A stretch of 63,493 bases of DNA, the filler included, from Choristocarpus tenellus KU-1152 (taxonomy: Eukaryota; Protista; Phaeophyceae), in the NCBI GenBank assembly GCA_964200185.2. It is 7 parts of 7 records of this genome, joined end to end, with 100 filler letters (N's around TTAATTAATTAA, not from the genome) between each part and the next. Parts side by side here need not be neighbours in the genome. Positions count along the whole stretch, not along the records: positions 44,026 to 63,493 come from CAXNAD020000463.1; 6 more parts are not named here. One strand, written 5' to 3'. Both the position numbers and the translations under genes were made by a program. Below the pieces are notes generated by a model. That model was not told the origin of the DNA. It ran no database searches and saw only the letters and a program-made list of their open reading frames with translations. Positions 1-63,493 of the stretch are shown here, one piece after another (positions within the stretch are counted from its first letter, which is position 1; each line of letters begins with the position of its first letter).

Positions 1-254
1 CCCCCCCTCACAGATACTTTGGGTCGGATCTCAGGATTTTGTAAGGCCCCTGTGCGCACAACAGCCCGGTGTCTCCAGCTTGACTCGCAGTGCTCTTCTA
101 ATAAATTATCACTGCTGGCTCTTGTAACACGGGTAATGAGTTGTGTCCCTTGTTCCTTCTGTCAGGTTAACTGCCAATCAAGGAGAAAAGCTTTGATGAC
201 AACATTTTGAAACATTTTGTTACGATGAAAAAATACAAAAATAGCACAACAAGG

Positions 255-396
255 TATTGCTATTCAACCCAATATACATACCAAAGTACACTCATTTGTG
301 TTTTTGCTCACTGCATATTTGTATTGCTATTCAACCCAATATACATACCAAAGTACACTCATTTATGTTTTTGCTCACTGCGTATTTGTATTGCTA
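255..396. repeat. Direct tandem duplication, ~66-bp unit x2
   Basis: GTATTGCTATTCAACCCAATATACATACCAAAGTACACTCATTT... repeated twice nearly identically. Confidence 0.8.
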
Positions 397-406
397 TGCT
401 CCCTAA

Positions 407-663
407 GAGCCAACGTAATTGAGAGGTAGGCAAGTTTGGGCCCATTAGCATTCCACCCTTTTTTCTTGCCCTTTGTAGTACACTCTATTTTTTTGCACTA
501 TGTGCACAATAGTGAGCGAAAAATTGATACTCCCCCTCTCCACACTCAACCTGAGCCCACATTTCAGCAAAGACTTTTTCCACATTTGTACAAAATGGGT
601 TTTTTTGCCATTTCTCGGGATCCTTCAAATGCAACCTTGCCCACCTCTCAATTATTTTGGTTC
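407..663. mobile_element. MITE family E, copy 1 (~257 bp)
   Basis: Terminal inverted repeats GAGCCAACGTAATTGAGAGGTAGGCAAG ... CTTGCCCACCTCTCAATTATTTTGGTTC; a homologous copy lies in opposite orientation at 63061-63315. Confidence 0.7.
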
Positions 664-1765
664 TGACATTTTGCAGATAGATGCTTCTCATGGAGTGAAC
701 AAGAAGGACAAAAAAGGCAAAGAATTTACTTAGTGATAAACACAACAACAGTTACGTACGGAGTACTTCGTATGAATTGCTCACAGTAAACACCTTCTGG
801 TGGCGCAACGATCACATTTATTGTACTAGGATATTTGAAAACAAGTAATGCTACTCGCAAGGCACTTAAACGGTTGAAATTACTCCTATATTCGCAACGT
901 GAAGTTGGTCAAGAAGCAAGGGAGGAAGAATCCCACGGACACGTCAAACCTCGTTATGCCCATTGACCCAGTGTCTCCAGCATGAAACGCATGACACACC
1001 TACCTTGAAATCGCCACTGATGCTGCGACAGACACAGTCTGTCCCCCTTCCAGACTCTAAACTCCCGCCATGTATGCTGGTTCCTCTTCCCCATGTGATA
1101 ACATCCTCAAAATCTCAGTCGGAAAAGAATATCTCGAGAGCAAGAAATAAAACGAACACAGCAACAGAGTCTAGATTGTTTACAGTAAGGACTATCTAAC
1201 ACACAAGCATCGTTTCAGGACAACATAGTTTATGATATAGATCGGGTTGTTAGAAGAAGGTACATATATTATTACTATATATACATGAAGTACATAATAT
1301 TTTGATTGTTCAATGCTAAATACAACAAATGAAGTGCATGTTTTGGAGGCCAATGTGGGGTAAATCCACATCTTGTCTTGAACACACGGCCAAGAGACCT
1401 TCCATTCAGTAAGAGAACATGCCGACAGAAAAAGTGTAAAGAAATCTGACAATCGCTGAGAGGCAATGTGACCACATTAAGGTGCTTCAAGGTAAAAAAA
1501 AACAAGGCTCGTCATAGTAATGGCAACTACGGTGGCAATGAGTACGAAAATTGGACGGTACTTTACTGTACCATAGAATTTTGACTGGGGTAGTCGCTAC
1601 CGTATTGTACCCGTGGTAATTCCTGAAATACCTGTTGAAAATGTAAGAAAAAATGTGTTGGGGAAGTAACGAAGTTACAGCAAGCAAGGTCTCAACCAGT
1701 AGCACTGGCAGCCAAGGTCGCAAATGAGGCTGCTGCTGCAATTCAGGCTGCAACACCTGGCAAAT

Positions 1766-2033
1766 GAGTCAAAGAATATAAGAGGGTAGGGCCACGCCCA
1801 TTCAGAGTCAAAAGCCCAATAGTACGATTTGATGGAGATTTTGGCGATCGTGTTAGAGCAAGTGTCAATATCATTGCTCCTGACACACCGCTCATAGCCC
1901 TACACATTTTACCTACTCCGAAATCCGAAACGTTCACACAGAAAACCGAAAAAGAGCATCCAAAACCCGTGGGACGTCAAGGCCTGAACGGACAAACAGG
2001 GCAAAGTTCCTACCCTCTTAAATGCTTTGGGTC
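1766..2033. mobile_element. MITE family B copy
   Basis: GAGTCAAAGAATATAAGAGGGTAG ... TACCCTCTTAAATGCTTTGGGTC TIRs; flanks AAAT/AAGT; internal sequence homologous to other B copies. Confidence 0.75.
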
Positions 2034-2699
2034 AAGTAGGTGGAGGTAAAGGAGGGAAAGGATTGATGTCCAGATGCAGGGAATCATTACAACTATGCAG
2101 AACCTAAGAAAATCAAATAGCGCGCAAGTCTATTCACCGGCACTCTCACTTTCTTATCCTCCTTGCAATCTGTATAAATTGTGTGAAACACCATGCATCT
2201 CACCTCCCATGCTACCACAGACAAACAAATACTCGTACTTCCACTCCAGCAAATGCATCATTTCCATACTTTGGAATAATTTGTAGATTTATATTACGGT
2301 GGTGTGTTCAACGTCAATTTGAGGACAGTCCACTAGCATCTCACGAGAGGGGACTCCCAGACAGGGTTAGGAGGATCGCTAATGGCAGAAGCCTGAACCA
2401 CTGTGGAAACACCACTGCACCATCCGTATTGTGCTACTCAAATATCAAAATACTGAGGAAACCATGGAATTACTGTACCAAACCGTACTTTTTCTCGTGG
2501 AGACCAATACCGTATCATACATAATTTTTTCGGCTTGGTGATGAACTAGAGGGTGTCCTGAATGAGTTGACCATCCATGCAGTAGGGGTGATGGGGGGGT
2601 TGGGTTATTAAAGAAAGGGGTTGTCGAGTTCCATTTGAGACAGATTGTGTCCGTCACTGTACAAATTGCTCTCCCGAAACGAGTCGTGTATTTCAATCA

Positions 2700-2876
2700 G
2701 TCTTAAAGTATCTAGGGGGGAGTGGCGGCTGTCCATTTGGGATCAATTTTTTCATGTCGCAATTTTTGGGTGATTTGGTTGCATGTGTCGGATGGATAAT
2801 GTACGTGCACTTTTCCTGGTCAAGGCCCAAATGGACATCCTGGTGTAGACCCCCCCCCCCCCAGATACTTTGAGCC
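2700..2876. mobile_element. MITE family A copy
   Basis: TIR AAAGTATCT(G)n ... (C)nAGATACTTTGAGCC; flanks TCA/TCA. Confidence 0.8.
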
Positions 2877-3244
2877 TCAATGATACATCGACCAGGTGGT
2901 CAAAAAGGGGCCTCACATATTCTTGGGATGCTCCCCTACCTCCTCGCTCACCTATGTATGATAAAGCTAGGTTAGAGGCATTGGAGCGTACACATAACTA
3001 GTTTTCAAATAGTACTATGTAGTACGTATTTTAGAGAGTTGTGTTGCGCCATCAATAACTACTACTGTATTATTAAGGTCTTACTTTTTCCAGACAGAAA
3101 TGTCATGGGAAAAAAAATGTATCACAAGAACAGTTGTTGTATTTTCCATTTTATCACTACCTGTAGTACGATGTTCTCTTTTTAAAGGTTGGTAATTACA
3201 ATGTAGTGCGCACACTGCTCCTGTGCCTCTAACCTAGGTTAGCC

Positions 3245-6120
3245 CTACAGAGGTGGGCGAGGAGTTAGGGAAGCGTCACAAGAATCTGATAGACCCCTTC
3301 CTGCCCGTTTGCCTGGTGTCTCTAGCTTGAAAAGCATGAAACATCTCGAGAGAGAGAGAGAGAGAGAGACATTTGTGCTGTGAAGGACAGAGTCAGAGTA
3401 TCTTAGAGGGTAGAGCCGCGTCCGTTTTGGGGCCAAAATCCAATGTTGCAATTTTGATGTACTTTTGGCTGTCGTGTTTGCTAGGAAGTATCGGTATCCT
3501 TATTCCGAACAAACCTTTTGATAATGTACACATTTTACCTACTCCGAAACATTTCAACGTAGGAAAATGTCATAAAAAACTCGTGGGAAAGCCAAGCTCC
3601 AAACGGACAAACGGAGCAAAACTCGTACCCTCTAAGATACCTTCACTCACACTACTATCTGTCGTAAGTGGGACTTGACAGTCCCTTTCCTAGACTATCC
3701 CCTCACTGCTACGTATGTGCCTAACTCATCTAATAAAATTTCTGTGTGCTTACCAAGCTGGCAAAGACTTTCAATCGCAACGGTGTTGAGATTAAAACTA
3801 CGAGGGTCAAAAGAACCGTCGTAGTGGGTGCGCTTTCGCGCCTCGCCTACAGCAACAGATACACCGTTGCTGGTTGATGACTGGGGCAGACAGGAGACTG
3901 CTTATACTTCTGGAAAATAAAAAAATCCAGAAGGAGGCCTTTCTTTCGGTAGGGAGCTGAGCTAGCATCTGCAAGTGGCCCAGTATGGAAGACCACATCC
4001 ATGTGAAAGTTTCAGTCCACATTGAAAGAGCTACTATCCTCCATAGTGCAAGGGATGCCCATTCCCTTGTAAAGTTAACCTAGATGTCTAACCATCAGCG
4101 TGTGCTGGCGCACCTGTCCTCCTGCTCCATGGGAGGTATGAGCATATCGGGTGTCAACATTATGCCTCCTGTACCCACCCCGGTCGCAGAGCACCTGTTG
4201 GATAGGCCCCCCTCCCTCCCTAGAGATCTGCTGGCTGCGAGTCTAAAATTTACGGGAGGAATATGGCGTGCTGGTTCCAGGGATCGTGTGGAGGCCCATG
4301 CATTGGCTCCAAGTCCACATTGGCTCCATTAGCGGGCCAGGGGTATCAAAGAAGTATCCCTCCCTTGTCCTGAATCATTGGGAGGTTAGGCAGTTGCGTC
4401 CAGAAGGAGTCGAAGCGGATCCTATTCAGGAGGCGGGTGATCTCTTGTTATGCCCTCCTTGTGATCCTGGCATCGTGGGCTGCTAGGGTGTGGACCTCTG
4501 GGAGAGGAACAGGGGTTATGCCTCCTCTCTAGTCTACCCACAGACCTGGTCAATAATTTCCGCCAATTCTGCTGGAGGGGTTCCTGATGAGAGAAGGGTT
4601 TGGATGGATGATCCTAGGGCCTGGACCATGGGTCTTGTTCAGATGGCCCATGTAAAAACCTCTCCATGGGGCCCTTGTTGTCTTGCTAGGGGGTTGGGGA
4701 GAGTGGCCACTAGTAATCCCACCAAAACTGCATGCTGGCAATGTTTCATGGAGGATAGGTCCAAGCCCCCCGAGATTGTGGGCATCTGTACTTGTTCTTG
4801 TGTTTCCAGATGAAGATACTAATTTCACAACTTCCTTAAATAAATCAGTGGCTCTAGCTGAGTCTGTACCTCCATCATCTTCTCCAGAGTCCATAGCGAG
4901 GTGTTGTCAGCTTGTTCTATGGTGGAGGGTGCCTGGTGGGGGGGAATAACTCTCTCACCAAATAACCCAGACGAGAAGAGAGAGACTAGGAGTTGAGGAA
5001 CCAGCCATATCGTTTATCTTCCATCTCACTCAGATGTGTGGCCAGCATTCGTGATCCTGAGCTCTCAAACGCCCGGTCGTGTGGACTTGGATAAATTCAT
5101 CTGTCCCTACCGGAGCCCCTAGTGTGACAAAACCATTTGGGTTCGTAGCCAGGTTGACTCCTGCTTTGGCTAGGGGATCTATTTTTGAGGGCGTAGGCTG
5201 GTAGCCCTCTGGTGGTGCGGCAAAGGTCTTATCAAAGTATAGCATTATGCCCACCTCGTACAGATCCCTCTTCAACTGCTCGAAAACAGCTATAGCAGTG
5301 GATTTTATCTCCATTTGGAGATGGGTGCGTCATACAGGAAGCTTCGAGAGGAAACTCCCTGAAGTCCAAAGGTAGGCTGGATCAGTTGCAGAGCTTTTGC
5401 TGTAGCCATGAAGTATAGGAGGGGGCCAAGGGGATCCCCTTGTTGTGCCCCTTGATCTTAACGGTATCATTTTCATCCTTCCCCTATCTAGGGGAGAAAT
5501 AATATCACAGGTGTCCCCATATACCTTGTACATGTTGGGCTGGAGTCTTGGTAGAGTCTCGGGGAGGGTCTTGATGAGGCCGAGCAGTGTACAATGCTGA
5601 AGGCATTTTTCCTATCTAGGCTAATGACCCATTCACTGCACTCATATATTTGCCGAATGTCCAATAGGGCACGCTTAACCTCATTTCTTTGGACCCCTAC
5701 TCCAAAGTGTCCCATACCTCCGAAGTGTTCCTCAAGGTAGGGACGCCAGTGTGTACAGAAGGCTGTGAAGTGCTTCGTCCTTTATAGAAAGAGTCACAGG
5801 CATCTGCGCGATTCTTCTCTCCCCAACCGCACGCAGTCTGTAAGTGATGTGGAGCTTCCAAAATCCAGGAGTCAAAGAGTCTAGGGAAGTGTGTAGTGCC
5901 ATTATCCCCCAGATCCTGTATCCGTTGCTGCTCTGTCCTTAATTTTGATGACGGCTCACCTGAACTCATTCCTCCCTCGAGAACTTTCCATCATTGGTCA
6001 GTAAAAGCCCAGAGACCAGATGGAGGAGCTTGGACACTATCACCGCCCCTACTTAGGGGGTTCCCTCCTCTAGCCGTGGGGCGGTCATTTCATGCATTAG
6101 GAGGTCCATTGTGTGCATGA
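3245..6120 (-). mobile_element. Decayed CRE-like (restriction-like endonuclease) non-LTR retrotransposon, RT + RLE
   Basis: Frameshifted fragments: HFGVGVQ..VISLDRKNAFSIV (RT motif like LDxxNAFN), GTTRGSPW (degenerate GVQQGDPL), GFVTLGAPVGTDEF (CRE-type RT thumb), and a C-terminal RLE region (AAVGEARKRTHYDGSFDPRSF...) homologous to 36110-36590. Interrupted by MITE B at 3390-3648. Confidence 0.75.
3390..3648. mobile_element. MITE family B copy inserted in the CRE-like element
   Basis: GAGTCAGAGTATCTTAGAGGGTAG ... TACCCTCTAAGATACCTTCACTC; flanks ACA/ACA. Confidence 0.8.
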
Positions 6121-6560
6121 GGGCAATTGCATGGGTAGTACGAAGCCTAGCAGGGACCTTATTAACTATGTTGATAATCATTCGCACCAGGACAAATTGA
6201 TGAGCTTCTTTCTCAGACTTTTTCTACCAGCCAGTATTCATACAATTTTCAAGTGATATGATGCTATCAAGGCCAGTGGCCGACAGCATACCCAGCAGTA
6301 ACGTGCCATGCTCATCATCTGCAAGTACATCCGTCATGTACATACTCTGTATATCCGAAGAGGCACACCTTCAGCATTGTTATGCCAAATTATAGTATCC
6401 TCTCTTATATTGGCAAAATGAAGTTGGGGACAAACTAGACCAGGGCGAGAATATTATAGTCGCCAAAATTGTAGTTCATGGTACAGCCCTAAGCCCCAAC
6501 ATATCTAACAGAAGAAGCACAAACTCAGTTGTTCAGCAAGACTGAGATAGCAGGAGATAA

Positions 6561-6829
6561 GAGCCAAAGTATCTTAGAGGGTAGAGCCGCGTCCATTAGG
6601 GGGCAAAAATCCAATGTTGCGATTTCGATGAAATTTTGTCGATCGTGTTTGTTATTTTTTTGTAGGAAGTGTCAATATCCATGTTTCGGGCACACCTCGT
6701 AGCAACATACACATTTTACCGACTCCTAAACATTTTGGAGTAAGAAAATGTCATAAAAGATCCCATGGGAAGCCAAGCCACAAATGGACAAAAAGGGTAA
6801 AACTCATACCCTCTAAGATACTTTCATTC
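6561..6829. mobile_element. MITE family B copy
   Basis: GAGCCAAAGTATCTTAGAGGGTAG ... TACCCTCTAAGATACTTTCATTC. Confidence 0.8.
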
Positions 6830-6849
6830 AAATACTCGCGCTATTCGCC

Positions 6850-7470
6850 TGTAACACAATTACCATTAGAACACCGTAGTACAGAACAGTAGCTCCGCGT
6901 TCCACACGCAAGAATAGTATACGTCACTTGAGTAGCATCACACATTGGTTCAAGTTTGTTCTGTTATTCCCTTGTTTGTTTTTTCTTCACTCTTCCTCTT
7001 ATCAGTAGAAGATGACAGTTGTACGTTGATGGTTGATTATTATTTCTTTCATGACTGCCATTTGATCCCTCAAAATGCATCAAACTCTGTACCAAACGCA
7101 CACATGGATGTAATATAATCAGAGTTGAACCCATCCGCAGAAACCCTTGCCAGCCAAGGTAACAAGTCTCTCCACGTAGCATGGACTTCTTTCGTTGAGC
7201 ATCTCATGAAGGGACACTGAATTCAGATCGCATCATTCTGGATTGAGCAACCAAGAATACTGAATTCACATCGCATCATTCTTGACTGAGAGATCAGTGA
7301 CCCCAGTTATAACAGAAAAAATTCATCGGTGCTTTGCAGCACAACCACATCTATCTGTAACATAGACTACACATATCACTCATCGGTGCTTTGCAACACC
7401 ATGATTCCTCATAACTAGTAGTCTACATTTTTTTTTGCTTACATGTACGATGCATTCCATTCAGGTTTCA
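6850..7470 (+). repeat. Dispersed repeat family C (other copies ~20727-21330 reverse, ~21500-21880, 35197-35415, partial ~8835-8880 reverse)
   Basis: Shared segments such as ATACGTCACTTGAGTAGCATCACACATTGGTTCAAG and CTGAATTCACATCGCATCATTCTTGACTGAGAGATCA, with internal sub-duplications. Confidence 0.7.
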
Positions 7471-7939
7471 ACACCCACAACCGACCCACCACAAAATACA
7501 TCACGACCTTCCTCCATTGCCCTTCACTGCCCTGCTGGCACCTGTTTATAGTTGTCATCCGTAATTCACATTTGCCATGGCGATTATTGGCTGGACTGCA
7601 GTTATTAATCACACACATATTTACTGGCTGACAATGGCAACACATGCATTCCGGAGCTTGGACGCCTTGTACTACTTGGACTTCTCCCCGTGTCTCCCAA
7701 TCCATCACCCTACCCACTCCACCATCCCACTGTCATTACCATCCATGGCCCTGATCACATCCATCACTGCCTCTCTGCAACCCCAACAATTTCCAACACA
7801 AGCCGACCCCAATCCACATATAACTCTAAACACCACCTCCACAAGCCCAGACTCACCTACCTCATTTTCGGGAGCCGCCACACAGTCACCTCCACCTACT
7901 GCTACCCTACCACATCGACCGAGTGTTCACAAGTCTCTA

Positions 7940-8200
7940 CACCCCACAGCACCCACTCAAGACCACCCCCCTCATCTACATACCACAGCAATTGCTCAAG
8001 ATCACCCCCCCCCATCTACACACCACAACTCCTGGCCAAGTCACGCACCATACACACCACTGCCCCTGACCAAGTCACACATAATACACACTACCACCCC
8101 TGCCCAAGTCACACATAATACACACTACCACCCCTGCCCAAGTCACACACCATACACACAACTACCCCTACCCAAATCACACACCGCACACACCACTGAA
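7940..8200. repeat. C/A-rich minisatellite, ~38-bp unit
   Basis: CACACTACCACCCCTGCCCAAGTCACACATAATA repeated about 4-6 times with decay. Confidence 0.75.
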
Positions 8201-8971
8201 CCTGGTCCAGATCCATACCACAGAATGCCCAACAGACACCTTCATACCAACTACATCTCCTGCTCAAGATTTCGACTACCCACCGATGAAATCGATGAAA
8301 CCGATGAAACCAATGAAATCAGGTTTCAAAATACACCCTGTGCGATCTGAGTGTCATACTCCTTTAGATGACAGGACACGATGATTTGGTAAATTCCAAA
8401 GTTCTCCGCAATAGCCACCACAGTATCACGAGGTATTTGAGTGTCATGCCCTCTCGCCTCCAGGCACCTCGTCGGTATTTTTGAGTCCTAACCCTGGACA
8501 GACTTCCGGGCCAAAGAATTGGGACCAATAGGTGATGAGGGCATGAGTGAGCCGCTCGAATGATGGGGGCCTGGGTCCTAGGCATCCTAATAAACACCCG
8601 CGGTTTCACAAAGTTTTGAACACCATCAAGTGTGACTTGATCGACTTTAGACCGGTGATTATAGTATATCCTTTAGACCGGTGATCATAGTATATCCATG
8701 TGTGTGTTTGATACACAGTTTGCAGAGTGGCGTGGTGCAATTTGAGGCATCAATGGCAGTCACGAAAGAAATAATAATCAACCATAAATGTGCATATATC
8801 ATTTTCTGCTGATAAGAAAGATTGAAAGAAAAACAAACAACATTGAAACAATATGTGATGCAACTCAAGTGACGTACAGTATACAGTACCTACACCGATT
8901 TTGTTCACTTATGGGTATGCCCTAAAAAAGCGGCACAGAATCTATATGGTATAATATCGATTTTGTAGTAA

Positions 8972-9094
8972 TTAGGGTTAGGGTTAGCTGGGACTCAATC
9001 GTCGGAGCAACTAATTAATCGTGGTGAGCTGGGAAATCAATCGTTGAAGCGACTGATTAATCGTGGTGAGCTGGGAAATCAATCGTCGAAGCGA
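8972..9094. repeat. (TTAGGG)2-TTAG followed by a ~42-bp tandem repeat running into the contig end
   Basis: TTAGGGTTAGGGTTAG at 8972-8987, then GCTGGGAAATCAATCGTTGAAGCGACTGATTAATCGTGGTGA-like unit x2.6. Confidence 0.75.
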
Positions 9095-9194
9095 NNNNNN
9101 NNNNNNNNNNNNNNNNNNNNNNNNNNNNNNNNNNNNNNTTAATTAATTAANNNNNNNNNNNNNNNNNNNNNNNNNNNNNNNNNNNNNNNNNNNN
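9095..9194. other. Artificial contig linker N44-TTAATTAATTAA-N44 (also 14424-14523, 17784-17883, 22405-22504, 35097-35196, 43926-44025)
   Basis: Six identical 100-bp blocks with a six-frame stop core. Confidence 0.97.
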
Positions 9195-9211
9195 TCACTT
9201 ACAACACTTAC

Positions 9212-12200
9212 ACACCTCGGATGTTGACCCCATTCAGCTAGTAAGGGTGGGGAGGGACTGCCCTCACGTGTATCACAGGCACCAACACCACCTGTGACAC
9301 CAAGAGTACTAGCTTCAACATCACCGCAGTAACTCATGTTTGATGAAAAGTGAGGGGATTGAGATCGCACATGGGCAGTAGTCCATCCACCAGAGTCACC
9401 ACTGCATCTACCAGGGGTTGGACTTGAAAAATGAGGAGATGTGCTCACTCTAACTTGCTGTGCACAGTCTCCCCAGTCTGGGGGGAGGGGCTTTCCTTTG
9501 TATTCAGAGAGGCCTCTGGAGGAGGTGGAGGCTAGGGATGGATATAGGAAGCCCTGGCCGTGGAAAGAGTTATTGTCATGGAATGCCTGTGTGAAGAAGA
9601 GATGGGGCAATTGGGGGTTGGTGGATACATGACCTTTTGACCAACACTGTCTTTCACGGAGATGTCACATCCATGAGGTCAACAACAGATACCCAGACCA
9701 AGCTTCTTACAACATACAGAGCAACCTTTTGGGTCCCTTTGACAGTAGAGGATGTGCTAGGAACAAGTAAGCAGGACCACTACCGCTGTGTTGTTTAACT
9801 TTGTGTCTATCACATACAATGCTCCAGTAGAGTGAACAGCAGTAGTTGTCATTGAACATCAGCTTCGACCTCGGTTTTTGTGGTTTCAAAACCCAACACA
9901 GATGTCATCTTAGAGTATAGTAGTAGAGATTCAATCACACATAGCAGAACAGTGGTGTAGGTACAGCTCTCATCTCAACCATTTCCAGCCCCGTCTGCTG
10001 GTAGCAGGTGAGTCAGCACCACATTGCCAATCTTGCACTGCTTCATCAATCAACCCATTAAGAAGAACACCTTGTGAGATATTAGTGTGTGTGACGTGTG
10101 TGCATATCGCACACACACACATTGAAGAAAGCAAATGAAATCTACTAGCCACTACAAGGGCCATCAAAATCGTGACTGTGCTCCAGGTTAGGTTACACCT
10201 ACAGTGCGGAGTACTCCTGTTATAACATTTTGCAGCTAATTGAAGCAATATCTAAAAAATCCACTACACCATGACTTTGCATATTCTCTTCAAGTTTCTC
10301 AGGGATTGCATCAGTATTGCACACAGAACCAAGCCTCCTATTCAAACCTTCCTTGTATCTCTGCATAGTGTAAGAAGAGAGAGGCAACAAGAGCATCAAT
10401 CATCCAAGAAATGATTGACTGTAGAAATGAAAACAATCCCCACAAAGATATGGCAAGGCAAAAAGCAGAAAAATACCAATGAAGTACCCAAAACCTTGAC
10501 TTCCACCCCTCCTACACATGTCCAGTTTCTAAAAACCTCTTGTCCAGATTCCTGGTCAACCCCATCACTCACCATCACCTCCCCCTTATCATGGACCCCT
10601 CCACAGAAACCGCCAGTTCCCATCCAATCCTCTCCATAAGATGGTGAGGGTAGACCAACGTCAGGCATCTCCAGCTGCATGGGCATTGGGGACAACATTG
10701 GAGGAGGCGGAGGAGAAGAGATCTCCCTTGCTCCGCCCTGGGGGCCACTGCAGCTAGCTCCTGGGCTGGCAGTAACCCAGGAGGAAGCCTCCTTGTTCTT
10801 GTGGAAGGATCGACGCAGATCATGCACGACACACCCTGGGACAGCGTGTTCAAAGTGTGCCAAAAAAGCCTGAGGAGAGGGGTTTATAAACAGTGCTAAG
10901 TATTCAAGTTGAACAAGGCAAATATTGCGAAATTACAATGAGGCAGATGCAAACGTCAAGGCATATCCTGCCCTCGATGATGCATCAAGGTCACCACCTT
11001 TCTTAGTAGGCACGAAACACTTCTCCAACAAGGTGGCAACACAGTCACTGTACTTATACCAATGGTGCCTTGTGCCACCTATAACCCAACTTGGTTTTGA
11101 CTATTGCCATACTGCAACATCCGGGAAACTATCACTTCTAAAAAACATTTTTTTTTTTCAGTCATGCACTCCTAACCCAGAATGCCCACCCACCATTGTC
11201 AAAAACATGCATCATAGTTGTATGCTCACCAGGAGCATTGCAATGCCAGCGTTTTTTGCGGTGGACCAGTCTGCAAATGCAACAAAGGTCTTGTCTGACT
11301 CAATAGTGACATCCACCTCCCCTGGTGGGCACTCGATGTTGAGAACAAATACTGGGAACAGTTCCTGAAGACCCAGAGAATCAAGTGTAGGAGGAACGGT
11401 CACAGGCACATGTGACAAGACTCTGAGTCAAAGAGAGTAGTGAGGGCCAGGGAAGCTTGGATCAAGGGCTGACGTGGTTTTTGGCTTTGGGTTCAGGTCA
11501 GAACTATGAATCCCACCACATTATTGAACAAATGAGAATTTCTACTGGTTCTCTCAAGCACCACAAAAAATGTTCAAGTTTGGCCTTCTGAAATCACAAG
11601 TACCCTACAGTGAACCTTAGACCTGGATAAAACATTAGTGGTGCACTCTGAGGTCGATCTGACCCCCTGTTTATATCGAAAACCATGACAAACTCCATCA
11701 AGACTACTATGGACAAAATACTCTCAAGTACAAGATTACTTGTGCTACATCCCAAATTAAACACTCTGAAATATTGACGCAAGAATTGACAACCTGTCTC
11801 TGTCCTGAAGAGGTATTTGGATCTCTAGCCCTCTTTGTGGTCCCTCCCCCTACCCCCCGGGCGCTGAGAAGGCTGATGCAGGGTGCAAAAGCTCTGTTGA
11901 TGGTTTTCTGGAAGAAGTCCAGTTTTCTCACCCAACGTCGATTCACATAAATGAACTGATATTGGAATTTGATAGCACCCGGGGAGAGGGCAGAGGAGGT
12001 ATAGGGTGTGTGTAAAGCTCAAGGTCTATGAAGTTAGAAAGATGAATACAACAGTGTTCCTACTACCACTACTCCTCCTCCTTCTCCTACTATGGAAATA
12101 GTGTGGAGTATGTTACTTCACTTTCTTTTGAAAATGAGTTGCATGGTGATGACCAGAGTGGATGTTGTGAGGTGAGTGGACTATTTGTTGTTTTGTGTGG

Positions 12201-14333
12201 ATGTGCTATCTGAGGTCAATCTTCAAGTTCGAACAGCCTTTTTGTAATCTCTTTTGTAGTAATGCCTGATCATGTTGACTTCACAAACTTTCACCAAGGC
12301 AACCACTGACGTTTCATATTCTCTTCCCAAAATAGTGTACTTAGTAGCAGGAGTTACACTTTCAGTGGTGGGTAGGTATGCTTTAACCCCAGACCACTGT
12401 GCATGTCCTCACCTCCAGAAGATGACAATTCAGAGACAAAAACCTCTTCACCAATCGCATTTGCCTCTAAAAACAATGCCACAGTAAAGCGCTGACCCAA
12501 AGTATGTTAGAGAGTAGCACCGCGTCCATGTGGGGGTCGAAATCCAATGTTGATATTTTTATGTAATCTTGGCTATCGTGTTTGTTAGGAGGTGCCAATA
12601 TCTATGTTTCGGACACACCTTTTCATAACGTATACATTTTACCTACTCCGAAACATTTTGGAGTAGGAAAATGCCATAAAAGAACCCATCGGAAGCCAAG
12701 CCCCAAATGGACAAACAGGGCAAAACTTGTACCCTCTAAGATAATTTCACTCCGCTCAGATTGTATACTTGAGTATCATCATCCTTCTTCTACAGAACCA
12801 TCTCTAGCACACCACACTGTAAGACCAGCTGTTCATCAATGGGAACATTTTCTCCTTTCTTAGTAGTGAAGGAAACCTTATCTTGAAAAAGAGTGACTGC
12901 ATGGCACTCCCTTGACACATTAATATCACTACCACCGTCCAATCAACTGGGCTTTCCCCACAACAAAAAGAGCCCCCACCCCCCCCCCCCCCCCCCCTAC
13001 CCCCCCCATTTCTTTCAGCCATTCCCAAAACGAAAATATTTCCTTTGAGTTCAGGTGTAGGCACATGCACAACTCTTTCTCGGATGCGTCTTAGCTTGCC
13101 TCCTTCTTCAGTCTTTCGTTGAAGAACACGGCCTTGTACGTACCTGGAACTCCTTTGACCAATGGCATGCAGAAGAGGAAGGTGGAGAGAGGTAGCCCAC
13201 TATCCGAAACTGCTGAAACTCAAACACCACCTGAGTGTGTGTGCATGAGGAGTGCGAGGGTCAGAGGGTTTGTTTGTGTGTGGTGGACCAAAGGGAGTTA
13301 ATCAAAAAGGTGCATCTTACAGTTTCCAGTGACAAACCACTGAACATTGTACTTGACTGGTAGAAGAAATATTACTGCTGTTGCAGCTTCTTCAGGATGA
13401 TGGAATCAACCAAACTCAACTTTAAACTTGTGCACTTGCATAGTTAGCACTTGATTTGAACAATAATCTAACCTATTGAAGATGAGTTACGCTAGTTAGT
13501 CAAGGTCTCCAAAAAAAAAAGTAGTGTATTGTAAGGACAGGGTAAGGGGTCACTTGTGTTAGGGTTGAAAAAATATATAAAAAAACAGTAAATGTTTCGC
13601 AGGTGCGCAGGTAGTGCTTGAGGGCTGGCAACTGCCATAAGACAAGAATTACTTCCTTACACGTGCAGATAACATCTGGAACAGGTAAGGATGGGAAAAT
13701 GATGACATGTTCCGATTTATTTTAAACACTCTCAGCATTCAGTAGTGCAGTCTAAATTCTACAAAGGAGTAGTCTACAGTGTGCAAATCCTTAATTCCAC
13801 CCAAACATCACCCTTCAGCTTCACTCTGCATGAGGTACAATAGCATCGTAGGGCATTGGCACCACTAAAACTTACATTATACATGCATATATTTGAATCC
13901 TTCCAGCCCCCACCCTCCCCAACTCTATTAAACAACTACGTAGTACAATATAGTACGAAGTATATTTCAAAATTTAACACTACATCTATACTGTTCTTCA
14001 AAATTAGTGAAAAGAAAATATCTCAAATCCACAGTTGTATCCCTATCTCTTATTCCAGAGTCTCAGTCAGTCCATCACACAAGGCCTAAACACAAGCACG
14101 TCAACTATTATCAAATAATCACACACTTCCTCCCCCCTCTCAAGTGTACACGTGTGTGTGCGCGCGCGCGCGCGCATGTGCATTAGCGGTACCTTGTCCA
14201 CATGTGATCCATACCAGAGCATTCTCTGTACACACCTTCTGAGTCATGGATAGTTTGTCAGAGGAGAAGAGCACACTGAATGCTTGCACCACAGTGGAGG
14301 ATGGCTGAACACGAAGAAGGGGTCTAGACTTGG
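9212..14333 (-). CDS. MLH3: MutL-family DNA mismatch repair / meiotic crossover protein, MLH3-like (internal portion; both ends off-contig)
   Basis: GT-AG exons in consistent phase: 14333-14236 (KSRPLLRVQPSSTVVQAFSVLFSSDKLSMTQK), 13230-13144 (VVFEFQQFRIVGYLSPPSSSACHWSKEFQ), 11955-11794 (FIYVNRRWVRKLDFFQKTINRAF...), 11364-11230 (ELFPVFVLNIECPPGEVDVTIESDKTFVAFADW...), 10869-~10537, 9586-~9212 (low-complexity linker; these last donors are uncertain). QFIYVNxR and FVLNIECP..DV..E.DKT..F.DW match the MutL transducer domain, and the wording is closest to MLH3. Confidence 0.8.
12494..12752. mobile_element. MITE family B copy in an MLH3 intron
   Basis: GACCCAAAGTATGTTAGAGAGTAG ... TACCCTCTAAGATAATTTCACTC; exact 4-bp TSD CGCT. 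Confidence 0.85.
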
Positions 14334-15749
14334 CTAGAGCACATCAAACAACAAGTCACATTTCACCCCGCACAGTGGAGTACACAATACCCACACATGA
14401 ATAAAAGACACGGAAGGGGGCAGNNNNNNNNNNNNNNNNNNNNNNNNNNNNNNNNNNNNNNNNNNNNTTAATTAATTAANNNNNNNNNNNNNNNNNNNNN
14501 NNNNNNNNNNNNNNNNNNNNNNNAAAATTTACCCCAAATGGCACGCCCCCCCCCCCCCCCCCCCCCCCAGATACTTTGAGCCAGTTGCTGAGAATCAAGC
14601 AAAAAGCAATTCATAATCACAAGTGGTAACTGTTATTCTTGGATATTTCAATAGACTTTTGAAGAGCGATTCAGGGTAGCTATTTTAGTCTACTATGTCA
14701 GTCCTTTGCCAGTTTTTTTCATTATCATTCCACACATCGTCAACTCCACATACAGTGTGTCATCGAAAAAATACCCTTTCCCCACTATCTGCTTGCATGC
14801 TGCCCTCCTAGGAGGAAGAAGCAGAGCTTTTTATTTGTCTATCAGTCGATCAATTGGCCGATGCCAGCAAGGCAATCGGCCATGACAATACTGACAGGTC
14901 TATCCTCATGGTACTGCAGGATGTTTCCCCGAACAATGTGAGTATGTCTAGCATAACAAATTTCTAATTCATCACCCTTGGTTCATCCTCCTATCTCTCA
15001 TGGTCACCATCACTTGCCCTGGTTGTGTGTTGTGTAGAATAGACTGTACAGAGATGTCTTGTTAACCACTTAGGGTTGTGTGGAGGGGCAGCCAAGTGAA
15101 CAGGCATTCTTATTCCACGGCAACGTGAATGCAGAGGATAATGAGAAGTAACACAGGTGCCAAAGAATGAATGCATGCATGAGACTATAGTCAGGCAATT
15201 GAAGAGACGGCACATTTGGTGGCTCAAGGCTCCCCACATCTGCTGAAAGAGGTTTTCAACCTAAATCACTGTTGTTCAGGACACATGTGCACACCAGTGA
15301 GCACATCAACGCTGAGCACACTTGTTTGTATCAATCATCCTAACTCATATCTGCACGACATTGGCAAAGACAGTTATTGACCCAACCAGAAGTTTTATCA
15401 ACACCTGTGTGTGTGCTCCAGTGTACGTTTTAGAGCTCAATCCACTTGTTTATACCCTTGAACTTATGTGACGACCAAACTAGTGGGAATAATGCGGTTT
15501 TGGATCAAGTTAAGAGTTTTGTCGACACCTGTGGCTACACCTGTGTACCTGATACAGCTTGAGTCACTTGCTAGTGTCCTCGAACTTGTATATGGCTGAA
15601 ACCATCTCGACTACACTTGTGGACCTTATCAAAAAACATTTTGTCAAAGGCTATGTGTACACCAGTGTAAGTGCTATGGCCAAGACTGACAGAAAATCGA
15701 CTATGAATCGACGAGTGACTCAAAGTAAACGAGAGGTACGCAGAATTGC

Positions 15750-15975
15750 ATTTTAATGATGCTGACAAATATGCGCAAAATTCATCCTTTTGTACAAATT
15801 TGTACAGCATAATTCTGAATTGTGTCAGAAACGTTCCAAAAAGTCGAGAAATAAATGCTCTCAAGTCAAACTTAGAACATCACTCATAGAAATATGGGTG
15901 AATTGGAAAAGACTGAAAAAATTATTTATAAAGCAAAACGGCCAAACCTGATTATTTCTCGTTTACTTTGACTCA
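15750..15975 (-). repeat. Dispersed repeat family F (copies ~23815-24035 and ~24270-24490 on +)
   Basis: AT-rich ~220-bp segment ending ...CATATTTGTCAGCATC(C/A)TTAAAA shared among three loci. Confidence 0.6.
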
Positions 15976-17504
15976 GTGTACATGCTAGAGTCCAAGACAC
16001 TTGTATATTTTCACTTCCTCGTAGAAGCTCAAGACAGTTCGGAAAATGGACTTGAAGAAAAAGAGTCACTTTCTCAACACCTTCATGTGCACCATTTTTT
16101 ATTTACGAACCAACCTTGGCACATGCCAATTCTGTACAACTTATTCTTTCAATGCTCTGTGGTCCTCCTCAGAATACTGGTTGGGGATCACCTGCTCAAT
16201 TGGGAGGACAGATTATTCTCCATGCTCGACATTTACATGCAAGTGGACTTCCCTTTTTGGTATCCTCTACAAAGATTCGCCTGCTCAGGGGAAGTCGCCC
16301 CAAGATCTTTAGGGTGCTGATGTCACCGGGCCATGGTTGTTCTGTATGTTTCAACTCCACACATAGGGTGGGCACAGGGGATGCAGCTCAGGTATAAATT
16401 GCTTGTTGTTGTACCTTTTGGTATTGGTATAAATTGCTTGCCATTGTCCTGCACATGAAGCAATTCAGGAGTTGGGGTTTGGGATTGGCTGGCAAAGGGA
16501 TAGAACGGGTTGTATGGCATTGGGATGATCTGTAGTGAAAGATCTTGGGGGAGGACAAAGAAATACTCTAGGTTTGTTTTTCTCACTATTCAAGGTTTGG
16601 AGTTCATATTGAGAACAAGGGCTTGATTTATTATCTTTGCTGTTTTGTACTCTTGTTTTCCAGCTTATTTATGAGTGCTGGCGTAATTCCCACTGTATGT
16701 GCCTAATACATTTCAAGGTAGTAGGGTGTGATCTCGTTTGAATGTCTAGTTGGTGAGGATAGTACAAACAAAAGCAATGAACTGGAATTCATAATTAAGA
16801 AGCTGTGCAACAACACTCCAGGGGGGCAAAGCAGATCCAATTAAGTGATGACCCGATGCAAGAAACAAGAGACAGGCTAGCTCTCTTAGCAATTCTAACC
16901 CTAAACCAACCCTGACCTAGCTCCTATCATAAACCTCCTAACAACTTTGACATTCGTCCTGAAAGCATTTCCACTCTGTCACTGACCTGATTATAATTAA
17001 CAGCTGCAGCTCAATCTGGTCAAAGGCACCACCAAAATGAGGTAACCGTTTTATCAATCCTAATCAAATCCCAAACCATAGCCGCCCCCACTCTAGCCTC
17101 CCTACTGTTGTAAGTAAAAATGTCTAAGCCTTTGCACTTTGTCAAGGACCTGAATATAGTTTCCTGCCAAAGCTCAGCCAGATGGAATCCATCGCTAACT
17201 CCAGCAAGCCTTGTCCCTTACGCTGCAATGATGCTTGTGTTTTTTGTTCAAAGCACCATGGCTGTGAACACTTTTGTCCTCAACAAAACGATGCTAACAC
17301 TGAGAAAACAGAGGATATTGAAGAGGAATCCATTCTATTCATTGAATGAGACATTTATCACTAATTTCATTAGTCCAAACGTTATTTTCCCTTCATGCAA
17401 GTTCCCTATCAATTCATTTATCATTTTTCTTTGTTTAAAAAAAATGTAACATGCACTTACGTCTCTCACATGCACAACATGAAACTAACCCTCAACCACC
17501 ACAG

Positions 17505-17563
17505 GTGTGGCAAGATGCCGGATACAGTCAGGTGACCGAAACAGGATCGTACTTAAGTACAAG
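17505..17563 (+). CDS. Putative internal exon of an unidentified gene
   Basis: CTAAC branch-like motif, CACAG acceptor, GTAAGA donor; open frame VARCRIQSGDRNRIVLKYK; no recognisable homology. Confidence 0.25.
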
Positions 17564-18761
17564 GTAAGAATATCAGAGGCTGTTGCTGACATGTGTCTGT
17601 TCTATGTTTGGGAGAAATGAGCAGGTACTCAAGAAATACATCTTTTTCACAGGCAAAACGTCATTTCTCACCAATGCTTCTAGACTGAATATAAGCCCTG
17701 CTATAGAAATAAATGAATCAGGGAAGAAAAAAATCAAAGGCTCAAAGTACCTGGGAGGGGGTGGCGGCTGTCCATTTGGGGTCNNNNNNNNNNNNNNNNN
17801 NNNNNNNNNNNNNNNNNNNNNNNNNNNTTAATTAATTAANNNNNNNNNNNNNNNNNNNNNNNNNNNNNNNNNNNNNNNNNNNNTTATCTCACGTGTCCTG
17901 GACCGTGTCCACTAGCTGTTGAGCTGGACCATGCCTGTCGGCCTTACCAGGTCGGAGGTTCTCCAACGTGTCCGGACCATGTACATTGGGTATTGCGCCA
18001 GTCCATGTGTGCTGGCCAGTCTAAGAGTTTAATGGCATCTCCAGACCGTGTCCAGGATGTGTTGTACTAGTCCAGCTGTCGAATTTGTTCGGGTACTCTA
18101 TGCAAAGGATGAAGGACGTGCACAGAATGTTCGAAAAAATTGAGATATGTGTTCGTATACATAGTACTCTTTCGAACTAATTGCCTCTGGACTTTCTTGG
18201 TTCGAAATAATGAAGAAACGGTTCCATACGTTTGTGCAATGAAAAAAAGAAAAAGTAAGGAGGCGCGTGTGCGTGGAAATAGTTTTTTTGCTTTGAACTC
18301 ATTTGGCGATGTATTAGTAATGAAATTTACCAAGTCCAAAATGTGATAAGACAAGAAAAGGTCAGATAAGAACTACATAAAGATACTACAAGTAGAGTGA
18401 ATGGTGAATGGAGAACCATGGCGGTGAGTGACGTGGCTGGCACCAAGTGTCAAAAAACACATTACCTGGCCAGCGATGGGTAAAATATTCTATCATGGCC
18501 GCCACTACTTGAACTTTACCGGGTTCGCCAGCCAACTGGGTATATGTTGGCTCGAACGTGGACAGCATGCAGAGGGGCCTGCGACCATATGGCTGATGGT
18601 GGACGTGCTAACTACCCAGCTCAGTGAAACGCCCTGGTTATTTTCCTTGACTGATGTTGGAGTATTTGAGTATGGTAGCAGTTGTGACAACCGTTTTTTG
18701 CGTGTTCGAAGTATAGGCTGTTGTTCCAAACTTTTTCTACTGTCAAATTATACATGTGCAG

Positions 18762-19524
18762 GCATACTACTGCTGTAGTTCGAGGGAATCTAGGACAAGG
18801 GTCTATGCATTTTTAAGAGCAGCAGGGGTTGGAGTTACGGGTGTTTGCAGCAGCATCTCTACCACTTTCAGACAAAATCTCATTAATAAAATGGTATATT
18901 CTCGCTGCTACTCGCTCTTACCTCATTTCTTAAGTTCGATACAGAGTATTGCGATTTGTCTGGTGTTGGGGATAGGGCGAGAAAGAAATAAAGCCAACAC
19001 CGCAAAGAAATTGCCTAGTCGATCTTCCATGCAAAACAGAGAGGATGTGACACCCTTCCGACTTCCAACATTCTGTGAAACTGTATGTACCAAAGTAGAA
19101 ATAGATGATGCCACAAGCTCTTGTGAGCACCACTTGAACCTGTCTGACTAACAGTGTATGCTTCATCGAAACACATCACTAACAATTGAAAACGCAGGGT
19201 GAGGTTGAGCTAGGTATTGAGGCGCTCCTGGAAGCACGCAAGTCGGACCCTTACACGAGCCCTTCAAGACGTCTCATTTATGAAGCTGTTTCGGGGGGTG
19301 CCGCCCCAACATTCACCCCCACGGAGATGGATGCTGCAGTGCAGAAGGTTGCAAAACGGCAGGGCAGGCTCATAACCAGAAGGACTACCAATGGTTCAGC
19401 TAGGAGAGAGGGTACTGGTGCTGGGTGGGGATACAGCCAAAATGAGATCGGGGTTGATGTGATTGCAGTAGTGGAAGAAGGGTCCGAGAGAGCAGGGGAT
19501 TTAACAGCTAAGGGGGCAAGATAA
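18762..19524 (+). CDS. Putative 3' exons of an unidentified spliced gene
   Basis: Exon 18762-18893 (TGCAG|AYYCCSS...NLINKM|GTATAT) joins in phase 0 to terminal exon 19198-19524 (CTAAC...CGCAG|GEVELGIEALLEARKSDPY...KGAR*). Confidence 0.35.
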
Positions 19525-20129
19525 CTAGAAATGTGTTTTTCGATTTTGACTTTGTCAGGGAGTGTGATGTCAATATAATTGTTAATTGGATGTAGCCTCT
19601 CCTAATTTGTGTCAGTTTGTGTGTGTTGCTTTGTGTGTTCCTGTTCCTCGAAAGCCAGTTGCTGTGTTGTGGAAATGACAGAGCAAGAGTGGCTCAAAAT
19701 TGCGGTAGCTGCTGTTAATTTGCAGCAATTGGTCTGCCAGTGATAGAGCATTTGCCAACTTTGGAATGTGCGTTCATTTCCTGGTCCAGTAGATGCTGCA
19801 ATAGGCATTCGTTCAGCCCCCACTTACTGCAGTCTTTGTCATGGTAAAGATTTGTGCTCACCATCCATTGCGTTGATGTTTGTAATAAACAGCAGGAGTA
19901 ATAGGCTTCAATTTTTTTCTTTGTGGCATGGATAAAGTTTGTCGGGGCATCATACCAGTCACCCTTCAAGACAAGCAATCGTCTTCTAGCCAATGTCATA
20001 CAATAGGAAAAGAATAGTTGATAATGGTTATTGTACATGATCTAATACAAAGCCTTTACTGGCAACTCTTCCTCGTCCTTCCACTTTGCTGACCGTGAGG
20101 TCCTAGTGGTTGGGTGAGTCTCTTGTCAT

Positions 20130-20440
20130 CAATTCTAGAATAATAGTTTAGCGCCACCACGCTGTTCTTCGTCGGGGTGTTTCAGTCTGGACCTTGGACA
20201 AACTTCTGGGCCGAAGAATTGGGACTGACAGGCGACGATGGGATGAGTAAGCCGCTCAAACGATGTGGAACCTTCATTCCTAGGCATCCCAATAAACACC
20301 CACTTTGTCAGTTTCACTAGAGTTTTGAACTCCATTAAATTTGACTTGGTCGACTTTGCACTGGTGATCCTCCACAATCATAGACCACCATCTCAAACTT
20401 TGCACGCCTCCCAATCCATATGAGAACTAAGTCTTAAGGC
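20130..20440 (-). mobile_element. Fragment of the 5' region of the mariner-like element (another at ~8480-8660)
   Basis: Reverse-complement homology to 39230-39500 (e.g. CACCAGTGCAAAGTCGACCAAGTC, TATTGGGATGCCTAG). Confidence 0.65.
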
Positions 20441-22776
20441 ATAGACTACTCATTTGATTTGTATTGAAACGATACAGTATCGTCAGTCCACACTGAACGT
20501 TAATTTGTCCATTGTAATGGTCACTATTCTCACTTACCTCATTAGGTCCCCATCACAACACCATCGATCAATCACCTTTACAACACCACAGTATATTGGA
20601 GCATAAGAACAATAGTCGATTCCTATCACACATACAGGCATACAATGTGTCACATCACTTCCCTCAAACATTGATTCAAGTTTGTCTCCTTGTTTCTTCT
20701 TTGTTTTTCCCCTCATACATTACCTGTTAAAACCTGAATCGAACGCATCGCAATTCAGAGTAAAATTCGTAGTCTGCGTTGCGAAGAGAGAGCTGCAAAG
20801 CGCAGATGAGTAAAATCCGTAGTCTATGTTGCCAAGGGAAGTCATTCTGTGCTGCAAAGCACTGATGTATTTGTTCTGTTTTAACTGAGGTCACTGATCG
20901 CTCAGTCAAGAATGATTGATGTGAACTCAGAGTTCTTTCTTGAGATACTCAAAGGAAGAAGTCCATGGTCTGTGGAGAGACTTGTTACCTTGACGGACAA
21001 GGGTTTTCGTGGATGGTTTAACTCTGAATATATATAGTATCCAGGCATGCATCAGGTACACTCATTGCGGAGTGATGATGGTGTACTTTGAGGAGGGCAA
21101 TGACAACCAAGAAAGTAATAATAATCACAATTAACGTACAACTGGGGTCTTGTACAGCTAAGAAGAAGAAAGAGAAAGAAAACAAAAAAGGCAAAAAACA
21201 GAACAATAATAGAACAATAATAGAACAATCTTGAATCAATATGTAATGCAACTCAAGTGACGCATACTATTCCCGTGTGTGAAATGCGGATCGACTGTTC
21301 TGTAGTGCGGTGTTCTGCCGGTAATTAATTGATGCGGTGGTGATGAACTAATGAGAGTAACGAACGACCAGTGTGTAAAGGACCAATCAACAGTCAGTAT
21401 TGACTGGTGGTACTCTATCGTATCAAGAAAAACAAATGAGTAGCCTATGTTTTAACACCAGACACACGCCAGGACGCAAAATAAACCGAGTTAAAATCAA
21501 CCTTCGAAACCCTTCTCAGCCAAGGTGACAACCCTCCCCACGGATTATGCATTTCTTCAATTGAGCGTCTCAACAAATGATCTCACATTTCACATCAACG
21601 ATTTTCTGATTGAGAAAAAACATGCGTTCAGACCTACCAGAACGAAATCATAGGTGTATTGTTGCACTATGACTGAATCCTTTCGCCGAATGAGCTAACC
21701 ACATCACAACCAAATACACTTTCACATCAACCATTGCCTGATTGAGTAAAACATGTCATTAGACCTACAAGAACAAATTCAACGGTACTTTGTTTGCATT
21801 GTAATACCCTTCGTCACAAACTAGACACAACACAACGATGCACAGCACATACGGACTCAGGTTTCAACAGGTTACGAGTCTCATACGATTCCCCTTCGCT
21901 CAGGTTCAACACTAAAGCCTCGTCCAGAGGGTATATCACGTGGGATATGTATCAAATTAATATGATTCAGATATTGCATTATTTTCTGTTTATCCGTGTG
22001 GACATTGGAAATCCCACGTGATAACCTCCACCAATGTGTCTTGTCCTGGCTGTTTTCTGTCAATGAAAGTGAGACCACTCTATAACTAGGCGATATACCC
22101 CAGGATATCATGCTGTCCAAGGAGATGGATGCTGAGTTGTAATAGACTGAATTGTAACAAAAGTACAAGATGGTCGTCAACCTCCATACGTTCGTGGGAA
22201 ATGTTCCAGAGGGATTCTTCAAGTTTTCTGTCCAAGATAAGCCAATTGCGAGCTTGCCCTTCGTGGACCTGACAGTAGACGTGGTGGCTCCATTTGGATG
22301 ATCAATGCAGAATCTAGGAGAACAGCGCAAGGGTCAAGTACAAATTCAATGACAAGTATAGCAGAAGTGCTCCAGTAGTCACAGTGACATCCAGACACGG
22401 GGAGNNNNNNNNNNNNNNNNNNNNNNNNNNNNNNNNNNNNNNNNNNNNTTAATTAATTAANNNNNNNNNNNNNNNNNNNNNNNNNNNNNNNNNNNNNNNN
22501 NNNNATCTCAAAATAAAAGAAATTACATCGATGTACGGCGTCTTGGGGGACTCCACTGCTACCACAACACAACAACACTGACTGCTCACAAGTACTATCA
22601 TGGTGTGGAGCTAAGCTAGGTTGGAGGCATAGGAGGGGAGAGGTGTAGCATAGCTGGTAATCAAATAGTAAATAGATTATAGAAAGTTCACGAAACTGTA
22701 TTTTTCAAAGCAGAAACGCCTACGCAGAAAAGAATAGAGGAAAAGAGGGGAGAATGCAACCCATGATTTCACATTT

Positions 22777-22954
22777 GGCTAAAAGTATCTGGGGAGGGGT
22801 GGTGACTGTCCATTTGGGGTACATTTTTTCATGTCATGATTATTTTGTAATTTGGTTGCATACGTCAGATGCATAATGTAAGTGAACTTTCCTGGTTATG
22901 GTCCAATTGGACACCCTGGTGTAGACCCCACTCCCCTCCCAGATACTTTGGGCC
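22777..22954. mobile_element. MITE family A copy
   Basis: TIRs as family A; exact 4-bp TSD ATTT. Confidence 0.85.
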
Positions 22955-23299
22955 ATTTATGACAACTGTTACTTTTACAGGGGTTCTTATGATCTTGAGT
23001 TGACTTTTCCCCTCACACATTTGCAAAATGTTAGAGGGTATGATAATATATATTATTGAAGAACAAAGGCAGATGAGTTGACCATAAGCCCATGGAGTCA
23101 TGTGCAGTGTATTCCAGAGGAATTTGTTTGCGACCATCCTCAACTCAGACATTTTGATGTGCATCGTGTATCCCACATGAGGCAATAAATCTTCGTACTA
23201 CTGATGGTTCGATATTGCATTCTGTTCATGGATTTATTCGTTTTCTCACTTTCATTCTGGAGGTCTAACATTATACTGTAACATTTGACACCACATTAT

Positions 23300-23656
23300 G
23301 GATAAAAGTATCTGGGGGGGGAGGTCTATACCAGGGTGTCCATTCGGGCCCTGACCAGGAAAAGTTACACTTATATTATCCAGGCTCAAAGTATCTGGGG
23401 GGGGGTGTCAGCTGTCCATTCGGGGTCAATTTTTTCATGTCGCTATTTTTGTGTGATTTGGTTGCATACGTCGGATGGAAAATGTAAATTCACTTTTCCT
23501 GATTTTGTCCAAATGGACACCCTGGTGTAGACCCCCCTCCCCAAACAGATACTTTGGGTCTCCATCCGACGCATGCAACCAAATAACACCAAAATCGCGG
23601 CATGGAAAACTGGACCCCAAATAGACAGCTGCCACCTCCCCCAGATACTTTGAGCC
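23300..23656. mobile_element. MITE family A copy containing a second A copy (23383-23560) in opposite orientation
   Basis: Inner copy flanked by exact TSD TCCA; the outer halves rejoin to a normal A sequence. Confidence 0.85.
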
Positions 23657-24038
23657 TAATATTTATTGTCTCTTGAATAATTGTTATTGGTGATGTCCCA
23701 ACTAGGTTTCGATCAAACACTGTTTGATAATAATGGTGCCATGCAGGCTTTCGGCGCAATCTTTGATTGGAAAGAACAACTTCTCCCATGTTCACAGCAG
23801 ATCAGACCCAAATTAAACGAGAGGTACTCACTTCTTGGGCTTTTTGCATTGTAATTCAGTTTTTCGATCTTTTGCACTTCATCTATATTTCTATGGATGA
23901 AATGCTAAGTTTGATTTGATAGGGTTGATTTCTCTATTATTCGGAACTTTTTGACATAATTCGAAAAACATCTCATACACAGAAGTAAAAACAAGCCGGA
24001 TTTTGTACATATTTGTCAGCATCCTTAAAATGACATCT

Positions 24039-24208
24039 GAGCCAAGTACCTGGGGAGGGGGTGTCTACACCAGGGTATCCATTTGGGCCAAAATCAGGAA
24101 AAGTGCATTTACATTATCCATCGACGTATGCAACCAAATCACACAAAAATTGCGAAAAAAATTACCCAAACGGACAGCGGCCACCCCACCCCCCAGATAC
24201 TTTGAGCC
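24039..24208. mobile_element. MITE family A copy
   Basis: Exact 4-bp TSD ATCT; TIRs as family A. Confidence 0.85.
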
Positions 24209-25722
24209 ATCTGTCTAACTCTCGTTGACTTTGAATCTCATCATGGAGATATACTAACCAAAGGCAAAGTAAACTAGAGGTACTCAGGTTTTGGCTGTTT
24301 TGCAATTTAAGCCAGTTATTTTGATCTTTCCCTATTCACCCATGTTTCTATGGATGAAGTGATAACTTTGACTTGAGAAAGTAGATTTCTCCATTGTTTT
24401 AAAGTTTTCGACACAACGCAGAAAATGTCCTGTACACACTTGTGTAGAAAAGACGAATTTTTAACATATTTTCAGCATCCATTAAAAACAACTCTACGTA
24501 CCTCACGCTTACTTTGACTCTCCACCGAGACACCACACAACAAGGAGACCAGCACAGCAAGTAGTCCCTGTCACGAGTGCTACTCCTTTGTGTTCTGTGG
24601 TCGGTGTGTAGCATAATTTTGACGTTATACCAGTTCGATTGTATGAACAGTACCGTATACCAGCTGGTCATGAAATCGTTGCACGTTACACAACTGCTGT
24701 GAGTCCACGTCTTGATACTGGCTTAGTAGTGAAGCCACTTACTATGCATTCTATGCCTGATCTAGAATAAACGAACAAGAGAGACTATGGAGCAGTATCA
24801 TCATCGCATGCACTCTAAGAACTTGTTCGGCAAGTACTAACTCACCATTAGTTTGGTTGGCAAATCCAACCACAGGCAGGGTTCAGTATTGATTTTTTTT
24901 TTTTTTGGCCAGTTGACGCTAGTTTCAATCTGATCAAACCCTCAAAAGACCGCTACGGCTCAGAGCACTGATACTGCCTCAGTGAAACAAGAGAAGAGTT
25001 ACATCAAGCTTTCAGTAAAATATATGCTTTCAATTGTATCACGTTTCAATCAGTCACAACCGTCCCCACTATTTGATCTATGTGCTCGTTACAGATCAGT
25101 TTTCCCACTAAATCCAGAACTAGGAAAATGTACCCCTACCTGTTAACAGAAAGGCCAATAGAGGTTGATACCAAGTTTATTGACAGAAGCCCTTACAACT
25201 ATCATGCCTGACATGGAATCACATATTGATACCAACGGTGTTGCCATTTCTTTTTTGTGATTATTAGAGTGCGTATTGTTAGATCCTGGGTGCTGAAGCT
25301 GATATTGGTAAGACTGGTTTTGTCCAGAGATCTCTGTATGTATGGTCACTCTTTGATTGGATAGTATTAGGGGAGAGGAGAGTCGTCACAAGGTGCAGAT
25401 CCTGGGCTGTATCTACGTGTCTATGAGAATAGCCTATGTTTCAACACGAGCTTTGACCGACTCAGTGGTTTGCTCGTTTACATATTTGTTTTGGTCGCAT
25501 ATTGCCATATGAGGGAAGGACATCAGCACTTGGTAGCAGGGCACCTAAAATAGCTTTAAAAAACCTGGATGTTGGTTTTGAGGGCAACTTGGAGGTGTTT
25601 GTATCACAGAGAAATGCTTGCCACCGATTTTTTTCTCTGCTTTTTGGTCAGAAAACAGCAGTACTCGAGAGTAGTGATGGGTGGTAGTTGAAGTTGCACG
25701 TAGTCAATGGTCAGCACCCAAT

Positions 25723-25898
25723 GGCTCAAAGTATCTGGGGGGGGTGGCTTCTGTCCATTTGGGGCCATTTTTTCATGTCGAGATTTTTGTGTTATTTGGT
25801 TCCGTACGTTGGATGGATAATGAAAGTGCACTTTTCCAGGTTTTGGTTCAAATGGACACTCTGGTGTAGACCCCCCCCTCCCCCAGATACTTTGGGTC
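25723..25898. mobile_element. MITE family A copy
   Basis: GGCTCAAAGTATCTGGGG ... CCCCAGATACTTTGGGTC; flanks AAT/AAT. Confidence 0.85.
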
Positions 25899-27479
25899 AA
25901 TACCCAGTACCTTACCAGGGTCATTTTTAGTATACTTAAGGATAGGTGGTGAAGAAATGGGCAACAGAGAATGGGGCCCTGTTGTATATAGTTGGTGTGT
26001 ACCACTACCCACAATTGAAGGTTGGGTTGTACTTCTGTAAGGAGCATGGAGAGATTCTACAAAACTATATGTGCAAAAGCTATATTCACGCAAGGATTCC
26101 GTGCTTTTGTGGAGGGTTTATAATTTGTATTCTTAAGAGGTGATATACAGAGGGTGGAGACTGTACTGTGGTGTCGAGGCCTGTAGAATCTTAGAGGGGT
26201 TTGTGCCTAGCCCAGATGATCCATTCGGGGCTTGATGGGGCGTTGTAAGACACTCCGGTTGATGCCCATTTTGAAGGTGATTTTCCTTTGGATTTGGTCC
26301 AGGCAGGGAATGGAGAAGGAATATGTGTTCAGATGACATGGAAAATCACTACAAGTTCACACAGGTACCAAATAGACACTTGACCCCCCCTCTAGAATAT
26401 TATGGGCCTGAGTTCAGGTTATCCTTCATACTCCAACACTTGTGTTTCAACGCTCTCCAGAGCTCACCTCCACAGGATGTGCAACTCTAATCCAACCACC
26501 TTAAAACGATGCTAAGGGGGTTTCTCCACAGTTGATAGCCACGCGTACGGGTGTCAGCTACTCTTCTCTCGAAGCTTTAATCAGTGCTTAGCTCAATGCT
26601 TGACTTAATGTTTTCATTGAGAATAAAGAGTGGGCAAGAGTTACAATGAGGGTCGTTCAAAGTATTCTTTATTTGCATCATGCACCCAGATTCTACAGAT
26701 TACAAATTGAAAGATATCTGAGAACCGTTGTATACGTACTCAAATTACAAATCTTCATTCTGCAACTTCCAGGAATTGATGTCTATTCTGTAAGGTTATG
26801 TATGCATTTCGAATTCTACTCTACATCTTTATCAATTCAAAATTTCTCTTGTTTGAATTCTTACGTGTGTATACTGTTCGCGCATGTTGGCACGTGGAAA
26901 TAAATGCTCGCGCTATTGGCCTGTAACATTAGAGGTCTTCATATAATCGCATCATGCAACTAAATATAAGTAGAGTCCCCTCAAAATTTTATCTTAGGTA
27001 CAGTCCCTCAACCGACCAGGGGCCCTTTATGATTGGGTCATGTGCAGCACACAGAGGGTGGGCAGGCAGCTCTATCGCCCATCCTGCCTATGCTGTCAAT
27101 TACCTCGAAGTATATATTTGGAACCTTACTTAATAGAGCGCCAATTGAGAGTCTTACAAAGAGCAGGTTTAACCCTGAAACAAAACTCAATTTGACGCTG
27201 AAGAAGCATGGTATCTGGCTGGGTTACATTTTATCCTTAGGAGGTATTTGTACCGGTGAAGAACGAAATCGTGCCATCACCGAATTACTGAAGTCCACCA
27301 CTATCAAATAGTTTGATGTGTCCTAAGTATTACAACCTTTGTGCATAAATATTTTAATTCATACTCAAACTATATAGGCAACATTACATATATATAATTT
27401 TCATTGGTTTCCCCCCTGACATATCTGCAAAATGTCAGAGGGCAAAATAATATAATATAGGCAAAGTAATGGAATCGTT

Positions 27480-28450
27480 AGTTCGTCTTACCAAGAAAAT
27501 GAACGAGGAAAAACATCGCTAAAAGGACTTAGAGCATTTTCAAAAATGGAAAAGATCACTCACTGAATCACCAGTTCTTGTATTTCCTTACGTTAACGAA
27601 GAGTTTTTTTCGTCCACGTTGATGCTGGTGAGTGGTTCAGGAGATTTTTTCGGCACAACTGGCAATCCTGATAACCTACCAACAAGTTTGCATGATTCTG
27701 CAAGAAATTGAATGAAGCACAACATCACTATTCAACTACATTAAGAGAGAGTGCTATGAAGTTAATATCGCTATCACTCACAGTTGTTCGTATCACTGGG
27801 TTAGGCACTTTGCTTGAATTACGGATCACGACCCATTGTAAACCGTGTGTGGAATACAGGATACAACAAACATGCTTACTCATTGAATAATCACACTCCG
27901 AGCTCATGATATAACGGTTAAACTCAGAGCCGGGTACAGGTAAGCTGAACGTTATCCCTGAAAATCTATTGCGTATTATCAAACTTGAACAGAGAAACCA
28001 TTGCCCCAATGCTGGCACCAAACTATTAATGTGTTCCCAGTGGTAGTAGTTCACATACCACACATGCTGTGCTCAAACAGAAAACGAGGTACCTCCATCT
28101 ACCCTTAACCAAGCAACACCCATCAAAAATGGCCAGATAGAAGGCAGGATTGTTAGAGCTTCATGGTTCACGAGGAATGACTTTGCAGTCATTTAACAGG
28201 TTTAATCAGCGACGCCAGAATTATGCCCTCACAATTGATGTGAAGAGTACGGGCACGGCGTTTTGACCACGGAACAGCTATTCGTACATTTGAGCCAGGG
28301 TATACTTCATCTAGATTTATGGGCAAATACTTTAAGCGCCATCAGCGCTTTCCCTTGTTCAAGCCTTGGTGGTTATGAATCGGTCAGGTAGGGAGAGAAG
28401 TGGGAAACCACTTCTATAGGTTTTCGGGATGTAACATGTAGGTCGTGGTA
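27480..28450 (+). mobile_element. Ty3/gypsy pol remnant (RT connection / RNase H)
   Basis: Degenerate AFSKWKRSLTESPVLVFP..EEFFVHVDAGE and LNEAQHHYSTTLRE, paralleling the element at 57150-60600. Confidence 0.65.
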
Positions 28451-30464
28451 CATATGGCAAATATGACTGTTTTACTCGGTATGAGCCAAGACCTAAGCCA
28501 ATCCCCTCTATGATGTAGAGCTGAATGACTTGAGTCATCCAGTTGACTCTGTGTGATCTGGGTGGGTTGTTGGAGACATTATTTTTGACTCAGTTGCCTT
28601 TGAGACTGGTAGCTGTGTTGCCCTTCTCCATGTCATGTTTAAGAAGAAACTCCAGGGGGACGCCCAGAAAGCAGCTGGATGGGTGCTGCCTTGCAAGCAT
28701 TTTTGAAATGAGGGGAGGAACATTCGTTCAGGGGTGGTGCATTTTCTCGCTCTGAATGTGATTTTGCACTCCATATTATCTATTGTGAACTCCAGATATA
28801 TATATTGTGCAATAATATATGACATAGACCCATAGTACCCTCCTGTGTAATTTATCTAGTAGTAGCTGACATGTACCAGCTGTCTCTTCCTAGCCTGATA
28901 GTTACACTATTAAAATGATGAGCTTGCACTTTGCCATTACCAGAGCAACTTCCTTCGCTTCCTTTGCACTAACAACCTCTGATGTCAGCGGATGCTTTCA
29001 CAACATGTTGCTGTTTAGTCTATGAGAGTTTTTCCTTGCAGCGTTTTCTTGTGCGGCTTCCTTCCGTAATATTTCCCCCGCCCGACAATTCCTGAACTAC
29101 CTTCTATCTGGGCGTTGCAACTGTCAGCAGCCTTGAACCTCCCCATCCTCAACACATGGGTCTCCGTAGTATCAAACTTGCTTGCAATTACATAATGCAC
29201 TGATAAGGTCACTCTACTCAGTTTAGGGTGGAGAGGTTTAAGGCTGCTGAAAGTCGTAACATCTAGGTTGAGGGTAGTTCAGCAAGTAGGCAGGCCGGGA
29301 AAAAACGAATGAAGGAACCTACAGAGGAACACTGCAAAAGAAACTCTCTGATGTCAGGCAGCAACATGTTGCGTAAATGTCCCGTGACAAAGGCTGCCAG
29401 TGCAGAGGGAACGAAGGAATTTGCTCCGGAAATGGCGCAACTACTGTTACAGTAGAATGCCAGCTAACATTTAAAATGATGTAGGCGTGGCTCTTGGCTA
29501 CCTCATCAACTAAAACGGTCATATCTTTACCATACCGCACCAAGCCCTGCACACAATCACACCCCAAAAGCATCCAAAATGGGAACGTTTCCTTTACATA
29601 CCTGAACGAGTCATAACCACCAAGGCTCAAAGAAGGGGAGGCCCTGACGGCATCATCGAGTGCCTGCTCATTGAGATGAAATATGCCCTGGCTTGAAGTT
29701 CAAATTGTTCCGTGGCCAAACACCAACCCATACTGTTCACATCAATGGCGAAGGCACTGTTCAGAAGTAACTGGGCAACTCCGCTAAAGGACCCCAAGTT
29801 CAATCCCTTGTGGGTTATGAAGTGAAACAACTCCACAGTTACCTGGTCACACTGGCCATCAGGGCTGAGGGTTTCCTTCAGTAAACAACCACTGCCGCGT
29901 GGTTCCCTTCAATATCTTCAGCAAAAACGCTACCAGGAGATGTAGTGCCCCCCCCTCTCAACTCTATCCCAACTCATTACCTGCATCCGAGGAAAACATA
30001 TAATTTTCTAAGTTCTTCGGTTTGAATCTCCTTCAAATCATCACAAAGGCACCTTATCTGTAGTAGGGACAAGGAAAAATGCAAAGTATCACAGATGGGT
30101 TGGGGGAAATAAATCAATACTACCACACCGCACCTGACACAACAGCAACTTCAAGACAAATTGAATGGTCATTTTTTTTAGCGGATAGCACAGATATCGA
30201 TATAGTAGAAGAGTGCAAGGGCCACACCTGTCTTCATGAACATCTTTACCTCCACCTTGCCCCCACCTTGCCTCTTAGGGCTCCTTTTCATCTCCTTCGA
30301 GTGTCATTCCCTGCTCTCACAGTTTGATACCAGAACATTGACTCCTCTTTCTCCACCTATTCTTCCTTCCACAGCATCCTGCAGCCATTCCTCAGCATGA
30401 GCACATCAGGCTTCCACATTGAACTGGTCAATTTATGCCACATCCACTGGTTCAGCAGCATCAT

Positions 30465-30610
30465 GACTCAAAGTATCTGGGGGGGGTGGGCGGTTGTCCA
30501 TTTGGGTAATATGGCTGGATACTTCGGATGGATAATGTAAGTGCACTTTTCCTGGTTATGACCAAAATGGACACCCTGGTGTACTCCCCTCCCCCCCAGA
30601 TACTTTGGTC
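30465..30610. mobile_element. MITE family A copy (internally deleted)
   Basis: GACTCAAAGTATCTGGGG ... CCCCAGATACTTTGGTC; flanks CAT/CAT. Confidence 0.8.
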
Positions 30611-31276
30611 CATTGACACATGCAGTTGCTGCCTGAAACTCCTCCAACTTTGCTTTCTCTTCTTCCGTCTTTAACATGGCTGAAGTTTCTCTTGTATGCA
30701 TGTCCAATAACTCACCGAACATCTGCTCAATCGACTCCTTCGCGTCTGGTACAACCGAGTCACTTGAGCATGAAGGACGTCCTGCGATTGGCACACCATG
30801 TCTATACCGATATGATTTAACCCTGGCCTTTGCTGCTCTTTTTCTCGCTGGGCTCCCTCACTCTAGAGACGCTGGTCGCTTCCCCAAGGGACCAGAGACC
30901 ACACACACATTTTGAACCAGGTTTGTTGTAGAGGTGTAGAGGCAATATTAATAGTGTAAATAGTACATCATTTTATTTCGGGTTTTTTTATTCTACAACA
31001 GAGCAGTACAACAATAGCACAAGTATGTGGCAGTAGTGGTATTATTGGGCCTGGTTCTGTGGATAGGGGATGACGAGAACCACCAGAGAAGAGGTTCAGA
31101 AACGAAGTGAGAGATTATGCTGAGGCATGTTGGGCGTCTGTTGACAGCTTCAGAGTGCCATGCTGATCAATCGCCACTGTGATTGGTTGTGACAAGTCAG
31201 AACACAAAGCATAATCTCAGACTTTTGTGGAAAGCAGGGTTGTCTGTTATCATGCAGTTCTTTCCGTATGCCATAT

Positions 31277-31535
31277 GAGTCAAAGCATTTGAGAGGGTAC
31301 AAATTTTGCCCTGTTTGTCCGTTCGGGACTTGACTTCCCACCAGGGGGTTTTATGCCCATTTTCAGTTTTTGAAACATTTCGGAGTAGGTAAAATATATA
31401 CCACTATGAAAGGTGTGTCTGGAGCAAGGATATTGACACTTACTAACAAACACACACCCAAAATTCATCAAAACTACAACATTGCATTTATGGCCCTGAA
31501 CGGACCCATCCATACCCTCTTAAATGCTTTGGGTC
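31277..31535. mobile_element. MITE family B copy (reverse orientation)
   Basis: GAGTCAAAGCATTTGAGAGGGTA ... TACCCTCTTAAATGCTTTGGGTC; exact TSD ATAT. Confidence 0.85.
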
Positions 31536-32149
31536 ATATACCAACATGCCGATTAAGGTTATTTTCTGAGAAACTTGGTTCAATTGTGGAGTATCTTCGG
31601 AAGGATGGGTTTCCGTGAATTCCTGTGACGTGTCTTCATGACCACGTTTGTCTGGAGGCGGATGGCTTATCTCTGAAGGGTTTATTTTCTGAACCCCATC
31701 CGAACTATGATTCTCCCCACTTCCTCAGTCCTTGTGCTCTAGAATTTTTTGCAGTTCTTTGCAGTTCTTGTGCTTAACCTCGTCCTCTCGGTTACAGTAC
31801 GTTTGGACGGTCTTGCCCGGTGATTCTCTTCACCACCCATACGTACCTGAGTGAACCACCTAGTCCAGAATCATACGATTCACACTCTGCTGGTTTGAAT
31901 CCACTGTTCACGTCTGGGTTACCGCGAGCCTGTCGTGCGTCTGACGCACACCGCATCACCTGTGTTGATCTCAATAGGAAAAGGTGATGTGTCAAATTGC
32001 GTATGACTACGTCACATCTGTATAAGCAAATTCCAAAAAGAAGATTTGTAGTAAGATTATGAACGATAAAGATAATCCTTCCCACGTTCAATAAAACCAG
32101 TAGTGGGATTTTGAACACAAAATCAAACCATTTTGGTTGAAAACATAAC

Positions 32150-32760
32150 TCTACCCTTTATCGTTGCATAGTTTCAACGCTTTTGAGACCCTCCAGGAGG
32201 TCCTACGAGTCGATCATGGCTCCTACCCTTGAGAAGCAAAGTGATAAACTTGTTGGACTCCTTGCCGAAGGTTAGTTTCATGGGAGATGTTGACGGAGTT
32301 CATTTTCTTGTAACTTGATCCATCGCCCAACTACTTTGACATCCTAAGTCAACCGATGAAGCTGGAAATCGGGGATAGATTGGTCGAATTCGCGAATTGG
32401 TGGGGATGCTGGCAATCGTATGTGTTGCAAGTGGGAGTTCCGAGCTCCAGATATTGACGTGGCGATTTGGTCGTATCGCTGGTGAAACAAAAACAATGTT
32501 CGATCAGGCAAACCTGGCTTGGCATTAACTTGGGTACTTGGATTGATTCTCCTACTCACAGGGGATGAAAAGGGAACTGATTCCGAGAGTACACGAAGAA
32601 GTACTTCAGGTTACAGTGTTTGATTCTGCAAAGAAAATTGTGAATAACTTGGTAACAACCCCAAACTGTCGATATGGTTATACCACAGAAGGACTTCGTT
32701 GCTGGGCACGGCTGGTTGGTAACTCCAACCCCGCAGTTCTCCAGTGATCTAAGAGTGCGT
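32150..32760 (+). mobile_element. Ty1/copia pol remnant (RT C-terminus / RNase H)
   Basis: Frame with stops gives FRAPDIDVAI (cf. TRPDIAYAV) and GTDSESTRRSTSGY (copia RNase H motif RRSTSGY). Confidence 0.65.
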
Positions 32761-35700
32761 AATCTAATAAATATCTGAGCCCCCTCGCCTATCCCTCTTC
32801 CCATTGACCGCCCTCTTGACCTTTTGCTCCTTGTAGAGGGAAGGGACTACGGAGGATTGGTGGCACAACGCTTGGTGGAGTTGGTGCGTGCAGAGTCTCA
32901 CGACCATAGGGATGCTCTGCATAGGTAATGCATCCGTTTGGTCCCATTCAGCTGAACAGATGATGAGAAGTTGCTTGGTCATTCTATACATGGACAGCAA
33001 ACTATGTTCACAAGCGATGAAGATGTCTGTTCCAATCATACCTATGTCCTATATATGCGCGAGTTTATCCACACACACACACACAAACACATCTCTATGC
33101 ATAGTTAATTTGAGTATTCCACTCAAGGAGTTGGTGGAATACATGCATTCATGATATACTCGGCAAAAATCACACTCTCCTTCACCTACAATCCTACTGT
33201 AATTGGCATGTTCACCAGACGAGTGGTGACAAGTGTGTCCCCCTACCTCTCGCATTCTGCTTGGGATGCTCGTGTGGCTGCATCAGCCTGCCTCGAGTCC
33301 CTTGCTGGCCTGGAGAGTGGTGAGTGAGTATTGCTGTACTCCAATACTAATACTGCTGTCTACCTTGGATAAAATAGCACCACAATAGTTTAGTGGAAGG
33401 TTTATAGTGCTTCTTGAGGGGCTCTTTACATTGCCTATCTCGCTCATTGTCTAGATCAGGACTTCATAAACTTGACGAACACAAACTTCTTTTCCCTGGT
33501 CCCATGGATGATATGCAATTAGTAGTGTAAACATGGTCTATGTGTTGTGTTGCATGCTCTGGCAGGAGCAGGAGGAGAAGCAGGCGCAGTAGCCGGGTGC
33601 AGATTGAATGCATCTAAATCAATATGTGACTGGGATGGGTTGGATACATTGATGGGCAGCCTGTCCAAGGGCTGGGTGACCCTTGACATGGTTGTTCTGC
33701 CTTCGGTCTTGACTCATGGCAAGCAGCTCCTTAGTCAAGGGGTTGAGGTAAGTTGGGGGGTAAAGAGTCGGGAACAGGAGATGTGGGGCATTTCTGAGGG
33801 AGGAAGAGGTAGGAGGGGGGAGGATAATGTGGGTCAGTTGAGAAAGGTCATTTAATTCGGTGCACTTGCTTTATAGAACAACTGGCCCCTGAACATCAAC
33901 AAATGTTTCAGAACAAATTGTCACCAACAATGTCCGGAATTATGGACGTTACGGGCTCAGTGTGACTGATCGTGCTAGGGTAATGCTAGCGTTGAGTGTT
34001 TTGTTGTACTGGGTGGTCCTAGCTATTTTATTTTTTTATTTTTCTAAGTTGTATGTGAAGAACCACCTCCTAGTTGTGTTTTGTGCCAATATCCTAGCGC
34101 AAGCCCTGGAGTGTGAAAAAAGAATGCCATCGTACATGTGATTACGGAACCAACAGCAGTGATGTTCATAGGAGTGGGATTGCGGACACAGGTCGAAGTT
34201 TTTGTAGTGACACCCCTGAAAAACCTGTGGTATCATGTGCATCGAAGATATCTCTATGGTAAGGCATACAACAAATAATCTTGTCCAAGTTTAGTCAAGT
34301 TGCAGTACGATATGGTGCAGTATGGTCTTCAACAGTTACATAGTGGAAGTGGGTACTGGACGACACTCCTCTTCCATTGAAGTCTCTGTGAACGTAGCTT
34401 GTGATTTATCAAGGTAATTGCTGTAATAGCCAGGTTTGGAGTGAGGGTGCACCCTGGATGGACTGTGCTTTTTTCCCTGGTCCTAAATTTAACCCTGTTG
34501 GTTGCTTTTAACCTCTGGACCCTCTTGTGTACACCGTCTCAACTCTACGCTGGTCATGGGACATGGCCTTGGATCCGTGGGTTGTGATGTTGGATTGATT
34601 GCATCACATTAGGAGTTTGAGGCAGTGTTGGAGGCGTCTAGGGATGTGGACATGAGGGTGGGTCGACAGAAGAAGCGACTACTCCATCGGATTGGCTTGG
34701 TAGTGGGAGGGGAAGTTGGAATAGAGGCTGCTATGTTATCCTGTGAGTGACCATTGTATGGCTTGACTGACACACGCGCTAAACCAAATGTGGTGCCTTG
34801 TGGTGTTGTCGGTGTTCTCATGTGTGTGTAGGTTGAGTGCTGTTAGTTTGGAGAGGGTGCTATATTGCTTGCTTCTTCGCTTTTTTTTTTAGGGGTGTGT
34901 GTGTTGTGAATATGCGGAGACTACATTTCGACTGCGTTTAGACTTTTGACTGCATTTATGTTGCTTTTTTGAATGTGTTTAGACTGACTGCACTTTGACT
35001 GCATTTATATTGCTTTTTTGGCTGTGTTCAGACTACACCTTGGCTTGCAGAAAAAAAAATAGTGTTGAGTTATGATATTCTTTTGTAAAAAATAACNNNN
35101 NNNNNNNNNNNNNNNNNNNNNNNNNNNNNNNNNNNNNNNNTTAATTAATTAANNNNNNNNNNNNNNNNNNNNNNNNNNNNNNNNNNNNNNNNNNNNCAAC
35201 CAAGAAAACTGAATTCACATCGCATCATTCTTGACTGAGAGATCAATGACCTCAGTTACAACAGAACAAACACATCGGTGCTTTGCAGTACAATCACACC
35301 TATCCATAACATAGACTACGCATGTTACTCATCGGTGCTTTGCAACACCATGATTCCTCATCGCTCGTAGTCTACACATTTTGCTTACATGTACGATGCA
35401 TTCGATTCAGGTTTCAACAGATTCCACCAAACATTTTCTCCTATGCTTTTATCATCACAACTTGCTACAACGTACTTGGATTAGTGCACATGGATGGGTT
35501 CACCGACTAATCTTTTCCTCTCGACAAGAGTCATTGGAGATGTGCGATGACTGCATGACATGCAGGGAAGAAGTAGAATGGTGCTCTTCTGATGGCAGGC
35601 TAGCCAACTATTTTCTTGTAATATAGGCATGAAGTATCCCTGCTCTCCCTTTTATCACTCTCATATTGCTTTCTCTCGTGTGAAAACAGCGGGCCATTGC

Positions 35701-36004
35701 ACCTCAGGTACTACAGTTCCACTCAGGTACACTACTTATGATGACGTGAAATGGTTGTCAACGACACCCTCCCCTTTAGCCTTCTGCACTATGGGTGTTT
35801 GAACTATAGTCCAACCTGTGCATTCGATATTTCTCGCACAAAGGATCGTCGCCAAGAAGCCCACTTCTGAATATTTCGTTGAACATGGCCTGGACACCAG
35901 TTAGATTATGCGGTGATAACTGTGTCATTCTACAACTTGATACAGTCAACGATCTGACTCGTCATACCACCTATGTAAGGTACTACTATGTCTTGTATAA
36001 ATGT

Positions 36005-36767
36005 ATTATTATGCCCTCTGAAACGTTGCAAATATGTCAGGGAAAAGGTCAATCCAATACCGTAAGGATCCCTGTAAAAGTAACAGTTGTCGTTAAATGT
36101 TCTCCAAGATCTATTTACAATGACAATAGCGGGCGCCGGAACAGCCCCCTACAGGGACAAAGGCCTTCTGCTAGATGTCACCTTCGCAGAGGTACAGGTA
36201 ACCTCCCAACTAACCCACTGACCCACCAGCAATTGTGTAGTTGCTGCTGCAGCCGAGGCGCGAAAGCGCACCCACTACGAGGGCTCCTTTGGTCCTCGTA
36301 GTTATAACCTCAACACCTTCGCGGTTCAAAGTTTTGGGCGCCTCGGCAAGCAATCGGAATGCTTCCTGGATGAGCTGGCTACTCACATGGTAGGGGGGAG
36401 AGAAACTGGAGGTTATAGCAGGAAAGGAGTAGTTAAATCCCGGCTACGCCAAATTGTCTCGGTAACTACGCAAGTGGCACTGCCTAGACGTGTCATGCGT
36501 TTTAAGCTGGAATCACCAGGTAGATGGGCACGGAGGGGTTTATTGGGTTCTTGGGGTGCCTCCCTAGGTCCTCCCGGGGCACAGGTATAGGTAGATTGGA
36601 GAAACAGGAGGCCAGTAGTACAACATAGATAGTGGTGAAGTAACAAATGGATTAGGGTCTTTCACATTTATGACATTTTATTCCTTTAGGGCTTATACTG
36701 ACAATATGTATGGTTTTCATTGGTTAACCCCCTGACACATCTCCAAGATGTCAGAGGGCATAATAAT
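36005..36767. mobile_element. TIR element family G with hairpin-containing ends (solo ends at ~22960-23055 and ~27395-27455)
   Basis: ATTATTATGCCCTCTGA at 36005 and its exact reverse complement TCAGAGGGCATAATAAT ending at 36767; ends include a CTGACA...TGTCAG stem. Confidence 0.6.
36110..36590 (+). mobile_element. 5'-truncated CRE-like non-LTR element, RLE-coding 3' end
   Basis: AAAAEARKRTHYEGSFGPRSYNLNTFAVQSFGRLGKQSECFLDELATHMVGG...SRKGVVKSRLRQIVSVTTQVALPRRV; homologous to 3245-3900. Confidence 0.75.
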
Positions 36768-37769
36768 AATAAAAATGTCTTGTATCGAGGATTTCATTAA
36801 CGTATAGGAAACTGTCACGATACATGCTTGTACCAGCACATACAACATTTAGCGTAACCATAGTTACTGCGATAGTGGTTCCTGGAATACGTCCACTATC
36901 AAGAGGATCGTCTCTTCGCGGTGCTGTTGAAGACAGCTTCCATTGCATCCGATATCCCCTTCCCGTGGTGGGAAGCAAAAGAAGTTCTGCATAACTGGAA
37001 CCCCATGCTTTCGGTGTGCCTTCCGCGTACAATGCATCTGCCATGTTCTCTTGAATTGTCGGCCATCAGAGAAAGGTGTATGAAGCACGTTGAGATCATA
37101 ATGCCTGTATTCTCTAAGCAAGGATGTGAAGTGGTCATGGATCGGTTTCTTCAGCCTTGCTTGACAAGGGGTTGTCCTCTGCAGTGTCGGTGTTGATGAC
37201 CATGAACCTAAGCATAAACACTTTCCCTCCGAGATTCCCTATCCCATTCAATTCCCTTGTCCAAAAAATAATCAGATACACTCCAGTCAAAACTATCTTG
37301 AAATGTAAAACTGAGTAATGTCTTGGTGCTCAATGGGTTGTTGTATACTTAGGTAGATGAACATGGCTGAGTGCCCTTCTTGCGGGTTTACTATCCACGA
37401 GTAATAGGCGTGGGGGCCTGGATCTTGGCAGTGTTGGATCTCTCGTGGAACGATCCACCGGACAAGGAACTCGGAGAGCTTATTTACGCCAAAGAGCTCC
37501 TAACCTTTTTTGCTCACGATGATATATATATATATATATATATTGGTGTGTTGTGTATGAGAGAGTTTTCCTTGGAATTTGGAGGGAACGCGTAACGGTG
37601 AAATAGACCATAAGAAGAACCGAGTTGCGCTGACAACCCATATGTTAGCATAACGCTCATATCTCACGGTACTCACTCTGCAATGGACCTTACGTTGTAG
37701 AGAAAACTTCCTAGACCACGGTAGACCTATCCCACAATCACATCCAAATGGTGTACTGTAATATAGAGA

Positions 37770-38185
37770 AGTGTTCTCCCCCCCTTTCAAAACTATGGAC
37801 ACAAATAAATACAGAGACAAAAACTCACAACAACTTTGAAACGGGTTAGTTGTTGCTGAAAGACTCACCCCTATCAATACTAGGAAAACATACAAAATAT
37901 ATGTCTCACAATCACATAGAATATATAGTATTGTCATATGACTCTCTCTCCCTTCAGAACTATTGGTCAAAAATATACACATGCTCACAAAATCACAACA
38001 ACACAGAAACAGGGTACCGCCGTAGAATTACTCTCCCCCTTCAGTAGAACTATGAATACAAATAAACACACAGACACAGAATCGCAGTAACATAGAAAAA
38101 AGCTATAGTCATAGAAATACCCTCCCTCTTCAGAATTATGAACACCAGAAAGTACAGACAAAAATCACAACAACGTGGAAATACT
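37770..38185. repeat. Degenerate ~85-90-bp tandem array, about 5 units
   Basis: Recurring ACTCTCCCCCTTCAGAACTATG...ACACAAA...AATCACAACAAC at ~37773, 37862, 37941, 38030, 38118. Confidence 0.6.
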
Positions 38186-38940
38186 TTCCCCTCGTTATAT
38201 TCTAAATCCAGTACAGTATTTTGCCCCACTCATCCGAATCTCATGTATGGTTGCAAGGTCCGTTCTTCCCTGATGACGTGGTGTCTGAGCCACAGATTCC
38301 ATAATGCAGGCCCTTTTCCTCCAATTCGAGAGAAATGAAGGATGAGATGAGTTCAGGACGTACCAAAGAGTTGACAAAACCACGAAGGATGGATTCAGAG
38401 CACAAGGAGCTGCCAAAGTGCACGGCCTTTCGTTCACAAGTTTGGGGCCTTGCAGGTCAATGCGAAAGATAAAAAAAATATGAAACGCAGTGTTCATGAT
38501 ATAATGAGAGTGTGCTATTAACAAGGCAGCTACTACTCCTGATGTATTGGAGTAGTATGTTTGGATGGTATGGGGTAGATGATTGGTTGTGAAGGTAGCA
38601 CAGCAGCAGCAGCGATTGTACTGATGGGTTGTGAATTGACATGTTCAGTAATTGTTCTGACCGACGTTTAGTTTGTGTTAGCCTGACAATACTCATTTTG
38701 CTACCTGAGCTCTTGATTCACTCCAACCTACCCCACAGTAGTCTCCGGCCTATTGAAGGGCCGGCATCTCATGGTTACTTGTGGCCTGTTTTCCTCTTCT
38801 CTGGTAACACAAACCTACTAAATGGCATGCTTTTGGTGTGTTTTCAAGAGTTGTACTTCCTCCACTTGGAACTAAATGTAACATAACCTTTACAGCCCAG
38901 ATGAAGAAGCGACATTTTTTTTAACAAATTCAATTTTTTA

Positions 38941-40990
38941 AGGTGTATTGCGCAGACACTAAAAGATAGCCCACCAAAATCTCAAGCAAAACGGGGCAGC
39001 CTACACTTATCTATGATTGCGCCCCCAAAACCTCCAAAACTCCATTCCAGCATGGTATATCACCGCATCTACTGGGTCATTCACAGGGAGCTTGCCCGCC
39101 TTCTCGGCCTTTTCCTTGCCAAGATTGGGAATTTTGAAGACCCCACTTCTTCCATTCGGAATTAAATGAAACGTAACGTTTTCAAGCTCCATTTTCACCT
39201 CGGAATGACCCACATGATAAAGCCTCTTGATGAGGCTTAGTTCTCACATAGATTGGGAGGTGCACCAAGTTTGAGATGGTGGGCTGTCACGACTGTTGGG
39301 GACCACCAGTGCAAAGTCGACCAAGTCGCATTTGACCGGGTTCAACTACCTAAACTGTCAAAGTGGGTGTATATTGGGATGCCTAGAATGAAGGCCCCCC
39401 GTTGTTCAAGCGGCTTCCTCATTCTGTTGCTGCCCGTCGGTTCCAACTCTTGGGGCCAGAAGTCTGTCTGGGGTCCAGAGACTCAAACACCCCTACAATG
39501 AACAGTGCAGTAGTGCGATCCCTATAGGCGAGAGGGCACGAAACTTGGAAAATCGGGGGACACAGGAGGCCATTGCTGAGGACTTTGGAATTTTCCAAAT
39601 CACCATGTTCCATCATCTAAAGGAGAACAACAGCGCGATCGTGTGGGGTGAAAGCACGGACCTTGTACGATGTCGCAAGTGGTGATGTGGTCGCCGTGTA
39701 AGTATCCTTGACGTTTGGGATGTCCCATCAGTACACGGCACATCTTTCTACAAATGAGTGACCGGAGCTGGGATCTCCCTTGTCTCGTTGTGTATCCGTT
39801 CAAGCACGAGAAGGTGAAGAAGTTCAAGTGGTGGATTAAGCCAGTCCTCTCAGACCAGTAGAAAGTCAACAGAGTGGGTTTCATCATCAGTTACACAAAA
39901 AGGAGGGGAGGAAGTGGGATAGTAGTGGACAATCTGTATGACTGGTTGCATCTGGACAAGTAGTGGTCTTACATCCTCAAATATGGGCAAGGCGTGCACC
40001 TGCACCCCACTGAGCACCCCACCAAACCCCCACAGGCACAAAATAGGCGTTAGATTGCAAAGGTGATGTTCCTTGCACTTATGGCCTGCTTTAGGAACTT
40101 TTCCACTGAGGTGTGGTTTGATGGAAATCAGGATCTGGCAATCGTGGATACTAGGGTTTCTCAGTGCTCCAGTAAACACCACCCCAAGGGCACCCAGGTA
40201 TTTGTGTCAGCCACGGTGGACGGGGAGGGGTATAAGAAGCTCAAGATTGAGGATGTCATCCCGGCAATCAAGACCTTCCATGCCTAGGCCGGAACAGACC
40301 CAAAGTATCTGGGGAGGGGAGGGGGTCTACAATAGGGTGTCCATTTGAAACAAAATCAGGAAAAGTGTATTTTCATTATCCATATCGGATGTATGCAACC
40401 AAATCACACAAAAATCACAACATGAAAAAATTGACCCCAAACGGACGGCTGACACCCCCCCTCAGATACTTTAAGCCAACACCATCTTCAAGCAGCAGGA
40501 TGGGGTAAAGCCACTCATCAAGGGGTGAATCATGGAGCCAATCAAGGAGGCGGTGGGGGATGGCATTGTCATAGAGGCCCAGCCAGTCAACTTGTCCGAA
40601 CTCAACATCAACGGCCTGGGATTCTTTCATTCCATCCAGCAACTGAAGGGAGATGTGAGGGTGACCAACACAGAGGTGCTGGTGGAGGCCACAACGGAGG
40701 CATTTGATATGTACACCTGGGAGATGTTATAGTGTGTTTGGCAGAGCCTCTTTACAGTCTACAATGAAGTGCGGGGGTTCAAGGGTGACAACGTCTCCAA
40801 AATTCCCCATCTCAGGAAAGAAAATGCTGAGAAGGTGGGCAAGGTCCCTATGATGCCCAGTGGATGTGGCGAAATACTTTGCTGGAACAGAGTTTTGGTG
40901 GGCTTCAGGGGTGGAATCATAGATAGCGGTATGGCGCTCCATTTTTCTTGAGAGTTTGGTGAGCAACCCTTCACTGTCTGCACAATACAC
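38941..40990 (+). mobile_element. Decayed Tc1/mariner DD39D-like DNA transposon with ~200-bp inverted arms
   Basis: Pseudogenised transposase ~39600-40925: WIKPVLSDQ*KVNRV, DNLYDWLHLDK*W (first D), ATVDGEGYKKLKIEDVIPAIK, TIFKQQDGVKP (second D), AQPVNLSELNINGLGFFHSIQQLK (third D region), KIPHLRKENAEKVGKVP. Ends read GGTGTATTG(C/T)GCAGAC in inverted orientation. Confidence 0.8.
40297..40477. mobile_element. MITE family A copy inserted in the mariner transposase
   Basis: TIRs as family A; exact TSD AACA. Confidence 0.85.
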
Positions 40991-41499
40991 CCATAAGATA
41001 TGAACAAGCAAAAAAACTTGCTTCTTCATCGGGGCTGCAAAATATAGTATGTTACAATTAATTCCGAAAAGACGAACTAGAATATTTTTCCTTGCCGATT
41101 GTTGGTAAGAGAAAATAGATTTTGGAATTTTCTCATGCCTTGTGTACTTTGTCGTTGGTGAGGAGTTAATTGAGATGAGGCCAAGTCTGGAACAATGTCG
41201 AGAACTCGTGTGCTCTCTGTTACTATTTTAAGGCGGATATAGGGGATGAAGTTATCCTACGGTACCTGGTCCATTCTGTGTCGCTCTGTACGAACTTGTT
41301 GAATGGATACATACAAGGTCCTTTCCGTATGATCTTATGTTCGAAAGTATTACTTAACAATATATAGCCTCCTCAACTCTACCATCTTTACGATAAGAAC
41401 ATATCTTGTGAAACGTACTTTGATGAACAAAAGCATCGGTTATTTTCTTACGCCATGGAAATTAGCGAAAGCGATATATAAAGGTATTAGCTCTAATGA

Positions 41500-42900
41500 T
41501 TATCAACTTATCGTGAATGCAACAGTCTAAGGAGCTTTTCGGTTTGCGTTGAGGCAGGACGAAATTGCCGAGGAAGGCTGAACGAAGCATGTCATCAGAA
41601 CTATGATAATCCCCAGTAGCCTTTGTCTAAGCCAGATAGGTCAACATCTTCATCTGTCGAGAGCCAGCTCTCCAGAGTGTTGAGTTTGGTATAATTGCTG
41701 CCGGCACCTTCAGATAGCTCTCTGCACTTGTCACAATGTGGATCAGCGGATATCGCCTGTGTGCGCTCAAAATCGCTATGGTATGGCAGATACTATTGGG
41801 AATCAAAGAGACCCAATAGTAAGGTGCTTACGATCTTCCAGTTCTTCAAAATCAAAGAGAACACTGAAGAGCCCAACACACAGTGCCAGGGCGGTGGTGC
41901 AGGCTCAGAGCAAAAAGGGTAATGGAAAGGAGAAAAGGGAAGAAATATGTGGTGCGTCGTTGAAGAAGGGCTATCAGGGCGACCAAAGTATTTATCTTCG
42001 CTGTGTACAAAAGCACGAGTTCGACATGTATGAGGAGGAATGCAAGCGCTCGAGGGTGAGTAAGAATGCCAAAGCTGGAGCTGTTTCAGACAAGTTTCTC
42101 TTTGAAAACTTGTCCTTCTTGTCGTTTCTATTTTGTCTGTGACTTTGAACCTCACGAATCTCAAAACTATCCGTGACGTATTGCCTCTGAAGATAACATT
42201 ATCATCTCACTTTAAACATTAACAGTAGATTTGAAAATTGACCTATATATTACTGTTTGTGCAACCAATATTTTATCGTTTTTGTTCATCGCTCTCCTCT
42301 AAAGTCCTACATACTATCGTTACAAATTGCGCTTTGCTTGTCACTGCCTCTGCACCAGTGACAGTATGCAAGGGATCACCTGGTTCGTGTCTGAACATGG
42401 CATATCCGAATCTAGGCGCAATGGACTCAACCGAATTTTAGCAATCTGGAGCCTTGCAGGCTAATCCGAATTTGTCATTGGGACAGCCATTGATTGTCAA
42501 CCAGAGATGAGGAGACTTGAAGAAGTATACATACACTCCGAAGTATGATTCGTATCAGTTACTTTTGCCATCATATCCCACTTCACTGATGCACCCTACA
42601 ACGTTCAACAGGGTGCTTCTCGAGGTTTATGTGGAGGTTCGAAACACATTGTTCGCAAGCTGCGCTTAGAGTGCTTGAGGTTTGGGTACTCAAGAACCTA
42701 CTTGAGGGTTTCAACACTCGACCTTACCAGTGTTGCTTCAGTCGGGTATTGATTCCAATGATGCTTTGAGTATAGTTCCGTGGAACATTTCGGGTGTGGA
42801 TCATCTTCCCTGGGAAGTGCTCCTTTTTCTGGGCAGCACACCCATTCAGACATCGAGCCCTGGATCCAGAAGGTCAGTTGAAGATTGGCTTGTGTCCTGT
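41500..42900 (+). mobile_element. Possible LTR-retrotransposon gag/pol remnant
   Basis: Basic stretch followed by a degenerate zinc-knuckle-like segment (KKGNGKEKREEICGASLKKG); very decayed. Confidence 0.25.
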
Positions 42901-43399
42901 CCCATCTGCAATTGTGTCACCTATCTGGGAAGTACATACTAATAACTACTGAATATCTAATTTCCAATTTTAGGACACCATTTGTATTTTATTTTGGTAG
43001 TAGTAGTAGCGAGCGATACCATTTTTGGAAAACAAACAAGACGATACTTTGTTTCTATTCTTTCTTGATCCAGAGATAATTATTGTTTCAAAGGCATTTC
43101 GCAATTTGCTTCAACTTAATCTCCATTATCTCTGTTTCTGTGTGTGCCACCTCCTGTGTCTGTGTACTGTATGCGGGTGGTGAGTGAGTAGTTCAACAGC
43201 TTTATGGGTGATGAGGTACAGTCATGTGACCTTTTGCATGACAGGACTGCTGACCAGGGAGCAAACATCCTCAACACTCTACGTGAGCTCATGATACCTG
43301 CAATAACATCGGCTGTGCGCATAAGCTTGAAAGCTTTTGTTATGTAAGCGCCCTGTATGATCAGTGCTATGTAGACACGGGGAAGAACAAAGCGGGTAG

Positions 43400-43759
43400 G
43401 GAACTACAAGAAACACAAAAGAAATATCAAGAGGGATCTCCACGGTGAGGAGTGGGCACTTTTGCGTGAACTACCCAGTCTTCTTGAGCTGTCGACAGAT
43501 ATCACGGCTGGTATTCAGGGTGGGCGTGATGGTTCATGGGCAGAATCACTTGTTTCATGACTGACCTCAGTAACATCTACAACGAGGATGCACACCCCAT
43601 CAAGAATTTGTCGAGCAACGGAGATGATGCTGTGGAGGACAAATCAGTGGGAAACCTCATTGATGGTTCGCAAGTGTCCCTCAGGATTCTCCTTGAGGAT
43701 ATGAAGGCACGAAAGCTTGGTGTGCCAACTATTGTTGAGGAGCAAGTGACACTCTTTCT
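43400..43759 (+). mobile_element. Probable hAT transposase remnant truncated by MITE B
   Basis: DLHGEEWALLRELPSLLELSTDITAGIQGG (cf. hAT L..EEW..L..L...L.PF...T...QG) and VEEQVTLFL, cut where LDPR would be expected. Confidence 0.45.
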
Positions 43760-43925
43760 GAGCCAAAGTATCTTAGAGGGTAGAGCCGCGTACATTTGGG
43801 GTCCAAAATCCAATGTTCTGATTTTGAGGCTCAAAGTATCTTGGGGGGGGGGTCGCGGCTGTCCATTTGGTGTCAAACTTTTTCCTGTCACAACTTTTGG
43901 GTGATTTGGTTGCATACGTGTAAAT
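43760..43925. mobile_element. MITE B left end (43760-43827) with nested MITE A (43828-43925), cut by contig end
   Basis: GAGCCAAAGTATCTTAGAGGG... followed directly by GGCTCAAAGTATCTTGGGGG... Confidence 0.8.
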
Positions 43926-44025
43926 NNNNNNNNNNNNNNNNNNNNNNNNNNNNNNNNNNNNNNNNNNNNTTAATTAATTAANNNNNNNNNNNNNNNNNNN
44001 NNNNNNNNNNNNNNNNNNNNNNNNN

Positions 44026-44166
44026 TATACATTATGAAAAGGTGTGTCTGGAACAAGGATATTGACACTTACTAACAAACATGATAGCCAAAATTACATC
44101 AAAATCACAACATTGGATTTTGACCCCCAAATGGACACCGCTCTACCCTCTAAGACACTTTGGCTC
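44026..44166. mobile_element. MITE family B partial copy (reverse orientation)
   Basis: Ends CTCTACCCTCTAAGACACTTTGGCTC. Confidence 0.75.
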
Positions 44167-45767
44167 TATTCACATTTTTAGAGTGAGTGAGCTTGCATAA
44201 CATGCTATGATTTAACCAGCATTTGTGTCAATCTATTTTAACCGGCTGGTCATGGGTGAAATGTAACATGGCCAGGTTTCTGACTGGGCTGGTACAAACA
44301 AGTTCAAACATAGCTGAGTCCATGGTGATCAATTATTTCAACATGACCAAACCCTGGTCAGCAAGGTACAAACAGCAAGAAATTTCAGAACGCAATTCTT
44401 GGCAACACTACTGCAGTATTGTGTACTTAACAAGGGGGCTTTGGAAGGAGATTAAAAAATGCTACCTATCCCAAGAGGCATAAAGAATAGTGAGCTGGGG
44501 TTTTCTATATCTTCCAAAGCTGGTAACTTGGTTGGGGAGAGATACTGCCACCTTCCTGAGCTGCACAATCTAGAGTTTGAATCAGAAGGGTAAAATATGG
44601 GATGACTTCTGTGAAGACAACACATGCAGCAGAGTTTTGACATTCACCCAAACAAAGAGTCCAAGTGCTAAAGCACTCAAGCTATGGTTCATCATCGCAA
44701 ATCAGATTGTGCATGGTGGCACTTTGAAGGTTGGTAGCATTTCTAAGCTGGGTAGATCATTGGACAGAGATGTAGCTCCTTTAGACATGATGAAGTTAAT
44801 CCATCACCAACAACCTGTACATACACACTAACGATCCGCCAGAATGACATCAAACTCAGAGAATACAGCAACAACTACACTACATCATACCAGGACCACA
44901 CATTGGGTAGATAAAGTATGGGTCAAGGACAAGTGCCTTACGGACTCCACCCGCACCCTCAGTTCACTTCAACATCCACTGATGGACTTAAAGAGCAGTG
45001 ACCAAATGGGCAGGCAGGGGACATATTCTACACCAATCAGCAGGATTTTGCACCATGTTCTTTAACTGTCAATACACACCTCCCACCTATTGCAAACCCT
45101 GGATTAGTGCCTAAGGCACATGCACGGTGTTAACGCGTTATCTCAGAGAAAGACTATTGAAGAAGGGCATCAATATCATGAACCCAATTTTATAAACTTT
45201 AGCATTTCTATGCACTACATTTGTGCCTATTTTGAACTTTCAATGGAAAATTGGTATTGTCCACATACAGAGTAAAAGGAGCATATGATATATTTTTGAT
45301 ACAACTTGCGCAGTCACCACACCTCATTTCAAGGAATTTTGTTCGAGTGCAGAGTTAGCAGTTCCGGTCCTACACAACTAAGAGTTTGTGAAGGGACTTC
45401 ATGCCCAGTATGAAGGCCACAATGCCTTCATACTATGCACGGTTTGGCAAAGCCTGTTGAAGGTGTACAACACCATACTGAAGTCAACATCAACTTTGTC
45501 ATTGTGTATGCGGGAGAAACAGCAGAGCATAAAGGGACAAGAAACTAGCCTTCGGTGAAAAACTTGAACTCCCAGGCTACTTTAATGTTGTGGACTGGTT
45601 GGTGGATAGGACAGTGATTGTATATCTATGGTCTAACGAATGCCCAGGAATCCAAATTTGCTACAATAATCTTTTTTAAATGCCTCCATCAGGAGTATAT
45701 CAATGAAATGCCAGGCTCTTGATAAGAAGGTAGCAAATACTTCAAACACAATTTTTCCCCTACACAC

Positions 45768-48700
45768 CTTCCCGCATCCTCTTGAGCAAGTTCTTCATAC
45801 GGCCTTCTGTCGTCAGGACCCATTTTTTGCCATCGGTCTCCCAAGACCTTACTGATTTCTGTGATCTTCAGATCAGGCTGTTCTGCCTTGACCTAATCAA
45901 TTCAAAAATGAAATGCACTGTCAATTTCTTGTTGTCAGATTGGGTGCAGATCTGCTTATCATTTCATTCTCATGTGTGTGTTCCCAATCAATGGTCACCT
46001 GCCAGCACAGCACATGCATCCTTGCCCATGGTGCGTGCATGTCCAACAAGAGTCAATGACATGAAACTGTGGTTGCATGTTCAGTCTGTTCTTGCAAAAA
46101 AGTAATTAGGGCAATATGGAAGTAGGCTGAGTTTTAATTATGCCCTCATTTTCCCCACTCTCACCTCAGCTCGCTTAGCTTGACTAAATTGCATGAAGGC
46201 GGTTTTTCTCCCCTTCGGTGCATTGGGATCCTTCTTCCGTTTCTTTGTTGGTGTTGGTGTTGGCGTTGGTGCAGAACGATTCTCATGTCCTGCTGGGCGC
46301 TGAAAAGAGAACCAAGAAAAGAGCTTTAATACCCAAAGGTCATTTTGACGACAAATTGCACACCAAGGGAATCACTCGTTGAAGGTGGAGAGGCATGGAT
46401 ATCTTATGTGTATTCAAAACATGATCAGCGAGCAGAATTTGCAACATATTCACACCATTCAATTAATGTGAACAAGCACCCTGAAATTAAAAACCCCAGA
46501 AGACAAACTCCCTTCTGATCATAGTACAAACTGCTAGAAGTGGGCACTTACGCCATGACAGGGTTGAGGGGTGACCAATTTTCTTTTTGCGTATCTGATT
46601 CGACCTACAATTACAAGTACACATATATATATATATCCAGCACATCTTTAACTCTACTTCCCACCTTTGGTTTCTTTTCTTTGGCCTTTTCCTTTTCCCT
46701 CTTCCTTTGCTTTTCTTTCTTCTCCTTTCTAGCCTTCTTTTCTTGTTTCTCCTCTTCCTTCTTTTCTCGTTGCTCCTCTTTCTCCTCTTCACTCTCATCA
46801 CTGTCCCCTTCCCCAGAATCAGATCCGGATGCTCCTCCAGCATCACTCTCGCTTGGAGGAGCATAATCAGCATCCTCAGAGCTCTCACCATCCTATACAA
46901 ATACAAACAACAAGATAGGTACATGTCTTGACAACACGACAACAGAACTAACCCCAACCTCAAGTACACAACTGCTGTAGGTGAAGGTTTGTATCATCAT
47001 ATAACCTCAAATGTCAATATGCGTCATACATATTTGCACTTATACAAAGAACTTGTAGATATCATTTGAGAGAACATCTATACCAACTGGCATACATAGC
47101 ATTGGGGACTCCAGTGGCAATGTCTGCAAAGCTTGAGCACACAGGGAGTCCTGAGCACACACTTATCAAATTGTGGTGTCTTTTATGACCTTCCACAGGA
47201 ATGCACCACCTTGACAGTCTTCACAACCGTATAAATGTCAGGAATACTTCACACATGAGTATGATTTAACATGCACAACACCTACATATGTACATGCAAT
47301 CAACATCTTTGTACAACCTTCACAAGACAACAGCCCACTTAGCCACACAAAAAAGCAGAGAACATCCCTCTGGAACCAATCCTGCTCATCCATGTCCCAT
47401 TCAGTGGAAACAAAATTCACCTGATCATTATCGTCCATGGCAGCTCTGTATGGGTCATGCTCGTCCAGGTCTCCCAGTTGTAGCATAGAGTTTTCATTGC
47501 TCTGCTTTATGTTTTTGATCCTCAGCTTCTTTGTGCGTAAAAATTCATAGAGTGAGTCATATTCCGGGCGATCAATGCCACTGAAGGTGTAAGGCTTCCG
47601 TGCCTCCCCCGCAACAGACTTGAGTGATACACACAAATCGAAGTTGCGGGTCACTCCAGCTCCCTGGAGAAAGAAATGTGGTCTCAAGTTATGTCATCCA
47701 CCAGCAGTCCAAGCCATCTAACACCCAACTATCAAGTTTGTCTTCAGAAGTGAACACCCACTCCTTCTGTACTCTACATTACACCAATTACTATGCAACC
47801 AACCTTGTGTAGCCAATAGGAATAATCTTGATATAATGTTGAATTAAGTTATCAATTATCAACATTCCCAAGGTGTGAAGTGGGGACTATATCGGAGGGC
47901 CTCTTGGGGACATTCAAATCCTAACCCTAATATCTATAGCAAAAGTATCAATATAAATATCAAAAACTGGAAATTTCACAGGTTGCTCTTGCATTGCATA
48001 AATGAATACAGCAATAAAGTAAATAAAATGTGTGAACACTTCATTGTTCATTTCCAGTTTTTACGAAGCCCACATTCTCAGTCCAGTTGCTTGGCACCAT
48101 ACACCATTGACTCCTTAAAATACTCCCCTGAACTTTGAACACAATCAGAGCCTCTGAGGTGTTAGTTTCTATACCCTACCACCAATGACTTTCACTCTTC
48201 TCAAGTCCATATACGTTTGGGAGCCTTGGGTAAATAATGCGGGGCCTCTTGGCATACTACACATGAGGGAAACCATGATAAATGAAAAAGTGTCATACTC
48301 TGCTTGGATTCACAAACAAGTCAACAAGTCACAGAATTAATCATAGTTCAAGGTTTACCCTTATGATAGGGATACAGTTGATCACCGGACCAGAATACCT
48401 AAAAAGATCACTGGATAATAGATACATCAATCTGTTTGAACAAGACTAATAACATGACTCTTCCATTGCATCATGACTGCTCTTGTGAGTCATTCTCCAT
48501 TTCAACCCTACAAGCGTACACATTTCATATCATCGGTAGTTTCAGCATCATTGCAAGTCTCAAAAACTGGATACTTTCTTGGAAGCATGTGTCAATCTTT
48601 TTATCATAATCACACAGTGCAATGCATTTCATTATCCCCACAGCCTGGATGGGAAAAGACTTGCCTCTCCAACTAAATTCGTACCAGCTGGTACCTACTA

Positions 48701-51700
48701 GATCAAAAATGTATGCAAGATCTCAACACTGCAACAATTAGTGTCGGAAATAGATATACTTCTGGCAGCATGACTAAATCTTCAACTATCACAAGCTTAA
48801 GTTTTCTAAGATGACATCAGAGGCTTTACGAAAGACCAAGGTATCTCCTTCAACTTTTAGTCTTACGTCATTTAGGTGATTTGTATAGTACTCACATTTT
48901 TTTATTGTCCTTCAGTTTACATTCATAAAAGATATCCACAAACCATTAATAACTCATGGGCACAACAAATCACATAGTCACAAGGAGGGTAAAGAGGTGA
49001 AGCCATTATGGGGCACCAACAACTGGCCAGTGGGGAATATGGGATATTGTTTCTATATTCCTTTACTCAACTTCATAAACCATACACCTCAAAGTAGCAA
49101 CACCAAAAATGTTCCAGGTGACATCATTATTATTAAAAATGCAAAATTTTAATTAATCAAATGTCGTACCTGTACATACCTGAGCACCTCCATAGCGTTG
49201 GAACTCAACAGCATCGATCTCATCAAAGCTGATGATGCAAGTTGGCTTGTGGATGAAAATGAACGACTGTGCAATAGTTGGAATAAACAAAGAATTAAGA
49301 GAAATAATTAGAAGATGGTATATAAATTTGAACTCCTGGAACATGAAGCTTTCTAATTTAGCTGTCCTACATGTATTCTACCAGGCCATTAGCCACCACA
49401 TACCTTATTGAGGGGGTATAGATGCCCCTTGTTGGCACCCAGTGCACACTCCACAGCCTTGGCCCCATTGACACTACTAAACTTCCCAGTGACATAAACT
49501 GATTTGCCTGAAAGCACCTTAAACACCTACAGCAGTTGCAAAGAAGTATATTTTCAGAATGAGCACCTGACCACATATCATGACATAGTGATGCGAGACC
49601 TGGACGATTTACACCCCAGAAAATTATTTTATCGACAATTGCAAAAGTGCTGGTTTTCCCTAACATGTTAAGGCCGTACAGGGATACATATAAGAGGAGA
49701 ATGACACAACCAGGAAAAATACAGTAGCTTAACAAGAACACAATAAAAAATCTAGAAGAGAAATGAGGGCATTGTGGGAAATAACATCCAAAACAGCGAA
49801 AACCCAGGCACAGCATGGGTCATATTTGGCATTGAACAATGGAAACCGTCATATTGAACTGTAATATTAACAAATATATTTGTAAAGAAAATGCAAAGCA
49901 TTGTAGCTATATCTTAAACAAATTCCACCGACAGGTACATTTGCTTGGACTGAAGAACACAACCAAAAAAACTTTGCTGGCACATCACCTACCTTGGCAA
50001 TCAGGTTGTGCAGGGGCCCTGTCATCTCGGAGTTGAGGTTCCCATTGTAGTTTTGCTTTAGGTCTTCCTCTGTCATGTTAACCACAATTGTGGCCTCATC
50101 CTGGTCATGCAGATCATGAAGAGATGGTGACACAAGTACAAGAAATGGGGCTACACAAGACAGTGGAGAGAGAGAGGTCATGGTGAGGTTTCATATTCTC
50201 ACCTTGATTGTCCTTAATACAAGATGCTGGTATCGCTGCTGTCCCTGGCGAATAGGTTTGTCCAGTGAAATGACAAAGGCCACATATCGCTCATCAGGTT
50301 TTTCCAGGAGGAAGAGCTTGGAGATATCACTATACTGGATTTTGTAGTCATAGCTGGATACAAAAATGTGCACAGAGTTCTCGAGTTTACATTGGTGCAG
50401 AAAAATATACAAGGGCTACACTCACAGAATGAACACAGTTGACAACACTCAGTATCCAACACCAAACTAACCCTAGCAAAGGAACAATTGGATCTATTTC
50501 ACACAGGAGCAGGACCTGTAGGGAGTTTTTTCAGAACGTTTCTAGCTTGGTTATGAGTAACGTGCACACTTGAACGGTAACGTGCACATGAGGAAAAAAA
50601 ATAATATGACAGCACTAATCATGACCTTGAAATAATTGAAATAATACAATACGGTCACAAATCTTCTAGATCGAGAAGCTGTCCAGTCCAGTCCTGAGTA
50701 CCTCTATTGACCTCAAGCAATCAAATTTCTCATCCTATCTATGTAGCAGCAAACATCCCACACTAGATGGCAAACCTGCTGCCATGCATACGCATGAAGT
50801 AACTGTACATCTCAATAGAATAGCGACCTCTTGGAGTGTCGAATGTGCCTTGACTTTGATCAAACTCCACAAGCACTTTCCCCTTGACATCATGAATGTT
50901 GGCCCTCTCCATCACCTACAAAGAACAAGCAAAAATACAAGGATGCACACTTGACTTCCCTAGACGTTTCAAGATCACAGGGTCCTGCATCATGCAATGC
51001 ACACCCTAACGCTGTACAAATGTTTTACTATAATATATAGTAGTCATGTGAAACATACCACTCCACATTATCGGTCTGTTTAAATAAGTTTGGGATTGAT
51101 GGATTTGTGTAAGGAACACAGAGTTATCATCGTCATTACGTTGAACTCAAGCAGAATATCAAGACTGCGAGAATACTGCCCACACCAAAAACAGTCATCA
51201 CCTCTTTTTGAAGCATTTCTGCTGGGGAAGGGCCATCTTCATCATCATATGTGTCAGGAAGAGTGACTCGGATTGCCACCAAGGAGTCCTGGATTATTTA
51301 GTTGAAAAATAATCAAATATAGTCAGGACATTACAGCAGCAGTTATCTCCACTGACCAGCTCCTACAACCTTGCTGTTTATGTGGTGTAACCTTTACCCA
51401 CAGCCATTTCTAGGATAATGAAATGATTTATTGCCACGATACTAGGTTGCTAAATAACACAGTACGACAACACAGATGCAGTAGAAGCGCTGGGCTGTTA
51501 CATGACGGAGATATCTTTACTTCTATGCACACTCACAAAAACAGGAACCTTATCCCTTACATAAGCGCCACAGCTGTCTCCAATATGCCGAAATACCTAC
51601 CTCAATTTGACCTGTGGCATCACTCTCATGAAACTGCAGCTCAACGTCATTGCTCTTTTTCGTCCCTGGCATGACACACTGGCTCACATCTTTGATGTTC

Positions 51701-52544
51701 AGGTCGAACAGTATCCTGCACACAGAAGTATCCACCAGTGTGGCAAGAGGGAATTTTTCGTCCTTGTTCTCAATCTCTACATATTGTAAGTTCTACTTGA
51801 ACTGCATTGCATGCCTCTTCTCCCAGGTTATCAGTAGGACACACAAAAACTTGTTACGGGTGAGTTGAGTGAGACGTCCACGGTTTATCCTGCCCATGCA
51901 CTTACTTATTGTCTGAGCTGAATACGATCATGTTGTCCAGAACGTCGAACTTTCCGTGGTTTCCACCTCCGCAGTTAATTTTTTCCTTTGTTAAGGAAAC
52001 GTCAACGCCCGACAGGAACTTGTCCACTCCTGCCTCAACGCAAATTCAGGTGCGGGGATGTCAACCTAGGTTATAGTTGCAATGACTATTGCACTGGCAT
52101 CCACCGAAAGATGATAATAAAGCCTTTTGGTAGAGCGTAGCTCGGAACGGGAATAATCACACACTACACTGAACAGAAGCATCGGTGGTTGATGGTACCG
52201 AGTGCAAACGCAGCACCTGAGTACTGGTCGTTAGTGAAGCCATCAAAGCGCACTGGGGGACCCTCCCCCTTCATGAAGAGGCGCAAATGGCAGTAATCTC
52301 CAAACTGTGCCCAACTCGCGTGTGAAAGTGAGCTCCATTTCACCCTTTTCGACCTGTATGAGGTGTAAAAGGGATATCTCGGGAAGTTATCGTTCGACAA
52401 GAAAGAGGTCATCAGAGAGTAGGCAATACACTGCGAGTCTCACGTGGATTTATCTGCTGATGTCCAAACAGCTTCATCTGGTGTAACCGTGAGCGAACCT
52501 AGACTGTGCCCCTGCACACCGATCCTTGGATAATCTCTGCTCAT
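45768..52544 (-). CDS. SSRP1: FACT complex subunit SSRP1 (POB3 homolog with C-terminal HMG box)
   Basis: 14 phase-consistent GT-AG exons: 52544-52444, 52353-52217, 52029-51906, 51715-51601, 51288-51202, 50915-50776, 50353-50203, 50100-49993, 49526-49404, 49266-49180, 47663-47421, 46892-46665, 46299-46165, 45892-45768. Diagnostic peptides: RFDGF, KSNDVELQFHE, TPRGRYSIEMY..MRMHGSSYDYKIQYSDISKLFLLEKPD, SLDKPIRQGQQRYQHLVL, GHLYPLNKSFIFIHKP, TRNFDL, YTFSGIDRPEYDSLYEFLRTKKLRIKN, an acidic/basic tract, and HMG box KKDPNAPKGRKTAFMQFSQAKRAEVKAEQPDLKITEISKVLGDRW. The terminal exon with the stop codon was not identified. Confidence 0.95.
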
Positions 52545-52703
52545 CGTTCCTTGTGTTGCTGGAAATTTAGATGATCTGAGATGAGTCCAAAACCTTTCAA
52601 TTTGGATGATACTCATAGCCACCTCGCACCTCCAGAGGAAGTTCTAACAACATGATTGGAATTTCTGTTAGGAGAGAGGTGATACGACTATTGGAGGGAA
52701 CAA

Positions 52704-52806
52704 GGAAGATGATGGCAGGTACTGCTGATTGGCGAGGGGAAAATGATGGAAGGTACTGCTGATTGGTGAGAGGAAGATGATGGCAGGCACTGCTGATTGG
52801 TGAGGG
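52704..52806 (-). promoter_or_regulatory. Three 34-bp tandem units, each with a CCAAT box, upstream of SSRP1
   Basis: CTGATTGG (CCAATCAG on the gene strand) at 52725, 52759 and 52793; unit GGAAGATGATGGCAGGTACTGCTGATTGGYGAG(G); ~180-255 bp upstream of the ATG. The regulatory role is inferred. Confidence 0.5.
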
Positions 52807-55800
52807 GCTTTTCCACCAACAAGTGGGAAAAGCGGCCAGTGCATCTTTCTTGCAGAATGTCGCCGCACTGCAAGTAAGCGTAGGTTTTGACGATGGGGAA
52901 CAGTTGTTCGTTGTCAACAACCCTTGAGATAATGGAATCCATTAGGCGAAAAACAAGGTAAACATGGAAGCCGTACAGAGGAGAAGGAAATGTATCCGAA
53001 TGTCGTGCATTGCAAATGAAAAAGATTGAGGATTGGGTAGTTGCCCACTTGAGAATCTGGAACAAAGAGGTCACTATTGAATGTTCATACAATGGCAATG
53101 AATGGTGTGAACGGGAAATGACATCCGGATACGCTACTGCTACGAGCCTATTCTATTGGATGGGATGTAATTGAACCTGAATAGATAAAACGGAGTGGAC
53201 TCCACGAAATCGAAAGCAGTGGATCTGTTGTTTGTTGGAGTGGGATCGAGGATGGAACAGGTAGAATCGTGTCCCAATAAGGGTGAACAAATGGAGTGTA
53301 TCGGGATTCGGCTGATGAAGGTTTAGTCCCTGCTAGCAGGCCCATGAAATACAGTCAAGCTCATTGTAGTAGGCTTTGCCTCAACATATCCTAGAGAGAA
53401 GTTTGAGAAAGCAGAGAAGAAAAGAGCAGAGGACAAGTTCTGTCCTGCATAAAACGGTAGAGCACTTTCCCTCTAAGGATAAACTCCTCCATGTCAACGT
53501 CCACGCTTGAAAGAGAGTTGCAGGGGGAGAGGATATAGGAACGGCTTGGCACTTGGAACCTTCACCAGGGATAAACTCAATGATAAGTTGTGTACCTCAC
53601 AAGGATTTTGGAGATGACTGAATTTGTTGAGACCTTTTTCAATTCGCTGGAGGATAAAGAGTCTCACACCAATGTAAATCCCAAGGGGGATAAATGTTAA
53701 AAACATTCTGAATTGTCTTTATTGTATTATTACAATATTCAAAACAATAATAGTGACGATGTGTATCTCGTCAAAAAATACGCTTACCAACCATGATGTG
53801 TATATTCGCTAAAATGGTATCCTCCTGAAGGAAAAAGCAGAGTGGGGGGTGGTCACCATTGGATTCCTAGTTAAGAGTAGGCCCTGTTGGACATTTCAGT
53901 GCCAGCAAACAACCCTTCAATACCATGGGGTCAAGTTGGAGAGACCTTACACAGAGTTGATCGAGATAAGTTACATAACTTCCTACAATGTATTTATGCC
54001 CGTCTACAAGAAGACTTAATCCCTCCATTACTGGGGAGACTTTTCTTGAGTTTACATATTGTCACTATTGTAAAAACATGTGTTTTGATGTTTGTTGGAA
54101 AATGCAAAAATCCATCACGCTGAATGAAAATAATTCAATTTAAGAGCTAAATTAGCATCTGAGACATATTGTTACCCCTACTCACTAATATGGAACAATA
54201 TATTTCTCAAGGGTGTTAATACAAATGACAAGAATTTAGGTATTTATGTAAGTTGAGGGATTTTTTGTAACACATTCAGAAAAATAGCGATACGTACATT
54301 CACATGTAAGATACACTCACCAACCTTCACTATGTGTGTACTTGGTCAGATATCCTCCAACAGAACAAATCAGAGTGAGAGGTGGTCATCATCAGGTTCC
54401 TCGTGAAGAGTAGGCCCTAGGACAGTTCAATGCCAACAATCCATCAACACAAAAGTAGCTTGGGTCAAACTCAGGTGTTCCATATACGGTAGTTGCTACA
54501 TCTGATAGATTTGGCGAACATGACTTGCTACAATGCAATGACATGTCTACAATACTCTACTTCATCTCTCTATATTTCAGCTTTTTAGTTAGTGTATGCA
54601 CCATCACTGTTGCTAATAATTCCTCTAAAAACATACTTCAAGAATCTTAGTGAGATAGACAATCTGTCACACACCCTAATATTGTAGAATATTTGCATCC
54701 ACCCCATATTGTAATGCCTACTCACTACTGTCATGTTCTGAATTATGTTACAGTGGAACACAGGGTTGTTAATATGCCGTTATTCTTATATACTATCATA
54801 ACATAAAAGGTATCTTGTGAAAATCCTGGATTCCAGTGGAGGATCTTCCTTGAGGCTGAGTCCATTGAATCTATACAAGAGACCAGTCCCACAAATGGTG
54901 GACCTCTCTTCATTCAGGGATACCAAAAGTCAAGAATCCCCTTTGATGTCACATCCCGTAACTCTCATGCAATCCTCTCCACTCTGCAGTCTTGCACTTG
55001 TCGAACCTTAACTTTGTCCCGTTCGTTACAGTTTCATCTTGGTTCGCATCTGGCCAATCTTGACTGATGGGTCTCTTCACCACCCTTGCCTGAGTTTTCC
55101 ACATGCCACAACAGAATTACGCAATTCACGGTGATGCTAATGAACTCCAATATTGGGTGAAAGGGACAGCTTCAACCTTCATGCCAGTTTGCCAAATACC
55201 AAAATCACACAACGCTGTCGCTGCCAATAACAAGATGTGTTGACAGAAGCTGATTATGAAGATGGTGATGGATGAAAGGCTGGTGACATTGTAAACATTC
55301 AGACCTTGGGTTCCCCCACCAGCAGAGTCCAGTTCAAGTTTGAAATCAAGCGCCTCATCATCATCTGGAGATGCTGAACATACTGATCCTGCACAAGGGT
55401 CTCCCATGTCCTTCCAAGGTGGATCTTAAGGGAAGATTTGGTGCTTCCACCACACCCCTTGAGCATAATGTGAGCTCAGGAAATTGTGACACTCATTGGG
55501 TCCTATTCCAGGACACCCCATCTTCCTCACAATGTTCTACAGATTGAGAGGTCATGTTCCAGGACCAATTTGGTGATGGTGTGCCTGGTTTTATAGTGAA
55601 TCATCTGATCAAATATATGAAGACCGACTTTGTGCTACCTCCATCGCTACAAACCTCAAGTTGGAATCTCGTCAACATGTCGGCCCAGATCATGTTCTCA
55701 CTCTGAAGGGATTCAATTGCAGCAACAGAACTAACGTCTACACACACAGGTGGATTGCTATTGGTCAGACTAGCCAACTACAGCCCATTCATCAGCAAGA

Positions 55801-57765
55801 CCGCCTGTGCTAGCTCTTTCTACAGGTGGTTCCACATCCCAGCCCCATCATCCAAACCAGCATGCTAAAACACCTGCTATGCAAAGTCATTTTGTAGACC
55901 AGTATCGTAGCATTCTGCAGTGTAAAATATACCAAAACTCAGGTTGCCAAGCAAATTGTCATGATGGTCAGTCATCATTCGTGCCTCAACAATCCCAAGC
56001 TACTTGTTGGCCATACTTGTATCAAAAGTGGAAGGGGTGTAGACACCAAGAGCACAAGGATAAAGACATTATGTGGATGATCACTACACTCCTTATCCCT
56101 AGAGGTGCCCAGATGGATTCAACTCCTGCCCTTTGGAGAATGATCATGGTTTAGGTGACACTCTCGTAAGGAGTGGCAAGAATCCTAGGTTGGCTCCAGT
56201 TGCACTACTTGCTTGTCAGACATTGTTTATCGCCCGCTCATCTGTCTGTCTCTCTGTATTTTTTTTTGCCTTCAGTTCAACCAAGGTTTCATGATAAATA
56301 ATCAAACTTGATTCAAGAACTCTTTGTGCAGAGATACCCATCTACTCCAAAGCCTTCACCTCTTTCACCACAAAGGGTTCATGTATCTGGCAGTGTTGAA
56401 GAACACAAGGAAGTGATGTACCATGTCTTTCAGAGGTACTTGTTTAATCACCCTCAACTCAAAAAAATGGATGTGCATCCTGTCCCACCTTTTCCATAAA
56501 TTTGCGTACTGCTAATGGTTAACCACAGCATATTTGTGGATGTATTCGTTTTTCTCTTACACTATGTGACGCCACAGTATATGTTGGAGCTTCAGTAATA
56601 TTCCCCAACTTGATCCCGATAAATATTGCTTGTAGCACTTGTTCCACAACAGATCATGCACCAATTCAGCAAGACATCACACAACAAGGCAATACATGAC
56701 AAGTACCTTTTACAAATACTACTCCTTCATGTTCTCTGGCAAGCATGCAATATGAATTATTTTGACCTTGTGCAAGTCCATTTACATAAACATAATAATA
56801 TTCCACCACCTGGTCATGAAATCATTGTCTGTTGCACAACTGCTCACATTCCCACCCCTTGATACTGCTGCTGTAGTGGACCCGATTGTACATTACATGC
56901 CTGAGGTAGACCAGCACAATGAACCCTAGCATAGGTGGAATCATAATGTGATGGGTCAAATTCTCAATACTTGAACAATACTAGATCAGTATTGGTTCAG
57001 TTGGCAAACCCCACCACATACAGGGTTTGTGTAAAACACCTTGGGATTGGTCACTCTGACCCCAATTTCTGATCAAATGACCAAAACTGTTATGCTCTGA
57101 ATACTGATTCTACCTGATTCAGTGAAGCTAGAAAGGAGTGCATTGAGCTTTCAGTAAGACATATACTTTCAACAATCAATTTCAAGAGTCTCAACTTGTA
57201 GGTCTGTCGTCTTGTTACAGATCGGTATTTCATCGAGTGCAGTAGAGCTGGACAGATGTTCACTACCTGAAGCAGAAATTCCAATAGAGCCTATACCAAG
57301 CCTTTTGATAGGAACTCTTACAGAGCAAACCCCTGTACTCTAGAAGTGATTGACTTATGTGTCACCATTATGGAAGAGTAAGGCATCATTGAAAAACGTG
57401 TCAGCCCTTGGGGTAGTCCTGCTACCACTGTACCTTATTCTGATTGCTCTCTACGTTTCTGTATAGGCTACCGCTGAACTGCCAACAAACATCTTGTTAG
57501 ACAGAGTTGGTCTATGCCTGAGATGGAATAAAGTACTAATACCGTGGTTGGTGTCAAATTTAGGACCGTTTGAAACATTCAGCGCGTGTATTGGCAGATT
57601 CCAGTTGCTGAAACCGATATTGATAAGGACTGCTTTTGTCACTTCCAGAAGCAAGAGCCTACTTTTTTCAAGGGAATGCCATTTGGGGTATCAAATCCTC
57701 TTTGGCAATCTCAAAGAATGATGTTGTTAGCCTTTTGTCAATTTTGGTCCAATTAGTAGTTTATA

Positions 57766-57975
57766 TGCTCCGTCTAACCCGTCTGATAGCCGATTCAAAC
57801 ATAAAAAAATAAGACCATAATTTAAATGATCACTAGCAATAAGTGCCATTGATACGATTCCACATACAAAACCAAAAACAGTAAGCGAATTAGCAGTGAT
57901 TCCAAGAAACTGTAACCTCTTACCAATTGTATCCAAGGGCTTATCTATTACCTTTCTAACTCTTGAATCCAACAT
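57766..57975 (-). pseudogene. Bacterial CDP-alcohol phosphatidyltransferase family gene (YnjF-like), 5' fragment truncated at the integration junction
   Basis: MLDSRVRKVIDKPLDTIGKRLQFLGITANSLTVFGF...LNRLSDGLDGA: TAN.LT and DGLDG motifs; intronless, very AT-rich. Residues after GA in the ORF track come from host RT antisense sequence. Confidence 0.85.
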
Positions 57976-58354
57976 AGATCATTTTCTAGATAATTATGGT
58001 AATTTCATAAGGTCATAAATTTTATGTAAAGTATTTTCAGTGACTGGTTTGTCTAAAAATTTATAACAAGTTCTGTCTTGAAAGACTTTTTTTAGAGTTC
58101 TCATACTATTTCCTATATATTATTGATCTTGCACTAGTTTTCGGGGTACATTGGGTTAAGCAGACATCTAACTAGAATCATAGAAATGAGATATTGCATA
58201 ATTAATAGTCGAATGTCTACGTTTTCTATTATAGTAACATTCTATATATTCTACAATTGAAGATTTTGCTAATTCTCTGGTGTAGTAATTTTTATCATGA
58301 ACCAGTTCTACCTTCTTTATTATATAATTAGAAGATTGAGAGGGAGTATAGAAA

Positions 58355-58597
58355 ATGGATTTTAATTTATCAAAAAAACTGTCGGACTACATATGGATAA
58401 ATGGAAATATGATTCCTTGGGATGATGCATATATTCATGTTTTAACTCATAGTCTTCATTATTCTGGTGCAGTATTTGAAGGAGAAAGAGCTTATGATGG
58501 TAAAATCTTTAAGTTAATGGAGCACAGCAGTCGGCTAATTAAGTCTGCACAAGCAATGCATTTGAAAGTAAATTATTCTATAGATGAGATTAGTCAG
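58355..58597 (+). pseudogene. ilvE: Bacterial branched-chain amino acid aminotransferase (class IV), 5' fragment
   Basis: [54 protein letters not shown]; purine-rich Shine-Dalgarno-like GAGGGAG upstream; truncated at about codon 81, before the catalytic Lys. Confidence 0.9.
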
Positions 58598-61500
58598 TGG
58601 ATTTGATCGCTTGTTCTCAAACATGGAAAGGGCATGTGCACTACAAGAACAGCAGTTCAAAACATTTATAACCAGCAAATTTAACCTTGAAACTGTCAAA
58701 TAATATATTTGGACCTAAAGAAGTCCATTATTTGGGTCAGGTTTTGTCGTCTGAAGGGATTCGTATCAGCGAAGATTGAATTCATGCCATCACTGAATTA
58801 TCTAAACCCAGAACTTCGTTCTGTCCTAGGTATGGACTTTTTTGTGTAAATTTATACTCAATCTAGCCACAGTCATCAAACCATGGGATCGTCTTACAAA
58901 ATAAAGTCTCAGTAAGAACATTGCTAAGGAATGGGGAATGGACCAGGATGTGGCATTTTTCGAAGTAAATATCTATTAGCTGCAGCCCTGTTTCTCGTAT
59001 CTTTCTGATTTTACCAAAGAGTTTGTTGTCCATGTTGATGCCAGTGAGGGTGGTGGTGCTGGAGGTTTTTAGCACAGCCCTGAGCTAATAATCCGAATGA
59101 ATTAGCATAGAACGCAGAATACCGGTAACATCCCTGCTAGTGGGGGTATCGCATGTGAAGCTTATGATTTCACTGCCAAACACAAGCCTGGTTGGTAAAA
59201 GCTAAATGTTGCGCCTGACACTCTATATCAAATACTCAAGTTCGAGGAACAACAGAAATCTGTCCCTCTGATGCTGGTACCCATCTTTCGTAATGTACCC
59301 AGTGGTAATCGTTCATTTACAGATATTTTCAGTCCCCTGTGTCATCCCAATACCTGATAAGAAAACAATTGTGTCTATGTCTTGCTTTTCCTTCGTAATG
59401 GCTTACTGTACTGTATCATCATATTTACCAGCTCATCTTCATAAGAGAACATTTAGAATCCAGTTGGTTGTTCCCCACTTCTTAGTTCATCTTGTACTCC
59501 ACGGGTCCTGACCATGCATTGTCTGGAGGCCACTTAGGTTTTGAACACCCGTTTGTTCAGGCACAGCACAACAAAACGAGTAAGATGATCAATGATAAAC
59601 AAGACGTACAAGCACATTACACCATTTGCTGCTGGGGAACGTGTTTTGTACTCTATCAACCAGTAGTACAAGCTTGAAATGGTTTGTCAACAGGCATGTG
59701 TGACCAGCGGGAAAAACGGTACTTTGGTGTGATGAGTCTTACGCACTTGGTATGCCTGACAATCACGGCACCATGCACAAACATCAAGTTAAATGTTGGC
59801 CACCAACTTTAGTCTCTGATCCTATTCTACTCAAAGAGGCCGTGACAATTGCTCATATGCTGGTAGAATGTGTATTTTCAATTTTATAATTAGTGGGCAC
59901 CTATGTTGTTTAACTCTGATCAAGGTGCCAAGTTTTAAAACCGTATCGTTGCAGATTATCAGTCTGTCTATTTGTTGTACGAAAACCAAAACCACGCCAT
60001 ATCACCCTCAAGAAAACGTTTTGAAGAGAGTACATGCTATGTTGCATTCTATGCCAGCAATGTGCATCTCCGTTGCTGAAGACAACTGGGCATTGTTACT
60101 GTCTTTCGTACAGTTAGCCCATAACAAACCTTTAAGTGCAAAGTTGCATGAAACCCCATTTTTTCTTCTTCTTTGGAAGACATGCTCGTTTACCTGTTTG
60201 ATATTATCCTTAGTTCATCTAACGCTGATTCGGATGTTTCTACTGAAAGAGCTTACTCGCAAACCAAAGAGAATTTACAGCTTGCATTTGAGTTGGCACG
60301 CAGTAACTTCTGTGAACTGAAGATGTTGATAACCAGGAATGGGCCAACCAATGTCTCGTGTTCCTCATTTTCGTACCTGGATACAAAGTTCTCTAGTCCA
60401 TAGGCGGCTGCAGGAGAGTAATGATCGTCCGAATCTGAAGTTACTTCACCTTCGGAGGGGTCTGTATGAAGTACACTATAAAGTATTACTCATCATATCC
60501 AGGGGCGTACTACCAGGAAACCTACGTCAATTTTCTGTTCTTTTGGGTAGAATAACCTTTTACTACCCCCAAGTCCTATTTCCCACACCAGAGACTTGAA
60601 ACTAATTATTTGTTTTGGAAAAACGGTTACCCTTGCCAGATATAGACCATCAATCCTCTCAACCCATTGTTGGCCAGTCACTGTTATAACGCTGTTGTAC
60701 ATAGCTCAACTCTCCTTGTTTCGCATGAGTGAACACATGCGATGGTGAAGAGACCGTCAAAATACTGGGTACAAAAGCACTCTTGTATGCTAGACGTGGC
60801 TGTTCATTACACCATGTCGTGTTTTCATCAAATGTATTTATTGATCATCATGAAATGACCAACTTCAACTAAGACAAATATTCAAGTTTACGGCTGGTAA
60901 GTGATGGAGACTTCAGGTGAGTCATATTCGTTCTTCGTTTTATTTTTGGACATGATCCCCCTGACATGATGCGATGGCCTTACCATCGCCTCATATCATA
61001 TTGAGAGTTGAGCTACCAAAATTGTCCGTCTTAGTGTCCACTTAGAACATTGTGGTAATTGTGAGCAATTTTTCCGATCTTATCAGAAGGTGAGGAAGGA
61101 AAAATGTCTACACATCAGTCATTCATCTTGTCTGCTGTGTTGATTTTGATCATGTCATACACATGCTATTGGTTTCACACATTAGAGTGTTAATAAAAAA
61201 AAATGATGCAACACATGTTTAGCGTCATCAGAAATGCTACTCACAATTGTAGATAGGGTAAAGCGTTTACTCAATGTCTCCCCATTCTTGAGTATCCTCT
61301 GTTTTTACAAGATGCAAGAGACCTATATACTGATCCCATATCATCTCGACTCACAATTAGGCTGACCGCATTGCTGGCCCCATGCCCTCAAACCTTGAGG
61401 TTGATGATGCTATGCTGACCATATTCCATCGACCTTATAATATTTGGGCGGGTCAATGTGCTGGTCTCATACACTCAGATATTGTAAGGCTTGATTGCTA

Positions 61501-63060
61501 TGCTGAAAACATATCATCAACCTTTGCCTAAAAAGTTCCTGATCAGATGTTCATTAATGCCACGTTCATATATTCTGCTTCATGTTGTACTAACGAAGGC
61601 GTGTAAATATAATGGTGCAATAGTATGAATTATTATGGAGGGAACTAGTAACCAAGAATTTCTAAGTATCTTCTGGAATATATGTGCAACAAAATACTAA
61701 ATATGGTTGGAAATATGGATCCAATGTACTTGGTGAATTGAGGTCCTAACTCCACGTGGAACCCGAGATACGTGCTGTTTTAGACCAAATTTGAGCCTAA
61801 TACTTCAAACCCACAAAGTAAACTGGAGGCATTCAAACCGCTACCAAACCTGTTACAGGTCGATTAATCCCATGAAATGCTCTTGGAATCAATGCTGGCA
61901 TCCTAATGTGTCAAAGAAGCTATAGTAGCACCTTTGACCCACAATTCAGCGCACAATAGCGTGTACATTATTATTTACTGGGAGTAGTTATGTTCCTGGG
62001 GGTATCTTTGTTGTTTTCATGTTAACACGGTTGCTTTACCTGTTCATGATGTGAAAACCTAGGTCACTGGAATGTTGATATACACAGTACTCCTAGGACA
62101 TATTTTTGGTGGCTCAAGTCGTTTTGGTGGCAGTGTAGAACATTTCAAGTACAAATTCCGTGAAGGACTGAGTATACTTGGAGTACAGTGAGTACTCCGA
62201 GTGTTGCTGGGCCGTCTTTTGATATTTCATTATTACATTTCAGGAGGCTCAGATTTTTCACCTTCGATGTTGTCACTGATGCCATCTTCGACATCGAGGT
62301 CAACCTCATCATCCCCCTTCTACAGCATCAATTGGTCTCGCTAACCTGTCCATATCTTCCAGCTTACCCGAAATATTTGTACGGTTGAATATGTCTACCT
62401 CCAATATCTTGTCCTCTGCCTTGATGTATTTTGTGTTCTCCCTCTGGGCATGGGCAATCAATGTTGGCTTTATTACAGCCAAAGACAGATTGCCACTCTT
62501 CAAAAATGGTGCCACAGTCTGCTGGTTTCGATCCACCCTCAATCTGATCCCAGGTAGGGTCACCATACCAAACAATCTTGTCTGATTTTTCAATTGGACT
62601 CATATTTTCCCCTTTGCATACCGAAAAGATGGCGTACTGTTTCCCGTGCTACCAATACACCTCTTTGGGCTGAAACTTGGGCATATAAGGTGGTGCCCAA
62701 ATCACATCCCAGGCCTTCTCATGAATACCTCTACCCACCCAAAGAGCTTGTCTGGTTATTGACTACTGCAAAAAATTCTTCTCGCAACGACAACCTCCTC
62801 CTTACTCAGGTCTTTCCCTCAACACAAATTATTACCCTTCAAAAGGTCGCCCCCCATGGTTGGCACTCAAAACTGTGGTCTTCCCTCCTTCGCCTACTTT
62901 TGGTTGCTTTCACCTTGCTGCCCAATAGGTCTGTCTTGCACCCTTATTAAAGTCATGGTTGTACAATGCGTTGTCGAGATACAATATCGTTTTCTTCCCA
63001 AGGTACTATAACATGAATGTTTGTGTAAGGCATTTCACCTTCAACTGGATAAACATCTCA

Positions 63061-63315
63061 GAGCCAAAACAATTGAGATATAGGCAGGGTTGCATTTTAA
63101 GGATCCTGGGAAAGGGCAAGAAAACATAATTTTGTACGATTGTACAGTCTCCGCCTAATTTTGTTGTCGCTTTGTGTGTGTAAAGAGGAAATATCAATTT
63201 TATGTACACTATTGTGCACATAAAGTAATGAAGTAGAGCATATTGCATAGGATACGAAACATGGCTTAGAACGCAAAAACGTTCAAACTTGCCAATCTGT
63301 CAATTGTTTTGGCTC
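63061..63315. mobile_element. MITE family E, copy 2
   Basis: GAGCCAAAACAATTGAGAT ... GTCAATTGTTTTGGCTC TIRs; exact TSD CTCA. Confidence 0.8.
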
Positions 63316-63493
63316 CTCATCATCCATTGACACATGGTAATCACTCTTGTTCTAGCCTGGATAAGGGCCAACTAGATATTTAGAGATAGGGGACACGTCT
63401 TACACCGACTTGAAGTCAAACCAAAGACTTTCACCCCCTTACATCATCACAAGTAAACTCCAAACATAGAAAGAGGGGTCAAAGTATCTGGGG

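Follow-up and report, generated by a model that had tools for sequence, protein, structure and literature searches.

An 832-bp stretch of bacterial DNA, far richer in AT than its surroundings, interrupts a repeat in the genome of the brown alga Choristocarpus tenellus KU-1152. The window, which is the whole stretch of DNA that was analyzed, is 63,493 nucleotides long and joins seven parts of the assembly GCA_964200185.2 with filler between them; the insert lies at positions 57766 to 58597, in the part (positions 44,026 to 63,493) that comes from CAXNAD020000463.1. Its GC content is 0.309, compared with 0.419 ± 0.026 (minimum, 0.357) for 340 other 832-bp intervals of the same part, and the GC profile along the part drops to 0.29 to 0.31 at 57.8 to 58.6 kb. 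The AT-rich island of ~830 bp described in an earlier note, made from the sequence alone, is thus recovered at exact coordinates, against a GC content of 0.42 elsewhere in the part. Both outer edges are base-exact, with reads of a hydrothermal-vent metagenome (run X1) that match the insert ceasing to do so at 57766 and 58597. We distinguish three pieces, A (235 bp), B (~314 bp), and C (~283 bp), and the locus is composed as follows.

47238 to 52622, minus strand: SSRP1 (FACT subunit), intron-rich (phmmer, exon-like ORFs)
57243 to 57765, plus strand: left flank, part of a high-copy, decayed repeat resembling a retrotransposon (word depth, stops; motif by eye)
57766 to 58597, unstranded: whole bacterial insert, pieces A, B, and C (composition, junction-crossing contigs, X1 read ends)
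57766 to 57975, minus strand: gene part of piece A, where a CDP-alcohol phosphatidyltransferase is represented by its N-terminal 70 codons (Pfam, NCBIfam, relatives, X1 reads)
57976 to 58000, minus strand: piece A, remainder, a native 18-nt spacer and the tail end (stop at 57994-57996) of a codirectional upstream Pyr_redox/FNR-like gene (X1 read, relatives)
58001 to 58104, minus strand: first part of piece B, from a RutE-like gene (malonic semialdehyde reductase/nitroreductase family) of which the 35 N-terminal codons are present (NCBIfam)
58105 to 58167, minus strand: piece B, spacer with an AGGAAA ribosome-binding-like motif, probably including the IS outer end (sequence reading, with the IS end suggested by it)
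58168 to 58314, minus strand: last part of piece B, with the C-terminal end of an IS3-family transposase gene, ~48 codons and the stop (Pfam, NCBIfam, tblastn)
58315 to 58354, plus strand: leader of piece C, native sequence upstream of ilvE that includes GAGGGAG at 58340-58346 (similarity to TARA scaffold L082; sequence reading)
58355 to 58597, plus strand: gene part of piece C, holding 81 N-terminal codons of ilvE, which encodes a branched-chain amino acid aminotransferase (NF005726, trees, nucleotide identity, X1 read)
58598 to 59400, plus strand: right flank, where the same repeat resumes, followed by an RNase H-like region (word depth; RT_RNaseH_2 E value of 0.064)

The two ORFs present, at 57727-57975 on the minus strand and 58355-58606 on the plus strand, contain the gene starts that the earlier note had assigned to a CDP-alcohol phosphatidyltransferase and to ilvE and had described as stop-free up to the junctions. 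Profile matches and frame statistics agree with both assignments; none of the four gene fragments has an internal stop codon, and at the base composition of the island the chance of an open frame is ~0.003 for 70 codons and ~0.001 for 81 codons. Exact-product look-ups of both ORFs found no record, and searches of the part for further bacterial islands, tRNAs, Rfam families, and LTR-like repeats found none.

In piece A, the phosphatidyltransferase frame (57766-57975) matches the Pfam family PF01066 (CDP-OH_P_transf) over profile positions 3 to 47 of 152 with an E value of 5.5e-4, just below the gathering score, and NCBIfam NF040950, an archaetidylinositol-phosphate-synthase model, with an E value of 6e-10. 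Its amino acid identity to relatives is 74% (P0173/L088), 71% (P0174, from L089/L090), and 61% (L083). A functional enzyme of this family spans the membrane with about six helices and has the full DG(x)2AR(x)8G(x)3D(x)3D signature; here the sequence breaks off within that motif, at ...DGLDGA, where the relative L088 carries on VARASELSDFGAFLDIVSD. A Pyr_redox (ferredoxin-NADP-reductase-like) gene sits 6 to 28 nt upstream of the phosphatidyltransferase on the same strand in all four relatives (L083, L088, L089, and L090), ending ahead of its stop codon in ...HFEYSTTKCASK (L089/L090), ...STSKCSTAK (L088), and ...STMKGVDKK (L083); ...HFEYSTMKGVDKK and ...STTKCASK, each likewise followed by a stop, are also given for relatives' upstream Pyr_redox genes. 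An X1 read matches the island through 58000 and then encodes, on the phosphatidyltransferase strand, ...STTKCAGNKKP and a stop, which is a Pyr_redox C-terminal end, and of this gene the island retains merely the last two codons and the stop (57994-58000). Overall, X1 reads are 99 to 100% identical to piece A, with two differences over 57766-57946 and none over 57957-58000.

Piece B is made of two further gene remnants. Residues 4 to 35 of the RutE-like fragment align with profile positions 14 to 46 of 200 in NCBIfam NF003768 (E value of 2.4e-5), and the match to Pfam Nitroreductase is weak (E value of 0.19). The frame runs on in frame into the proline and stop codons of piece A, and the homology stops at the same base at which the X1 read diverges (58000/58001), so the joint between A and B is non-native. 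The IS3 tail (58168-58314) matches Pfam rve_2 (E value of 3.6e-8) and NCBIfam transpos_IS3 (E value of 1e-7; profile positions 325 to 363 of 369). An active IS3 element has a full transposase with a DDE core and two terminal inverted repeats; only the transposase tail is present here, and a second IS end or inverted repeat was not found in the piece. The 63 nt between the IS3 stop and the RutE-like ATG may hold an IS end (...TGCA near 58128) as well as a ribosome-binding site, such that the IS end and the RutE-like gene could be one native piece. We note that no taxonomic affinity can be drawn from the IS3 tail; in tblastn against annotated plasmid-borne IS3 transposases the top match is from Francisella, at just 70%. 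Comparison of the RutE-like fragment and of the 58001-58354 DNA with all fetched loci gave chance-level matches, except for the L082 leader.

Piece C carries the ilvE start. The fragment matches NF005726 (E value of 3.6e-30) over profile positions 10 to 81 of 295 and Pfam Aminotran_4 over the cutoff, and by sequence reading a Shine-Dalgarno-like GAGGGAG stands 8 nt ahead of the ATG, in line with the SD-like motif of the earlier note. A complete IlvE is a fold-type IV domain of ~290 amino acids that includes the PLP-binding lysine, and ~210 C-terminal codons are absent from the island. Over 58475-58597 an X1 read matches without a difference (100%), and it then continues in frame with ASKDILKKN, where the relative L087 has ATKDVLKKN. 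In a scan of one genome per species, the best IlvE matches are the Rickettsiaceae SAG AH-545-L11 (74%), an unclassified alphaproteobacterial MAG (73%), and the Rickettsiaceae DT_105 (64%), with "Candidatus Megaera" at 56 to 60%; a literature search on the SAG name AH-545-L11 found no paper. Two relatives are closer, namely the TARA ocean scaffold L082 (93% amino acid identity over the IlvE-like part and 87% nucleotide identity over 205 nt) and L087, a 1,115-bp contig in the assembly of Ectocarpus sp. 12 AP-2014 (89% amino acid and 82% nucleotide identity). The product of the latter bacterial contig is filed as an Ectocarpus protein.

The IlvE trees place 81 residues only, and their taxon labels are the submitters' own. 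In a careful IQ-TREE analysis of 42 rows, the clade of the fragment has support of 96/94 and is nested inside a clade with support of 98/99, and the labelled members of both clades are all Rickettsiaceae (SAG AH-545-L11, DT_105, two "Candidatus Megaera," and an uncultured Rickettsia). A quick tree of 83 rows agrees, with support of 99, and flagged compositional outliers among the AT-rich rows. On these trees the ilvE piece is of Rickettsiaceae affinity, in keeping with the bacterial source that had been proposed.

In the earlier reading, two divergent genes and the intergenic region between them formed the island, and this view did not survive. The 379 bp that separate the gene starts consist of two more gene fragments and contain two internal joints. 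In five relatives (L001, L002, L081, L082, and L087), an OmpR-type response regulator gene lies upstream of ilvE and divergent from it, and with this gene at that place in all of the close ilvE relatives a native phosphatidyltransferase-ilvE pair is ruled out; tblastn with the phosphatidyltransferase fragment found nothing in the 4-kb flanks of 80 ilvE loci. Because ilvE and the phosphatidyltransferase have different native neighbors, they would not have been adjacent in the donor, and we read the insert as a three-piece mosaic. L081, an ilvE relative, and L088, a phosphatidyltransferase relative, share an ENA sample and have similar low coverage, but are on separate contigs with different neighbors, a pattern that fits one related genome in which the two loci lie apart. 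The second internal joint is placed at ~58314/58315, as 58314 is where the IS3 homology begins and also where the sequence starts to resemble the L082 leader, and a mid-transposase end abutting an ilvE leader is not the product of an IS insertion. This joint between B and C probably formed at integration, and could also have arisen in the donor.

Several observations indicate that the insert is physically joined to nuclear DNA, as had been claimed. Among sequencing runs, two from the source organism, X9 and X10, hold 0.99 and 0.52 of the sampled words, respectively. Logan contigs of X9 cross the left junction (57388-58136; 749 nt, depth 26) and the right junction (58159-58778; 620 nt, depth 37), in both cases with 0 mismatches, and pass each outer junction by 180 to 440 nt. 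In X10, a second sample with a coverage of ~7x and a depth of 7 throughout, an 851-nt contig (57596-58446) crosses the left junction only, also with 0 mismatches. Depths are mean k-mer depths of contigs and hence a coarse measure; on this measure the neighboring unique contigs of X9 have depths of 19, 30, 23, and 27, there is no coverage step at the insert, and the expectation that its coverage would equal that of host single-copy DNA is borne out in both runs. The X9 contigs break between 58136 and 58159, where the depth rises. The Logan contigs are k-mer contigs built independently of the assembler, although X9 may be the assembly's own sample, and they show the junction words many times over rather than single molecules spanning the whole insert. 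Mismatch-free contigs that cross the junctions at single-copy-like depth make an assembly chimera unlikely.

The contig is anchored as nuclear by SSRP1, an intron-rich gene ~5 kb from the insert, just as the earlier note had it, with minus-strand exons at ~47.2 to 52.6 kb. An SSRP1 exon aligns with residues 379 to 463 of human SSRP1 (phmmer E value of 3.5e-7); its relatives, Logan and ENA fragments at 71 to 80% identity, carry PF08512, and the ESM Atlas matches are generic FACT clusters.

The flanks belong to a very high-copy repeat, with an X9 word depth of up to 13,000 on the left and 9,800 on the right, and have stops in every frame. The motifs YWQIPV, MPFG(VSN), VVY-M/DLIACS (the YxDD box), and the RNase H-like VHVDAS can be picked out by eye; Pfam searches of ten short stop-free flank pieces were blank apart from RT_RNaseH_2 at 58980-59069 (E value of 0.064), and phmmer searches of the flank pieces against the PDB found nothing. 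Of the stop-riddled retroelement described earlier, the stops are confirmed and the high copy number is added, and the retroelement nature is suggested by the by-eye motifs and the RT_RNaseH_2 match. Raw reads of X11, from organism B of the same study, match solely a 40-nt conserved core of the repeat (59007-59047), at <90% identity. With gta gtt tat a as the last bases before the insert and tg gat ttg as the first bases after it, a codon and the motif resume on the far side, suggesting that the insertion was clean and cost no target sequence. We note that TG also begins the insert, as a 2-nt overlap or by chance. Since the depth of the insert is that of single-copy DNA, it has not been spread by the repeat.

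The transfer is recent. In the vent metagenome X1, short low-depth records match pieces A and C at 99 to 100%, quit matching exactly at 57766, 58000, and 58597, and carry on into intact bacterial genes. Across 348 nt there are two differences (~99.4% identity), both of them in piece A and at third codon positions. This near-identity and the intact continuation argue that a near-identical donor is extant and that the transfer is recent; a bacterium ~99.4% identical to pieces A and C evidently lives free or in another host. The differences from other relatives are also concentrated at third codon positions (16 of 19 for L082 and 31 of 45 for L087), suggesting that nearly all of them arose in bacteria and not in the nucleus. 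With 2 differences in 348 nt, compared with its stop-riddled flanks, the insert is much less decayed than the repeat that it interrupts, in agreement with the earlier proposal of a transfer younger than the decay of the element. Truncated, non-functional genes had likewise been anticipated, and there are four of these rather than two; the four truncated genes are dead, and the insert is expected to be without function.

Taken together, we consider it very likely that the 832 bp of bacterial DNA are genuinely inserted in a nuclear chromosome, as a recent, non-functional, three-piece mosaic. In the scenario that we favor, three fragments from non-adjacent loci of a marine bacterium of the Rickettsiaceae type would have been linked to one another and inserted by ligation at a double-strand break within the reverse transcriptase gene of a retrotransposon copy that was already dead or died later. 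The fragmented bacterial DNA would have been captured by end-joining repair, with no target bases apparently lost. Capture at a break by end joining is suggested by the short fragments in mixed orientations, the genes cut mid-frame, the blunt or nearly blunt joints, and the intact target; the same signature is seen in nuclear insertions of organelle DNA and in Wolbachia transfers. Presumably, all three pieces derive from one donor, which may have lived inside the host. Labelled close relatives are available for piece C and for neither A nor B; a common origin of A and B with C is suggested by their AT-richness and, for piece A, by co-occurrence, relatives of A and C being found together in X1 and in ERZ505383.

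The mosaic could instead have been made in the bacterium, if deletions and IS-mediated rearrangement had already brought the four gene remnants together in a degenerating, IS-ridden strain of a symbiont, which then passed on one contiguous 832-bp fragment. We regard this as unlikely, as it needs two internal deletions wrecking the Pyr_redox, RutE-like, transposase, and response regulator genes in a near-identical strain, whereas the 99.4%-identical bacterium keeps the Pyr_redox-phosphatidyltransferase order intact and has an ilvE that runs on. Both internal joints also cut genes mid-frame, as in random end joining. Rickettsiales genomes are, however, known for IS-driven rearrangement, and the IS3 remnant within the insert would fit such an origin, as would the extra X9 depth and the contig break near the IS end, which point to more IS copies; moreover, the B-C joint is placed by the limits of homology, and the A-B joint by comparison with a near-identical native sequence.

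An artefact of the assembly or library, in which reads of an associated bacterium were mis-joined to the host repeat and no junction exists in the chromosome, is very improbable. Independent k-mer contigs cross the junctions with 0 mismatches at depths of 26 to 37, like those of the unique flanks, the left junction recurs in the second sample, and the repeat reading frame resumes exactly across the insert, which is itself three truncated pieces and not one stretch of a bacterial genome. These observations outweigh the facts that a high-copy repeat is error-prone for assemblers, that the related bacterial contig L087 sits unflagged in another algal assembly, and that X9 has a second, slightly different ilvE-like contig. 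Indirect transfer, by way of a giant virus, a nuclear insert of another eukaryote, or a mobile element, seems to us barely credible: the TARA scaffold L082 leaves ilvE abruptly after codon 54, such that truncated copies may exist elsewhere, but the insert is nearly identical to reads that run into intact bacterial genes, its joints are without viral or foreign eukaryotic sequence, and its single-copy depth shows that the repeat did not spread it. End-joining capture of bacterial DNA in the nucleus of the alga is the reading that we retain.

Inserts of this kind are already known from other hosts, and the present one is set apart by its base-exact junctions, its mosaic build, and the extant near-identical donor. 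Wolbachia transfers to the nuclei of insects and nematodes usually consist of non-functional fragments, frequently within or close to repeats, and range up to whole genomes; they have been validated by junction-spanning reads and host-like coverage. Donors from the Rickettsiales are common to both, but here the family and the host are different and there is a single small mosaic. Organelle DNA, mitochondrial or plastid, can form mosaic insertions in nuclear genomes through end joining at double-strand breaks; these consist of short, non-adjacent fragments in mixed orientations, with little loss of target and overlaps of 0 to 2 nt. The build is the same here, although the donor is a bacterium, and the repair pathway is suggested by the anatomy of the insert.

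Among algae, the nucleus of Volvox carteri contains ~9 kb of Rickettsiaceae DNA with four syntenic genes (2015, PMC4324946). Both cases involve nuclear Rickettsiaceae DNA that is read as the footprint of a present or lost endosymbiont, with relatives among the Megaira-type symbionts of algae. In contrast to the ~9 kb of syntenic DNA in V. carteri, the insert described here is 0.83 kb long and has three non-syntenic pieces, four truncated genes, and marine relatives, and no sister strain bearing an endosymbiont is known for it. Rickettsial DNA has also been reported from the mitochondrial genome of the fern Haplopteris ensiformis (PMC10027690). The fern shares with C. tenellus the fixation of Rickettsiales-derived DNA in a eukaryotic genome compartment, the recipient there being the mitochondrial genome and here a nuclear chromosome near the intron-rich SSRP1. 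Our literature search for reports of Rickettsiales inserts in brown algae or their relatives found none.

The locus adds neither a new mechanism nor a functional transferred gene. It does provide a base-exact case of bacterial DNA capture, with both outer junctions and one internal joint defined, and a near-identical donor in hand is rare, since such inserts are mostly old and come from unknown donors. It points to a marine Rickettsiaceae lineage, as yet undescribed, that is associated with eukaryotes, and offers a heritable marker of past or present infection. It is also a warning, in that a patchwork can mimic two neat gene starts, and such pieces risk being mis-annotated as host genes.

It is conceivable, if rather doubtful, that a marine Rickettsiaceae bacterium, still shedding DNA into the nucleus, inhabits this host or did so until very recently, and that this locus is one of many. 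X9 holds an 88-nt ilvE-like contig (depth 31) that differs from the insert at 58373 (Lys7 to Glu, as in the relatives) and at four third codon positions, and X9 also has extra depth over 58053-58214; both features are absent from X10. The variant contig and the extra depth could reflect a related live bacterium in the sample or further inserts. Were shedding to be ongoing, the variant contig and the depth of the IS region would represent a live symbiont strain or additional inserts, and the system would be a marine-eukaryote counterpart, at an early stage, of that between Wolbachia and its hosts, with the lineage present in the Ectocarpus assembly, TARA scaffolds, and the vent metagenome. Runs X2 to X8, from soil, sponge, and aquatic metagenomes, hold 5 to 7% of the words.

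Relatives of ilvE and of the phosphatidyltransferase, two of the bacterial genes truncated in the insert, are found in other samples. A single metagenome sample (ENA ERZ505383) holds both an IlvE contig (L081; 80% identical) and a phosphatidyltransferase contig (L088; 74% identical), at coverages of about 1.0 to 1.3, and these two contigs probably belong to one genome, a genus-level relative of the donor. Runs X2 to X8, metagenomes of soil, sponge, and aquatic origin that stem from five different studies, contain 5 to 7% of the sampled words of 57300-59100, counted over the insert and its flanks together; if these words fall in the insert, then the donor lineage is widespread. Three further relatives occupy the following places:

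443-544 of the 544-bp TARA scaffold L082: ilvE frame lost, in the closest ilvE relative
337-594 of L089 and 271-528 of L090 (two separate metagenome assemblies): phosphatidyltransferase P0174
1-1115 of CAXNAL020059059.1 (L087; 1.1 kb, GC 0.30), Ectocarpus sp. 12 AP-2014 assembly GCA_964200275.2: bacterial contig with ilvE

The Ectocarpus contig codes for a response regulator and ilvE, arranged as in bacteria, and is 82% identical in nucleotide sequence to piece C of the insert, the ilvE leader and start. Its product is listed at NCBI as an Ectocarpus protein, and the contig probably stems from a Rickettsiaceae-type symbiont or contaminant that went unflagged in that algal assembly. In the TARA scaffold, the ilvE frame breaks off past codon 54 (...KIFKL, followed by IVVAVHAKGMQ...), which may mean that the scaffold is chimeric, or that it comes from an ocean eukaryote with a further copy, truncated or transferred. 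P0174, the second-closest phosphatidyltransferase relative, is just 85 amino acids long and terminates directly past DGLDGAVAS, with the next gene in L089 on the opposite strand; the gene may be truncated in this bacterium.

Sequencing run X9 of the source organism includes a second ilvE-like contig (depth 31) over 58342-58430. Its change at 58373 (K7E) gives the residue carried by the relatives, and those at 58381, 58384, 58387, and 58390 are each at a third codon position. Depth in X9 is also raised across the RutE-like/IS3 part (57 to 81 at 58053-58214, versus 26), and the contigs are interrupted at 58136-58159. Run X10 shows no second ilvE-like contig, no extra RutE-like/IS3 depth, and no break at 58136-58159. 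The X9-specific signals may derive from a related live bacterium that was present in the sample; additional inserts or IS copies are the other candidate source.

In run X11, from organism B, which is unrelated, the raw reads compared with 57000-59400 match solely at 59007-59047, at <90% identity. This 40-nucleotide core around a ...VHVDAS... motif is a retroelement segment conserved between organisms.
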